Under the pieces are notes generated by a model, which was not told where the DNA came from, searched no databases, and saw only the letters and a program-made list of their open reading frames with translations. Source: Octopus sinensis (Eukaryota). From it: a DNA stretch of 64,000 nt. Below are positions 1 through 64,000 of the stretch, one piece after another. Where the stretch lies: positions 79,794,001 through 79,858,000 of the forward strand of contig NC_042999.1 in the NCBI RefSeq assembly GCF_006345805.1. Direction: 5' to 3'. Every line of letters starts with the position of its first letter. Within the stretch, counting starts at the first letter, position 1. The position numbers and the translations under genes were made by a program.

Positions 1-448
1 AGCTATTTAAGGTCTAGTTGAATAGTGACAGTTTGACAGTGCTTGCATTACCAATTAGAGAATATAGAGAGAAACGCAACATACACACACACGTGCGCAT
101 ATAGAAACTTGCACACACATACATAGGCATTTTAGGTACTCATATTATCATATATACGCTTTCACCTTCGCACGTGCTCACTCAAAATACTAAAATATTT
201 ACACACTCTCATTCACACTGAATTAATCAAATATTTACATAGAGGATTTATTTGTTACCAAATCACATATACATACACACACAAGAACAAGCCAACAACA
301 TGCCCACACACATAATAAATTGCTAAACCTGAAATACGTATAGCCATACAATACACATATTTGTGAGTGTGCGACTGTGTGTATGTATGAGTGTGTGTGT
401 GTGTGTGTGCGCACCTACGTACATGTGTGTGTGTCTGTGTGTGGTTAT

Positions 449-491
<43 letters not shown>

Positions 492-826
492 GTGTGTGTA
501 TGTGTGTATGTTTGCATGTTAAAATAATTTTGAATTCCAAATCCATTTCAGAATGACAACCGACCGTTTATTGTTGGTGTAACTATACTAAAACCAGTTG
601 TAAAACCCAATACACGAAAGTTGAAGCCCCAGTTAATTTACTCTTTGCAATACACACACACACACACATATATAAACACACACACACACACATATATATA
701 TATCCTACAATATAGTAATCAATGAAATTCCAACCCAGTGTGATTTTCGCCTTTTATTATTTACAATTACTACAATTTTACAATATTGAAATCATAGAAT
801 AGTATACAAATAAATTTTGTAATAAA

Positions 827-856
827 ACTAGTACTCCCATGCGTTACGCAGTCAGT
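827..856 (-). mobile_element. Possible Helitron 3' end (hairpin + CTAG)
   Basis: Minus strand reads tgcg-taa-cgca hairpin, a short spacer, then CTAG|T. The 5' end was not located. Confidence 0.3.
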
Positions 857-1283
857 AGGCTTATGTAGTGACATTCATGTTCCACAATTGATAACTGTAG
901 TGAAATGACTAGATTTGTCCTTTTAATACCACCCGATGGGCTCACTCAGGCTTAATCTTACGAACTGTATTTTGACCAAATAGTGTGTGGCTTAGATTTC
1001 ACGGCTTACACGTCACGGTTTCGTGCGCACTTCATGGGCTCTTTATTTTGCACGCACCTAAAGAAGTAATTGTTTGGTTATATTTTGGAATGTTGTAAAC
1101 AGCACTCCTGGTTTCATTGAATATTACTCCTTCAATTTTTCAGAAATTTTACATTTCAATCAAGTCAATGTTGATATGTTTAACACTACTACCATCATCA
1201 CCATCAACTTTATTATTGTTGTTAGTGGTGGTGGTGGTGGTGGTGGTAGTAGTAGTAATAGCAGTGGTACTTATTATTATTAT

Positions 1284-1682
1284 TGAATGAAAGAGCAGTG
1301 CATGCCATCAAAGTGACACTGAGGTAAAATATACGAAGCCCAGTATACCCATTATGACTACTCATCTGATAAGGGTAACCAGGCACATGCCACACAACCA
1401 TATGTGTGCGACATGGTAATCTCATATCAAGATAAACAGCACATGGCTTTGCAGGTGGGGCCCAGTTAGAATTTTCTTCTGGTCGAGTAACCCACCCCGC
1501 TCAAAAGGTCCCTGAAAAAGGGTTGTTTAAGGATGTTGAACGAACCATCCATGTTTCCAAAGGTGAATTATCCAATCCTCTAAGAATTCCTTTCAACACA
1601 CAACTTTGATGCTCCTCCACTACTTCTGCTCATTATCAGAGATGCACATATCGTCAGCCACTAAGGGATATGGTCAACTGAC
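1284..1682 (-). mobile_element. Interspersed non-LTR/SINE-like repeat ending in an (AAT)n tail
   Basis: GC-richer block ending, on the minus strand, in ...ctctttcattc(aat)n. It resembles an abundant octopus repeat; family not assigned. Confidence 0.45.
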
Positions 1683-1687
1683 TATTA

Positions 1688-2784
1688 AGAAATTGATATT
1701 ATTTTACTAGCTAGGAAGACTATCATAGAATTTGAGGGAAAATTGTGGACTAGGGCTGATACCCCAAATAATTTTGATATACCCATGAGCTCCAGTGAAT
1801 CGACGGAGGTCACTAATTTAGTAGGGACTTATTGAAATGCCCAAGTAGAGAGGTCCCGGAATTGCTAGGAGGTTTATATAGGGATGATGCATTATTCATC
1901 GTCCCTAGCAATAATAAATCGATCATTGAGGGAATAAGAAAGAATATTAGTAGATTTTTCAAAAATTTTAACTTAGGTATTACTTATGAATATAACACTA
2001 AGATAGTTAACTTTCTAGATGTTACTTTAGATTTAAACTCGAAATTATATTACCTATATAGAAAAGATTGTGAAATTACTAGATATGTAAATAAATTATC
2101 AAATCACCCCCCAAATATTCTGAAATCGATAGTTAAAAGTATTTCGAGAAGAATTACTAAATTATCATCTCACAATGAAATTTTAAATTCTCACTCATAT
2201 CATTACAATGTTGCCTTATCTAGGGCAGGATATAACCAGGAAATCACCTTCCTAGATCTTGGAAATTCAATTCTTTCGAATAAGAAAATAAATAAAAATA
2301 GCTCAAATAATATAGAATCTTCAATTTAAAAAAAATATGAATTAACCAAAACAGATAACCTATCATATAAACCTGATCCAAATAACAGAAATGGCAGACA
2401 AGACACAAATAAGTATAAAAAGTTAAATAAAATAAATATAAATGAAAATATAAAAATCTCACCCACTGATAAAAACCAAATAAATATATAGATAAGACTG
2501 AAGACAATAACAAAACTGTGAGGGATATGGATAACACCAATCTTTCCCACCCTTACTCAAATAAAAAATTCAAAAGTAAAAATATCGTATGGCTGAATAT
2601 ACCTTTCAACTACGCAATATCTACGAACATATATGGCAATTTTATGTCCATACTAGAAACAAACTTCCCTGCTTCCCATAAATATTATAAAATACTTTCT
2701 CGTAAATCAGTTAGAATATCATATTCTACTCTTCCAAATATAAGTACCATAATAGCTAGATTAAATAGAAAAATATTTAAATAG
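1688..2784 (+). pseudogene. Penelope-like element reverse transcriptase C-terminal half plus linker (Naiad-like), frameshifted
   Basis: Translations: IILLARKTII..FDIPMSSSESTEVTNLVG (cf. FDVTMGSxDGAExCELVG), GLYRDDA, VNFLDVTLDL, SNHPPNILKSI..ISRRI, KNIVWLNIPF..NFPASHKYYKILSRKSVRISYS. Frameshifts near 1830, 2325 and 2500. Confidence 0.88.
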
Positions 2785-2790
2785 CCAAAA

Positions 2791-2988
2791 AGATTGCTCT
2801 ATATTTTAAAACTGATGTAATACTTGCATTGTTTAATTAAATGAAGTCGCATGAAACGATCGTACTGCATTACCTTTGGATATCCTTGTTGCTTATTTTG
2901 ATTATAATCACCCCATTTTGAATTATATGGATAATACCATACCAAATTCTGGTGCCTTTAACTTAAGTACCATATTCAACTGAATCTA
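2791..2988 (+). mobile_element. PLE pseudo-LTR with the 3' half of a hammerhead ribozyme
   Basis: gcat-GAAA-cgatcg-TA-ctgc at 2849-2868. Homologous to 53650-53852. Ends in a (TA)/(TATG) tract. Confidence 0.75.
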
Positions 2989-3020
2989 AATATATATGTA
3001 TATATGTATATATATATAAA

Positions 3021-3051
<31 letters not shown>

Positions 3052-3084
3052 ATGTATGTATGTATGTATGTATGTATGTATGTA

Positions 3085-3230
3085 TGTCAAAGGTGATTCC
3101 AGTTTATCAACGTCACTCAGGCTCATAAGACTCATGACTGCTCGAAGAATTTCACCCTTTTCCGTTTTATTTCTAGCCCCAAATGGCTTATTTCTTATAT
3201 CTACCAGGATATCTTTCTCCATTTCGAAGT
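3085..3230 (-). pseudogene. Possible hAT/ZMYM-type transposase N-terminal remnant
   Basis: MEKDILVDIRNKPFGARNKTEKGEIL resembles the PFxxRxxxEKxxI N-terminal motif of such transposases. Weak similarity. Confidence 0.25.
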
Positions 3231-3708
3231 GATGGGTTAAAATAAAGCAACACTGTGAGACACAATTGATTTTTACACACAGATGCACAGAATAACAGCA
3301 ATCGAATAACGATAGCGGAGTGCACAACAAACATTAGCAATCTGTCTGTCGCCTGCATTCTTGACAAGAGATGCCAGTTATTCTTTTACTCTTGCCAGGC
3401 TGGTTCGTATTAGCACGAGAGACTGGATAATTTTTCGTTTGTTTAAGAATATTGTAGAACGAAATAATAATTTATTGTTTCAAGGCATTGAGTTTAAATT
3501 ACTTTTAATTTTTATGATTGTAGATAACTCGAGCTGTAACTTCCGAGCCAGAGTCAGGCGCATGTGAACAATATCGAGAGAACGTCCGCTACGAATGATA
3601 TTTTTCGATACAGGACACCTCAAAGAGGACCACCAGACGCTGACTGAAAATAAATGAACTGTGGCAATAAAAGGAGCCTGAGTTATTGGCGCGTGTGAAT
3701 GCGCGCGC

Positions 3709-3739
<31 letters not shown>

Positions 3740-3764
3740 GTAAAAAATTGTATAAAATCAGAAA

Positions 3765-3960
3765 TAATCAGAAGAGTGACAGGTGAGGGAACAACAAATA
3801 GGCAAATAGGGTGAATCCAGGAAAATTAGTAGGGTCTTTGACGTTTGAAGCCAATACTTCCCTGCAGAAAGGGAATGAGGAATGAAGGGGGAAAAGGGGA
3901 GAGAGAGAGAAAGTAAACCGTGTTTGGATTAACGGTTGCACAGTGGGTACGCGTCAAAAA
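3765..3960 (-). mobile_element. Degenerate PLE pLTR (family of 31790/36980/51958)
   Basis: Minus 3836-3871 reads cttt CTGCAGGG aagt-attg-gctt CAAA cg TC aaag, with the same flanks as the other copies. Confidence 0.45.
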
Positions 3961-4189
3961 TGGGGAAACTTATAGAGAACAAATGAGAAAAATAATCTTT
4001 TTTTCCTTCCTCTCTTGGCACAAAACTCGAAAAATGAGAAAAATAATAAACATATAGAGTATAGTTTGTGACTTTCCTTGAACGCCTGAATGAAAGTATA
4101 GAAATGTGTGTGTGAGTGCGTGTGTGTGTTTGTGCGCGTGTGTGTCTGTGTGTTTTTGCGTGTGTGTGTTTGTGTGTGCTTGTTACTCT

Positions 4190-4372
4190 GTGTGTGTTTG
4201 TGTATTTGGTTTCAACACAAAGAAAGTTTATTGTTAATAAATATTAAGCTTTCGGTTTATAAAACTATACAAATGCGCGCGTGTGTGTGTGTGTTTGTGC
4301 TTGTGTGTATTCGGTTTCAACAAAAGAAAGTTTATTGTTAATAAATACTACGCATTCAGTTGATAAAACGAA
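4190..4372. repeat. Two-copy tandem duplication (~110 bp unit)
   Basis: gtgtatt(t/c)ggtttcaaca..aagaaagtttattgttaataaata occurs twice. Confidence 0.7.
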
Positions 4373-4619
4373 TCGTATATTCTAATTTATATTTTATAAA
4401 TCTGGTTGCTACAGACTTAAAAATCTGAAGTACATTGTACAGGAAGTGCTGACGGTAAAGAAATAAGATTTGAAGATGTATACAGCTAATGTTGGATCAT
4501 GTTAATGCTATAATGTGTATAGTATATGCAACATACAGTATTTATCTGCTAATAATGATGCATCGAAATGTAGTGATCCTGTTCATTCTATCTCTTCAGA
4601 CTCTTTTATATACATTTTC

Positions 4620-4836
4620 TATTTCTTTATTACCCACAAGGGGCTAAACACAGAACAAGAGCAGACAAACGGATTAAGTCGATCATATCGACCCTAGTGC
4701 GTCACTGGTACTTAATTTATCGACCCCGAAAGGATGAAAGGCAAAGTCGACCTCGGCGGAATTTGAACTCAGAACGTAACGGCAGACGAAATACGGCTAC
4801 ACATTTCGCCCGGCGTGCTAACGTTTCTGCCAGCTC
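4620..4836 (-). mobile_element. tRNA-derived SINE family A with 19-bp TSD
   Basis: A box tggcagaaacgttagc, B box gagttcaaattcc, and central gcctttcatcctttcggggtcgataaa. Direct repeat ctcttttatatacattttc at 4601-4619 and 4834-4852. Confidence 0.9.
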
Positions 4837-4879
4837 TTTTATATACATTTTCACACACACACCTTAGTATATCCGATGA

Positions 4880-5200
4880 TCGGCCTTAGCATGACTTCTT
4901 ATGATGCGCAGTAGACCAGACATACTTTTAAAAAGATGTCCTCATAAGCTGCTCACTAGTTACGGTGCGACTTGAACAGCCTATGATGTTTGATTTTGAT
5001 ATTCTTGAAATATTTCTTCAGATCATTTGGAGGTCCTGTGGCACATACAGTGTTCACAAGGTCGAACCGTTAGCTATGTTGAATAATCATTAAAAGTGCC
5101 CTATTAGGTGTCCTTGTATGAGACTTAAGTCCAGCCTCATACAAACAGATTTTGCAACAAAATATACAAGGAGAAAAAGTTCTACCAAGTTCTTTTACAA
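4880..5200 (-). pseudogene. Degenerate C-terminal Zn-finger tail of an RTE-type LINE
   Basis: CIFCCKICLYEAGLKSHTRT plus further decayed CxxC..GL..H units, similar to RTE 3' CxxC..SxxGLxSHxR motifs. Confidence 0.4.
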
Positions 5201-5277
5201 TTACTATCCTTTCAATATCTACCATACATAAATACACACACACACACGCACACACACATATATGTATATATATATAC

Positions 5278-5325
<48 letters not shown>

Positions 5326-5354
5326 TATATACAGACCCACACACCACATATATA

Positions 5355-5417
<63 letters not shown>

Positions 5418-5689
5418 TACATACACCACCAAAACAAACACACAAGCGCGCTTATATTCATGTGTTGTCCATTTGCATGTAAACATAATAACAAAGTCTC
5501 GCTGAAAAATATAAATGTACAATATGTGTGCGCGAACAACATAGCGGAGATATTAACTTAAATGATATTTACAAATTTGGTAGAGTGGAAAATATGATAA
5601 TATTCCTTATAATGAGGTTTTAGTGACTTTACAATTGCTATCTCGTGCTTGCATTTGTTTATATTTGATTCCTAAATTATCGTCATCAT

Positions 5690-5695
5690 CATTGG

Positions 5696-5726
<31 letters not shown>

Positions 5727-5762
5727 GTTATTATTATTATCATCATTATTATTATTATTATA

Positions 5763-5799
<37 letters not shown>

Positions 5800-5812
5800 A
5801 TTATTATTATTA

Positions 5813-5871
<59 letters not shown>

Positions 5872-5882
5872 CATTATTATTG

Positions 5883-5940
<58 letters not shown>

Positions 5941-5945
5941 CTTCA
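5690..5945. repeat. (ATT)n microsatellite
   Basis: Visible directly. Confidence 0.95.
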
Positions 5946-6449
5946 TAATTTTTTCTACTTCACTATATTTTCTTCTTTTTTATTAAACATTAGTTCTATG
6001 TTTGTGAACATCAGTGTATATCGGAGTATATTTGTATTTACCATAAGTGTACGGTTATTGTTCTTCTTTTTAAACAACAGTTTGGCTATTCTTACTATTT
6101 TTGACACAGACTCATACACACATATGAACATGCATACTAACATACGCCACAAATGTACACACGCACACCTATATATTATGCATATATTGCACTCACACAC
6201 GCACACACGCATATATATGTATATGTATATATCATGTGTGTATGTATATATACATACACACATGATATATGATCCAAGCATCAAAGTGTAGGAAGAAAGT
6301 GAGCATCAAGCAGTCCGTAGAAAATATACAAAATAACTTTCAGGTTGTGAGTTTTTCCCATATCAAAGTCCGATAAGCTGGAAAAAATTATGCAGTTTAC
6401 AGTTGGCAACCACAGTTGCCAGGTATGCGAATAAAAATCCAAATATTAA

Positions 6450-7030
6450 TGAATGGAGCAGATAAAATTCAGGCTACATATATTTCATAGCGAGTGGAAC
6501 CTCGAAAATAGTAATTACCCAAGCACGGTGTATACCACAGGCTACTCTTCAGGCCAAGGGTACCTTGATTATATGAAGTTTACATTACTATTAGATCCAT
6601 GTTAACTCGCGGAGGATTCGATGAAAATGCGTAGAATGCACAGTTTGAGTAGGGAATAGAAGTGTGAAGAGAAATTAAGAATGTGAGAAAAGAAAAAAGA
6701 AAATATATAAGGGGGTTGGAAAATTTAGGAGTAAATAATTTAAGCGGGGTCATTTCACTGATGGTTTCCAATAGGGCTATATATTTGTAGTCTAATATAC
6801 TGATTCATAGAATCATGGAAATCTCCTCTAGTGGACCCGGCCAGCAGTCCACATTGTTATCCAATACAAGGAGTATAATACTGAAATTTATGCAGCTGAA
6901 ATATTGGAGATCCGATCGATAAGATTTTGTATGAGTAGTATATAAGACATAAAAGTCAGGAGGTATGAGGGGGAATAGATTTATTTAGCCATTTGTCATT
7001 TTGAGGGTGACAGGCTTTTCGCAGCCTTTA
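6450..7030 (-). pseudogene. Highly decayed CR1/L2-group LINE 3' remnant
   Basis: Scattered traces of C-terminal motifs (LLYTT.., IRLQ..IG, SLW..P) with many lesions. Confidence 0.3.
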
Positions 7031-7166
7031 TCATGTAATAATAATTTCAGTGTATAATAGTTATAATAGTTATTTTATACGTCTGCACTAATACTATGCT
7101 ACGCATTATAGCATACCATTGTGTATTTACAAATCAGTGCAGATAATGGAAGCTATATATATTAAC

Positions 7167-7210
<44 letters not shown>

Positions 7211-7329
7211 CAACTACAATGATGGTGGTGATGATGATAGAGTACATCTGTTTTTGTTTAGTTAGGTGGGTGTAGGCATAATCGTTTGTGTGTGCGTGCG
7301 GGCGCACACACGTATGTGGGTGTGCATAT

Positions 7330-8510
7330 TGACGTTTGTGTACAGAAACCGTATGTTGCCAAATTTATAGACTTCAAGAAACCTTCCACTAAGAATCTCT
7401 CGAGAAGATTGTCACACTGTAGTAAGTATTCTCCGGCTGTTTCAGTCTTATGTGGTCACTTTATTAATGGGCATATTGTTACGCTTGAACAAATCATGGA
7501 CACAGGTAGACATCTGACATCACCACAGGGGTGCGTCAGTGGTCTGTACTGCTACACGTTTTGTTTATGTAGGTGGTAGTATTTCTCATGAAATGCTTCA
7601 TGGATGATCAAGCATACAATATTCAATGAGAACAGAGAAGCTCCGCAGACCTTGATTTCGCGAGTAATGTAGGATTCATTTGTACCACATCAACGGCAAT
7701 GCAAGTCATAAACACCAGTCTCAACAATAGCTGCTAATAAAACAAAACAAACAAAAAAATGAAAATGTTGACTATTGGTGAAGGTACAGAAATGACATGT
7801 CCAGCTGGCTCGATTACTACCAGAAAATGTTCATCTATTGTGACAAGAGTGGAGGAGCGTGGCTTAGTGGTTAGGGTGTCAGCATCATTATCGTAAGATT
7901 GTGGTTTCGATTCCTGGACCGGGCGACGCGTTGTGTTCTTGAGCAAAACACTTCATTTCACGTTGCTCCAGTCCACTCAGCTGGCAAAAATGAGTAACGC
8001 TACGATGGACTGGCGTCCCGCCCAGCTAGGGAACACATATGCCATAGAAACCGAGAAACCGTGCCCATGAGCCTGGCTAGGCTTTAAAAGGGCGCATTTA
8101 TTTTTATTTTCTATTGTGACGAGAGATAACTTCCATCCACCGAGTCCCCAGGCGACGGACCTTCAGATATGAAGATTAGTTGTGAATATAAAAATAAACA
8201 GCCCCGGGCCAAACATACCTAGAGGAGTAAACCTCAAAGAAATATAAAATCCCAGCCTTGAAGGGGCTGGTATGCGGTGAATGCAAGCTTCAACAAACCG
8301 TTTCATTGGATCCGCGCAATTATTGCTTCACCGGTGATCTTGTCTCTACTAAAGTGGGATTGCAACCTTCATGAAGAGTATGCGACTCCTATCAGTATCA
8401 AACTACTGAAACGCCAAAATGACAGGCCTGGGTTGGAACCAGGTCATAAAACAAACGTTGATTCATTCACCTGATTGAGCAATAAACCCGCAAACAAAGA
8501 AAATTCAGAA
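7330..8510 (+). pseudogene. Decayed RTE-clade LINE RT, interrupted by a SINE
   Basis: ITTGVRQWSVLLHVLF (cf. TGVRQGCLLSPxLF) and DLDFASNV..AMQ (cf. DLDFADD..MQ). Downstream thumb traces continue after the SINE. Confidence 0.6.
7850..8109 (+). mobile_element. tRNA-derived SINE family C with ~16-bp TSD
   Basis: A box tggcttagtgg, B box ggtttcgattcc, core ttgtgttcttgagcaaaacac..ccactcagctggcaaaaatgagta. TSD tctattgtgac(a/g)agag at 7834-7849 and 8110-8125. Confidence 0.9.
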
Positions 8511-8559
8511 ACTGATGTGGAGAAAAGGTTTAGTAACGCTGCAGTTATTTTCCAGTGCT

Positions 8560-8960
8560 TGCACATATCCATTGTCCTGCTGATTACGTTTTAAACTTGG
8601 AAGAAGAAAAATACATTCAGAGTGAGATGTTTTCACAGACTTTACTTAAGGACCATTCTTAGAACATTTGGGCTCGACCTTTTCACGATTGAAGGAGTAG
8701 TGTAGAGAACTGTATTGAGTAACCCCTAGAATGCCAACACAGTGAGACAACAGAGTACGATCGACCATTTGCTTGGTATGCCTATGAAGATATCGGTGAA
8801 ACCTTTCTGAAATGGAAACCAGAAAAGTGGCGAAGGCGCAAAGCATGCCTGCAAATGTGTGGTTTATGATTGTGGAGGAGACCAGGCTGACACGAGCCTC
8901 CTCTAGGAAAAAGCTCAAGACAGGCCTTGCGATGATTATCTCTGGGGATCAGGAAGATCT
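8560..8960 (-). pseudogene. Decayed CR1/L2-group LINE 3' end
   Basis: Traces of the C-terminal ..YSF..L*xxLxxxVF..FK..IS pattern. Confidence 0.35.
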
Positions 8961-9109
8961 AAGATAAATATATACATACAAACATCCAAACACTCATAGG
9001 TGCTTACACATATATATTTTAATAGTATGTATACACGCACATAAGTATAATTATATGCTCTTATGTATGTACGTATCTATGTGTGTGTATGTGTATATAT
9101 ATATGTATA

Positions 9110-9201
<92 letters not shown>

Positions 9202-9699
9202 CATATATATGAAGATATATATATACACACATTCATATGTATATATAACTTATGGTTATGTGTACTTGTGTATGTGCAAAAGTGAGTGTGTATATGTGTG
9301 CATGCGTTCGTGTAATCTTTTATCAGTACCCTTAGTGCTAAATGCCTTTACTTAAATGTGCTAAGTAAGTATATCCATTTTCATTATATCCGATGTTTCA
9401 CTAGATTAAAATATCGTAATGAGTTTTGATATAAAGCAAGGCACTACTTAACATTAACTAACATCTGGGATAAAATAGAAGCGTTTCAAAACTTGGCAGC
9501 GTTTTGAAAATAACCGCATTTTACCGGAAATAGTGGTTGTTATAAGTACCTTAAAGCATGAATAAATCCTACACGTATCTGGTTTTGTTATTGCTGTTGT
9601 TATTAGTAAAAGAAATGCAATAAAAATATTGACAAAAATTAAAAGGTAAAATATAATGAGATTTGTTATTAGTATTATTAAAGGAAATATAATAACATT

Positions 9700-9850
9700 G
9701 GGTGGGAGAATGGCAGAAACATTAGACCGTCGAACAAGCTGGTTTGTGGTATTTCTGCTGAAATTTTACGTAATGGGTTCAAATCCTCCTGAGGTCAAAT
9801 TCACCTTTTTTACCTCAGGGAGTCAATAAAATGATTACACCCTAACTCAG
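9700..9850 (+). mobile_element. Old SINE family A copy
   Basis: tggcagaaacattag..gggttcaaatcc..gaggtcaaattcacctttt. Confidence 0.65.
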
Positions 9851-10159
9851 TAAGTAAAACCTCAGCAACCAACATTTCAGCAAATACAAACTAAGTGTAT
9901 GTGTGTGTGTACGTGCATACCTATGTATATATGAGTATGTGTGTGTATTATATATGTGTGTATGTGTATAGATGTGTATGTGAATGATAGTGCTTGCTAA
10001 GTTGTGACACTTGCAAAAATGTTATTTGTTCAGTTTTTACTTGCTGTGTTATAGTGCTCCCCTATAAAACACTGTCCCAGTTTTGTAGTGAGGTCTGTCA
10101 TACCTATTAACCCAATCTAAAACCGATCTTTTGAATAAATTAGAAACCAAAGTGCCAAT

Positions 10160-10372
10160 CTGGCAGGATCGTTGGTGTGTCGGGAAATCGCTTAGCCGCA
10201 TTTGTTCCGGCTCTTTGCATTTTGAGTTCAAACATCACCAAGGTTAACCTTGCCTTTCATCCCTCCAGGATCGATAAATTACGGTATAAATCAAATGCTA
10301 GGATCAAAGGAACCGACTAATTCCTCCTACTTCAAAGTCACTGGCCTTGTACCTAAATTAGAACCAAGTAAT
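10160..10372 (+). mobile_element. Old SINE family A copy
   Basis: tggcaggatcgttgg..gagttcaaac..ttgcctttcatccc..tcgataaatt. Confidence 0.7.
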
Positions 10373-10634
10373 ATTATTACTCACCTTATACTTTATCAAG
10401 TTTTCAGTGTAACATCGAGCACAGCTTTATGTGCCTTGGGTATGTGTTGTGGTTTGTTTTTGATATTGTTATTATTGGTGCATTCAAAGTTATCTAAATA
10501 GGACGATAGTGCTATTTTCTGCATGTTATATAAATAAGTCCTGGTTATATATTTGGTTGAATGTTTTTTGGACCATAGCTAAAACACCTATTATTATAGG
10601 CTTCCCTATACCTATACGATAATAGATATATAAT

Positions 10635-10664
10635 TATTGTTGTTGCTGTTATTGTTGTTTTTGC

Positions 10665-10698
<34 letters not shown>

Positions 10699-10748
10699 AT
10701 TATTGTTATTATTATTATCTCATCATCATCATCATATCATCATCATCA

Positions 10749-10814
<66 letters not shown>

Positions 10815-10822
10815 TTATTATT

Positions 10823-10860
<38 letters not shown>

Positions 10861-10901
10861 TATTATTATTATTATTATTATTATTTATTATTATTATTAT
10901 T

Positions 10902-10948
<47 letters not shown>

Positions 10949-10962
10949 TATTATTATTGTTT
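10635..10962. repeat. Compound (ATT)n/(ATC)n microsatellite
   Basis: Visible directly. Confidence 0.95.
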
Positions 10963-12829
10963 GTTATCGTATTTGTTATCTACTGATAATCTTTTTTATT
11001 TGATAACTTACTCAGTATCAAAGAAAAAAGGTACTGTATAGGAAACGTGTTTGTTTGTTGCGACGCATTTTGTACACCATTTACCTTACGTTTACTATTG
11101 CCTGATATGAAAGCATAGCTACGTTTGTTTGCTGTGTATGCTGTGCATTCGTTATTGCGTACATAAGTCGGTGTGCAAGTGTGTACACGCGAGCGTCTGT
11201 GCCATCAACTCATTGTCCTCGAAGACTGTCCATTATTGGATCGAGCAAATGAAAGTTGTATAAAGCGGAAACTGAATTCTATGGTTGATGGAAGATTACT
11301 GACCAGACCACATTTTGCCTATAATAAAATTTTCTGTCAAAGATGCGTGATGTCGTGCGTTGTCGTTGTAAGTATGGCTCTCTGTATCCTAATGGGTTCC
11401 ATGAGCTTTTATGTACCTACTACATTGTTAGATATTCACGGTGCTGCCACACTCTAGAAAGTCAAGGAAAATTATGCTCTTGTCATCATCCAAAGCAGTC
11501 ACGATAATATTCTGCGCCTATCACTAGTTCTCAAAAATCTTAGGTCTTGGAGAAGTGGTGTGGTATCATTCATTCTACAGACTAAACCTTCGTTTTCAGA
11601 TCATAAAGATACGCTCATGCTTCTCCAGATGGAAAAAAAAGATGTCTTCTCTGGCTTCAAACACTTGCCGCAAAACAAAACAGACTTCTACCTTTCATGG
11701 TTTCGAATCAAGTGTCAGATGGTAGGTTACCCACATTACATATACTATCCAATCTCTAAAGTCTTCCACCAGATTCTCTAATACATTGTGACTACCACAG
11801 TGTAGTAGTATAGTAACCTTACATAATGTGACTCGTCAAGCAATCCATGTCTGGGTTGCAGATAATGGATTGTTACTGCGTGGTTTGCCTTCATTGTTAG
11901 TTTCCTCTTCCCTAAACTCCCTTGATTCGTTCGCATTACTCATATCAATATCTGTAATAAACTTCAGATTGAAATTATCCGAAAGGAGAAGAAAATATCA
12001 ATATGTGCATCAGAGAATCAGATAATTTTCTGTTCACATAAGAAATATCATGGAATAAGTTGATAAGACAGCAGATATAAATCTCTCTAAAATGTACGTT
12101 GATTATAAAGTTACATTTTGAAAGTAATAATAAACATGCGGCATGAATACCGATTCAATTACTAAAAACGGTTTCATCAATAAACCATTAACGAGAGTTC
12201 TTTCCTCGTAACCTAAAATCTTATGTCGGATAATGGAAAGGGAAACTCTTTCAGGAAAGAGATCAGAAAAATACAGCACAGACTCCAAAAGTAGAGCATA
12301 CGCAACTTAAAACCAAATGTTTCATTAAAGTTGAGGAATCTCTGCCAACAGAAAGGTACAAGGAAGATGCCGAACAAATATTTAGTTATAAAAGTTGAGG
12401 TTGTACAGGAAATCTCTCAATATACATGAAAATACTATGGATAGTGGAAATAGTACACAAAATTGCTTGGTGTAGCATAGGAAAATCTTGTTTCTGTTGC
12501 TGGAAAAAACATTACTTTTCAGAAAAATATAAACCGGCTGCGTGTTTAAACATTTTGTAAAAGCATTAGGTAAATTACTTTGAAATATTATGAATCCAAC
12601 GCGGTAATAACTTCTAAGAGGGTTATCAGAAAGGAATGAAGCGTGAGGATGTAATCCATAACTTTTCATTGATAAATCCGTACTAACTGGAAAAAAAAAA
12701 CAAACAAGTAAAACAAAGAATAACAACAAAACAGTGCAAAAGCATGAAAATATAACCTTATTACAAAAGGCTGTTTGATTTTATTGTTCATGGATGTTTG
12801 TTAAAAATAACAATGTTGGAATTGATAGC

Positions 12830-13030
12830 GACCACTGTTTATGGAGATACTGAAATAATTGTGAGGTCCACATCGAACATTACATTTATTTTAAATGAAG
12901 GTACAATTTATGTTGATGTGATGCTAAAGAAATTTCAGAATGCATATTCTAAAGAGACAATGGGTGCTTTGCATGTGTGCTACGCGTGCTTCTTTTTATA
13001 TCAACTCAGAACTCACTATCACTATCTTTT
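12830..13030 (+). pseudogene. Possible MULE transposase remnant
   Basis: EIIVRSTSNITFILNEGTIYVDVMLKKF resembles MULE IIIFST..NL..L....IYVDGTFK. Confidence 0.3.
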
Positions 13031-14839
13031 CTATGAAAATAATCTTAAGGTTAAGATGCGACTATAGGACAACAACAATTTCATAATTTTTCTTTATTTA
13101 TCAATATAATAGAATACTCTACGTAACTTTTTTGTGGGTTACAATTTAGCGTTTGAAGTTGTTGAAGTTGTTCCAATTAATAAGATTTTTACTTTCTAAA
13201 CCATTTGACAGGAAACGAAGTCATTTTGTTTATTTTCTGCATTTGTCTCATAATTCCTAATGAAATAGTTTTGTAAATTATTCAGCAGCGTTTCCACTCT
13301 TTTGCTATAACAACACCTCAACGTAGTTGCTCCCTTTGTCTTTTATATTTGAAAGTTCATTCTAAATGCTTAACTAATATCATCTTGGATATAATAAAAT
13401 GCATTATGATTGACATACGTTACGCTGGACGACGGAAACTAAAACAACAAACCGAGTGGGAGTGAGTGACTGTCAGAGAGGCTATATGCAGCCGAAATGT
13501 AATGGGATTTTTTGCTCATGAAGTCATCGGTATTTTAATCAACATAAAACTAAATTTTGACTGTAATTATCGCAAATTCATTTTATCAGTTTCATGCACA
13601 CGTGCGCACATACACACACACACACACACACGCACATACACTCGCGCATACACGCACAGACACACACGTACACATACAGACACACACAAGTATATACAAA
13701 ATTGAATTTTGAATTCCTTTGTTTTAAAAGTATTGCGATCGAAGATAGAAAATTAGGTAACTGGTGTATATGGTGTATCATTGAAGCACACCTAAGCAAT
13801 TAATCGATCATGATAGAAGTTGATAGTTTTGTAAGCCAGGTTTGAAATCCATATGAAGCGCTGGAACTAACGAAATGTATCCAAATAAATAATACCTGAG
13901 AAGGGAAAAATATCGACTCATCGATGGTGTAATACATTACATTTTGATTTTTATATATTTACCCTCCAAAAGTATAAGCTTTCAAAGAAACAAGAACATA
14001 CAACAGTTACAATAGCGAGTCGCCTAATTAGAAATACAACAGCGGCTTTCCACAAAATATGAAAGTTTATTTATGTACGCGGAATAATGAATTTATGCAA
14101 GATTTTTCGAAAGTCTATGATATGACTGTAATGTGATTATTGATGTCTAAGGAGAGTATTGTGTATTCTTTGTAAAGAATACACAAGGGAAGAGAAAACT
14201 GACTTGATTACTTGCCATAAGAATGCATTCCGTTAAAGGCATCCAAAAGTCAAGTAGCGATCGTGAATTGGACAATGGGTTAAATATGTAGCACACAAAT
14301 ACTGGAACTATCGTTGCTACAGGTTTACTACAAGTTCCCGTCCACTAAATTCTAAATACAAAGCACATGAAGCTACGGTAAAAGGCACTTCACATCGGTG
14401 TGCCGTTCAATGGGGTTCAACCCCAAAATGCTTAGTTGCAAAGCAAATATTTTAACTGTACATCCTTATCTTCGTCTAATCTACTTATTACGAGATTAAT
14501 TAAAAAGAAAACAAAACAACACATACATATGTTGATATGTATATATGCAAATACAACCACTAATAAAAACACAGATCCATCGCTCTTTTTCATGTTATAA
14601 CTCGGGTATTCATAAATTTGTCATCTTTTATTTTCAATAATCTATTCATTTATATATATTTTTTCTCAGTCTGTCTGCCTGTCAGTCAGTCTGTCTGCCT
14701 ATCTACCAGTTTTATTCACTATATACTATGAATACCGTCTACTTATCTCACTGTGTATCTAAATACCTATTTTTCGTATACTGACTCCATTTATTTAATC
14801 ACTCTCTCTCTCTCTTACTCTCTCTTTCCCTGTCCCTAT

Positions 14840-14894
14840 TTGTCTGTCTATCTATCTATCAGTCTATCTGTCTGCCTGTCTGTCGGTCTGTTTG

Positions 14895-14980
<86 letters not shown>

Positions 14981-15025
14981 GCCTGTCTGTCTGTCTATCT
15001 ATATATCTATCTGCTTGTCTGTCTG

Positions 15026-15056
<31 letters not shown>

Positions 15057-15122
15057 GTCTGTCTGTCTGTCTATCCGTCTGTTTGTCTGTCTGTCTATCT
15101 GTCTATCTGTCTGTCTGTCTGA
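14840..15122. repeat. (TCTA)n/(TCTG)n microsatellite
   Basis: Visible directly. Confidence 0.95.
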
Positions 15123-17344
15123 CGTGTTTCTGTATCTCTTCCTATTCACTTACCCATTTGTTTTTCATTATTTTCAGTTATTTTATTCATTCTTTCATTA
15201 TTACGTTGCTTGCCTTCATTCTTACATTCTTAACATTTAATTCCTTCTTTTATTTCTTTGCTTTTACTATTTCATTCCTTCTTATATTTTCATTTAATGT
15301 TTCATTATTCCACTTTTATTCAGTAATTAAATTTTTCACTTACATACATTCCACCATCCAGTAATCATTTATTCATTTACTTCTTATTTTCTTTCTGTCT
15401 CTTTTTAAACCGAAACCACAAATGACACATCCACCATTTTGATTGATATACTTTACATATAAGAGAGCAACATAAATGAAATCTAATAAGGACAAGCAGA
15501 TAGTTTGATGAGAAAAAATCTGCCCCGTATTCTCAGTTACCCGTTTTCCACCCGACTCATTCCACCACCCGCCAATTTAATGTCAAGAAGAAGAAAAATG
15601 ATCTAGTAAGTTTACTCTCACTCGACACCCACCCATACAACTCAAGTATGCGCAGTCCTTCTTTATTTAATAGGAAATTGAAAGCGGATTTATCATTAAT
15701 GACACTCGGTGAAAATTCGGTAAATAGCCATCCTCGCAAAATCTGCTGGAATGAACGTCCGGAAACATAACTTATGTTTAATGTGACGTGATTTCTCATA
15801 CCTTAGCAAGCATTACATTGTTTGTCTAAGAAATCAAATTGTTTAAGGTTTCCTGTCTAAGAAATTATCTTGAAATGTTATTTCTATTACGTTTTTCTTT
15901 TTCCTTTCGAGATTTCACTGTATTTACCAAATAAATTCAGGTGTGCACAGCATCGGGTTTTAGCGGCTGGCCAGTTTACTTTTGACCTGGTGCACTGAAT
16001 AATATATTATTGACTTTTGTTGTTACTTTGATGCTATCTATGATACATTTGTGTTTTGTGTGTAGACTGTCTTATTGTTTTAACATTATCCTGTTAACGC
16101 AATATGTTTGTAAACTGCACTGATTTAGACACAAGTTCATACTATCGGTATCAGTAATTGAACATTAAATAACAATAAAATATTTGGTCGAATGTATCGA
16201 CTTAATCCTTCCTCTCAAAATTACTGCCTTCTTCCCAAATCTGAAACGATTATATCTGCAAGGCCATGCATTGAATACCCAGAGCCAATTCAACTATAAC
16301 GTTGTGACAGTTCCGGAAAGGGCGTTTGCTGTGTCTAGCGGTTTTCAAAATAATGTTTAAAATTGTGACCATTCGTATAGTTCTCACTGGTGTTCATGCT
16401 CTTCTGTTCTCTACTGCTTTCCTTCTTACACAATTAATCAGTTATTATTGTCCTTTAAACTTCCATTCAACTAGCTTCCAGTCTTTGTCGAGTTCTGTTA
16501 ATTCAAACAGAATTCAATCCCATTGAAAGTGATGCTCTAACTTTGCGAATACTTGAAAACTTTTTACCAGGAAGGGTTAAGAATATACGCCGGTGGATTC
16601 AAATTGCTTCTTGTTTGATTTCGCACATCAGAAATTTGTTATCTAACATACTTCAAAGAGAATTCCTCTACAAATGCATATCATACTGCATACTATTACT
16701 AAAACTAGTGCTGTAATATATTCCTACAATGTCTGCAAAATATTCGATAATTGTGTCATGCATTGGCCTTGTGCCACTATTTGAAACAAATATTTATGTT
16801 CGACGGTTATAATGGAAACAGGTTTGTGTGTCACATAGCTAGCTAGAGGCGATGGCCTCTTGGAGCTAATCAACAACAGCATTCATCCTAGTTTTCTGGA
16901 CTGCCATGTTAGCTTGGCGATAACTATTAACATGATAATAATTTCTTTTTTCTTAAATTAGCTGGAATTTACGAATTGTAGGAAATAATATACATTTGTC
17001 GAAATCGGTCTCAAATCATGATTGTTAAAAAATTCATGACTTTTACATAAGAAAAATCGGTCAAGTCTATCAATATACATAATATAGACAACTAAAGGTA
17101 AGGAAGGGAACTTGAATTTAGGCGTTAAAATGAAATTTTTTCTTCTACGTTTTCTGACATTGCACTGCTTTCAAGCCAAAGCGAAAAAAGCTACATAGTT
17201 GTTCGACCTTTCGTATTATATTTTCTAGAAACTGCACTGAAATCTCTCGTAAAGGTAATCTTCCGTCTCAAAATAAAAAAATGAAAGGGTACATTTGATA
17301 ATGTGCTCGTAGGCACGCATTGATTTAAAAAAAAAAAGGAGAAT

Positions 17345-17495
17345 TGTTTTACTGCGATACGTTCCGAGTTCAAATTCCATCGGGGTCAACTTTGCCTTTA
17401 ATCCTATCTGAATCGATCAAATACGAGCTAGTTCAGCACTGGGGTCGACGTAATCGACTGGTTCCCTTCTTCTCCACAATCTCAAACCTTGTGCG
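17345..17495 (+). mobile_element. SINE family A fragment
   Basis: gagttcaaattcc..gtcaactttgccttt..ctggggtcgacgtaatcgact. Confidence 0.75.
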
Positions 17496-17515
17496 TATTA
17501 TTATTATTATTATTA

Positions 17516-17561
<46 letters not shown>

Positions 17562-17569
17562 TATACACA

Positions 17570-17725
17570 CACGATGGGGTGCTGAAAAATTCCTGGCTTT
17601 GGATAAAACGAAATACAGGAGCAACAGTTAATTACAATTTTAAAGAATATGTCTCCACCATCCCCAGATGCACACACCTATAACAGTGATCCTTCAGTTT
17701 CTTTTCAAGCCCAGTAAAAGAGCAA
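17570..17725 (-). mobile_element. Mariner 3' end (transposase C-terminus + TIR)
   Basis: TIR-like acgatggggtgctgaaaaattcctggctt. Minus-strand FTGLEK..LKDHCYRCVHLG matches mariner GIxxLxxRWxKCxxxxG. Confidence 0.6.
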
Positions 17726-17832
17726 GGCCTTTTAAGATAGCCTTGCGGCCAGAAATTACCGCGTCTCGTATATATGTATGTGTAGATGTATACATATACA
17801 TATATATATATATATAATATATATATATAATA

Positions 17833-17877
<45 letters not shown>

Positions 17878-17878
17878 T

Positions 17879-17922
<44 letters not shown>

Positions 17923-17930
17923 ACATATAT

Positions 17931-17961
<31 letters not shown>

Positions 17962-18400
17962 TGTTTATATATGTATGTATATATAAGCATTATATATATA
18001 TATATATATATATATAAACAAGTAAAGATAAAACCAAAGCTGTCCAGGGCAAGATCTGAACTCAGAAAGACAATAATCATGGCATAAATAGGCTAGAGAA
18101 AAGAAAAAACAAACAACTGCAACATAATCAGTAATGCAGAAAGTTATGTTGTCGTGAACAGAAGAGGACGAGATTGGCATCGCATAATTTGGTACGAAGG
18201 AATGTATAAAAACTGATGTACACACAATACAACGTCATAATTCAGTTTTAAGAATACTGGAAAATAAAATACATAAATGAATAGATATACAAATAAACAA
18301 TTAAACCACAATAATAACAACAATAACAACAGCAAAAAACAACGGCAGCAACTAAACAACAAGCATAATGACGACGCTGACAATAATAATAGTAATAATG

Positions 18401-18451
<51 letters not shown>

Positions 18452-18644
18452 TATATATATATATATATATATGCTTATATGTATATGTGTATATATGCGT
18501 GTGTGTGTGTATGGTTATAATAAATTTCACCATAAATCAAAGACGCTAAAACGATTCCACAGACAATCTGGCAATTCGTATGATGAATATATCATGTGAT
18601 ATAAAACGATATTATATTATACCAGACATACATACTTATGCGCG

Positions 18645-18677
<33 letters not shown>

Positions 18678-19055
18678 TATATATATATTATATATATTAT
18701 TACATTCATGAATATGCGTATATACATATACACATACATACATGTTTATATGGTGAAATAAATACTTTCGGATTTGGGGAAGAAATATGAGAAAGGTTAT
18801 ACTAATGACTTCTGTCTGAACGTGTTATATATCAGTGAATCGTGGGAAGATGCTGTTTTCAGTTGTATTGTTGATCATCTCTGTGCCAAGATGTTGCCTT
18901 ATATTACTACAGAGTTTTATATGTTTATTTATGTATGTAGATATTTATACACATACATACATCATACATACATACATATATATATGTATTTATATATATA
19001 TTATATATATATATATATACTATGATTATATATATACTTATCTATCATTTATGCA

Positions 19056-19097
<42 letters not shown>

Positions 19098-19212
19098 TAA
19101 ATATATATACATACATATACATATATGTAAATATATATATATATATATGTACATATATATATATATATAATATATTATATATATATATATATATATACAT
19201 ACATATATATAT

Positions 19213-19263
<51 letters not shown>

Positions 19264-19441
19264 TATATATATGTACATATCATATATATATTATTTATAC
19301 AAACTTATTTACGTAGATGTAACATTTATGTTTATGTGTGCGTGTGTATGTCTGCGCGGTGTGTACTTGGGTGTGTATGTTTGTGCATGTGTGTGAAGAA
19401 AATGATATTCTATTATTCTATTTTATTATCAGTATGACGCT

Positions 19442-19778
19442 CAGGACGTGGCTAAGCTGGGGCAAAGCCGTTACCGTCAAGGCTTGTTTATTTTAGAATC
19501 ACATTTTTCCCTCTTTTAAGAACTGTTCCTGTTGAGTAGTGAATTGGCAGGAGTTGCCGTTCTCGGCAGCTCTTGCCGCGTTGCGGTTCATCTGCTATAT
19601 CAGATAAAACTTGTGTAATTGTTGTTCGAACAAATTTACGTGTTCACTTCGTAGATCCTTGAAGCCGTTTTTGCAAGGTATGAAGTAGCTGCAGGAACTC
19701 TGAACCCTAAATTGCTACATTGTCTCTTATTGTAGGCCAAGTTGTCAGATCTTTACTGTTATACAGAGTGGCGCCCTG
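19442..19778. mobile_element. Possible hAT-like MITE with internal hairpins
   Basis: Ends caggacgtggc / gtggcgccctg form imperfect TIRs. Strong hairpin at 19546-19577. Confidence 0.3.
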
Positions 19779-19864
19779 TGTATATATATATATAATAAAT
19801 TAATAAATAAAACATATGCATATATACATACATATATGTACGTACCTACTTCTACATGTATATA

Positions 19865-20205
19865 TACACGCATATATGGGTACAGGACACCAAAGAAACG
19901 TCGAACACAATGAGAAACGAAAACATAAACACAAAACCAAGGAACTGGACATTTTTCTTAAACAACGAAAAAATAGAGTACAGGACAAATAACACAAAGA
20001 AAATTCCCCTTCTTCAGTCGCCATGGTTTCATCTACTCTGCGTTTCGAAGGTGAAGGCGATACGCATCTTCGATAGAGACTTTCCTTCCCGCGTAAAGCA
20101 AATTAAATAAAATTTGAGATCTTTTTGCCGAGGGGTAAAAATGGTAACAAAAACAGGACAGTAACGACAGTACAAAATATAAACAGTAAAAGACAGGACA
20201 AGGAT
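19865..20205 (-). mobile_element. Putative PLE pLTR-type repeat (family also at 41118-41520 and 41668-41740)
   Basis: Shared sequence among three loci, all abutting (TA)n. Carries HHR-like half-motifs GAAAC..GTA and CTGAAGA. Confidence 0.5.
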
Positions 20206-20324
20206 ATATATATATATGCAAAAATACAGTTTACATTTAAACACATAAGAGGTAACGATTATAGGAAACCTAATAGGCTAGGTCACTGGTTGTAAAAATT
20301 TCAAAAAAATTTTTCTTACCCTGA

Positions 20325-20373
<49 letters not shown>

Positions 20374-20404
20374 GTTATTATATATATATATATATATATA
20401 TATG

Positions 20405-20757
20405 GAACAAAAATGCAACAACCGGAGAGATAGACGATAGAAAGGCGGACAGGAAAATCATCAAATAGAGTAACAGTAAAAAAGGACGGATCATTCGTGA
20501 ATTTCTTTCGTCAGTCAAATTTCCAGATTGTTCTCACAGTTTCGGGCAGTTGCAGTTGAGATTCTTCAAATTTGGTTGCCCTCCAAAAAGTGTAAGCTAA
20601 GAGCACGAGATTTTTTGTACGAAAGGAAGCGAATATGTACGACAACAAAGATAAAAAAACGGTGAACATTTTACACAATTACAAATACAAACAAGGATAT
20701 AACAACAGGTGTCTTTCGACTAATGAGAATGAATCAAATCGAGCTGGCGTCATAGAG

Positions 20758-20760
<3 letters not shown>
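20405..20760 (-). mobile_element. (TA)n-flanked interspersed repeat, possible PLE pLTR
   Basis: Bounded by (TA)n on both sides. Minus strand has GAAAC followed by CTGACGA. Confidence 0.35.
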
Positions 20761-20820
<60 letters not shown>

Positions 20821-21175
20821 TTTAAATTCGTTTATGGAAACGTTAAGGGTATACAAATAAAGCTCCTATTTCATTATGCCGGCTACCGTCTAATGACACT
20901 GAATAGTGAGTCAGTTTTCTAAATTGACTAGATTGGCCTTCTTACTGGCAAGAAGAAATAAACAGCTCACTGTGACTCGTCCACTAATTCAGTAGCGCCT
21001 GATGAAATGAATCAATGATGATGATCAACCCGATGCCCACGGATACTACGAACTATTCTGTACACATCCCAAGGATACGGACTCTGAAGTTTAAAATATT
21101 TTCCTATGGAAACGCGCGTAGCGATGTATCAAACTTTTATAAATTCCGTCTTAGAATTATTGTTATCATACACAC

Positions 21176-21237
<62 letters not shown>

Positions 21238-21910
21238 CACACACACACACACATACACACACATATGTATTGCTCCAACATCGCCGCAATGAAATGACTG
21301 AAACAGTTAACTCTAGGGAGTAGAACCTCAGGTCTTTTACTTTCTCATATAGCATGCTATTAGTGTTCTCAGTGCATTTCCTTGATTGTCGCGTTTGCCA
21401 TTCCCTAAAATTTTTCTTCGCTTCGTTGATCATGCACGTAGTAATATTCCAACGTTCAAATTTAGTATCAATTATATAGATCTCGGTTATAATCATGGCC
21501 CTTCAGTAGTCTGCCTCTACCCTTCATTAACAAATATAAATCAAAGAGCACTCGGCATTGTTTATCTAATTCCATTAATCCTTTGCACAATTCCACCATT
21601 CCAGAATGTAACTAAGTTACCCTTTTCCTTGCAGACGTCGATCATTTTCCCAGAGAAGACCAAATAATGCATCAGCCGAATTGATTTTGTAAACTCAAGA
21701 ATATTTCCTAACATTGTATATCTTGACAGCCATCCTATTACTATGTGAATAACGATTATATGCTTAAATAGGAACGAAAAAGAAAAACAAGCAAGCAATG
21801 GATGGAAATCCTAACACTAGATAAAAGAATTGACCTCTAGATTTTCCGTAAATTCATACACATATTCACACACTAATACATCCATGCACTGGCATAAAGC
21901 GTGTGTGTGA

Positions 21911-21944
<34 letters not shown>

Positions 21945-22322
21945 TCGGTTATTCTTTTACTTGTTTCAGTCATTTGACTGCGGCCATGCTGGAGTACCAC
22001 CTTAGTTGTGCAAATCGACCCCAGGACTTATTTCTTAAGCCTAGTACTTATCCTAGTGGCTTCTTTTGCTGAACTGTTAAGTTACGGGGGCGTAAACACG
22101 CCAGCACCGCTTTTCAAGCGGTAATGGGAGACAAATACAGAAACACACACACATATACATACATATGCTTCATTCAGTTTCCGTCTCCCAAATACCCTCA
22201 CAAGGCTTTGGTGGCCCTAGGCTTGGGTAGGTAGAAGTTACTTACCCAAGGTGCCACGGAGTGGAACTGAACCCGGAAAAATGTGGTTGGGAAACAAGCT
22301 TCTTACCACACACCTACGCTTG
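21945..22322 (-). mobile_element. SINE family D (internal microsatellite, CR1-like 3' stem-loop)
   Basis: Head gtgtggtaag..gggttcagttccac..cttgggtaag. Tail ggtactccagcatggccgcagtcaaatgactgaaacaagtaaaag. Confidence 0.85.
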
Positions 22323-24437
22323 ATATGAAATAAAATGGTTATTTGCATTGTCTACAGTGTCGTCGTAAAAAAGACGCTCAGACAGCGCTTGCTAAGTAAT
22401 TGCAGCAAAAATAAATGCATTAACCAGGTGCTTAAACATTGAAGTAAATGATATCCTACCGGTGGTTAGTGAATTATTCAACAAACACTTACTTTCTGAA
22501 AATGTCCGACCATATGAACCCAGAAGTGCAGGAGTCGCATGTGTTAGTAACGACTGGAAGGGAAACATTTGGATATAAAGTTTATGTAAGGCTATATTTC
22601 CAGTGAATATAAAAGAGATGACAGTATTAACATAACGGTGTGGCCTCACTTGAATTCGTAACTGCTACATCATACTATTATCTTGAAGACTACACTTTTG
22701 CAGTCCAAGAGCAAGAGCTAGCTATGAAATGTATCATGAACAAACGAGACAGTGAAATCCTTAAACCACAAGATACCACGCCAAGTGTCAATTATATCGT
22801 CTTCTCGATGACAAAACATGCAATCAACAGCAGCCGAAAATGTTATCGTGATAGTACATCCTGCGGCGACATTATGTCGCTAAAACGATATACAATGCCA
22901 TCTGCAGATAAGACTGCCATGGGATAAATATAAACAACACTGCTGCTACTGAATTACATAGTAACACACGATATATTGGTGGAACATTCCCATAAAAACG
23001 TGCAAGCGTAAGAGACCTGACATTGCTAATTGAGAGAGAAAGGGAAATTTCATGTACAGTCCTAGAGATTAACTGCTCTGCAGGTGTGAATATTTCTGCT
23101 AAAATCAGCGAGAAGAAAAATATCGATGGACAAGTGTTTCCAAAACTGTAGTTACACTGCACTGGTTATAACTTTATATTCGTATCAATAATCGGTGATA
23201 AAATTAGATTAGCAAATAATTAAAACCATACTAAAAATTTATGTATACCAAGCGAAGTGAAAGACCGGCTAACGTGAATTTTAGAGGCACAATTTGAAAG
23301 TGGAGCAGTAATTATATGCAAGACATTCTCAAAATTGGAATTGTAACATCATCCTTGCTGCTATCGAAAATCCAGCAATGGAGCTTTTGTTTCTGAATTA
23401 GAACCTAACTCCCTTCGCTAAAGAACAGCTCTTGTAATTAAAACACACAAACACACGCGCGCGCGCACAAACGCCGGCACACACGCACACACGCACACAC
23501 GCACACACACATTGATACATATACACACATATATACATACGTATATATATATATATACATATATATGCACATTTATATACATATATACATACCTTCACAC
23601 ACATATAAATATATATATATATATATATACATACATATTCACATATACATATACTTACATATATCTTGTTAATCTCATTGTTTGATCCATGCAAACGTCA
23701 GTTCACAAGAAACCATCAAAAGAGCTCAACAGAGGAGAGTAGAATCTATTATGTAACGTTTTCTAAGTTTAATGCAACCCATATTGTCAGATTTAAAAGC
23801 ACTCAATAAGAATGTGGTATTCAAGTGTTGCATTTAATGTTGGATTTAACCTTTCAATCGGATGTTGGCCATATGTATACAGTAGTACAAATATTCTATC
23901 TATTATCTATATCTACTATGGCTTTATAACTTTATATATCTGTCTTTCTGTCTATGTACACACATATACAAGCATTTTTATTTCTGCACACAATTACATA
24001 TACATACACACACATATATATATGTATATATCTACACATATATATGCATATATTTATATATATATATATATATATTAGCACACAAATACGTATATATACA
24101 TACACATACATACGTACATATATATATATATATTATATATATATGTGTGTGTGTGTGTATGTTTGTTTCTATGAGCGTATGTACGTATGTGCGTGTGTAT
24201 ATATATTTGCATATAATGATATGTTGATATGTAACATTAGTAAAGATTTGCATCTACCAAGCTCTTTTAATATTTCGATCAAATTATTTTTGTAACATCA
24301 CACGTTCCTCTCTTGTTTTTTTATTTTATCTCCTATATCATATTGCCATATATTTATTTCTTTTTCGATTATTATCATTATTATTATTATTATTATTATC
24401 ATTATTTTTATTATTATTATTATTATCATTATTATTA

Positions 24438-24507
<70 letters not shown>

Positions 24508-24573
24508 TGGAGTTGTTGCTTTTTCTTAATATCGGTCTGCTCACTTTTGCTGCAAAATTGTGAGCATAGCATC

Positions 24574-24627
<54 letters not shown>

Positions 24628-24807
24628 TGTGTGTGTGTGTGTTTGTTAGTGCGCATGCGTGTGTATGTTTACATATATATATATATTATATATATATATA
24701 CCAGCATAGTATAACAAAGTATGGTAGAGTTTCATAGCTGGTATTTCTTTCTCTGTACTACACATTATGTGCGTGTGTAATATACATATGTATGCATGTA
24801 CGCAAGC

Positions 24808-24857
<50 letters not shown>

Positions 24858-25032
24858 CTTATAAATTCGTATATATATAAATGTCTGTGTGCATATGTTT
24901 ATCTATGTATGTGTGTATGTATATATGTTATATATAATTATCTATCTCTTTAAGAATGTATCTTTCAAGTAACACACACTCTTTCTATCTCTTTCTACTT
25001 CTTTCTCTTTCACTCTCTCTCTCTTTCTCTAC

Positions 25033-25069
<37 letters not shown>

Positions 25070-25734
25070 TCTCTGTCTTAAAAAAATACGTACAGAAAAG
25101 TATCATTCTCATATGGCCCACACATGTTGCAAGGAACTGTTCCTTGTTTTTTAATCTTCTTCGTTTACTTACACGAGACCACGTGCAAAGAAAAAAGCTC
25201 CACCAAAAAATCATCTGTATATATTTAAAAAAAACAACACAACATAAACCCCACGAAACATATACCAATCGTATTTGCACATTAAATGGATTAATGGACC
25301 TGACAATGACAACCTTATTCCGAATTTGATGAATTCTGAGAATTCTTTTCGAGGCGCTTCATGCTCTACGAAGTTGCTTGTCTTTGTCATCCAGCACCTG
25401 TATAATATATTAAATGAATATGGCACATTTTATTATTATATTGCTTTCTTCCTTGGCATTGATGAGGTGTTGTGTATGTAATACAAAGGGTGGTGTGTGG
25501 TTAGCAACACTGGTAAAGTACATTAATGTTATTAATGGTTCACTGGTGGATCGTAGCGTTGGTAGTTAGACTGCTGGAAGAAACTATGGCGTACGGTTTC
25601 TTACGTCTGTGTCTTGGAATTACTTCAATGCTTTCTGAAATTAATAAAGACTGTACTAGTCGATTTGCACAGTGGCTATAATTGAAAACACTCCCTCGTC
25701 GAAACTAGTATGATTTTGTGGTTTTGTGCAATAT

Positions 25735-25990
25735 AGTCATCATCAACATCATCATCATCGTCAACATCATCACAATCATCATCAACATCATTATCGTCAT
25801 CGTCGTTATCGTTAGTATCATCACCGTCATCATCGTCAGCATCATCATTATCATCAACCTCCTCATCCTCATCGTCATTATCATCGCCGTCATCATCATC
25901 ACCAATATCATCGTCATAGTTTTCATATAACGTCTCCGGACATCATCATCGTCAACAACATCGTCGTCGTTGTCACCCTCCTCCTCATTC
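25735..25990. repeat. Degenerate (ATC/GTC)n microsatellite
   Basis: Visible directly. Confidence 0.85.
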
Positions 25991-27049
25991 TTGCAGAAGG
26001 AGGTGTTTCACGAAAGACGCCCTCGTCAGTTGACCCTCATTTGCGTTGTGGTCGTCAGCGTTTTGTCAGTGATCCACATATGATGCATATCCAGAAATAT
26101 TTACACTGTTGTGATTGACAACGACGACAAATACGTGGTGTGGATATCTTTCGTGGGACAAGTCTTTCTACAGCGCATCACTGTAACCGAGATGTATTCA
26201 TGGATCCAGCGTATATCGTGTTCGGATGTTTGTTATGTAGAATGTTGCCGACTGCTCATAGAACTTTAAGAACGCGACAAAGTTGTCTGCAAGAAAATAA
26301 CACTAAAATTCAATGGATGTTTAGTTATCAAGAACTAAAGATGGCCTCAGATTGGCTCAGGCCATCGACAAAAAAGGTTTGAACTGTCAATAATGGAGAG
26401 GGTGAAAACGAACAATTTTCCAAAATTCTTGGCATGTGGTGCTACAAAAGACCATTGCTTATTCGAGACAAGATTTACTGGCTTGCAAGTGCCTAAAATT
26501 AAACATGTCCAAGTGCTTGAAGAGGAATGAAAATATCCTATAGGCCGCTGTTCCGTGTCGTTGCCTTAATGAGTGATGGACTTATGTCGAACAGATGCCG
26601 CCACATGTAAGGACCGTTCGACAGTCCGTTAAGTCTATAATAATAATTGACGAGCGACATATCTTTAGCAAGGAAGAAAAGTAAATCTTTCTATGCTTGG
26701 TGAGATTGGCATTTCCAAACAACCCAACCTATCATGAGCTATTTCAAGTACCACTTGAAGGAGGAGATGGATTGATAGGGAGAGGCTGCCTTGTTGTGTA
26801 TTCAATAAGTGGATGATATTAGGAAGAGTGGTGAATCTGAATGGGTCTAGCATGTATATGCTATTCTGAGTAAGAGGAAAAATACAGAAAGAAGTGTCAT
26901 TTGATGCCTTGGGGTGACAGAGAAATTGCGGTCTTGCTCTGAATTACTCTAGGTTGACTGTCCCGTTAATGAGGAATTTTAATTTTTGCAATTTTTGTTG
27001 TAATTTTATTTTTGATTCATTTGTATGTGAGGCATGGAAACAGAAAATA

Positions 27050-27300
27050 TCTCTGCGATAATAGGTTTTTAAGAATTATGAAAAAACATGCAGAACAATA
27101 CATAAACAAACCCCCAGGACTTACAAATATTTATAACATACCGAAAATAGCACTGCTAGGCATTGCACATATTTTACATAGAGCACTTTCAATGAAATAA
27201 GAATACAAATACCGAAACAACCCACAGCGCATACCAAATGCACACAGAGCTGCACTCGGTCGTGCAGTGAAAGCATGCAACAAAAATAAGACTAGTTAAT
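27050..27300 (+). mobile_element. Dong/R4 LINE extreme 3' fragment
   Basis: IMKKHAEQYINKPPGLTNIYNIPKIALLGIAHILHRALSM is paralogous to the end of the 56797-57333 ORF. Confidence 0.75.
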
Positions 27301-27309
27301 TATGATTAC

Positions 27310-27618
27310 TCTTTCTGCTATAGGCACAAGACCCTAATTTACGAGGGGAGGGGACTAGTCGATTACGTCGATCCCAGTACTCAACTGGTACTTATTTTGT
27401 CAACGCTGAAAGAATGAAAAGCAAATTCAATCTCAGGTGCGTTCAAAATGCAGGAAGAGAAACCGGAAGAAATGGTCACCAAGCTTTCTTTTCCGACGTG
27501 ATAACGATTCCGCCTCCTCGCCACGATCTTAGTAATAAAAATAATAATAATGATGATGATGATGATAATGATGATGATGATGATGATGATGGTGATAATG
27601 ATGATGATGATGATAATA

Positions 27619-27690
<72 letters not shown>

Positions 27691-27880
27691 CTTTTCTACT
27701 ATAGGCACAAGGCCTGAAATTTTGGGGGAAGGGCCAGTTGACCAGTTCGACCGTAGTACTTATTTTATCAACCCCGAAAGGATGAATGGTAAAGTCGACC
27801 TCAGCGGAATTTGAACTCATAACGTAGCGACGGAGGAAGTACCACTAAGTATTTCGTCCAGTGCGCTAACGATTCTGCCA
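27310..27880 (-). mobile_element. Two SINE family A copies separated by (GAT)/(AAT)n
   Basis: Copies at about 27310-27525 and 27690-27880. Confidence 0.8.
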
Positions 27881-29630
27881 AGAAATGGATGTGGCTGTAA
27901 TGGAATGCTACCTTCTGGGCAATCCGAAAAATAAGAATGAAGTACCCGCTAGGGGATATGGGAAAAGAATGCACAGAGCATGAAGCGACAAAGGCCTATT
28001 TGAATTAAGTGAACAAAATCTGTGTGAACAAGCTAGAGCCATCAGAAAGAATGAATGGTTATCTACAGTTGAACTGGAAAGCTTGGGGAGAGAAAGACCA
28101 GCGGTGAACGGAAGGATGAGGAAGATAATTATGGTAGTAGAGTTGAAGGAAAAAAACCAGCATAAAGCTGAGATTATTGATCAGGAAAGCGATGAGAGAA
28201 CCGAGGAACATATATCTATTTTAAATAAAATAATTGATATTTGGACACCTGGTAAACAGAGCTTTTGTACGGGGTTTAAAGAAGTAGACAAAAAGAAACT
28301 CAATGAATGGGTCAGGAGGATAAATGATATCACTGGTGATATCAGAACTGGCAACGTCACGACACATACAATCTGATAAATGCAATCTCGATCTTTTTAG
28401 CCCGGAAATAATCATGGTGGAAAAGGAGAATAACGCAGTTTATTAACGAGACCAGGAAACATATTAATATTCTGGAACGAAAAAAAAGAAAAAAAGAAAT
28501 GAAGCTCAGCGAGCGAAATATGTTGAGCTAGAGAGGTAGTATATGGTGAAGGAATCAATGTTGTTATTGAGGAATTAAAACAGAATTGAGTAATACAGAT
28601 TAAACAGATTTTCCGAACAAAATCAGAAACCAGTCTATCAGGAACTGGATGGGAAAGAATGAGATGAAAAAACCATGCTGGATGCTGAAGAAAGCAAAGG
28701 ATTCTGGGCAAACATATGGTCTCAGGAGAAACAACACGAAACTGAAGCAGAGTGGTTAAAGACACCCAAAGAGGAGAGTGGAGAGTATCAGCAGGAGGAT
28801 TTGAGAATAACCGAGGAGATTATCAGAGAACTGTGCAGGATAATTCCTAACTGGAAAGCGCCAGCTCTGCACAAGATAATAGCAAGACAGCTGGACGAAA
28901 TACTGAGCAGTGATATCCAAGTACCGGTCTGGATGACAAAAGAAGAAGGAAATACGGTTGGAAATTTCCGACCAATATCTTGATTGCCACTGATGTGGAA
29001 ACTGATGAGAGCCATCATATCAAATAGCATCTGTAAGTACCTAGATGAGAACGACCTACTCCCAGTATAACAAAAGGGGTATGGACGGAAGGGCAGAGGA
29101 ACGAAGGATCAATTGCTAATCGATAAGACTATCCTGGTTGACTGCAAGAAGAGACACAAATTTAGCGATGACATGGGTGGACTACAGGAAAGCATATGAC
29201 ATGGTCCCACACTCATGGATTAATACAAAACTCAATGACAACGTAGCTAACTGAACTCACAGCAAGGGGAGATAAGCTGGGAGAGGTAAACATCAAAAGA
29301 GGTACCTTTCAAGGGGTCAGTCTGTCATCTCTCCTATTTGTTGTCTGCATACTGTCACTAACCAGCGTTTTAAGAAAGATGCGTGTGAAGTAGGTACTAG
29401 GCAGGGTGAAGGTAAACAATCTGTGGTTTATGGATGACCTAAAGCGATTTGCTAAGACTGAGAAAGAATTTGAGAGTTTGATGGCAACTGTACAGATGAT
29501 TAGCAAACATATCGGCATGGAATTTGGGATCGAGAAATGTCGTGTAAAGATTCTCAAAAGGGGTAAAATCAGTAAAAGCCATGGGATTAACCTGGAAAGT
29601 GGCGAAACTCGTAAACCCGGGGTCTCGTAA
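27880..29630 (+). pseudogene. Dong/R4-clade LINE, N-terminal region + RT, internally deleted and frameshifted
   Basis: [104 protein letters not shown]. Confidence 0.9.
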
Positions 29631-30588
29631 GGCGGGTCCTCGTGAAGTGATGTATTACTGTAAGAGTATTTTGCACTATCTCAACAATCAAATTGCTTCA
29701 TTAAAGTGTACAATTCCATCAGAAAATTTTCAAAATCACAGTGGAATTACCACAGGCAGTACAAATTTATAGTGTTATAATAGAATTAGTTCGTACGAAG
29801 GGTAGATTATCAGATTAAAGGATTTATACATCTTAACTATGTCTACGTTTTACGCCCAAATAATGCTGCGATCATTTCTACGTTTCATGTTTCTGGAGTC
29901 CTGATGTGGATTAGATAATATAGCTTGTCATCTGTGCTGTGGAAGATTTAATGAATTATATAGGTCAATTACCTATAAATATTTCTATTATTATAGAAAT
30001 TTTTGATGTAGTTGTGGTTGTTGTTGTTGTTATTCAGCTGGAGGTTCATTCTGATTCACATTCCGGACCCATACACTGCCATATGTGCTCCATCTGCGAA
30101 AAAGCAAATACATATAAAAAGCCTGCAAAAACCAAAAAAGAAAAAAAAAACATTTCTAAGCGCAGAGAAGAAAAAACATAAAAACGACGCAGGTCCACAG
30201 CTACATTCACACAAGCACTCGTATACAACACAGATTTATACAAACAATGACATCTAATCCACTTTGAAATGTACGTAGTATTTTTACATACATATACTTA
30301 TACATAAACTCACCTAGACAAGATTCAACACGAATATGCCATCTAAATAATGTTGAGTATTTTTTATTCATTTGGTTCTGTTGTTTTGCTTCTTGTACTA
30401 AGATGCTTTTGAACTTATTAACTTACATAGCTGTAGTTCCTGGGCCGCTATATTCGAATTCCCCTAATACACTTAAATCATATATACACACGTGCATGGT
30501 ATACAAACATACACACATACATATATACATGCATAAACGCACATTTATACATACATACATACTTACGTACATTTGTATATGTATGCAG

Positions 30589-30682
<94 letters not shown>

Positions 30683-30894
30683 TGTATTTGTGTGTATATA
30701 TATATATACATGAAAGAATGTAAGCATGTACATGTTTATATATGTATGTGCATGTGTGTTACAATACACCCAGAAACAATGCGAGGTGTACATAAAAATA
30801 TAAATGTATAAATACTATGAGAGAGTAAACGAGAGAAATAATTGAGAAATAGAGCAGCAGACACACACACACACACACACACACACGCATATAT

Positions 30895-30944
<50 letters not shown>

Positions 30945-31014
30945 CACACATACATACGTGTCTGTGATAAATACTGAAAATGGAATATACGAGAAACTTT
31001 ATTGTTCACCATTT

Positions 31015-31017
31015 CTA

Positions 31018-31068
<51 letters not shown>

Positions 31069-31099
31069 TATCTATCTATCTTCTATCTATCTATCTATC

Positions 31100-31175
<76 letters not shown>

Positions 31176-31205
31176 AGTCTGTCTGTCTAACTACCTATAT
31201 CTATA
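31015..31205. repeat. (TCTA)n microsatellite
   Basis: Visible directly. Confidence 0.95.
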
Positions 31206-31449
31206 ACTATGTATATATATTTGTATAATAAACTATTTACATGTCAATAGACATTTACAAATCAATAGACGTACAAGGTTAGCTCCTCACATACAAAATG
31301 ATTTTCCTTACATATACAATGTATGGAAGACTGACACTAAATAAAGCTCGATTGGTATGATCATTAAATAATAAATAAATTTAATAAATATACGTTGTAT
31401 GTTATCAATTAAGGCAGTAGATCTAAGTTTCGTGAATTTACCACCCTTA

Positions 31450-31568
31450 AAGCGATATGAATAAGCATTGTCTGTTAAGGTTCTCACCATATCTTCATGG
31501 ATTTCTGATGGAGTCATGCCTTTCAAATGAAGGTACTTTTTGACAGCACACTACTCAGTTTTCTCCAT
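31450..31568 (-). pseudogene. Mariner transposase N-terminal HTH remnant
   Basis: MEKTE*CAVKKYLHLKGMTPSEIHEDMVRTLTDNAYSY matches mariner MEKxExRAVIKFLxLKG..EIH..APSY. Confidence 0.8.
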
Positions 31569-31716
31569 TTTCCTCAACACTTGTTTATTCAAAAATCTGT
31601 AAAAAATACAATTAAAATATCAGAATCACGAAAATGAGCAAGAATACTCTGAAAAGACTGTACTTACCAGAGAATATATATACATATATTTATGTATGTA
31701 TGTATATATGCATATA

Positions 31717-31789
<73 letters not shown>

Positions 31790-31792
<3 letters not shown>

Positions 31793-31960
31793 GGGAGAGT
31801 TTACGAAAAAAAAAAAAAAGACGGAGAAAGGTGGTGTACAAAACAAACAGATGTATTAGTACAACGCTCAGGAATAGAAAAAGTCTTTTACGTTTCAAGC
31901 CTACGCTCTTCTACAGAAAGGGACACAGAAAAAAAAACAAGGAGAGGAACAAGGAAATAT
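31790..31960 (-). mobile_element. PLE pLTR fragment with atypical hammerhead-like motif
   Basis: Minus 31885-31920 reads cttt CTGTAGAA gagc-gtag-gctt GAAA cg TA aaag. Flanked by (TA)n. Confidence 0.65.
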
Positions 31961-33235
31961 GTATACATATATATATATATATATAAACATATTCATATGT
32001 ATGTATACATATCCACATACATACACATATATAGAAGCATATATTTACATGCATACATTTGCGTTTCGATGTGGAAGCGAAAAAAAAGAAGAAAAAACAG
32101 GTCATAATATATAAACTAGATTTTGAGCTATTCATTAACAACGAGCTATTCGCTCATTCGCTAATCATACTTTCTGATAGGAGGCTTCGAGTGACAAAAT
32201 GGCGAATCGACTTCCTGTTTCATGTGTATATATATATACACATATACGCATGTGTTTAAGTGCCTGTATATATAAACACATATACATATACTTATATATG
32301 TGTGTGTGTGCTTGTATATGTATGTATGTATATATTCATGTATTTATGTATGTACACATTCATATTAAGAGAAGGGTGTGGAGACGTGTGATTCATGGCT
32401 AAGGCAGACGAACAGGGCAAAAAAAAAGTGATACTAAGAATGTCAGGAAATCACAATACTGTTCAGTGTCATTGTTTGTTTTTGCTTTTCTATTCTACAG
32501 CTTTCAGCCGTTACAACATATACTAGAAAAACATCAACAAAAACACAAACAACAACAGACGCAAAACCAACGACAACAGCACCACCACCACCACCACCAA
32601 TAATAATAAGGAAAACAGACAAAACTGAGGTTTCTCATTAATTTCTTCAGTGATTCCATTGGATGGTGTGGAGGTCGTAGTTTGTATACCGATACCTTAG
32701 CTTCCTCTTTCTCTCCCTCCCTCGTTGTCTCTTCCTCCCTTTCTCTCACGCCATAGTAAACACTCGCAAAGATATACTAATTCATAGATACAGACAGATA
32801 TACAAAGAACCTGATATATGAAATTTATAACTAGTCAGAAATATTATCAAAGGAAAGTAAAGTGGATTTTTAAAGATCTCAAATGTGTATACTACAGATT
32901 TTTCACACCAACTTCTTATTCTTCAACACCTATTAAAATACGTTCTAATTATTTTCCCCTGTGTTTTTCAGTTTATTTGTTTATTGTAATAGTCTTTTTT
33001 TCAATAATTGCCATTTATATTTGTTTGTGTTGTTATTCTGTTTATCTTTTATTGATAAGAAAATTAGTCTTGTTATGTTTTTAGATGGAAATTAAAGGTA
33101 AAAGTCGTTGTTTCAGTAAACTGACCCACCTTTCCAGAACTTATATACGGACCACGGTCACGTTTTCACGCTCGCATACTCTAACCATCCACACACTTAT
33201 ACACACACAAATATATGTATGAATATATTTGACAG

Positions 33236-33275
<40 letters not shown>

Positions 33276-34023
33276 TGTGTGTTTGTTGTGTTTGTGTGTG
33301 CGCGTATGTTGCTTATGGATTCGAAAACTCTGTTGCAGATTTTGACGTTTGAGGTATCAAAAGATTCAGTAATCTCTAAGCGTCCAAATAAAGTATGTCT
33401 TTTGCTCGACTCTTTTTTACTATAAAAATTAAACTCGAAAATGAGGTCGGGTCGCACAATTTTGAGGTCTTTAGATAAGGGAGACAACTCTGACCGAACA
33501 ATCTCTATGAGAAAATATTTAATATACATGGAGTTTTACCAGGGAATGAAACTTCAATGATATTGCATCAAATTTATCAGTATTATTTTGGAGATAATCA
33601 TTTTATATGAAGTATGTTTGTGTTTTGTTTAGCCCAGAGTTGCCCTGATGTAACAGACTTATCACATAGCTTTTCGTTTTACTTCCTGAAATACTGTAAA
33701 ATCTCTGTCTTTCTTTTCATGAAAGGGTATGTTTAAGAAATATTTGGCTGCTATTTGTAGTAGCTCAATTTACCACAGAGACACCTCTCTGTATGTGTAT
33801 GTTTTCTTGTGATGAAAATCATTTTGCACAATATTTTTCTAAAACATCTGGGGATCCTTTCTGCTGCTAACCATTTAACTTCAAATTACAATTATCAATT
33901 GTTCGAAGTGATGTACACCGAGATGTACATATAGTGTCATCGTCTAGAGTTTAACTTCAATACGAAGTAATCCATTACTTTAAATTTCAAGTTAAGTCTT
34001 TCAACATTATTTCACTAGGCGAG

Positions 34024-34058
<35 letters not shown>

Positions 34059-34349
34059 TATATATTATATATATACATATATATATATATATACTAGGTG
34101 TGATCAATAAGTATCCGGATTGTTGCCAAATCTTTGAAAATGATTAACCATTATGGCGACAGTCAAGAAACTGTCGCCTTGATGGGGTATCGCCTTCTAA
34201 AATTTAATTGATCATTCTTGACCTCAGTATGCATTCCAATCTGGCATTTATTTCATGAATCTCTACTTGACTAACTGCTAACTTTGATTCATAGTGGGAC
34301 ACAGTAATCTATTTATCAAGAAATGTAAACACACACACGCACAAATATT

Positions 34350-34500
34350 AGGTGCAAGAATGATTGTGTGGTTGAGAAGTTTGCTTCCGACTACATGGTT
34401 CCACGTTCAGTCCCTCTGCATGGTACCTTGGGCATGTGTTTTCTACTATAGCTCTAGGCCAACCACAGACTTATGACTGAATTTGGTAGACGGAAACTGC
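34350..34500 (+). mobile_element. SINE family D 5' fragment
   Basis: taggtgcaagaatgattgtgtggttgag..ttcagtccc..ccttgggca..ggtagacggaaactg. Confidence 0.75.
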
Positions 34501-34661
34501 AATGTTTGTTAATCAGAAAACGAGAGAAAATCATAGTTATAAAGAAGACCAGTTTGCTTCATACTCCTCGTGTGCCGATTCTGCCTTTAAGAGAGGAACA
34601 AATAATCAAATAACAGAATGCGGGTGGTAGCCATAACACCTGGGCAACACTGGGATGCATG

Positions 34662-34703
<42 letters not shown>

Positions 34704-34794
34704 GATTATTAGGCATATACATATGAGCATACATATACAGGTATAGGTATATGCCTCTATATAAACATACATATATATATATATATATTTTTTT

Positions 34795-35272
34795 TTTATT
34801 TATTTTATGTAATTTCAGCTCAAGAGCTGTGGCCATGCTGGGGCACCGTCATTTGCTGTTGCTATATGATTTTACTTCACGAATGCTTTTTAGCAATTGC
34901 TATTTGGTGCATGACAGAGTTCGATGCAGCTGCCCTCATCTGCACCTCCTGCCGTGAAGTTTGGTTCATCTGGGATACCTGACAGGAAGAGATCCAGTTT
35001 TATTTTAAACAAATCTGCATCCACCCCATGCAGGTCTCTCAGGTCTTTCGGGAGGATATTGAAGAGCTGTGGGCCTCTGAAGCCCAGGCTATCACAGTAT
35101 CTTGTCCTACATCTTGATGGCAAATTTGAAGTCCTTGGCACTATGCAGTGGCGCCAAGTTCTAGCATTTGTGTAACTCTCGATGCCAAAGTTTGGGACAA
35201 GTCCTTCTAGGATCTTCCAGATGTATAGTATGGCATATCTTTCTCGCCTAATCTCTAAGGAATAGAGCGTAT
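34795..35272 (-). mobile_element. CR1-group LINE 3' end (ORF2 C-terminus + 3' UTR)
   Basis: RRERYAILYIWKILEGLVPNFGI..RTWRHCIVP..SLGFRGPQLFNILPKDLRDL..FKIKLDLFLSGIPDEP. 3' UTR stem-loop and A-rich tail. Confidence 0.85.
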
Positions 35273-35310
35273 TGAATATATATACATTTATATATATATA
35301 TATATATAAG

Positions 35311-35354
<44 letters not shown>

Positions 35355-35481
35355 AATGTATGTATATATAATACTATATATATATATGTATGTATATATA
35401 TACATATATATATATATATATAAATAACATATATATATATATGTATATATATATGCATACATACATATATACATATACATA

Positions 35482-35811
35482 CAGGGTAAAGACCCCCTTC
35501 GGTCATGAATGACCATGGGATTGCACCTAGAAAGTTACCCTTTCCGGGCAAGGTTGTTTATGGAAGACCAGCAGTCGCCCATGCATACCAGCCTCCCCTC
35601 TCGACGCCACCAGTGTTATCCAAGGGAAAGTCAAAGGTCGATACAGCTCGGCACCTGTGACGTCGCAACTCATTTCTACAGCTGAGTGAACTGGAGCAAC
35701 GTGAAAATAAAGTGCTTTGCTCAAGAACACAACGCGCAGCCCGGACTGGGATTCGAGCTCACAACCTCATGATCGTAAGCTCGACGCTCTAACCACTGAG
35801 CCATGCGCCTA
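35482..35811 (-). mobile_element. SINE family C head/core with an alternative 3' tail
   Basis: ggcgcatggctcagtggttagagcgtcg..gagctcgaatccc..ttcttgagcaaagcac..cactcagctgtagaaatgagt. Confidence 0.85.
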
Positions 35812-35998
35812 TACATACAAGTGTGTATGTATATATCAATAAATATTCATATATTCATATGTATAAGCATATGAGCATATATGAAACACATTTCTTGTAC
35901 ATATTATGTGTGTGTGTTTGTGTGCGTGTGTATGTATTTATGTTTGTCTGTATGCGTGTATGTCTTTCTGTATGTATGTATGTCTTTTTGTATATATG

Positions 35999-36032
<34 letters not shown>

Positions 36033-36334
36033 TGTACATATGTATGTATGCATGTATGTATATATGTATGTATGTAGGAATACATGTCATTAGCGAAATA
36101 TGCACGTCTAAGTTCAACCAGTTAATTAATGCCATGCAGATGGTTCGTTTCATTTACCGGTTTACGTTCCTCATAAACTTCAACGAATTTTCTCCATACC
36201 ATATTACTTTCATAAAGTTTATATTGCTGTTGGTGTAGGCTTTCTTATTTTTCTATCTATTGTCTTCTTTGTCTCTCTCTCTCCCTCTCAACTCATTCCT
36301 TCACTATTTGTTTTTTTACATACATACATACATA

Positions 36335-36389
<55 letters not shown>

Positions 36390-36479
36390 CACACGCACGC
36401 ACACGCACACACAAATATATATATACACATACATACATACTACAGACATATATATATATATATATATAAACTTCTTTCA

Positions 36480-36740
36480 TTTTCATTCTTTATTCTTGTA
36501 CTTGTTTCAGTCATTTGACTGCGGCCATGTTGGAGCACCACCTTTAGTCAAACAAATCGACCCGAGGACTTATTCTTTGTTAGCCTAGTACATATTCTAT
36601 CGACTTACTTTTCCGAACCGCTTGGTTACAGAGACATAAGCACACCAACATCGGTTGTCATGCGATTGTGTGGGGATCAAACACAGACACTGACACACAA
36701 ATAATACATACATACGTACATACCACACACACAACACACA

Positions 36741-36799
<59 letters not shown>

Positions 36800-36940
36800 C
36801 ACGTACATACGACGAGCTTCTTTCAGTTTCTGTCTACCAAATCTACTCACAAGGATCTGATCAGCCGGAGGCCATTGCCTAAGGCGCTACGCAGTGGAAC
36901 GGAACCCGAGACCATATGGTTGGGAAGCAAGTGTCTTACC
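36480..36940 (-). mobile_element. SINE family D
   Basis: Same head and tail as 21945 and 46946. Confidence 0.85.
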
Positions 36941-36979
36941 TTGTGTGTGTATATGTGTGTGTGTGCGTATGTGTGAGAG

Positions 36980-37142
36980 AGAAGACAGGTGGTGTAGAAA
37001 ACAAACAGATGTATTAGTATAACACTCAGGAATTGAAAAAGTCCTTTACGTTTCGAGCCTACGCTCTTCTACAGAAAGGAACACAGACAGAAACTAGGAG
37101 AGAAAAATATGTTTGTAGTGGCTACCGATCTATCATGGTAAC
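36980..37142 (-). mobile_element. PLE pLTR fragment with atypical hammerhead-like motif
   Basis: Minus 37043-37078 reads cttt CTGTAGAA gagc-gtag-gctc GAAA cg TA aagg. Confidence 0.7.
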
Positions 37143-37180
<38 letters not shown>

Positions 37181-37212
37181 TTTATTTAAAGCAGCAGAAA
37201 ATTCAACAAAAT

Positions 37213-37250
37213 CTGTTACTCTGAGTTTCTCGTTGCCGTTCATCAGACAG
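37213..37250 (-). ncRNA. Minimal type I hammerhead ribozyme
   Basis: ctgt CTGATGA a-cg-gcaa-cg-a GAAA ctc-a-gag TA acag. Stem I ctgt/acag, GUA cleavage triplet. Confidence 0.8.
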
Positions 37251-38293
37251 TTTTTGCTAGAATGGAACCGATATATCAATTCAATCTATACTCTTACAAA
37301 CGCTACACCTTTAAAAAGAAATGGACTTGTTTGATTAGCCCTTTAGAAAAAACGGTTAATCTTCGAGCGATAAACAAAAAGGTCAAAAATATATGTATAT
37401 ATATATAAAAACTTATAAAAATTATAAAATCCGAGGAAAAAACTTACATTGAATAAAATACATATTGACGTTAATGAAGAAAGTGCAAATTAATGCATAG
37501 AAATTAAACCTGTTATAAATATTACACTGCAATACATATTTATATTAAAATCTACATTTATATATCAACATACACAAAATTATGCGCGCAAACGCCATAC
37601 ATATACAGACGTATGAATATAAATCTAAATATACACATAAAAGCATGTGTACATATATTCACGCAAACCATCTCGCACGCAAGTTAAAATTGATCTATGT
37701 AGCGATTCTCATATACTGAGTAAGGGGGGGGAACGAAAGAAAGGTAGAGAGAGAAAAAGGAACGAAGGTGGTGTGGGGAAAAAATTACGTATACAAGCAG
37801 TGTAACGGCATTATTGGCATATATGGAGACAAGTATACATACACAAGTTTGAATGGATACATATACATACAGTCGTGTATATGTGTACTTAAGCACAAAC
37901 ATACTTTCACTTACACATACACAGATACGCATGCTTACAAATACATATGCTTTGCTATACACATACTTATATCAACCTTCTAATTTTGACAACATTGCTT
38001 TTTTTTAAAAAAAACATTGCTTTTTTTAAAAAAATGGGTGCATTAATAAAAATATATACGAAAGACATATAAAATAAAATATAACATCCTATTTTGGGTC
38101 ATTTATAAATAATCAAGGTAATCCTATACAATACAATAACATGAAAACAAAGTTGGAGGTTTTTCCTAATATATATGTAGAAACATAAGACTTTGCTATA
38201 CGGATTAAGATCCGCATAGCTTGGAAACAAAATCCATCGTAGCGCTCATCGTTCAAGAGTCAAAATCAAAATCAAAAATACAAAATATATACT

Positions 38294-38888
38294 CTATCCA
38301 TATAGTATATTTATATTCGACATTTTAAATTTAGCCGCGTGCCTACATAAGTTCATTAGCTCACTTCTTTGATTCAAAGAATTATTGTCTTTGAATAAGA
38401 TGTACATTTTTTCTAATAGACAAAGCTTGCACTTGAAATTATTTTTGTATGTTCCATGCCTGTATGGTGCCGCCCTGTCCAGAATGCTCCATGTCACGTT
38501 GAAAGGTGGGGCTTCCTTTTCTTTTAGTTCCCAGACATATTTTGCTAGGCTGGTTTTCTTCCTATTCTCTGGGTATTTAAATGAATTTTTATGAGAATAA
38601 AATCTTGTTTCAAATGAATTTTCTGAAGCCCCTGTGTATGTCTTGTATTCCGATGAGCCTTCCACTTGCACCTTGGCTATATAAACTACTCCTTTCACCA
38701 GACATTTCCCTTCTAACGGACAGGAGCTTTCGTTTTTGAAATTACATTTCTTAATGGGCTCGGCACATGTCTAATCTCAATTAGCTTGCTATTATGTTGG
38801 CTAATGTAAGAGGCGAAATTTCTGCAACAAGAATAGCTAACCTTCAGGGTTCTTCTGTTAAATATCCTATAGAATTTATGACCCTGCT
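38294..38888 (-). pseudogene. PLE linker + GIY-YIG endonuclease (one frameshift near 38765)
   Basis: GHKFYRIFNRRTLKVSYSC / CNFKNESSCPLEGKCLVKGVVY..TYTG..FETRFYSHKNSF..TSLAKYVW..WSIL..CKLCLLEK..LNQRSEL..CRH. Confidence 0.92.
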
Positions 38889-39649
38889 TGTTGTCAAAAT
38901 TAGAAGGTTGATATAAGTATGTGTATAGCAAAGCATATGTATTTGTAAGCATGCGTATCTGTGTATGTGTAAGTGAAAGTATGTTTGTACTTAAGCACAC
39001 ATATACACGACTGTATGTATATGTATCCATTCAAACTTGTGTATGTATACTTGTCTCCATATATGCCAATAATGCCGTTACACTGCTTGTATACATAATT
39101 TTTTCTTATTTCGTTTTTTTCCCAACACCTCCTTCGTTCCTTTTTCTCTCTCTACCTTTCTTTCGTCCCCCCCTTACTCAGTATATGAGAATCGCTACAT
39201 AGATCAATTTTAACTTGCGTGCGAGATGGTTTGCGTGAATATATGTACACATGCTTTTATGTGTATATTTATATTTATATTCATACGTCTGTATATGTAT
39301 GGCGTTTGCGCGCATAATTTTGTGTATGTTGATATATATATGTAGATTTTAATATAAATATGTATTGCAGTGTAATATTTATAACAGGTTTAATTTCTAT
39401 GCATTAATTTGCACTTTCTTCATTAACGTCAATATGTATTTTATTCAATGTAAGGTTTTTTCCTCGGATTTTATAATTTTTATAAGTTTTTTTATATATA
39501 TATACATATATTTTTGACCTTTTTGTTTATCGCTCGAAGATTGACCGTTTTTTCTAAAGGGCCAATCAAACAAGTCCATTTCTTTTTAAAGGTGTAGCGT
39601 TTGTAAGAGTATAGATTGAATTGATATATCGGTTCCATTCTAGCAAAAA

Positions 39650-39687
39650 CTATCTGATGAACGGCAACGAGAAACTCAGAGTAACAG
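39650..39687 (+). ncRNA. Minimal type I hammerhead ribozyme (stem I mismatch)
   Basis: ctat CTGATGA acggcaacga GAAA ctcagag TA acag. Inverted twin of 37213-37250. Confidence 0.7.
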
Positions 39688-39819
39688 ATTTTGTTGAATT
39701 TTCTGCTGCTTTAAATAAAGCATATTACTCTACCACTGGTATTTAAGTACTTTTTTTCCACCTTGTTTCACATTTATGTGTTTTCTCCGGTATATATATA
39801 TATAATATATATAATATAT

Positions 39820-39851
<32 letters not shown>

Positions 39852-39879
39852 CATACGTATATATATATATATATACATA

Positions 39880-40165
39880 CGACGGCATGTTTCATACATC
39901 TATATGTTTGTATGTATATGCTGGTCTGTCTGTGAGTTTGTGATTTTGCGTTTGTCATCACTTGACAACCGGTATTAATGCGTTTCCGTGTTCGTAACTT
40001 AGCGGTCCGGCAAAGAGATCACAGAATAAGTGCTAAAACTTAGAAAAAAGTCCTGGGGTTGATTGCTTCAACTAAAAAAGAAACTCTTAAGGCGGTGTTC
40101 CATCATGGCGGCAGTTTTTCAAATAAAAGAATAAAGATGGAAACTGTAATGAAGCCCGTCGTATA
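39880..40165 (+). mobile_element. SINE family D 3' part
   Basis: cttgacaaccgg..aacttagcggtccggcaaagag..ggcggtgttccatcatggc. Confidence 0.7.
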
Positions 40166-40167
40166 CA

Positions 40168-40323
<156 letters not shown>

Positions 40324-40356
40324 GATATATATATATATATATTATATATATATATG

Positions 40357-40477
40357 CCTGAGTAAACACATAAATGTGAAACAAGGTGGAAAAAGAATAC
40401 TCAAATCTGTCCGACGAACGGGAACGGGAAACTCCCAGTAACAGCTTTTGTTAAATTTCTGCTGCTTTTAAATAAAG

Positions 40478-40478
<1 letters not shown>
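40357..40478 (+). mobile_element. Miniature inverted PLE pLTR insertion with HHR variant
   Basis: Inverted tail (homologous to 39740-39790) joined to ctgt CCGACGA acgggaacgg GAAA ctcccag TA acag (40407-40444). (TA)n on both sides. Confidence 0.75.
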
Positions 40479-40509
<31 letters not shown>

Positions 40510-40529
40510 TATGTATGTATATAAGGATG

Positions 40530-40700
40530 TATGTGTGTGTGTGTCTTTGTGTCTTTGTGTCTGTGCTTGTCCGCCCACAACCTCGCTTAACAACCGATGT
40601 TGGTGTATTTACCTCCTTGCAACGTAGCGGTTCGGCGGAAGAGATCACAAGAATAAGTATCTGGGTTAGAAAGTATAATGATTGAAACAAATAAAAGAAT
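40530..40700 (+). mobile_element. SINE family D 3' part
   Basis: cgcttaacaaccgatgttggtgt..agcggttcggc..gattgaaaca. Confidence 0.7.
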
Positions 40701-40714
40701 ATATATATGTATAT

Positions 40715-41092
40715 GAAATAATATTATTATGGAGGCAACACAGGCGAAGTCTAAAAGAACATAATTGAAATACGAACCTAAAACTCATATAAATTGAAAT
40801 AAAATTCTAAATTCTATAAGTAGACAATATTAATGCAATGTATAAAATATGATTGAATTTTAATTTCATCATACAATGTACGATTTTACATGTAATGACA
40901 AGTGATATTTTCTTAAATTTAGTCGTTTGTATTTAAATTCATGTGTTATGCATTGCATTGATATTGTCTATTTATATATATTTGTGTAGTTTGGAATTTT
41001 ATTTCCGTTTTATAGCGAATATATGTATTTCATATAAGTATTTCAATTATGTTTCAATTATTTAGACTTCGCCTCCTTAACAATATTATTTC
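40715..41092. mobile_element. Degenerate foldback/MITE
   Basis: gaaataatatt..ggaggc..gaagtctaaa..aacataattgaaatac is mirrored by gtatttcaattatgtt..tttagacttcgcctcc..aatattatttc. Inner tagacaatat/atattgtcta are also mirrored. Confidence 0.75.
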
Positions 41093-41117
41093 TAACATAG
41101 CTATTTATATATATATA

Positions 41118-41738
41118 AATTTCGAAGGTAGGGACAAGACGCGACTTCTTTAAAACAGTACTTCCCGCAAAGCAAATTAAATAATATTTGGGATTTTTTG
41201 CAGGGGGTGAAAGTGCTAACAAAAATAGGACAGTAAGAACAAAACAGTAAAAACAAATGGTGAGGGCTGTTAAGCCATAACGAGGTGAAGTGGTGAACGC
41301 TGGAAAAACGAACTTTGAGAAAAGACTGGCAAAAGCATGTCTTGTCTTTAAGTAGGCAGTGGAAGAAAGATGGATAGCCGTTGTTCACGTGTGAGCGACG
41401 AGAGAGTCAAGGAGGAAGAGTGAAAGAGAGAGGGAAAACGGTGAAGGGGAGAGGAAAAGAATTAGAGAAAGGGTGGGAGAGAAAAAATAGAAAGGAAGAA
41501 GAACAAGAGAGGGAGATAGAATAGAGATAGGTTGTAGATGCGCATCGGAATTATTTAGATAAAACTTACTTGGAAATTGATGCGTGGCATTCGATCATAT
41601 AATAATATAAATAATATATATATACACATACATGTACATGCTTGCATATATATATGTATATATACATGCATATATGGGTAAAGGATGTCAAAAAACGTGA
41701 ACAAAATGAGAAGCGAGAACATAAAAAACAAAATCAAG

Positions 41739-41740
<2 letters not shown>
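41118..41740 (-). mobile_element. Fragments of the 19865-type pLTR repeat
   Basis: tttcgaaggt..aagcaaattaaataa..aggacagtaa and catatatgggta..aatgagaa..caagga match 19865-20190. Confidence 0.6.
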
Positions 41741-41795
<55 letters not shown>

Positions 41796-43344
41796 ATATA
41801 TGCAAGAGCTTCTTTCAGTTTCCATCAACCAAATCCTCTCATAAGGCTTCAGTTGGACCGAGGCAATAGTAGAAGGCATTTGCCCAAGGGGCCACGAAGT
41901 GTGACTGAACCCAGTACCATGTGGTTGAGAATATATCTACATTTCTAACAGCATTTCTCTAAATATTTTTTAATCTTACTTCTCTTAAGTTATGCACTTC
42001 ATTTATATCTTTTCTATTTAATTATGCCTCAAGCTTCAACCTTCGCTTCCTTCAACAGCATTATCAACGAATTTCACACCAGTATTAATGCCTACTAAAA
42101 CCAGCACCAAGCACCAAACACCTCAAGTGATTCGGTTCTGCGGTTGAGCATGCTTGAAATAAAATGTCAATGACTCCTCCATGAGTATTTAACCGCTAAA
42201 TTCACTGCTTAATAAAACACACCGCGAAAATATCAAGTCGGGAGCAGGAAAGGAAAGAATGAAAGAAAAAGAAAATGAAACATAAGAAGAGAGGATAAAT
42301 ATTAAATAAATATGTAAAAAATTGGTGTAATAAAATATAGTATCAGATGCAAAATCCTCTTCATGATCATACGATATTACTCACGGGTGGCATACAGATA
42401 ATAAATAAATAAATAACAATAATAATAATGATATCTGATATAACCGACAGCAACAAGAGAACATTTTTTTGCAGTGGTGTGTGTATGGAGTGTATTCAAT
42501 CAAATCAAGTACTTAATGGGTACTCTTTTATACACCCGAAGAGGATGAAAGGAAAAGTCTACCCCAACGGGATTTGAACACAGAATATAGAGTAACTTAA
42601 CTAAACACCTATTTTGTGTGGTGTGTTGGCATTCCTTTTATTCAAATGCATAATGATAGTAATAAACATACCAAGGAGCCTCTACGTGCTCTTTTAATCT
42701 GCTAGAAATGGCAGCAAAATTACACTTGGATCACATACTATTGCCTTTTAAAAAGTAAGTACACCTCACAAGATGCTCTAAATATACCAAAAAATGGTAT
42801 GCTAACGGCTTAGATTATTTTGAATAAAAACACTGATCAACCAATAATAATACCATCAACAATAATAATAATACCAACAACGACAACAAAATTATTATGA
42901 ATTACTAAAAAGTCATGTCTGATATAGAGCCAATAGCTATGCATTGCATTACGGTGGAATAAACAAGGAAGACTCGAACATATCGAACCCATTACATGAA
43001 TAGCATTTGGTGTTATTGATTTCCTGAGGACGAAAGAGAACGACGCTGGGTACAAGATGCTGCCGAGTCTGCTGATAGCTATCTTCAAAGAACACAGCAA
43101 TAAAGTCATTAATTAGAAACAATTCTATGAAATTTAATCACAAGATCAGTAATTTTCAGTGTGAGTCGATAACATCCACTTCAAGTTTAAACCGATACTT
43201 TATTTTATCAACTCCTGGTATGATAAAAGGGAAAGTTGTCTTCGGCCACAATTTAAGGAGAAGAAATAAGTATTCGAAGGCAGTCTGCTTGATACTCTAC
43301 TGGTTCTCTTAATTCGCCACCCTAAAATGCTGTAGTTATAATAA

Positions 43345-43612
43345 CTAAAAAAAAAATAATAAATGTTCCTTCTCGAGCCATGCCAGGCTCATAAGGGCCG
43401 GTTTCCCGGTTTCAGTAGCGCAGAAATTCCCCACTTGGACGGGGTGCCAGTCCGTCGCAGGATTACTCATTTTTGCCAGCTGAGTGGACTGGAGCAACGT
43501 GAAATGAAGTGTTTTGCTCACGAACACAACGCATCGCCCGGTCCAGGAATCGAAACCACAACCTTGCGATCATTTGTTCAACACCCTAACCTCTAAGTCA
43601 CGCGCCTCCACT
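43345..43612 (-). mobile_element. SINE family C with ttataataa TSD
   Basis: Paralog of 7850-8109. Direct repeat at 43336-43344 and 43616-43624. Confidence 0.88.
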
Positions 43613-43629
43613 TAATTATAATAAATGTA

Positions 43630-45220
43630 ATAATTCTACTTTTTCCATATGGCCTAGAGTTTTGAGGGGTGGGGTAATTCGATTACATTGACTGTAGTAC
43701 GTTAAGTGGTACGTTATTTTATCGACCCCAGAAGTATGAAGGACATAGTTGATCACGGTGGGATTTGAAATCTAAAGGTAAAGAGTCTGTACAAATGTTG
43801 CTGAGTACTTTGTCCGATGCGCAAATGATTCTTCTGTTTCACCACCTTAACAAATATAACAATACCTTCAAATTTTGTCACAAGGTCAACAATTTCGAAG
43901 GAGAAAGCAAGTTGATTATATCGAGCCCAGTGTTCAACTCATACTTATTTTATCGACTCCTAAAGGATAAAAGGCAAAGCTGTCCTGAGCGGAATTCGAA
44001 CTCAGAACATAAAGACGCACGAATTGCCGCTAAGAATTTTGCGTGCTAACGATTCTGCCAGCTCGCCGCCTTCTTAGTAAATATATTTCTTTCTAATATA
44101 GACAGACCGTCTGAAATAACATTTACACCCAGTGTTTCACAGGTACTTATTTTATCGACATGTGGAGGCGCAATGGCCCAGTGGTGAGGGCAGCGGACTC
44201 GCGGTCATAGGATCGCGGTTTCGATTCCCAGACCGGGCGTTGTGAGTGTTTATTGAGCGAAAACACTTAAAGCTCCACGCAGCTCCGGCAGGGGATGGTG
44301 GTGATCCCTGCTGTACTCTTTCACCACAACTTTCTCTCACTCTTACTTCCTGTTTCTGTTGTACCTGTATTTCAAAGGGCCGGCCTTGTCACTCTCCGTG
44401 TCACGCTGAATATCCCCGAGAACTACGTTAAGAGTACACGTGTCTGTGGAGTGCTCAGCCACTTACACGCTAATTTCACGAGCAGGCTGTTCCGTTGATT
44501 CGGATCAACTGGAACCCTCGTCGTCGTAACCGACGGAGTGCTTCCATATTCCATTTTATTTGGTGAAAGGCCAAAAATCGACCTCTGTGGAAGTTTAACT
44601 CAGCATGTTGCGACAAACGAAATACCTATTTCTTTACTACTCATAAGGGGCTAAACACAGAGAAGACGGATTAAGTGAGTAACTGGTACTTATTTAATCG
44701 ACCCCGAAAGGATGAAAGGCAAATTCGACCTCGGTGGTATTTGAACTCAGAACGTAGCGTCAGACGAAATATCTATTTCTTTACTACCCACACGGGGCTA
44801 AACACAGGGAGGGCAAACAAGGACAGACAAACGGATTAAGTCGATTATATCGACCCCAGTGCCTAACTGGTACTTATTTAATCGACCCCGAAAGGATGAA
44901 AGGCAAAGTCGACCTCGGCGGAATTTGATCTCAGAACGTAGCGGCAGACGAAATACCGCTAAGCATTTCGCCCGGCGTGCTAACGATTCTGCCAACTCGC
45001 CGCCTTTGTTGCAGCTGATATTAATGATTTCAAATTTTGGTGCAAGGCCAGAAATTTCGTGGGAGATGAAAACCAATTACAACTACCCCAGTGCTGATAC
45101 TTATTTTATCGACCCGAAAGGATGAAAGACAATCTCGACCTCGGCGGAATTTGAATTCGGACGAAATACCCCAAGGCATTTTGCCCGGCGCGGTATCGAT
45201 TCCGCCAGCTTGTCGCTACT
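43630..45220 (-). mobile_element. Cluster/tandem array of SINE family A copies
   Basis: Repeated atcgaccccgaaaggatgaaaggcaaagtcgacctcggcggaatttgaactcagaacg units, all on the minus strand. Confidence 0.88.
44163..44550 (+). mobile_element. SINE family B (tRNA-like head), nested in a family A copy
   Basis: ggaggcgcaatggcccagtggtgagggcagcggactcgcgg..ggtttcgattccc. Its 3' half is shared with 51106-51290. Confidence 0.85.
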
Positions 45221-45699
45221 GCTGCTGATAATAATGACATCAATGATCACCATCACCATCACCATTATCATAAACACGATATCAAATTCATAGGCTTATT
45301 TGTATCATAAAAAAATCATCATCAACATGATGCGAACATAGACACACACACACATACGCATACACATACATATGTTCACACACATACACATACATATATT
45401 CACACACATACATAGTACGCATACCTGTAAAAGAAATATATATACACGACCTGTGAATAAAGCGTGGAATATCAACTACCGATATGGGGTTCGTATATCG
45501 AATTAAAATCTGTATTTAATATCATATACACATACAACTTACATATAAACCCGCACACAGTCACATATTCACAAAATGGCGTACGTTGTCCTAAATACGT
45601 AAATATACACACGCAGGCGCCTGCTCACTCGCACACGCACGGACGCACACACACGCTCACACACGCTCACACACACACACACTCAAACACAAACACACG

Positions 45700-45741
<42 letters not shown>

Positions 45742-46113
45742 CAACTATAATATAAACAAACTAAAACCTAAATCTTTGAAATGAATATTAGATTACCTGT
45801 TCGTGGTCTACCGGGCTGTCTCGGTCTGTCTCGAGCTCCTTTCCTTCTTTGATATATATAAGGCATAGAAGAATCATCAGAATGATGTCCCATATTTTGA
45901 TTTTTTTAAAAAAATAATTTGTTTTTGTAAACGAATCCGTTCTATGAGGTTCTCCATGATGTATTTCTCCATAGGTAGCGATAACGAAGATTAAGGTCGA
46001 ATATATTGATTTCACTCACAGCTCACATGCACACTTCTTTCAATTCACAAATACACGCATTTATATCTGTTTACAGGCACACACGCGGACACAGAGACAC
46101 ACGGATATATATG

Positions 46114-46177
<64 letters not shown>

Positions 46178-46326
46178 CAAATATATATTTACATATATGT
46201 ATGCATATGCATGCATGTATATATGTATACATGCATATATGTATATATTTAGAGAGACAGCTGCATATATATGTTTGTATTTGTTGCGTGTGTGTGTGTA
46301 TAATAATTGCATACATGTATGTGTGT

Positions 46327-46383
<57 letters not shown>

Positions 46384-46432
46384 AATAAATGAAAGAATGG
46401 AGTCGAACGAAGATGTTAACAAAATTCCTTTA

Positions 46433-46514
46433 CTCTCGACATATGTTTCGAAGACAACATGGTTTCATTCCAAAGGAATAAAGGGTGCATTATGCAATCT
46501 TCTCATCAGGAAAG
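46433..46514 (-). ncRNA. Type I hammerhead ribozyme with branched stem II
   Basis: Reverse-complement twin of 46626-46707. Confidence 0.82.
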
Positions 46515-46625
46515 AAAGGGACCCTCTCTCGACAACAAGACAAACAAAAATTTCGATGACTGCCTACATGGTAAACAAAACGATAACCGTTTTTGTTTGT
46601 CTTGTTGTCGGGAGAGGCTCCCTTT

Positions 46626-46707
46626 CTTTCCTGATGAGAAGATTGCATAATGCACCCTTTATTCCTTTGGAATGAAACCATGTTGTCTTCGAAACATATG
46701 TCGAGAG
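46626..46707 (+). ncRNA. Type I hammerhead ribozyme with branched stem II
   Basis: ctttc CTGATGA gaaga..tcttc GAAA catatg TC gagag. Intact core, palindromic stem III ACATATGT, GUC triplet. Confidence 0.85.
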
Positions 46708-46907
46708 TAAAGGAATTTTGTTAACATCTTCGTTCGACTCTATTCTTTCATTTATTCATATACAACACACAAATTTCTGCACATGAACCTGGAGTTTCTA
46801 CCCTTGGACAGGTCGCTTCAACCGTGTTTCTGACGTGAATTTGCTACCCTGGTTTCGGTTCAACGAATTTTCCATGCTGACTATAAACATAGGATAATTC
46901 ATTCACC

Positions 46908-46945
<38 letters not shown>

Positions 46946-46946
<1 letters not shown>

Positions 46947-47326
46947 TCTTTACTCTTTTACTATTTTACTTGTTTCAGTCATTTGACTGCGGCCATGCTG
47001 GAGCACCGCCTTTAGTCGAGCAAATCGATCCCGGGACTTATTCTTTGTAAGCCTAGTACTTATTCTATCGGTCTCTTTTGCCGAACCGCTAAGTGACGGG
47101 GACGTAAACACACCAGCATCGGTTGTCAAGCAATGGTAGTGGGACAAACACAAACACACACACACATACATATATACATATATACGACAGGCTTCTTTCA
47201 GTTTCCGTCTACCAAATCCACTCACAAGGCATTGGTCGGCCCGGGGCTATAGCAGAAGACACTTGCCCAAGATGCCACGCAGTGGGACTGAACCCGGAAC
47301 CTACTTACCACACAGCCACTCCTGCG

Positions 47327-47330
<4 letters not shown>
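46946..47330 (-). mobile_element. SINE family D, near full-length
   Basis: taggcgcaggagtggctgtgtggtaag..gggttcagtcccactgcgtggc..ggcggtgctccagcatggccgcagtcaaatgactgaaacaagtaaaa. Confidence 0.92.
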
Positions 47331-47370
<40 letters not shown>

Positions 47371-47372
<2 letters not shown>

Positions 47373-47525
47373 GGTCCCGGGTTGATTCGGGGTTAACCAC
47401 AGTAAATAAGGTACTCAATACATAGCAGAGTAAAATTAATTTATTATATAGAAGGAGCTTCTACAGGACTGATGATTTCTCTTGAATGAAACAGTTCTAG
47501 TCCTGTAGAAGCTCCTTCTATATAA

Positions 47526-47530
<5 letters not shown>
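47371..47530. mobile_element. Miniature inverted pLTR: 30-bp perfect hairpin around an HHR core
   Basis: Arms 47441-47470 and 47499-47528. Loop region CTGATGA t-ttc-tctt-gaa-t GAAAC agttcta GTC. Confidence 0.75.
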
Positions 47531-47566
<36 letters not shown>

Positions 47567-47689
47567 AGTTGCATATTTATGTATATGTATATTATATGTG
47601 TGCATATATACATATATAAATATCAAAATATTCATAAATGTATATATCTATAGCAGACATATGTTGTTCAAATTCTATATGATTGTAGG

Positions 47690-49045
47690 TTATCTGTTCC
47701 TCTAAAGTAAAACTTTTTCTTGCTCATTTTCATTGTACGCAAATAAAATGTTTCAAGAAGAAACAATGCACCATCATTGAGTCCTTAATGGCGTTTTTTT
47801 GCAGGATGTATAGCATCCCTGAAGTGTATAGGCTGTTTGTGGAGATCATACGGTTGGAAATCATCAACTATAATTAACACGATTCGTCAACTAGTGAATG
47901 AGTTGACTCACGAGAACAGAAGAGTCACTCTTCGTCAGCTGTTGGATAACTTCGCTGTAGTCTATATGTAGGCGGCGAGGTAGCAGAAATCATTAGCACG
48001 CCAGGCAAAATGCTTAAAATATTTCGTCCAAATTTGAGTTCAAATTCCGCTGCGGTCAATTTTCTCCTTTATCTTTTCGGAGTCGATGAAATAATTATCA
48101 GCTGAACATTGGGTTCGATATAATCGACTTGACCACTCCCTCGGAATTGTTGGCCTTGTTCCAAGATTGGAAATCAATATGAATTGTAAAATATGGTATA
48201 AGGTTCTGTCTATTGGAATGTGTGTATCGAAGTTGGGTACCTTGTCAGCTGATATCTGATTTGAAGGAGGAAAATAGTAGAATTTGCTCTCGTGTGAGGA
48301 ATGTCTTTGAAGTTAATGAGAATACGTTCTTTTCTCGACCTAGTCATATCGGATGAAATGTGATCTAAATCTTTTATAATCTTCAACGATACCTCAGTCG
48401 ATGGAATGACGTCACACTTCTTCTCCAAAGCCTAAGACGTTTTAGAACTAGTGCTCTGTACAGAAAAGAAAGTTGAGTGTTTTGGTGAATGACAAGGGTG
48501 TCATTCATTTTGATTTTCTGGAACGTGTTTGTACCGTCAGCGACAGGACACTGAAGAACTAAAAAAGCATAGATTAGACATTAGGATGAAGAAACCGAAC
48601 TAACATTTAAATGCGATTTACATTCACCACAACAATGCCTGACCAGTCATCTTTGGCAACAAATCAGGTTCTCAGCAAACTGAGCTGATTAGTGCACCCC
48701 ATCGACCGTACAGTATGAATCTGGCTTCCTACTTCCGTCTGTTTGATCCAATGAAGAACAATCTTCATACTCAATGATTTGATTACACAAACGAAGTGAA
48801 AGTTCTTGTGAAAAAGTGGGTACAACTGAGCCCATGTGAATGCTTTGAAAGAGGACTTCAGAGACAGCAGACAAGTATTCCTTGTGATGAAAACTATGTT
48901 GAGTATATTTGTATTGAGAAAGGGTTATACAATAATCAACATGTGCAATTTGAAAGGCGTATGTCAGTTTATATGTGCAGTTTTAATAACATATGTTATT
49001 TTATAAAAAAGTTATGTCTGCTTTTGAATCCCTTTTTAAGGAACT
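47690..49045 (+). pseudogene. Decayed mariner (DD34D) transposon, interrupted by a SINE and another insert
   Basis: KQCTIIE.., ENRRVTLRQL, DKGVIHFDFLE, IYIHHNNA*P (HDNARPH), PHRPYSMNLAS (PHPPYSPDLAP), EVKVLVKKWV..FERGL..NYVE. Confidence 0.8.
47968..48180 (+). mobile_element. SINE family A nested in mariner
   Basis: ggcggcgaggtagcagaaatcattagcacgcc..gagttcaaattccgc. Confidence 0.8.
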
Positions 49046-49320
49046 CATGAATATGTCCGCTAAACCATACTAGTGGTTTTTATCTTTGCGTACACGTTAT
49101 TTATGAATCGCAGCTAAGCTTTCTATTCATGTTCCAACAATATACGTATATTATCAGCTCGGATAACGGACAGCGTCAACGACTATTGAAAAGGTTGCAA
49201 GACGCAACGAAAATTTTAGAAAATTAAATAAGTAAATGAGTGGAAACTTTACCGGTGAGTGTGTTAAAATAATAAGGCACTAAAATAGATTGAATCACCC
49301 CAGACACAACAATATATACA

Positions 49321-49382
<62 letters not shown>

Positions 49383-49383
<1 letters not shown>

Positions 49384-50017
49384 TAGCAGTATCGCCCGGC
49401 GTTGCGGTTTGTTTAGACCCTTTAGAATTGGAATTTTTGAAAAGTAAAAATTTGGCAGTATGTAGCTTGTTATTCTCTTTAAGTGAAATACACCGAAAAA
49501 TGGCGACACAGCAATCAAAACATCGTAAAAAATAGGGATTTTCATAGAAAAAAGGCACCTTTTTGATGTAAATAATTTTTGGTGTTAACATTGTCCGATT
49601 TGAATATTTTCTTCTACGGAAGGAAGAGTTAGCCTTCTTCTATCATACGAAAAACCCTCCAGGCTACATCCCGAAAATTCATTTCTTTGCCGAATTTCTA
49701 CAATGTTTACTTACGGTGATTCGTTTTTATATCTTGATTTTTTATTTTTCATGCAATTTACGCATGCTTGCACGTCGAACAGCTGACTGAGTAAAGTTCA
49801 CTATTCAATGCATGGGATAAGGCCTAAACAAATACATTATCGATTTTTGCACTTGCGAGATGAATTTCGGAACAGAAATAGCGCAGTTCAATTTTCATTC
49901 GCCTAAACTTTAAGTGACCCATTTTTGGTGGTTCTACGATTGACTAGGGAAGTTAAACACACAGACACACACACAGATACACACAGAGACACACAAGTAG
50001 AGTTTTATATATATAGA
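49383..50017 (-). mobile_element. Non-autonomous Helitron
   Basis: Minus strand: A|TCTATATATATAAAA-(TG/TCTG microsatellite)...gcaacgccgggcgatactgCTAG|T. No TSD. Confidence 0.8.
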
Positions 50018-51105
50018 TATACCATCAGGGGTAGGTACAAATTATAGTATACTATAGTGTACTATAGAAATTCATACAGCGTGAAGCGTTCACCAACTGA
50101 CTGAGGTACGCCAAACTATAAATAACATACTAGGCAGAGACGACAACAACAACAGGACTTTTTGTTTATCATATTTATTATATGAAAAGTTATGAATTTC
50201 CACTAACGAAATGCAAAGTTAACTTTTGTCGACCTTAAACACCCCACTTCCAGAATCGGAAGAAATACTGCAAATGATTTCGTCCGATGCTCTACCAAAT
50301 TTGGTGTTTCAGCAACAATAATCCCATCATTGATTCCCATACAATAATTACATTATTCAATTGGCGGTGCTCCAGTATAGCCGCAGTCAATTGATTGAAA
50401 CAAGTTGCAGAATATATTCTAGATTAACAAAAAAAAGCGAAAAATAACCCCCAAAACAAGAAAACATTATTGAAGATTATGGGGGATTTAGCTTCAATTT
50501 CAGGTTGATCATGTGACGTTGTTTTACGTCGATGTTAAAAGCAGTGAATGTTTGGATTTTAGTAATGTTATCACCATAGTAATGTAGCTGGGGTAGATGA
50601 TAGGTAAATAAACCACAGTGTTTATAAGATGCTGATTGTGACGATTGTGGTAGTGATGAAGTTGCAGATGCTGATACTGGTGGTGGTGGTGGCATATGCT
50701 GGGGAGAGAATTCGCATAACTTTCGTTAACACATGTCCTTATCTTGTAGCGTTGGCGGAGGCGACGGTAGCGCAGTGGAAACATATCTCCTGGGGAATAG
50801 AAGTTATCACAAGGTGTTTAACATATGTTGAATATGCGTTTATTAGAACTGCATAGATTATATAAGGGTATAATTCACACGTCAGATGTTGGATGGTACG
50901 AATTTGATATAATTCAAATCACATACGTCATTGAAAGCACTGGCATGTTTTGATTTATAACTCTATATGTGCGCGTGTCTGTACATATATACGTACACAC
51001 AAAGGCATATATACATATATATCTGAATATATGCAAATGGATATCTATCTATATATCTGTCTGTCTGTCTGTCACTCTCTCTCTCTCTCTCCCTATATAT
51101 ATATA

Positions 51106-51430
51106 GGGGCACTCCGTCGATTACGACGACGAGGGTCCCCAGGTGATACGACCAACGGAACAGTTGGCTCGGGAAATTAACGTATAAGTGGCTGAGAACT
51201 TCATAGACACGTGTGCCCTTAACGTAGTTTGCAGGGGGATTCAGCGTGACAAAGAGTATGATAAGGCTGGCCCTTTGAAATACAGGTATTACTCATTTTT
51301 GCCAGCTGAGTGGATTGAAGCAACGTGAAATAAAGTGTCTTGCTCAAGGACACAGCCTGTCGCCGAGAATTGAACTCACGACCTTACGATCGTGAGCCGA
51401 ATGCCCTAACCACTAAGCCACGTATCTTCA
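51106..51430 (-). mobile_element. SINE with family C head/core and family B tail
   Basis: tggcttagtggttagggc..gagttcaattc..tccttgagcaagacac..cactcagctggcaaaaatgagta, then the tail shared with 44360-44545. Confidence 0.85.
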
Positions 51431-51464
51431 CTCTCTCACTCTCTCTCTATATATATGCATACAT

Positions 51465-51508
<44 letters not shown>

Positions 51509-51957
51509 ACATATATAATATATATATGTATGTATGTGTATATATATCTATATATGTGTGTGTGTGTGTAAGCATCCACACAACCACATGAGCACAGACA
51601 CGCACGGGCATATGCTTCTGTATATATATATATCAAAGGGGATTTCTTGAAATCGAGGTGATTGTGTAAGTTAGCACTCATAAAAATACTCACTGAATGT
51701 ATAGAAGGGAATAGTGCTTCAGTTGGAGGAAGTGTTCCACACGAACCGACAGACCAGCAAAGTTTTGTCAGTCACAGAATATAGAGTAACTAGTGAAAAT
51801 AAATAGGACGCATTTATTCGTATTTTGCGATTTGCTCAATCGGTCTTCATTAGATGTCCGGTTGGTCTATTGTAATATAGCTTAAAATTGTATAATCTAT
51901 CTTTATACTCATGTTTACACGTTTTTTACAATGTCAATCGCTTTATCTGTCAGATTT

Positions 51958-52971
<1,014 letters not shown>

Positions 52972-53001
52972 AAATAAGCCACAAGGATATCCAGAGGTAA
53001 T

Positions 53002-53091
53002 GCAGTATGATCGTTTCATGCGACTCCATTTAATTGGAGAATGTAATCATTTCATTACATCAATTTAAATTGTAGAGCAATCCTCAGCTGC
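53002..53091 (-). ncRNA. Type I hammerhead with long stem II (stem III mutated)
   Basis: gcag CTGAGGA t-tgc..(~60 nt)..gca-t GAAA cgatca TA ctgc. Confidence 0.65.
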
Positions 53092-53640
53092 AGAATGACA
53101 TAGAATTTAATTAAATTAGAACGCATTAGTATAATTTTACCCCAAATCTCCGAGAAGATAAGGAGATAGACATCTTTTATCAGCAGCATCACAGTTGTAA
53201 CTGAAATGTTTTCAAGAAAGACTCTGCCTGTCATTGATTTTTCTGTTATTTAGTTTTGAAATACGGTGGTGGGGTCAGTTTTAATGTATAGACTAGTTTA
53301 TCAAATCCTTTGTATATTTAAGGCTGAGAGAAGACAGAGGGTAGTATATGTTTGGAGTAGGTTCGGTGGAGTAAACAGACATTCGAAATGGTATAGTCAT
53401 AAAATCAAGATATATTTGAAGCAATGTCATGAGGTTTAGTAAAAGAATACTTCAAACAAGTTGCTGGCTGCTATTAAGGGATCGCTTATTAGTAGATCAG
53501 TGCTAATAGGACAGGGGAAGTCTTATCATGTAGTCCTATACTTAATTACTATAGTAGTTACTTATAGTAGTTAACTGTAGTACTACAGTTATACTAATTA
53601 TACTAATGTGTCCTAATTTAATTAATTTCTATGTCTTTGT

Positions 53641-53730
53641 GCAGCTGAGGATTGCTCTACATTTTGAATTGATGTAATGAAATGATTGCATTGTTCAATT
53701 AAATGGAGTCGCATGAAACATTCTCACTGC
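53641..53730 (+). ncRNA. Degenerate hammerhead twin
   Basis: gcag CTGAGGA ttgc..gcat GAAA cattctca ctgc. Stem III and the cleavage triplet have decayed. Confidence 0.45.
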
Positions 53731-53849
53731 ATTACCTCTAGATATATTTGCTACTTATTTTGATTTTAATCACCTTATTTTCAAATTGTATGGATAATAC
53801 CAAACTAAATTCTGGTGCCTCAACTTAAGTACCATATTCATCAGAATCT

Positions 53850-53919
<70 letters not shown>

Positions 53920-54486
53920 TATATATATATATATATCACTATTTACGTATCTATATATCACTATTTACATATCTATATATCTATAGATATCGAATTTTGA
54001 CATTATGCAAACACTTTTAACAATATCGTATTTAAAATTCACTAAAACGATACATTTTCGACCTTGTAATTTTTTTCCTACATGTGATGTTTTCGTTCAT
54101 GAAAGAGATATTTTACATTCCTTCTACGACTCCCTACTGATAGGTTTGCTAACGTTCTAATTACTGTGCAGTTCGTTCGATTCACGTTGTGTTGTGCAGA
54201 ATACATATATATTGTATATTAATCAGGAAAACGCAAATTAGGGTATCCACTAATATGCCAATATATGATTATTTTCTTATACGTACTCAAGATAATATTG
54301 TTATTGTTCGTGGAAGGAAACTGGGTACGTCTGGTCTGAGAAATAGGAAACCGGTCTATCAGGAGAATTCCCCTTCTCTTTGTCTTCTATCAAAAGCATA
54401 GAAGAAATGCATATACATTCTCTTTATTTCACCCGAAGCCGGGTCGCCCAGTATCTAGGTTTTTCAGTACTTACCGATTCACGTGC

Positions 54487-54555
<69 letters not shown>

Positions 54556-54561
54556 CTATAG

Positions 54562-54658
<97 letters not shown>

Positions 54659-54880
54659 TATATACACATATATATGTATAATGTGCATAATTTTATGAGT
54701 GTGTATGTGGTTTTTGTTTGTTTATGTATAAGGGGTATGCACGTATGTATAAATTTTCTAAAACAGAATATCTGACATATTGCTTAATCTGGTCTGCTGC
54801 AATAAAACAATAGCATAACGCATCTACAACTATATTCCCAATAATCGTCGTCGTCCTCATCGTCGTCGTCGTCGTCGTCG

Positions 54881-54929
<49 letters not shown>

Positions 54930-55339
54930 AATCATAATCATCATCAACAACAACAACAGCTATCCTGCCCAGTTACATGACTATTACAATCGGGGTTGCT
55001 GACGTCTTCTACCACCAACTAGGTACCCTTCAAGCATAACATTTTCCATTCCTACTGTTTCTAACTTGCTCACTTTCATCTCCTTCTAGTCATCATAATT
55101 TCAACTTTAATCTTGTTTGTTGTCGCCATTATAAAACCTGAATTTCATCTCTACATTGCCGCCATGATCATCATCGTCGTTGTCATCATCGCCGTTGTCT
55201 TCGTCTGTCTGGTTGGCCTGATCGTTACCATTCTCATCATTTCAATATAAAAGATGGAAAAATATTCTTATTCTAAAAGATAGAATATAAAGCATCAACA
55301 ACTGTTAGAATTTTTCTGAAGGCTATCTTATAATGGTCG

Positions 55340-55415
<76 letters not shown>

Positions 55416-55533
55416 CAAGTGCACTAACATTTACTCACACACGCACACGCACATACACACACACACAGGCCACACACAGACACTTTCACATACGCAAGCT
55501 GGCCCGAAGACACATATGCAAATAGAGGTATAT

Positions 55534-55582
<49 letters not shown>

Positions 55583-55697
55583 ATATATATACTATAGCGA
55601 TCCACACGTCATTCTGATTCAAATTTACATAAGCGATAATATTTATGGTCTGTATCTAGTATTTTGCTCTGTTTATCGCGCTCGCCACGACATTTGT

Positions 55698-55766
<69 letters not shown>

Positions 55767-55879
55767 TATATTATATTGTGTTTATGTTTGTTTTAATTAT
55801 TTGAAGTTTTCCTATTAGGAAAAAGTTCATTTCTAACAAACACACAAATTTGAAATATAGATTACAAACGCAATATCAC

Positions 55880-56430
55880 ATCCATTTTGAAACTAGAAAA
55901 AGTTTAATAAATGTTACTGCTACATTTACAGATTGTATTTCTAGTGTACGTGGAAGCTGGTTCAATTCTTATATAGTTAAGAACGTGGTGGAGGAGGTTG
56001 TATATATCCAAAGACTATCTTTATTATTTGAATGCCTCTGTGATGCATCAGCGACAACAGCATCATCATTTTTTTAAAGAAACAAAGTTCTTGGTTTAAA
56101 TGAAAAGTCCCCCACCTTCAAAAAGCGTTAAGGCTTACGTCATCTCAAATAACTTACAGGTGCTGTAGTACTGTTTGCGTCGGTGTAGCTGTCGGTAACA
56201 TCTACGATTATACAAGCGGAATTCCACGTGGAGTAGATATGTCTTATAATTCGGGGTAAATAACGCTACGTTGGTAACTAAATGGTGCTTTTCATATTTA
56301 TAATTTGGAGAAATATACCAGTTGCTGATTTAGACTTGAGGAGTCGGCATAATTGTAGAAGAAAACGTTCAAAAATACACTTCAAACGGTTTTCTACGGC
56401 TTCGTATCTGATGTTGGCTGCGCCATGTTG
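55880..56430 (-). pseudogene. Possible hAT transposase remnant
   Basis: HGAANIR..VENRLK..SSLN, STWNS and LNQLPRTLEIQSVN occur in the order expected for DGAANM..HSLNL, TRWNS and INxxSKxLQ. Confidence 0.4.
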
Positions 56431-56469
56431 TATGTAATAACAGCAACAACAACAACAACAATAATAATG

Positions 56470-56612
56470 ATCCTTTCTATTATAGGCACAAGGCCTGAAA
56501 TTTTGGGGAAGTGTTGCCAGTACAAAATTGGTACTTAATTTCTCGACCCCAACAAGGTGAAAGAACGTAGCAACAGGCGAAATACCGCTAAGCATTTCGT
56601 CCAACTCATCGC
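56470..56612 (-). mobile_element. SINE family A fragment
   Basis: ataggcacaaggcctgaaattttgggg..cgaaataccgctaagcatttcgtcc. Confidence 0.75.
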
Positions 56613-56613
56613 C

Positions 56614-56684
<71 letters not shown>

Positions 56685-56699
56685 TATAATAATAATAAT

Positions 56700-56791
<92 letters not shown>

Positions 56792-56796
56792 TAATA

Positions 56797-57570
56797 ATTG
56801 ACCATGTGGTCTCCAAGTGCAGTCTTCTAGCGCCTACAGAGTATCTCAACAGACACGATAGAGCTGCACAATATATTCACTGGGTAATCTGCAAAAACCT
56901 GGATTTGCCCCATGAAAAAAACTGGTGGGAACACAAATCACACCCAGTGCTTGAAAATGACCACATCTCACTCCTCTGGAACTTCACCATTCAAACTGAC
57001 AGAAAGATAGATGCAAATAGGCCAGACATCATATTGAAAGACTTCAAACAAAGAACATGCCTCCTCATTGATATGACTGTCCCAATCGATATAAACGTAT
57101 CTGTCAAGACCTACCAAAAACTGAGCAAATATAAAGATCTTGAAATAGAAATCAGCAAAATGTGGAACCTGAAGACTAAAACAATACCTGTTGTCATAGG
57201 TGCCCTGGGAATGATAGCAAGAGGGGCTGATAGCTACCTAACTCAGATACCGGGAAACCCAAAAATGGCAGAAATTCAAAAGATAGTGCTCATGGGAACT
57301 GCTCATATCCTACGCAAAATACTTTCTATGTAATCTCAAGGTTTAAAACAAACATAATTTTCGGTTTAAAGGGAGAGGGAAAAGAAAAAAAAATTTATTT
57401 TTATTTAAAAAAATTTTTTTTTTTAGACATTCATTAGTACAACCCCCCCCCCCAATATATGGCACACTAGGCATAACAACAACATGAACTTCCAACCTGT
57501 TGTCTCTTGAGGTCTCTGGGTGAGACTTGGAGCCAACTTGTACAAATATAAAGCAAAACTCAAACATAGA
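56797..57570 (+). mobile_element. 5'-truncated Dong/R4 LINE (RLE endonuclease ORF to 57333 + 3' UTR) inserted in (TAA)n
   Basis: DHVVSKC..YLNRHD..IHW..LLWNFTIQTDRKIDANRPDII..CLLIDMTVP..KLSKYKDL..PVVIGALG. (AAT)n on both sides, the known Dong target. Confidence 0.92.
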
Positions 57571-57630
57571 ATAATAATAATAATAATAATAATGATAACA
57601 ATAATGCTGCTGCTGCTGCTGCTGATGATG

Positions 57631-57695
<65 letters not shown>

Positions 57696-57715
57696 TAATA
57701 ATAATGATGATGATG

Positions 57716-57818
<103 letters not shown>

Positions 57819-57987
57819 CAATAATAACAATACCATCGACAACAATGACGTCAATAACAAAACAAAAGTATTTTATTCGTACAGACAAGAGCGACATTTT
57901 TATTCTCAGAAAAAATGCTAGGTAAAATGAAATTTATATATTTCTGTATTAATGTTTAGACCAATAATATCATTAAGTATCTTTGCT

Positions 57988-58031
<44 letters not shown>

Positions 58032-58649
58032 CATTGGCAAATATAATGGCTTAATGCATATTATAGTAAAAATATAAATTACTAAATATATTTTCACTAG
58101 AGACAAGCTAGTGAAGGTCTTAACAACAAATATTTTTTTTATAACTAACTCGTAAACTAGAAATATAATCAACGGATAGTAATGGAAGGTAGTGGAAATT
58201 TCGGGAAATTTGTTGCAGTCTTTTTGGCTGATGAAATTTTTTTTAGAAATTATAGTGATTATTCAGGTACAGCAATGTGATTAAATAATATGTTTAGAAA
58301 TAGTCATGCGCATGTCGAAATGGCCATAAATAATGTTACAAATTATGTTCTAAATACCAGAGCAAAATATTGAACAAGTTAGAAAAGAAATTAAGGAAAC
58401 TAAACAAGCAATGTTTGTGTTATGATGAGAAAAACATTCGATGTGTGATGTTCATCATTACATAATTTAAGAGGTGAGGTAGAGCACAAATTTAGAAATA
58501 GGACTTCACGAAACAAAAATATCAATCAGAGTATCAAAAATGCAGACAGATAAGGTTACCCATATATAAGTCATACTCAAAACCATCGTACTGACTACTG
58601 CAGACAATTTAAAAAACAACCTACTGATAAACTAAAAAAAATAAACTAA

Positions 58650-58865
58650 AGAGGCGGTGAGCTGGCAGAAACGTTAGCACGCCAGGTGAAATGTTCAGCG
58701 GTATTTCGTCTGTCTTTACGTTCTGAGTTCAAATTCCGCCGAGCTCGACTTTGCCTTTCATCCTTTCAAGATCGATAAATTAAGTACCAGTTACGTACTG
58801 AGGTCGATGTAATCGACTGGTCCTCTCCCCCAAAATTTCGATCCTTGTGCCTAGAGTAGAAAAAA
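58650..58865 (+). mobile_element. SINE family A, full length
   Basis: ggcggtgagctggcagaaacgttagcacgcc..gagttcaaattccgcc..ttgcctttcatcc..cttgtgcctagagtagaaaa. Confidence 0.92.
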
Positions 58866-59749
58866 AACTAAGAATATAATGTACCCATGAGGTGCATGCA
58901 AGAGCAGGTTGACGACGACAACATACAGTAGAAGAAATGGCTGGTGCATAAGCTAATGGATCGGAGAAAATCGATGTTAGTTCAATAAAATCATACAGAC
59001 AGATACTGCAAGAATATACAAATACACACAGTGGTTTGATAAACAATATTGAAATAAACATTCTGTCTACACATCGAAAAGCTCCGACACTACGGATGGT
59101 TACAGAAACAGTACGCATACGCGCAGCCGATATTGACCTCACACAAAAGTTCAAAAGTGCGAATGAAAGAAGTAATCATGCTTCAAACATATCATGCACC
59201 ATTTCAAAAACAGTAGAATCAGAAGGAGAAAAATAAAATTAAACTCAAATACTGTCAACCGGGACATGCACAAATTACAAATATCCATACTTACAATCAA
59301 TACCATCAATCAAATAATTCATACACAAACCAAACTCACAGATCGATACAATCCACACGCACAACCAACCATCAAGTGACACACCAGCGCGAGCAGGTTA
59401 ATGATTATGAATTTAAAAACGATCACAATGAAAACACAGTAAAACACAATATATATGTGACTGGCCATATTTGTAGCAAAACATCAGCTAAAATTTGTAA
59501 CAAATAACGATAAAGAAATGAACTATAATTAGTGAAGATGTTTATTTTATTGAGAGTATCATTCTTTCAAAGTATAACTATATCGGTTACAACACAAGGT
59601 TACACAATAATATTCTTGCTAGACACATGATACACACACACGGACTCACATATAGACAGAAACAGACGTAAACACACACACACGCGCGGACAAATACGCA
59701 TGCATATATATATATATAATCATATATATACCTACATACATACACACAT

Positions 59750-59835
<86 letters not shown>

Positions 59836-59887
59836 ATATATATTTGTAGTTAGATAGATAGATAGATAGATATTTTCTAAGATATTT

Positions 59888-60491
59888 TGTTATAGTTGCT
59901 GACACTGGGGGAGTATCAGAGACCACTTGCGGCCCTCGGAGAACAGTGAGATTTGAATTCTACCTAGAGTGTTTTAGATCAACACGTGCTGCAAAGATTG
60001 AGCGAAGAAGAGAGACCAAAGGGTTGGTGTTCTGGAGATGAAGGCTTGTCCATTGTGCCACGTTCGTTGCGGTTGGACGCATTAAGGTTGACTAGAGATA
60101 GAGGTTCGAGTCGTTGAAGTAGCAAACCGGGCAAACTGAGGAGCAGGGGACCTTATATAATCATTCGATCCTGTTTCCACTGCACTGGAGATACGATACT
60201 CCCCCGGCAGTGGAGCAGAGGCTGAAGTGAATCCATCACCCGTGTGACCCTACTCTGTAAACGATTCAGGCTGGTTTTGAGCGTGATGGGCTGTAAACCT
60301 TTGTATGGATTGGTTAAGCCGAGTAGAGTGTAGGGTTGAAATATCTTCCAGATCTAAAGGGCGAGTCTTTTATGATGTAATGTATATGCTATATATGTGG
60401 TGTGTGTGTATATGTGTGTGTGTGTGTCTGTTGCTTTTGCAAATGTATATAGCTCAAACGTATCATTTGTTATGATTAAACAATGTTTACA
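59888..60491. mobile_element. Possible solo LTR / unknown GC-richer insert
   Basis: TGT...ACA ends and ATTAAA near the 3' end, but no matching TSD. Confidence 0.25.
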
Positions 60492-60689
60492 TCTTTGTAT
60501 TTCTCTTTCTAGTCTGGTTTACTCCCACACATTGTAACCATTCTTAGCAAACACTCTGTCACTGATGTCTTCTCGACAAATATACGGATCATCAGGATCA
60601 TCATCATCATATCTATGATGACGATCATGGTCATGATCATATTCATTATCATCATCATCATCATCATCACGGTCATCGTCACCATCATC

Positions 60690-60732
<43 letters not shown>

Positions 60733-61088
60733 AGTCTCATCCGCCCACATACTCACACATTCCCAGAACTTGTAGTATGCACACACAACTATAGACACAC
60801 AAACATGACCACACAAACACACTCACACACACAAACACACACACACATATATATATACACGCACACACATATACATACATATAAACGAGCAGAGTTTACA
60901 TGTTCATAACATCAAAGTTCTTCGCCCTTTATCTTCTCTCTCCCGCCACAAACCCTCTTGTAAGATTTCCTTTGTTTTTATCATTTCTGCGATTGCTCTA
61001 TTAATTGCAGAAAGTTTCATTCAACCCTACTGCAAGCATCATCACACTTACCGCCATCAACCTCTCTCTCTCTCTCACTCTCTCTCTC

Positions 61089-61130
<42 letters not shown>

Positions 61131-61943
61131 TCTTCTGACACCCCCTTACTAATTCCTGTCTCTATTACTCCGCATCACTCGCTATATCTTTTCACTCTTT
61201 TACCTCCTACTTTAATACACGCGCTCTCTCTCTTCCCCAATCTCACTGTGGCATATTTCCTCTATCTCATTTTATTTTCCTCTTTCTCTTGCTATCCTTC
61301 TCTATTCTCTCACTGATACTCTTAGCCTCTGTCAACTCTCAGCCTGCTATCTCTTTTCCTTCTCGCTCACTCTCTATCGTACGCTCGCCCTCTATCGAAA
61401 CTGTAGTACTTCCTCTCTCTTTTCTCTCCCTATTATTTTTATCTGCTTTTCCCATAATGAAACGGAACAACGATATAACATTTATATACATATATTACAG
61501 ATGTTAATTCAATTACAGAATTATAGACATACGTACATAGATGTATGTACACGCAAACACAAACACACAGATACACACACACAGACACACATTAATATAT
61601 ACACTTACATTTCTACATGTGTGAATATATATATATATATGTTTATATACTCATACATAGATATATATGTACACTCACACACACATATACACAAAGACAA
61701 AGGAATATATATATATATGTATATATATATTCATACATATATGCATACATATATATTTATGCATATGTTTATGCGTATGTGTGCGCACATCTTTAGATAT
61801 ATATACGCCCAGATGCACACGCACCAGCAAATATTCTCATAGAAGCATATATATATATATACATATACGTATATAAAATATAATATAGTAAGCATGTGTG
61901 TGTATATATATATACACACACACATATACACAAAGACAAAGGA

Positions 61944-62021
<78 letters not shown>

Positions 62022-62344
62022 AGATATATATATATATGTGTGTGTGTAGATATATATATATATATACATTTACATAAGAGTACGTGTGCATATGTGCATA
62101 TAGATATGCATGTATGAGAATATTATGTTCTTCTTTTACTCTTTCATATGTTTCAGCTATGAGGCTGCAGCCAGTCTGGGGCACATCTATATATGTGTAC
62201 TTGTATCTATGCATACGTGTGCACATATATGCGCATGTTTCTGCACTTACGTGTTATGTGTATTTGAGTTTGATGGATGGATTTCTCCGCTTATTATGCG
62301 TGAGCCTGTAAAATTTTCCTCTGTGTATTTCAATATCAAAGATT

Positions 62345-62955
62345 CGAGCTGGCAGAGTCGTTAGCACGCTGGGCGAAATGATTAGCGGTATTTCCTCTGC
62401 TGCTACGTTCTGAGTTCAGATTCCGGCGAGGTCGACTTTGCCTTTCATCCTTTCGGGGTCGATTAAATAAGTACCAGTTACGCACTGGGTTCGATATAAT
62501 CGACTTAATCCGTTTCTCTGTCATTGTTTGTCCTCTCTGTGTTTAGCCCCTTGTGGGTAGTAAAGAAATAGGTATTTCGTCTGTCTTTATGTTCTGAGTT
62601 CAAACTCCGCCGAGGTCGACTTTGCCTTTCATCTTTTCGGGGTCGATTAAATAAGTACCAGTTACGCACTGGGGTAGATATAATCGACTTAACCCGTCTG
62701 TCTGTCCTTGCTTGTCCCCTCTGTGTGTAGCCCCTTGTGTGCAGTAAAGTAATATGAAACGTTTGCACGCCGGGTGAAATGTTTAGCTACATTTCGTCTG
62801 TCTTTACATTTTGAGTTCAAATTCTGCCGGGGTCGACTTTGCCTTTCATCCTTTCGGTTTCGATAAATTAAGTATCAGTTGCGTACTGGGCTCGATCTAA
62901 TCGACTGGCCCCCTCCCCACAAAATTTCGGGTCTTGTGCCTAAAGTAGAAAGAAA
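62345..62955 (+). mobile_element. Tandem trimer of SINE family A
   Basis: Three successive gagttca..gtcgactttgcctttcatc..aagtaccagtt..aatcgact units. Confidence 0.9.
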
Positions 62956-63116
62956 TTATATCTTCTCGTAGACCCTCTTCAAATTTTACTTGAATGCATA
63001 CAGACATATATACATAAACGCACACACATACGCACATATACACACACAAGTACACACACACACACTCACACCCATATATGTATGTATGTACATACGTGTA
63101 ATTACATATATATATG

Positions 63117-63150
<34 letters not shown>

Positions 63151-64000
63151 AATACATACATACATACAGACATGCATATATACATGTACGTGTATGCTTT
63201 TGTGCATGTTTCTATGTATGTGCACATTTATACATGTTTACATAATAGCCTTGTGCAAATGTATTACTATCAGATAAATGGAAATATTTCATTCCGGACA
63301 AAACTGGTAAAATATTTACCATTATTCCATCGCTAGTGAACAGCAGGTTCTATAACAACCTAGATTCCTTCATACAGTATAAGTTACAGTAGAAAGGTAA
63401 AATACCCTATCTTGTAAGTTGTCTTGTCTCAGCATCAATCCTCTATTATCTATTTCGCTGTTGCCTCCCAATATCATTGTCTCTGCTTTCTGTTTCATTC
63501 TTCTTTTCTTCCTTGTATTTGTTTATGCCAATAAGTATGTATGGATGTATGTATGCACATATTTCTGTACATATTTACGTATGGAAGCACGCACGCATTT
63601 ATGTTTGTACGTACAAGTTTATTTATGCATATTGATATCTTTTTTGCCTAATCATCGACTAAATCTTTCAAATTATGTACTTGCATGCATGCATACACAC
63701 ATTGCACACTCCCAAACATATACACGTACACACAAACACAAGCTCGTGCTGTAACTGCTGTTGGGAAAGAATCACAGAGAGTAAGAAGAATGTGTCGAAT
63801 AGTCAACTACAGCCAGTAAGATGCTTCTTAGGTGATCTTACTATGGCAAAGGAAACACACGTGGAGGCAAAACTGCTGCTATCATAACTTGAGCGCGCAG
63901 CTCAGCATCATAGTCATCAAAAAGTTTGAAGACCAAGTAACCAAGGAAAATAGTCGACAAGAAAGGCCAAATCGAGAAAAAGATAGCGCTGCAAAGAAGC

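What the first reader, a model, noticed from the sequence alone, without database searches (positions are those of the whole stretch)
37180..39790. Naiad-like Penelope element boxed by ~815-bp inverted pLTRs, each with a minimal hammerhead
Seen: a nearly intact GIY-YIG ORF with a CxC..CPLxGKC-type linker and a CxLC..CRH end, between near-identical inverted arms. The 38-nt HHRs have a 2-bp stem II with GCAA loop and an A.A mismatch where a G-C pair (10.1-11.1) normally lies. Established: inverted pLTR structures arise at PLE 5' truncation. Inference: this is a recent insertion whose ribozyme is about as small as an HHR can be.
Basis: partly seen in the sequence, partly recalled or inferred. Interest (0 to 1): 0.7.

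Follow-up and report, generated by a model that had tools for sequence, protein, structure and literature searches.

The report
Truncated Hydra-clade Penelope retrotransposon, tiny hammerhead
This is a broken, likely young copy of a known kind of jumping gene (a Hydra-type Penelope-like retrotransposon, not a Naiad) lying in a TA repeat; its two mirror-image ends likely come from two separate reverse-transcription starts, and each carries a small hammerhead-ribozyme motif that is predicted to cut RNA only weakly and in pairs, so it is mostly ordinary.

Summary
Inverted arms lie at 37180-37994 and 38889-39720 (804 matches, 9 substitutions, 5 indels). A GIY-YIG ORF lies at 38294-38770 (-). Both arms carry a 38-nt hammerhead with a 2-bp helix II and an A·A apposition at 10.1/11.1. 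The label is wrong. The endonuclease is C-terminal, follows an RT-thumb remnant, and has no cysteines between GIY and YIG; it carries CxxC..E and N..CxH motifs, has a hammerhead and sits in (TA)n. These features define the Hydra clade; Naiads have an N-terminal EN, CCHH and no canonical hammerhead. The copy is dead: about 520 of roughly 710 codons are missing, there is a frameshift, and two conserved residues are changed. A 70-nt tail on one arm only fits published two-site RT initiation, and three other insertions in this window show the same asymmetry. The ribozyme is not at a size limit: natural 1-2-bp helix II hammerheads are known, and 15 of 25 published Hydra hammerheads have a mismatch at 10.1/11.1. 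Only the A·A pair is unusual (0 of 25). Whether it is a family trait or decay could not be tested. Verdict: a new family member of a known clade; modest interest.

The parts
37144..37179 (.). (TA)18 microsatellite, left half of the target; a target-site duplication cannot be delimited
37180..37994 (-). Left arm: the element's own 3' end (distal 3' UTR / pLTR), contiguous with the ORF, ending without the tail
37213..37250 (-). Type I hammerhead motif, sense to the ORF: 4-bp stem I (extendable), intact core, A10.1·A11.1, 2-bp helix II with GCAA loop, palindromic helix III with 1-nt loop; predicted cleavage 3' of the A at 37217
37995..38293 (-). Proximal 3' UTR, single copy; includes a 21-bp tandem duplication (37991-38034). 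Whole 3' UTR 1114 nt
38294..38770 (-). C-terminal GIY-YIG endonuclease of Hydra type (linker C9-x-F11-x5-C17-PLEGKC; VVY...YTG; R56, H60, E120, N133; C114xxC117; C142xH144); stop codon at 38294-38296
38747..38775 (-). Zone holding the frameshift that separates the RT-thumb remnant from the linker/EN frame
38776..38888 (-). Remnant of the RT thumb (HKFYRIFNRRTLKVSYSC); marks the 5' truncation point
38889..39720 (+). Right arm: inverted, 5'-truncated second copy of the 3' end, joined directly to the truncation point with no TA or foreign DNA between
39650..39687 (+). Second hammerhead motif; same core and A·A, but one stem I pair broken at 39652
39721..39790 (+). 70-nt 3' extension ('tail') present on this arm only
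39791..39879 (.). Degenerate (TA)n, right half of the target
40357..40477 (+). Separate, more diverged mini-insertion of a sister subfamily in (TA)n: inverted 50-nt piece of the tail (90% identical) joined to a tail-less 3' end (84-87% identical) with a decayed hammerhead at 40407-40444 (A·G at 10.1/11.1, U4C, broken helix III palindrome)

Best explanation
This is a dead, 5'-truncated copy of a Hydra-type Penelope-like retrotransposon in a (TA)n repeat, whose inverted arms likely arose when an intact master's RT-endonuclease nicked both target strands and likely primed two cDNAs on uncleaved element RNA from two start sites 70 nt apart. SHOWN here: domain order (RT thumb, linker, EN, stop), EN motifs and fold, 3' UTR with hammerhead, (TA)n flanks, head-to-head junction, tail on one arm only. 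INFERRED from Frangieh 2024 (a Poseidon element in vitro: both strands cut and extended, two internal RT starts that define the tail, unprocessed RNA as substrate): one cDNA began at the inner site (37180) and ran about 1.7 kb into the RT thumb; the other began at the outer site (39790) and ran about 0.9 kb; the two unfinished cDNAs were joined head to head by repair. Because the arms overlap in sequence, this needs two RNA templates or two passes over one. The copy never encoded a working protein and has since drifted about 0.5% per arm. PREDICTED for the hammerhead: alone it folds with the CUGA core trapped by helix III; two copies pair through the palindromic helix III and open both cores. 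Cleavage would be slow, because helix II is marginal and is closed by A·A. Since both arms carry A·A, the source RNA likely had it, so efficient cleavage was likely not needed for this insertion.
For: Clade: best hit is a 713-aa RT-EN protein with the EN at 563-707, 56% identical, E 6e-52, bearing RWR and DKT motifs. Of the 13 hits of 380 aa or more among the best 150, 10 show a YRDD/FRDD upstream of the linker and none shows it downstream. No Cys lies between GIY and YIG in this copy; 1 of 105 scorable rows (of 125) has two. The motif set matches the Hydra definition and, by eye, the Hydra rows of Fig. S7, including the thumb motif IFNR...SYSC. Hammerhead context: helix III ACTC-x-GAGT occurs in 5 of 25 published Hydra hammerheads, and Hydra-2_aMil shares the same stem I. 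Mechanism: the tail is on the inverted arm, so that arm cannot be a copy of the tail-less cDNA. The same one-sided tail recurs at 40357-40477, 46378-46907 (~150 nt) and 52968-53853 (~90 nt). Two-site initiation and the dispensability of cleavage in vitro. Dimer: the unconstrained co-fold of two 63-nt copies gives helix III paired between molecules with cores open (-27.0 kcal/mol, against 2 x -12.4 for monomers); helix III self-duplex -7.4; helix II alone +0.7.
Against: No RT core survives, so the clade rests on EN motifs, a short thumb and unnamed relatives; no tree with named clade references was built (one search holds only hits). The CxCx5C linker is CxFx5C here. The mechanism is borrowed from a Poseidon element with a 30-40-nt tail; no Hydra element has been tested in the papers I read. 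The dimer gains only about 2 kcal/mol over monomers and the monomer folds are no better than shuffles (z 0.37 and -0.40). The inferred full length (~3.3 kb, from a 1.1-kb 3' UTR) exceeds the '<3 kb' typical of Hydra. No master copy or family consensus was found. Arm divergence dates the insertion only if the arms began identical and escaped gene conversion.
Confidence: 0.82

Rival explanations
1. It is a Naiad (N-terminal EN) element.
For: Naiads also insert into (TA)n, form inverted ends, have tails and occur in octopuses.
Against: The EN is followed by a stop and a 1.1-kb UTR and preceded by RT thumb. No CCHH and no CX2-5CxxC motif. A canonical hammerhead core is present, which Naiads lack.
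Confidence: 0.01
2. It is a Neptune or Nematis element.
For: C-terminal EN with a Cys-rich linker and a hammerhead are shared.
Against: These clades have two Cys between GIY and YIG and a CxxC-type linker; this copy and 104 of 105 scorable rows do not have the former. The thumb matches Hydra rows, not Neptune or Nematis rows (by eye).
Confidence: 0.03
3. Same element, but the inversion arose otherwise: two separate insertions into one microsatellite followed by a deletion, or a switch of the RT onto its own cDNA.
For: (TA)n repeats attract repeated insertions; a sister copy lies 570 bp away. Junction microhomology could not be read without a master.
Against: No TA or foreign DNA at the 38888/38889 junction. 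Copying the tail-less cDNA could not create the 70-nt tail. Four head-to-head units in this window show the same asymmetry, and the arrangement is described as typical.
Confidence: 0.1
4. The A·A / 2-bp helix II hammerhead is the family's selected, working ribozyme rather than a weakened one.
For: Both arms carry A11.1 and the sister copy carries another purine, G, so 3 of 3 copies in the window have no pair there. Core, stem I and the palindromic helix III are intact in the left arm. Mismatches at this position are the norm in Hydra (15 of 25). PLE hammerheads can be protein-assisted.
Against: 0 of 25 Hydra hammerheads have a purine·purine mismatch. U·U was reported to be the most active mispair. 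One base change separates this motif from a 3-bp helix II. The sister copy is decayed at other positions too. I recall related octopus repeats having U at 11.1 (recall only, no call).
Confidence: 0.25
5. A fold-back or MITE-like DNA transposon with long terminal inverted repeats that captured a nuclease fragment, or an assembly artefact.
For: Long, near-identical terminal inverted repeats; several indels lie in or beside simple runs.
Against: The left arm is the continuation of the ORF's own 3' UTR; the ends are unequal; hammerheads are present; 9 substitutions and a 15-nt indel separate the arms, so they are not one collapsed sequence.
Confidence: 0.03

Closest known systems
[quoted passage not shown] 2021, PMC8557442)
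   Same: C-terminal GIY-YIG EN without CCHH; Cx(C)x5C-P linker spacing; CxxC and CxH flanking the catalytic E and N; thumb motif; hammerhead near the 3' end; (TA)n target; an inverted 5'-truncated copy is noted for Penelope-13_HM.
   Different: Second linker Cys is Phe in this copy; 3' UTR is 1.1 kb (about 0.2-0.3 kb in the two Acropora consensi seen); helix II has 2 bp with A·A, against 3 bp or more with G-C, G·U, U·U or U·C; tail is 70 nt.
Hydra-1_Obim (Octopus bimaculoides)
   Same: Same clade, same target, and a host of probably the same group (inferred).
   Different: A different family: EN linker and hammerhead differ plainly by eye, and 0 of 6 short arm or tail motifs occur in the paper's supplement.
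Hydra-2_aMil and Penelope-3_HM hammerheads
   Same: Hydra-2_aMil has the same 4-bp stem I and the same helix III stem; Penelope-3_HM has the same helix III and loop.
   Different: Both have a 4-bp helix II, closed by G-C and by U·U respectively; 40-42 nt against 38.
Poseidon element PAc of Anolis (Frangieh et al. 2024, PMC11167929)
   Same: Works like it, by inference: AT-rich target, optional tail between two RT start sites, hammerhead retained uncut in genomic copies.
   Different: Other clade (CCHH, no linker finger); tail 30-40 nt; its RT starts lie inside the ORF; none of this is tested for Hydra.
Naiad
   Same: (TA)n target, inverted ends, tail.
   Different: Domain order, CCHH, CX2-5CxxC and hammerhead all differ.

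Membership tests
Hydra clade PLE | GIY-YIG EN C-terminal to RT in one ORF | tested here: met
   RT-thumb remnant upstream, stop after EN; best relative has EN at 563-707 of 713
Hydra clade PLE | CCHH absent (no two Cys between GIY and YIG) | tested here: met
   0 Cys in this copy; 1 of 105 scorable rows has two
Hydra clade PLE | CxCX5C linker | tested here: inconclusive
   Spacing exact (C9, 11, C17) but position 11 is Phe in this decayed copy; Cys in 104 of 119 relatives; master unavailable
Hydra clade PLE | CxxC before catalytic E and CxH after catalytic N | tested here: met
   C114xxC117..E120; N133..C142xH144
Hydra clade PLE | RWK and DKT motifs, divergent RT4, no IFD | not testable with these tools
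   Region absent from this copy; nearest full-length relative P0001 has RWR at 37 and DKT at 115
Hydra clade PLE | Hammerhead motif near the 3' end | tested here: met
   37213-37250 (-), sense to the ORF, core intact; helix II shorter than in the 25 published
Hydra clade PLE | Insertion in (TA)n | tested here: met
Hydra clade PLE | RT phylogeny within Hydra | not testable with these tools
   No RT core in this copy; the EN tree holds database hits only, without named clade references
Naiad | EN N-terminal to RT, joined by KR-rich and CxC region | tested here: not met
Naiad | CX2-5CxxC and CCHH motifs in EN | tested here: not met
Naiad | No canonical hammerhead | tested here: not met
   Hammerhead core with three helices present
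Neptune / Nematis | CCHH motif inside the GIY-YIG core | tested here: not met
GIY-YIG nuclease superfamily | Fold and catalytic Y/G/R/E/N residues | tested here: met
   Model aligns to I-TevI, Z 9.2, rmsd 2.3, 89 residues; Y30, Y45, G47, R56, E120, N133 present. Pfam and PDB sequence searches were blank and Foldseek had no match at E<=0.001
Type I hammerhead ribozyme | Core C3-A9, G12-A14, A15.1-U16.1, H17 with three helices | tested here: met
   helix III is plausible only between two copies
Type I hammerhead ribozyme | Usual R10.1-Y11.1 pair (common, not universal) | tested here: not met
   A·A in both arms; natural U·U exceptions known
Type I hammerhead ribozyme | Self-cleavage | not testable with these tools
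   Needs an assay

The most novel reading that the evidence does not exclude
A recently active Hydra family spread with a hammerhead whose helix II is cut to two base pairs closed by a purine·purine mismatch and which still cleaves, but only as an RNA dimer or with the element's protein. Such motifs would be invisible to Rfam and to the published min-HHR descriptor (helix II of 3 bp or more), and the same RNA dimer could deliver the two templates that make head-to-head insertions with 70-150-nt one-sided tails.
Probability: 0.15. Interest if true: 0.6.

Novelty: new member of a known kind. Interest (0 to 1): 0.3.

Why it matters
Mostly it corrects a label: this is Hydra, not Naiad, and a family distinct from the one octopus Hydra consensus I saw. 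Two points have some value. First, four insertions in one 64-kb window show a tail at one end only; this fits, in a clade not yet tested, the two-site RT initiation shown in vitro for a Poseidon element, with tails two to four times longer. Second, both arms share a hammerhead with an A·A mismatch. If it cleaves, it widens the natural range of the motif and shows a gap in current descriptors. If it does not, it is genomic support for the view that cleavage is dispensable for PLE insertion. Neither would overturn a field. Penelope-like elements make up 6.83% of the Octopus vulgaris assembly, with 336 recently active insertions in 31 families, so such copies are common if the host is an octopus.

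Tried and rejected
Family consensus or master copy: not found. Word-based protein search with the EN among longer proteins: 183 candidates, 0 hits, although the exhaustive search found 5188 relatives. Spurious translations of the arm, used to read position 11.1 from other copies: 0 candidates in two searches. Bacterial/archaeal genome contigs, scanned for contaminant copies: 0 matches to the hammerhead pattern; the alignment was too variable to search with; 53 pattern matches and 0 confirmed with P0001. Metagenome and viral contig collections stayed unchecked, and no host genome was on hand, so copy number, master ORF and the family state of 11.1 are open. Supplements of Craig 2021 (0 of 6 motifs) and Bonar 2026 (0 of 2 motifs; the file holds no consensus library) gave nothing; file 1 of the Cervera 2014 supplement was not searchable; bioRxiv supplements were not seen. 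Lünse et al. 2017 on small dimeric PLE hammerheads was not held; it may already list this variant. Three searches for activity data on 10.1/11.1 mismatches led only to the U·U statement; none mentioned A·A in the passages seen, which does not show absence from print. Pfam, PDB-sequence and Foldseek searches were blank or weak; only the wide structural alignment showed the fold. Rfam: no hammerhead; the 45 rows at E<=10 were mostly microRNA families matching TA-rich sequence. The EN tree (66 rows: the window's EN plus 65 hits) places it with P0047, P0022, P0002 and P0003 (99/83), with P0001 next, but has no named clades. Target-site duplication and junction microhomology at 38888/38889 could not be determined.

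Full report
What was checked. The unit starts at 37180, right after (TA)18, and ends at 39790, right before another TA run. The arms 37180-37994 and 38889-39720 align with 804 matches, 9 substitutions and 5 indels. A 158-aa frame at 38294-38770 (-) carries the motifs described. Both arms hold a hammerhead core with a 2-bp helix II, a GCAA loop and A at 10.1 and 11.1. Such motifs are far above chance: 6 in the window with stem I required, against 0.05 in 40 shuffles. Rfam does not see them.

What it is. The exhaustive protein search gave 5188 relatives at E<=0.001; the best is a 713-aa protein with this domain at its C-terminus, 56% identical. Aligning long relatives back to the window shows a short RT-thumb piece at 38776-38886, upstream of the nuclease and in another frame. 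So the order is RT, linker, EN, stop, then a 1114-nt 3' UTR. The fold is GIY-YIG. Craig et al. 2021 define Naiad by an N-terminal EN with CX2-5CxxC and CCHH motifs and no canonical hammerhead. They define Hydra by a C-terminal EN without CCHH, a CxCX5C linker, CxxC and CxH around the catalytic E and N, RWK and DKT in the RT, a hammerhead and (TA)n targets. The element fails the Naiad tests and meets the Hydra tests that can be applied, except that the second linker Cys is Phe. The comparison with named Hydra, Neptune and Nematis proteins was by eye on the paper's Fig. S7, not in a tree. It is not Hydra-1_Obim. The host is probably an octopod: the best named relative is from Argonauta hians, and the flanking repeats look like octopus repeats to me (recall, no call).

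State of the copy. It matches residues 518-707 of a 713-aa relative, so about 520 codons are missing. There is a frameshift in 38747-38775. Two conserved residues differ: Phe for Cys (104 of 119 relatives) and Glu for Lys (121 of 124). The catalytic residues remain. Arm divergence is 1.1% (95% interval 0.5-2.1%). With the octopus calibration quoted by Bonar et al. 2026 (distance 0.09 = 25 million years), that is about 1.5 million years (0.7-2.9), if the host is an octopus and the arms began identical. 'Young' is fair; 'currently active' is not shown.

How it most likely arose. The right arm runs 70 nt past the point where the left arm meets the TA repeat. Frangieh et al. 2024 showed for a Poseidon element that both strands are cut and extended, that reverse transcription starts at two internal RNA sites whose spacing is the genomic tail, that uncut RNA is the main substrate, and that the hammerhead cleaves only with protein present. 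Applied here by inference: two cDNAs were primed on opposite strands of the TA target, one from the inner site (about 1.7 kb long) and one from the outer site (about 0.9 kb), and were joined head to head. The tail on the inverted arm excludes copying from the tail-less cDNA. Three more units in this window have a tail at one end only: 40357-40477 (a sister subfamily), 46378-46907 and 52968-53853. A fourth small hairpin at 47437-47531 shows no clear tail. At the tail-less ends the tailed copy continues with 2-5 bases that match the TA repeat, at or one base past the boundary. This hints at slight primer pairing, but the DNA is AT-rich, and Frangieh et al. found no homology at their start sites.

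The hammerhead. In the Hydra table of Craig et al. (26 rows, one a duplicate, so 25 families) position 10.1/11.1 is U·U in 14, U·C in 1, G·U in 2, G-C in 7 and ambiguous in 1; none is purine·purine, the shortest helix II is 3 bp and the smallest motif 40 nt. So this motif is the smallest of that set by 2 nt and has an unusual mismatch. It is not at a limit: Perreault et al. 2011 report natural helix II of two and even one base pair, and note that U·U is the most active mispair; Cervera and de la Peña 2014 describe PLE hammerheads without helix III that cleave weakly and only as dimers; engineered minizymes have no helix II. The published min-HHR descriptor needs 3 bp in helix II and would miss this one. 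Computed folding: monomers trap the core and are no more stable than shuffles; two copies co-fold into the dimeric form with open cores, by a small margin. Stem I extends past a 1x1 loop, so the functional unit is probably 55-60 nt. For A·A as a real trait: it is in both arms, and the sister copy also has a purine. Against: the sister is decayed elsewhere, one base change would give a 3-bp helix, and I recall related repeats with U there (untested). All attempts to read the family state failed.

Papers seen. PMC8557442: text parts 1-2 of 10, sections 11 and 12, passages, supplement parts 2, 52 and 58 of 59 and searches. PMC4209133: parts 1-2 of 4 and passages of supplement file 2. PMC11167929: parts 1-3 of 4. 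bioRxiv 10.64898/2026.07.22.740005: part 1 of 5, not relied on. PMC3088659, PMC544870, PMC7229834, PMC6155905, PMC2837043, PMC13282606: passages only, plus a supplement search for the last. Lünse et al. 2017: not held, recalled only; it may list this variant.

Verdict. A real, correctly described, 5'-truncated Penelope-like insertion, misfiled as Naiad; it is best filed as a new family of the Hydra clade, with the RT-based tests open. The inverted structure and tail are known features. The A·A hammerhead is a small open question. Interest 0.3.

Noticed in passing
window 40357-40477: 121-bp mini-insertion of a sister subfamily in (TA)n: inverted 50 nt of the tail joined, with about 3 shared bases, to a tail-less 3' end that begins at hammerhead stem I. 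Its two parts do not overlap, as in classic twin priming.
   Followed up: partly
window 46378-46907: Another head-to-head unit in (TA)n, unrelated in sequence: arms 169 of 173 identical, hammerheads with a G-C closing pair and a long loop II at 46438-46509 (-) and 46631-46702 (+), ~150-nt tail on the right only.
   Followed up: partly
window 52968-53853: Older head-to-head unit: arms 149 of 169 identical; large hammerhead with a stable 5-bp helix III at 53006-53087 (-), degenerate copy near 53645 (+); ~90-nt tail on the right only.
   Followed up: partly
window 1689-2990 (+): Broken RT of a second, divergent Hydra-like family (matches at 1689-1832, 1847-2257, 2530-2781), with an AT-rich insert, no EN match, and then the same 3' end as the 53-kb unit, tail included, ending in TA. 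Internal deletion or EN-less derivative; not resolved.
   Followed up: partly
window 47437-47531: 95-bp hairpin insertion near (TA)n with a hammerhead core at 47469-47507 (U·U at 10.1/11.1, 3-bp helix II) whose stem I is cut off at the inversion point.
   Followed up: partly
window 6475-6552 (-): A further hammerhead-like motif with long loop II and palindromic helix III, unlinked to any ORF match found.
   Followed up: no
window 40699-41110: Old AT-rich inverted repeat, 64% identical over 456 columns; origin unknown.
   Followed up: no
window 37247-37160 (-) and 39656-39745 (+): The AUG inside the hammerhead core opens a short frame (29 codons in the tailed arm by my reading), recalling the Anolis element whose ORF starts within its hammerhead; here it ends in the tail and is probably chance.
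   Followed up: no
window 34893-35315 (-), 27984-29769 (+): Frames that look like fragments of non-LTR retrotransposon ORFs (identification from recall, not searched).
   Followed up: no
window 36448-36727, 21914-22278, 46915-47299; 4616-4836, 44674-44999, 58659-58866, 62345-62955: Several dispersed repeat families at 75-92% identity, SINE-like by recall; the window shows no obvious host exon near the finding.
   Followed up: no

Follow-up and report, generated by a model that had tools for sequence, protein, structure and literature searches.

The foldback at positions 46384-46907 of the Octopus sinensis window (the whole 64,000-nt stretch of DNA that we analyzed) consists of two copies, each truncated on its 5' side, that meet head to head; both end in (TA)n, and one has a 151-nt tail. 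We interpret it, with a probability of roughly 0.85, as the dead-end product of one insertion by a high-copy Penelope-like retroelement (PLE), in which two 5'-truncated, hammerhead-bearing ends came to lie head to head in (TA)n, one of them with an extra 3' tail. The foldback itself is likely a by-product of insertion, since its junction is rare in the repeat family, the spacer is part of just one of the copies, and elsewhere in the family the joints fall at different points. An initial annotation had described a distinct ORF-less element that pits ribozyme against hairpin by design, a view against which the rare junction, the one-copy spacer, and the scattered joints all speak. The link that it drew to type I hammerheads of PLE pLTRs with a palindromic, dimer-type stem III is upheld.

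Structure of the foldback

The locus lies in an AT-rich, microsatellite-laden animal genome. Its inverted arms, previously estimated at ~167 bp, are 167 nt each (46384-46550 and 46590-46756), with three mismatches and 39 nt between them. The near-perfect foldback that had been placed at 46384..46910 is thus a real inverted repeat, but the unit runs from 46384 to 46907 and is asymmetric. There is no ORF within these 524 nt; the tail (46757-46907) lacks one as well, its three-frame translation being interrupted by stops. The features of the locus and of its two counterparts in the window are given in Table 1.

Table 1. Coordinates of the features discussed in the text (window positions)
Feature	Position	Strand	Remarks
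Left (TA)n flank	46368..46383	+	Contains one G; candidate 16-nt target-site duplication of the left copy, identical to 46908-46923
Left copy, PLE end module (pLTR fragment)	46384..46586	-	Read from 46586 to 46384; 5'-truncated at 46586; 3' end adjoins (TA)n
Mirror hammerhead motif	46427..46519	-	Identical across these 93 nt; predicted cut after 46438
Foldback spacer	46551..46586	-	36 nt; extra 5' part of the left copy, no separate loop (contig depth and loose ends)
Junction letters	46587..46589	.	Three letters continuing neither copy (contig loose-end table)
Right copy, arm part	46590..46756	+	5' truncation lies ~36-39 nt downstream of that of the left copy
Type I hammerhead motif	46621..46713	+	Stem I of 5 bp, bulge, and 5 bp; predicted cut after C46702
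Extended helix II	46638..46690	+	53 nt; from the MFE fold before variants, then pair probabilities and variant test
One-sided 3' tail	46757..46907	+	151 nt, family sequence; contig pieces cross from arm to tail in 4/4 runs
Right (TA)n flank	46908..46923	+	Candidate target-site duplication of the right copy; G at 46911 possibly part of the element
Larger head-to-head PLE foldback	37180-39790		Arms ~830 nt, 96% alike; (TA)n at both ends
Second further foldback, twin hammerheads	52970-53853		Arms 88% alike; tail ~88 nt; (TA)n ends

At the center, the three junction letters and their neighbors close a 10-bp snap-back hairpin (46573-46598), for which the DNA fold, run without a shuffle control, gave -6.3 kcal/mol. 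The outer edges are suggestive of a 16-nt target-site duplication at both (TA)n flanks, although such evidence is weak because 10 of the 70 TA runs in the window share an ending of this kind. Four of the five features of EN+ PLE insertions that we tested are present, namely an inverted truncated copy, a one-sided tail, a (TA)n target, and a pLTR hammerhead. No RT or GIY-YIG ORF came to light for the family in the short contigs, whose loose ends were read over 30 letters.

A high-copy family in which the junction is rare

Alignment of public contigs on 46500-46910 gave matches in 4/4 runs (2437, 2201, 1464, and 236 contigs; runs X1, X3, X5, and X7), the first three of which are labelled as three organisms. 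The locus is one member of a large, high-copy repeat family, with the understanding that contig depth is not a copy number. At one position of the right arm, T46741, more than 99% of the family depth carries C.

Depth in X1 was 132,000-363,000 over 46542-46583, which places the spacer at family level, vs 15,000 at 46584-46597. Between the preceding bin and this junction bin, it dropped from 132,282 to 15,103 in X1, from 75,501 to 11,784 in X3, from 6,058 to 803 in X5, and from 164 to 38 in X7, i.e., ~9-, 6-, 8-, and 4-fold. Loose ends behind 46586 (18 contigs in X1 and 3 in X7) revealed that the family goes on upstream with other, A/T-rich letters, while those before 46598 look like reverse-complemented spacer. 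Its family-level depth and the loose ends behind 46586 identify the spacer as an upstream stretch of the left copy, read on the minus strand.

Contig joints point in the same direction. Among the 13 joints listed, 10 connect the spacer (46553-46585) with a site further along (46615-46879), in one contig each. These are moderate evidence for head-to-head geometry with other breakpoints, and only moderate because just 3 of the 10 have at least 30 letters on the short side; in the remaining 7, one side comprises <30 letters, matched at 80% likeness, a range flagged as unreliable. The exact junction, with 31 letters on each side, was bridged by none of the 32 pieces listed out of 6,390.

These data bear on the possibility that the foldback as a whole propagates itself as one fixed unit, either MITE-like or a hairpin-RNA element in which duplex and ribozyme folds act as a switch. 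Such a unit would agree with arms that are 98% alike, with the candidate 16-nt target duplication, and with the duplex into which a read-through transcript is predicted to fold (~-320 kcal/mol), as the initial annotation had anticipated. We nevertheless regard it as very improbable: depth at the junction collapses in 4/4 runs, no bridging piece appears among those listed, the other joints are scattered over many places, and the same pattern recurs in the window with unrelated families. Many copies sharing both their ends and an internal junction, the feature expected of a MITE or a fixed foldback, were not found, with depth falling 4- to 9-fold and joints scattering.

A second step down in depth, near 46752-46779, occurs in X3 and X5 and not in X1 or X7; it could reflect a sister subfamily that diverges at 46777, as an alternative to a recurrent short 3' end. 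Metagenome contigs contained no match to the exact family motif.

Hammerhead core and predicted cut site

The complete hammerhead that had been noted in each arm (CUGAUGA, GAAA, GUC, and a palindromic stem III) was located in both, and the conserved core of CUGANGA, GAAA, and UH is present in type I order. CUGAUGA occupies 46631-46637 on the plus strand and lies at 46509 on the minus strand, and GAAA is found at 46691-46694. Stem III is the palindrome ACAUAUGU (46694-46701), after which comes the GUC triplet with C17 at 46702; the cut previously expected 3' of 46702 agrees with this predicted position. A scan of the whole window, requiring the core, stem I, and a palindromic stem III, returned three matches (the pair at the locus and one at 37246 on the minus strand), compared with one match in total over 20 block shuffles, which argues that the motif is not due to chance. 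In addition, no variant falls on the 12 core positions among the 40 of 52 variants listed (chance 0.10).

Rfam hammerhead models, to which the initial annotation had looked for confirmation, gave no match at the gathering threshold and are absent from the 28 matches obtained at E<=10, probably owing to the length of helix II and the very small stem III. Matches to Rfam microRNA families, all below the gathering score, reflect hairpin and TA content.

The dimer formed through the palindromic stem III has a predicted duplex energy of -7.0 kcal/mol, and with the variant A46698G it stays paired via G-U wobbles. When flanks are included, the hammerhead fold has a near-zero predicted probability even in a single copy. 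Separately, a joint in a single X3 contig falls right on the predicted cut site (46702->46791), with 29 letters on the short side, an observation that carries no weight alone.

Stem I, helix II, and family variants

The 5-bp stem I originally assigned (ctttc/gagag) is present and is predicted to be part of a longer helix: in the centroid fold, it continues beyond the bulged U46708 with a further 5 bp (46621-46625/46709-46713), giving a stem I of ~10 bp. Helix II is predicted to comprise 6 bp (46638-46643/46685-46690), a U.U, 4 bp (46645-46648/46680-46683), an internal loop, and 8 bp (46658-46665/46669-46676) closed by a triloop. We favor a model in which it forms a single long, irregular, and unbranched hairpin, rather than the branched stem II first proposed. 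The branched form costs 5.6 kcal/mol at equal stem I, and both variants and folds favor the unbranched one. Of the two inner hairpins on which the branched form relied, attcc/ggaat was confirmed and is 8 bp long, whereas tgca-taa-tgca has a pair probability of 0.19 vs 0.72 for the long helix and is broken by the variant G46652A, which makes up 12-16% of depth in X1, X3, and X5.

Sixteen listed variants lie within 46621-46713; as stated above, the list holds 40 of 52 rows, and the variants are unphased, so only single-sided changes are seen. Eight of the sixteen fall on predicted pairs, and seven of these keep pairing, which by itself corresponds to P=0.06. All four G-U pairs have a change to Watson-Crick (permutation P=0.007). 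G46712A breaks a stem I pair unless accompanied by C46622T. Inspection of loose ends shows the sister subfamily to differ at four sites in the 3' half of helix II; pairing with the 5' strand improves at three of them, and at the fourth it is lost, barring a compensating change absent among the rows listed. The three helices around the core are retained across relatives, and it is likely that the hammerhead has been maintained by selection in the RNA of the parent element.

A 9-nt word around the predicted cut site repeats ~93 nt upstream in the left copy (46526-46534 on the minus strand, mirrored at 46606-46614 on the plus strand). Pairing between this word and the 5' strand of stem I could yield a 9-bp hairpin whose predicted energy rivals that of the type I fold; on these folds, the repeat could serve as a decoy or as a second cut site. 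A type III alternative modeled for the left copy reached a predicted -18.7 kcal/mol vs -19.3 kcal/mol for type I. We set it aside as a low-odds lead: its stem III has just 3 bp and a near-zero probability, 23% of X1 depth carries a variant at the upstream C, and the sister subfamily has different upstream letters.

A more speculative extension, which we consider unlikely, is that the long helix II (53 nt here and 63 nt in a second, unrelated family of the window) would be a recurring working module of cephalopod (TA)n-targeting PLEs, for instance a protein docking site that switches the ribozyme on, and that it has been missed by capped descriptors. Under the same proposal, the upstream repeat, intact in the left copy, could also supply a rival 9-bp stem I and a type III-like cut without a dimer.

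Other foldbacks and PLE fragments in the window

Twin-hammerhead foldbacks are routine here, with three in 64 kb. The largest (37180-39790) has hammerhead cores at 37246 (-) and 39654 (+), one ending each arm, and a right-copy tail of ~70 nt. Its 895-nt spacer holds a fragment of a Hydra-type GIY-YIG C-terminal ORF (38294-38770, minus strand), and the 3' region from ORF to ribozyme exceeds 1 kb. The third foldback (52970-53853) has the core CUGAGGA at 53087 (-) and 53645 (+) with a 5-bp stem I; the 63 nt that lead to GAAA in this family are predicted to form two hairpins in a branched arrangement. Another copy of the latter family, near 2825 (2790-2990), has its palindromic stem III intact but no 5' core; it comes immediately after a Hydra-type RT fragment (1500-2790) devoid of its endonuclease part.

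The arms of the three foldbacks have diverged by 1.8% (the 46384 locus), ~4%, and ~12%, so that the young age attributed to the element in the initial annotation holds in relative terms.

The fragments in the window share motifs with the Hydra-clade consensi of PMC8557442 File S7 when compared by eye. Their naming as PLE rests on this comparison, since Pfam found no family at the curated cut-off for five nearby ORF fragments and a homologue search with the GIY-YIG fragment against longer proteins scored 0 of 183 candidates.

We also observed a further region at 51740-52723 (-) that comprises a GIY-YIG-like C-terminal ORF fragment (52346-52723, minus strand) and, after it, a 3' region in which a decayed hammerhead-like core lies near 51850. 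The whole region borders the (TA)n run ahead of the 52970 foldback. Clusters of SINE-like repeats, several of them tandem, lie around the locus at 44000-45230, 46960-47320, and 47960-48160, and are apparently similar to octopus SINEs.

The neighboring foldbacks are also relevant to whether the locus might be an assembly or library artefact in a microsatellite-flanked repeat. Inverted PLE structures trouble assemblies, according to PMC8557442, and the exact junction has no independent bridging among the pieces listed. However, the arms differ at three places, the flanks differ and the inversion ends at the element edge, three extra letters stand at the junction, and the geometry matches that of two older, more diverged foldbacks nearby. 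Taken together, an artefact is the least probable of the explanations we considered.

Proposed course of the insertion

For an insertion of this kind, we propose that the GIY-YIG endonuclease of the element would nick both strands of (TA)n and that reverse transcription would start at two RNA sites ~150 nt apart, one giving the short end and the other the tailed end. Both cDNAs would then stop early and be joined at their truncated ends, possibly aided by the short snap-back hairpin; such a course would yield precisely the unit observed. Two primings are favored over a pure fold-back of one cDNA because the tail is present solely on the copy with the shorter 5' end. PMC11167929 explains the PLE tail as the gap between two RT start sites, with both DNA strands cut and extended, while PMC3846280 proposes self-priming on an antisense template for head-to-head junctions.

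As for the ribozyme, the parent RNA may be cleaved 3' of GUC, either in dimers that pair via the ACAUAUGU palindrome or with the help of a protein. PMC4209133 reports that related PLE ribozymes cleave weakly as dimers, and PMC11167929 describes an anole element whose hammerhead cleavage needed protein and was unnecessary for insertion in vitro. At the genomic copy, a read-through RNA would form the predicted 167-bp duplex and thereby silence both ribozymes, an effect that we view as a by-product and not as design.

Comparison with known elements

The closest likeness is to the complex insertions of EN+ PLEs. PMC8557442 describes PLE insertions with an inverted 5'-truncated copy, a one-sided tail, and a (TA)n bias, and PMC3846280 reports that the head-to-head arrangement is the most frequent and that palindromes occur at junctions. 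Judging from these sources (including PMC8557442 Fig. 2), the locus shares with such insertions the head-to-head copies, unequal 5' truncation, a tail at one end, (TA)n, a hammerhead in the end module, and a junction hairpin. It differs in that its copies are just 200-320 nt and without an ORF, and in that its tail is longer (151 nt vs the published 30-40 nt); tails of the neighboring foldbacks are ~70 and 88 nt.

With the type I hammerheads of metazoan PLEs, as given in PMC4209133, the locus shares the topology, intact core, G10.1-C11.1, palindromic stem III, and dual motifs on opposite strands; that source describes dual minimal hammerheads on opposite strands, 100-700 bp apart, in Schistosoma mansoni. 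In both, helix II is longer than canonical. The locus nonetheless has 53 nt from CUGAUGA to GAAA with an inner 8-bp hairpin vs the 7-8 bp helices of that source, lacks an extra nucleotide after A9, and has a stem I of ~10 bp.

Hydra-clade PLEs, represented by Hydra-1_Obim and Penelope-13_HM in the available portions of PMC8557442 Files S1, S2, and S7, have in common with the locus the (TA)n preference, an AC..GT palindromic stem III, and an end soon after the ribozyme, and with the neighboring fragments of the window the RT and endonuclease motifs, as judged by eye. For Penelope-13_HM, these files record a truncated copy in inverted orientation as well as hammerheads on either strand. Unlike the locus, the Hydra-clade hammerheads listed have a short helix II, and the family had no sequence match to those portions of the files. 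More broadly, a search for short family motifs found none in the available Naiad, Chlamys, and Hydra consensus files of that paper, where a match split by wrapped lines could be missed. The Naiad clade was considered and rejected, as the short motifs are absent from the accessible supplement and the 3' ends of Naiad_Obim and Naiad_Ovul are unlike the locus by eye. The same holds for a derivation from the Naiad 'HHR_half_core' (an attractive candidate for its published spacer of 35-50 nt), since the octopus Naiad 3' ends in that material do not resemble the family.

A long helix II has a counterpart in a plant. The hammerhead of PLE-X1_sMoe from Selaginella, given in PMC8557442 File S2, has a helix II segment of 53 nt as well (9 bp, a 35-nt loop, and 9), which is marked in that file as deviating from canonical; the element itself differs in being a plant, endonuclease-less, and rDNA-targeting PLE, and its sequence is unrelated to the locus. 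Given this segment and the published dual hammerheads, neither the foldback nor the long helix II is without precedent. Our literature search, conducted mostly outside subscription papers, found no report of an octopus hammerhead beyond PMC8557442; it likewise found no account of the repeat family or of any animal PLE with a long helix II. In the accessible text of the Octopus vulgaris repeat paper PMC13282606, there is no mention of ribozymes, and one supplement file holds no sequences. 

Lunse et al. reportedly described dimer-cleaving PLE hammerheads, a set that may include long helix II variants.

Non-LTR retrozymes of metazoans (PMC7229834 and bioRxiv 10.64898/2026.07.22.740005) resemble the locus in the lack of an ORF, the type I hammerhead, and high copy. 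An alternative in which the locus is a non-autonomous pLTR derivative, i.e., a retrozyme-like monomer of a few hundred nucleotides with no close coding parent that is moved in trans by a PLE, would still make the foldback a by-product. It could account for 524 nt without an ORF and for the very high copy signal in contigs, and animal retrozymes reportedly derive from pLTRs (the same bioRxiv source). We find it quite unlikely, since retrozymes are arranged head to tail in tandem and have circular RNAs, while the locus is head to head and single: no head-to-tail tandem hammerhead unit is found there, and none of the 13 joints listed connects a 3' end with a following 5' end. Furthermore, the family continues upstream of 46586 in A/T-rich sequence, and the sibling foldbacks of the window stem from coding PLEs. 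The insertion of a truncated PLE remains our preferred reading.

Significance and additional observations

The twin hammerheads are real, structured, and conserved within the family, and the locus is likely an ordinary PLE insertion scar in which only the unusually long helix II is mildly notable. It offers a clean, small example of how a PLE lands, and the window as a whole presents three ages of scar (arm divergence of ~2%, 4%, and 12%). An animal genome harbors high-copy hammerheads with a helix II segment of 50-60 nt that neither Rfam nor short-spacer descriptors pick up; counts of PLE hammerheads, and claims of families lacking them, may therefore be too low and in need of caution, respectively. 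The long helix II also provides a simple deletion handle on what PLE hammerheads do, and the foldbacks are potential sources of long dsRNA, if transcribed.

A search with the general long-helix-II pattern revealed 0 matches in viral contigs and 5 in metagenome contigs. The latter are not relatives, as the long helix forms in none of them and none has the motif within an inverted pair. Three metagenome contigs, L002 (1961-2021, minus strand), L003 (3488-3548), and L004 (1068-1128), carry a near-identical hammerhead-like motif with the same palindromic stem III. In this motif, ~30 extra nt follow the CUGAUGA box before a 3-bp helix II; it is unrelated to the family at the locus and lies on repeat-rich contigs.

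Finally, the tail contains a branch-point-like word within 46828-46851 (+), ~17 nt before a position that is A in 82-87% of the family depth, which gives AG. No spliced joint for this AG appears among the joints listed. Judged from the letters, it is possible that the AG is an intron acceptor; PLE end modules often contain introns.
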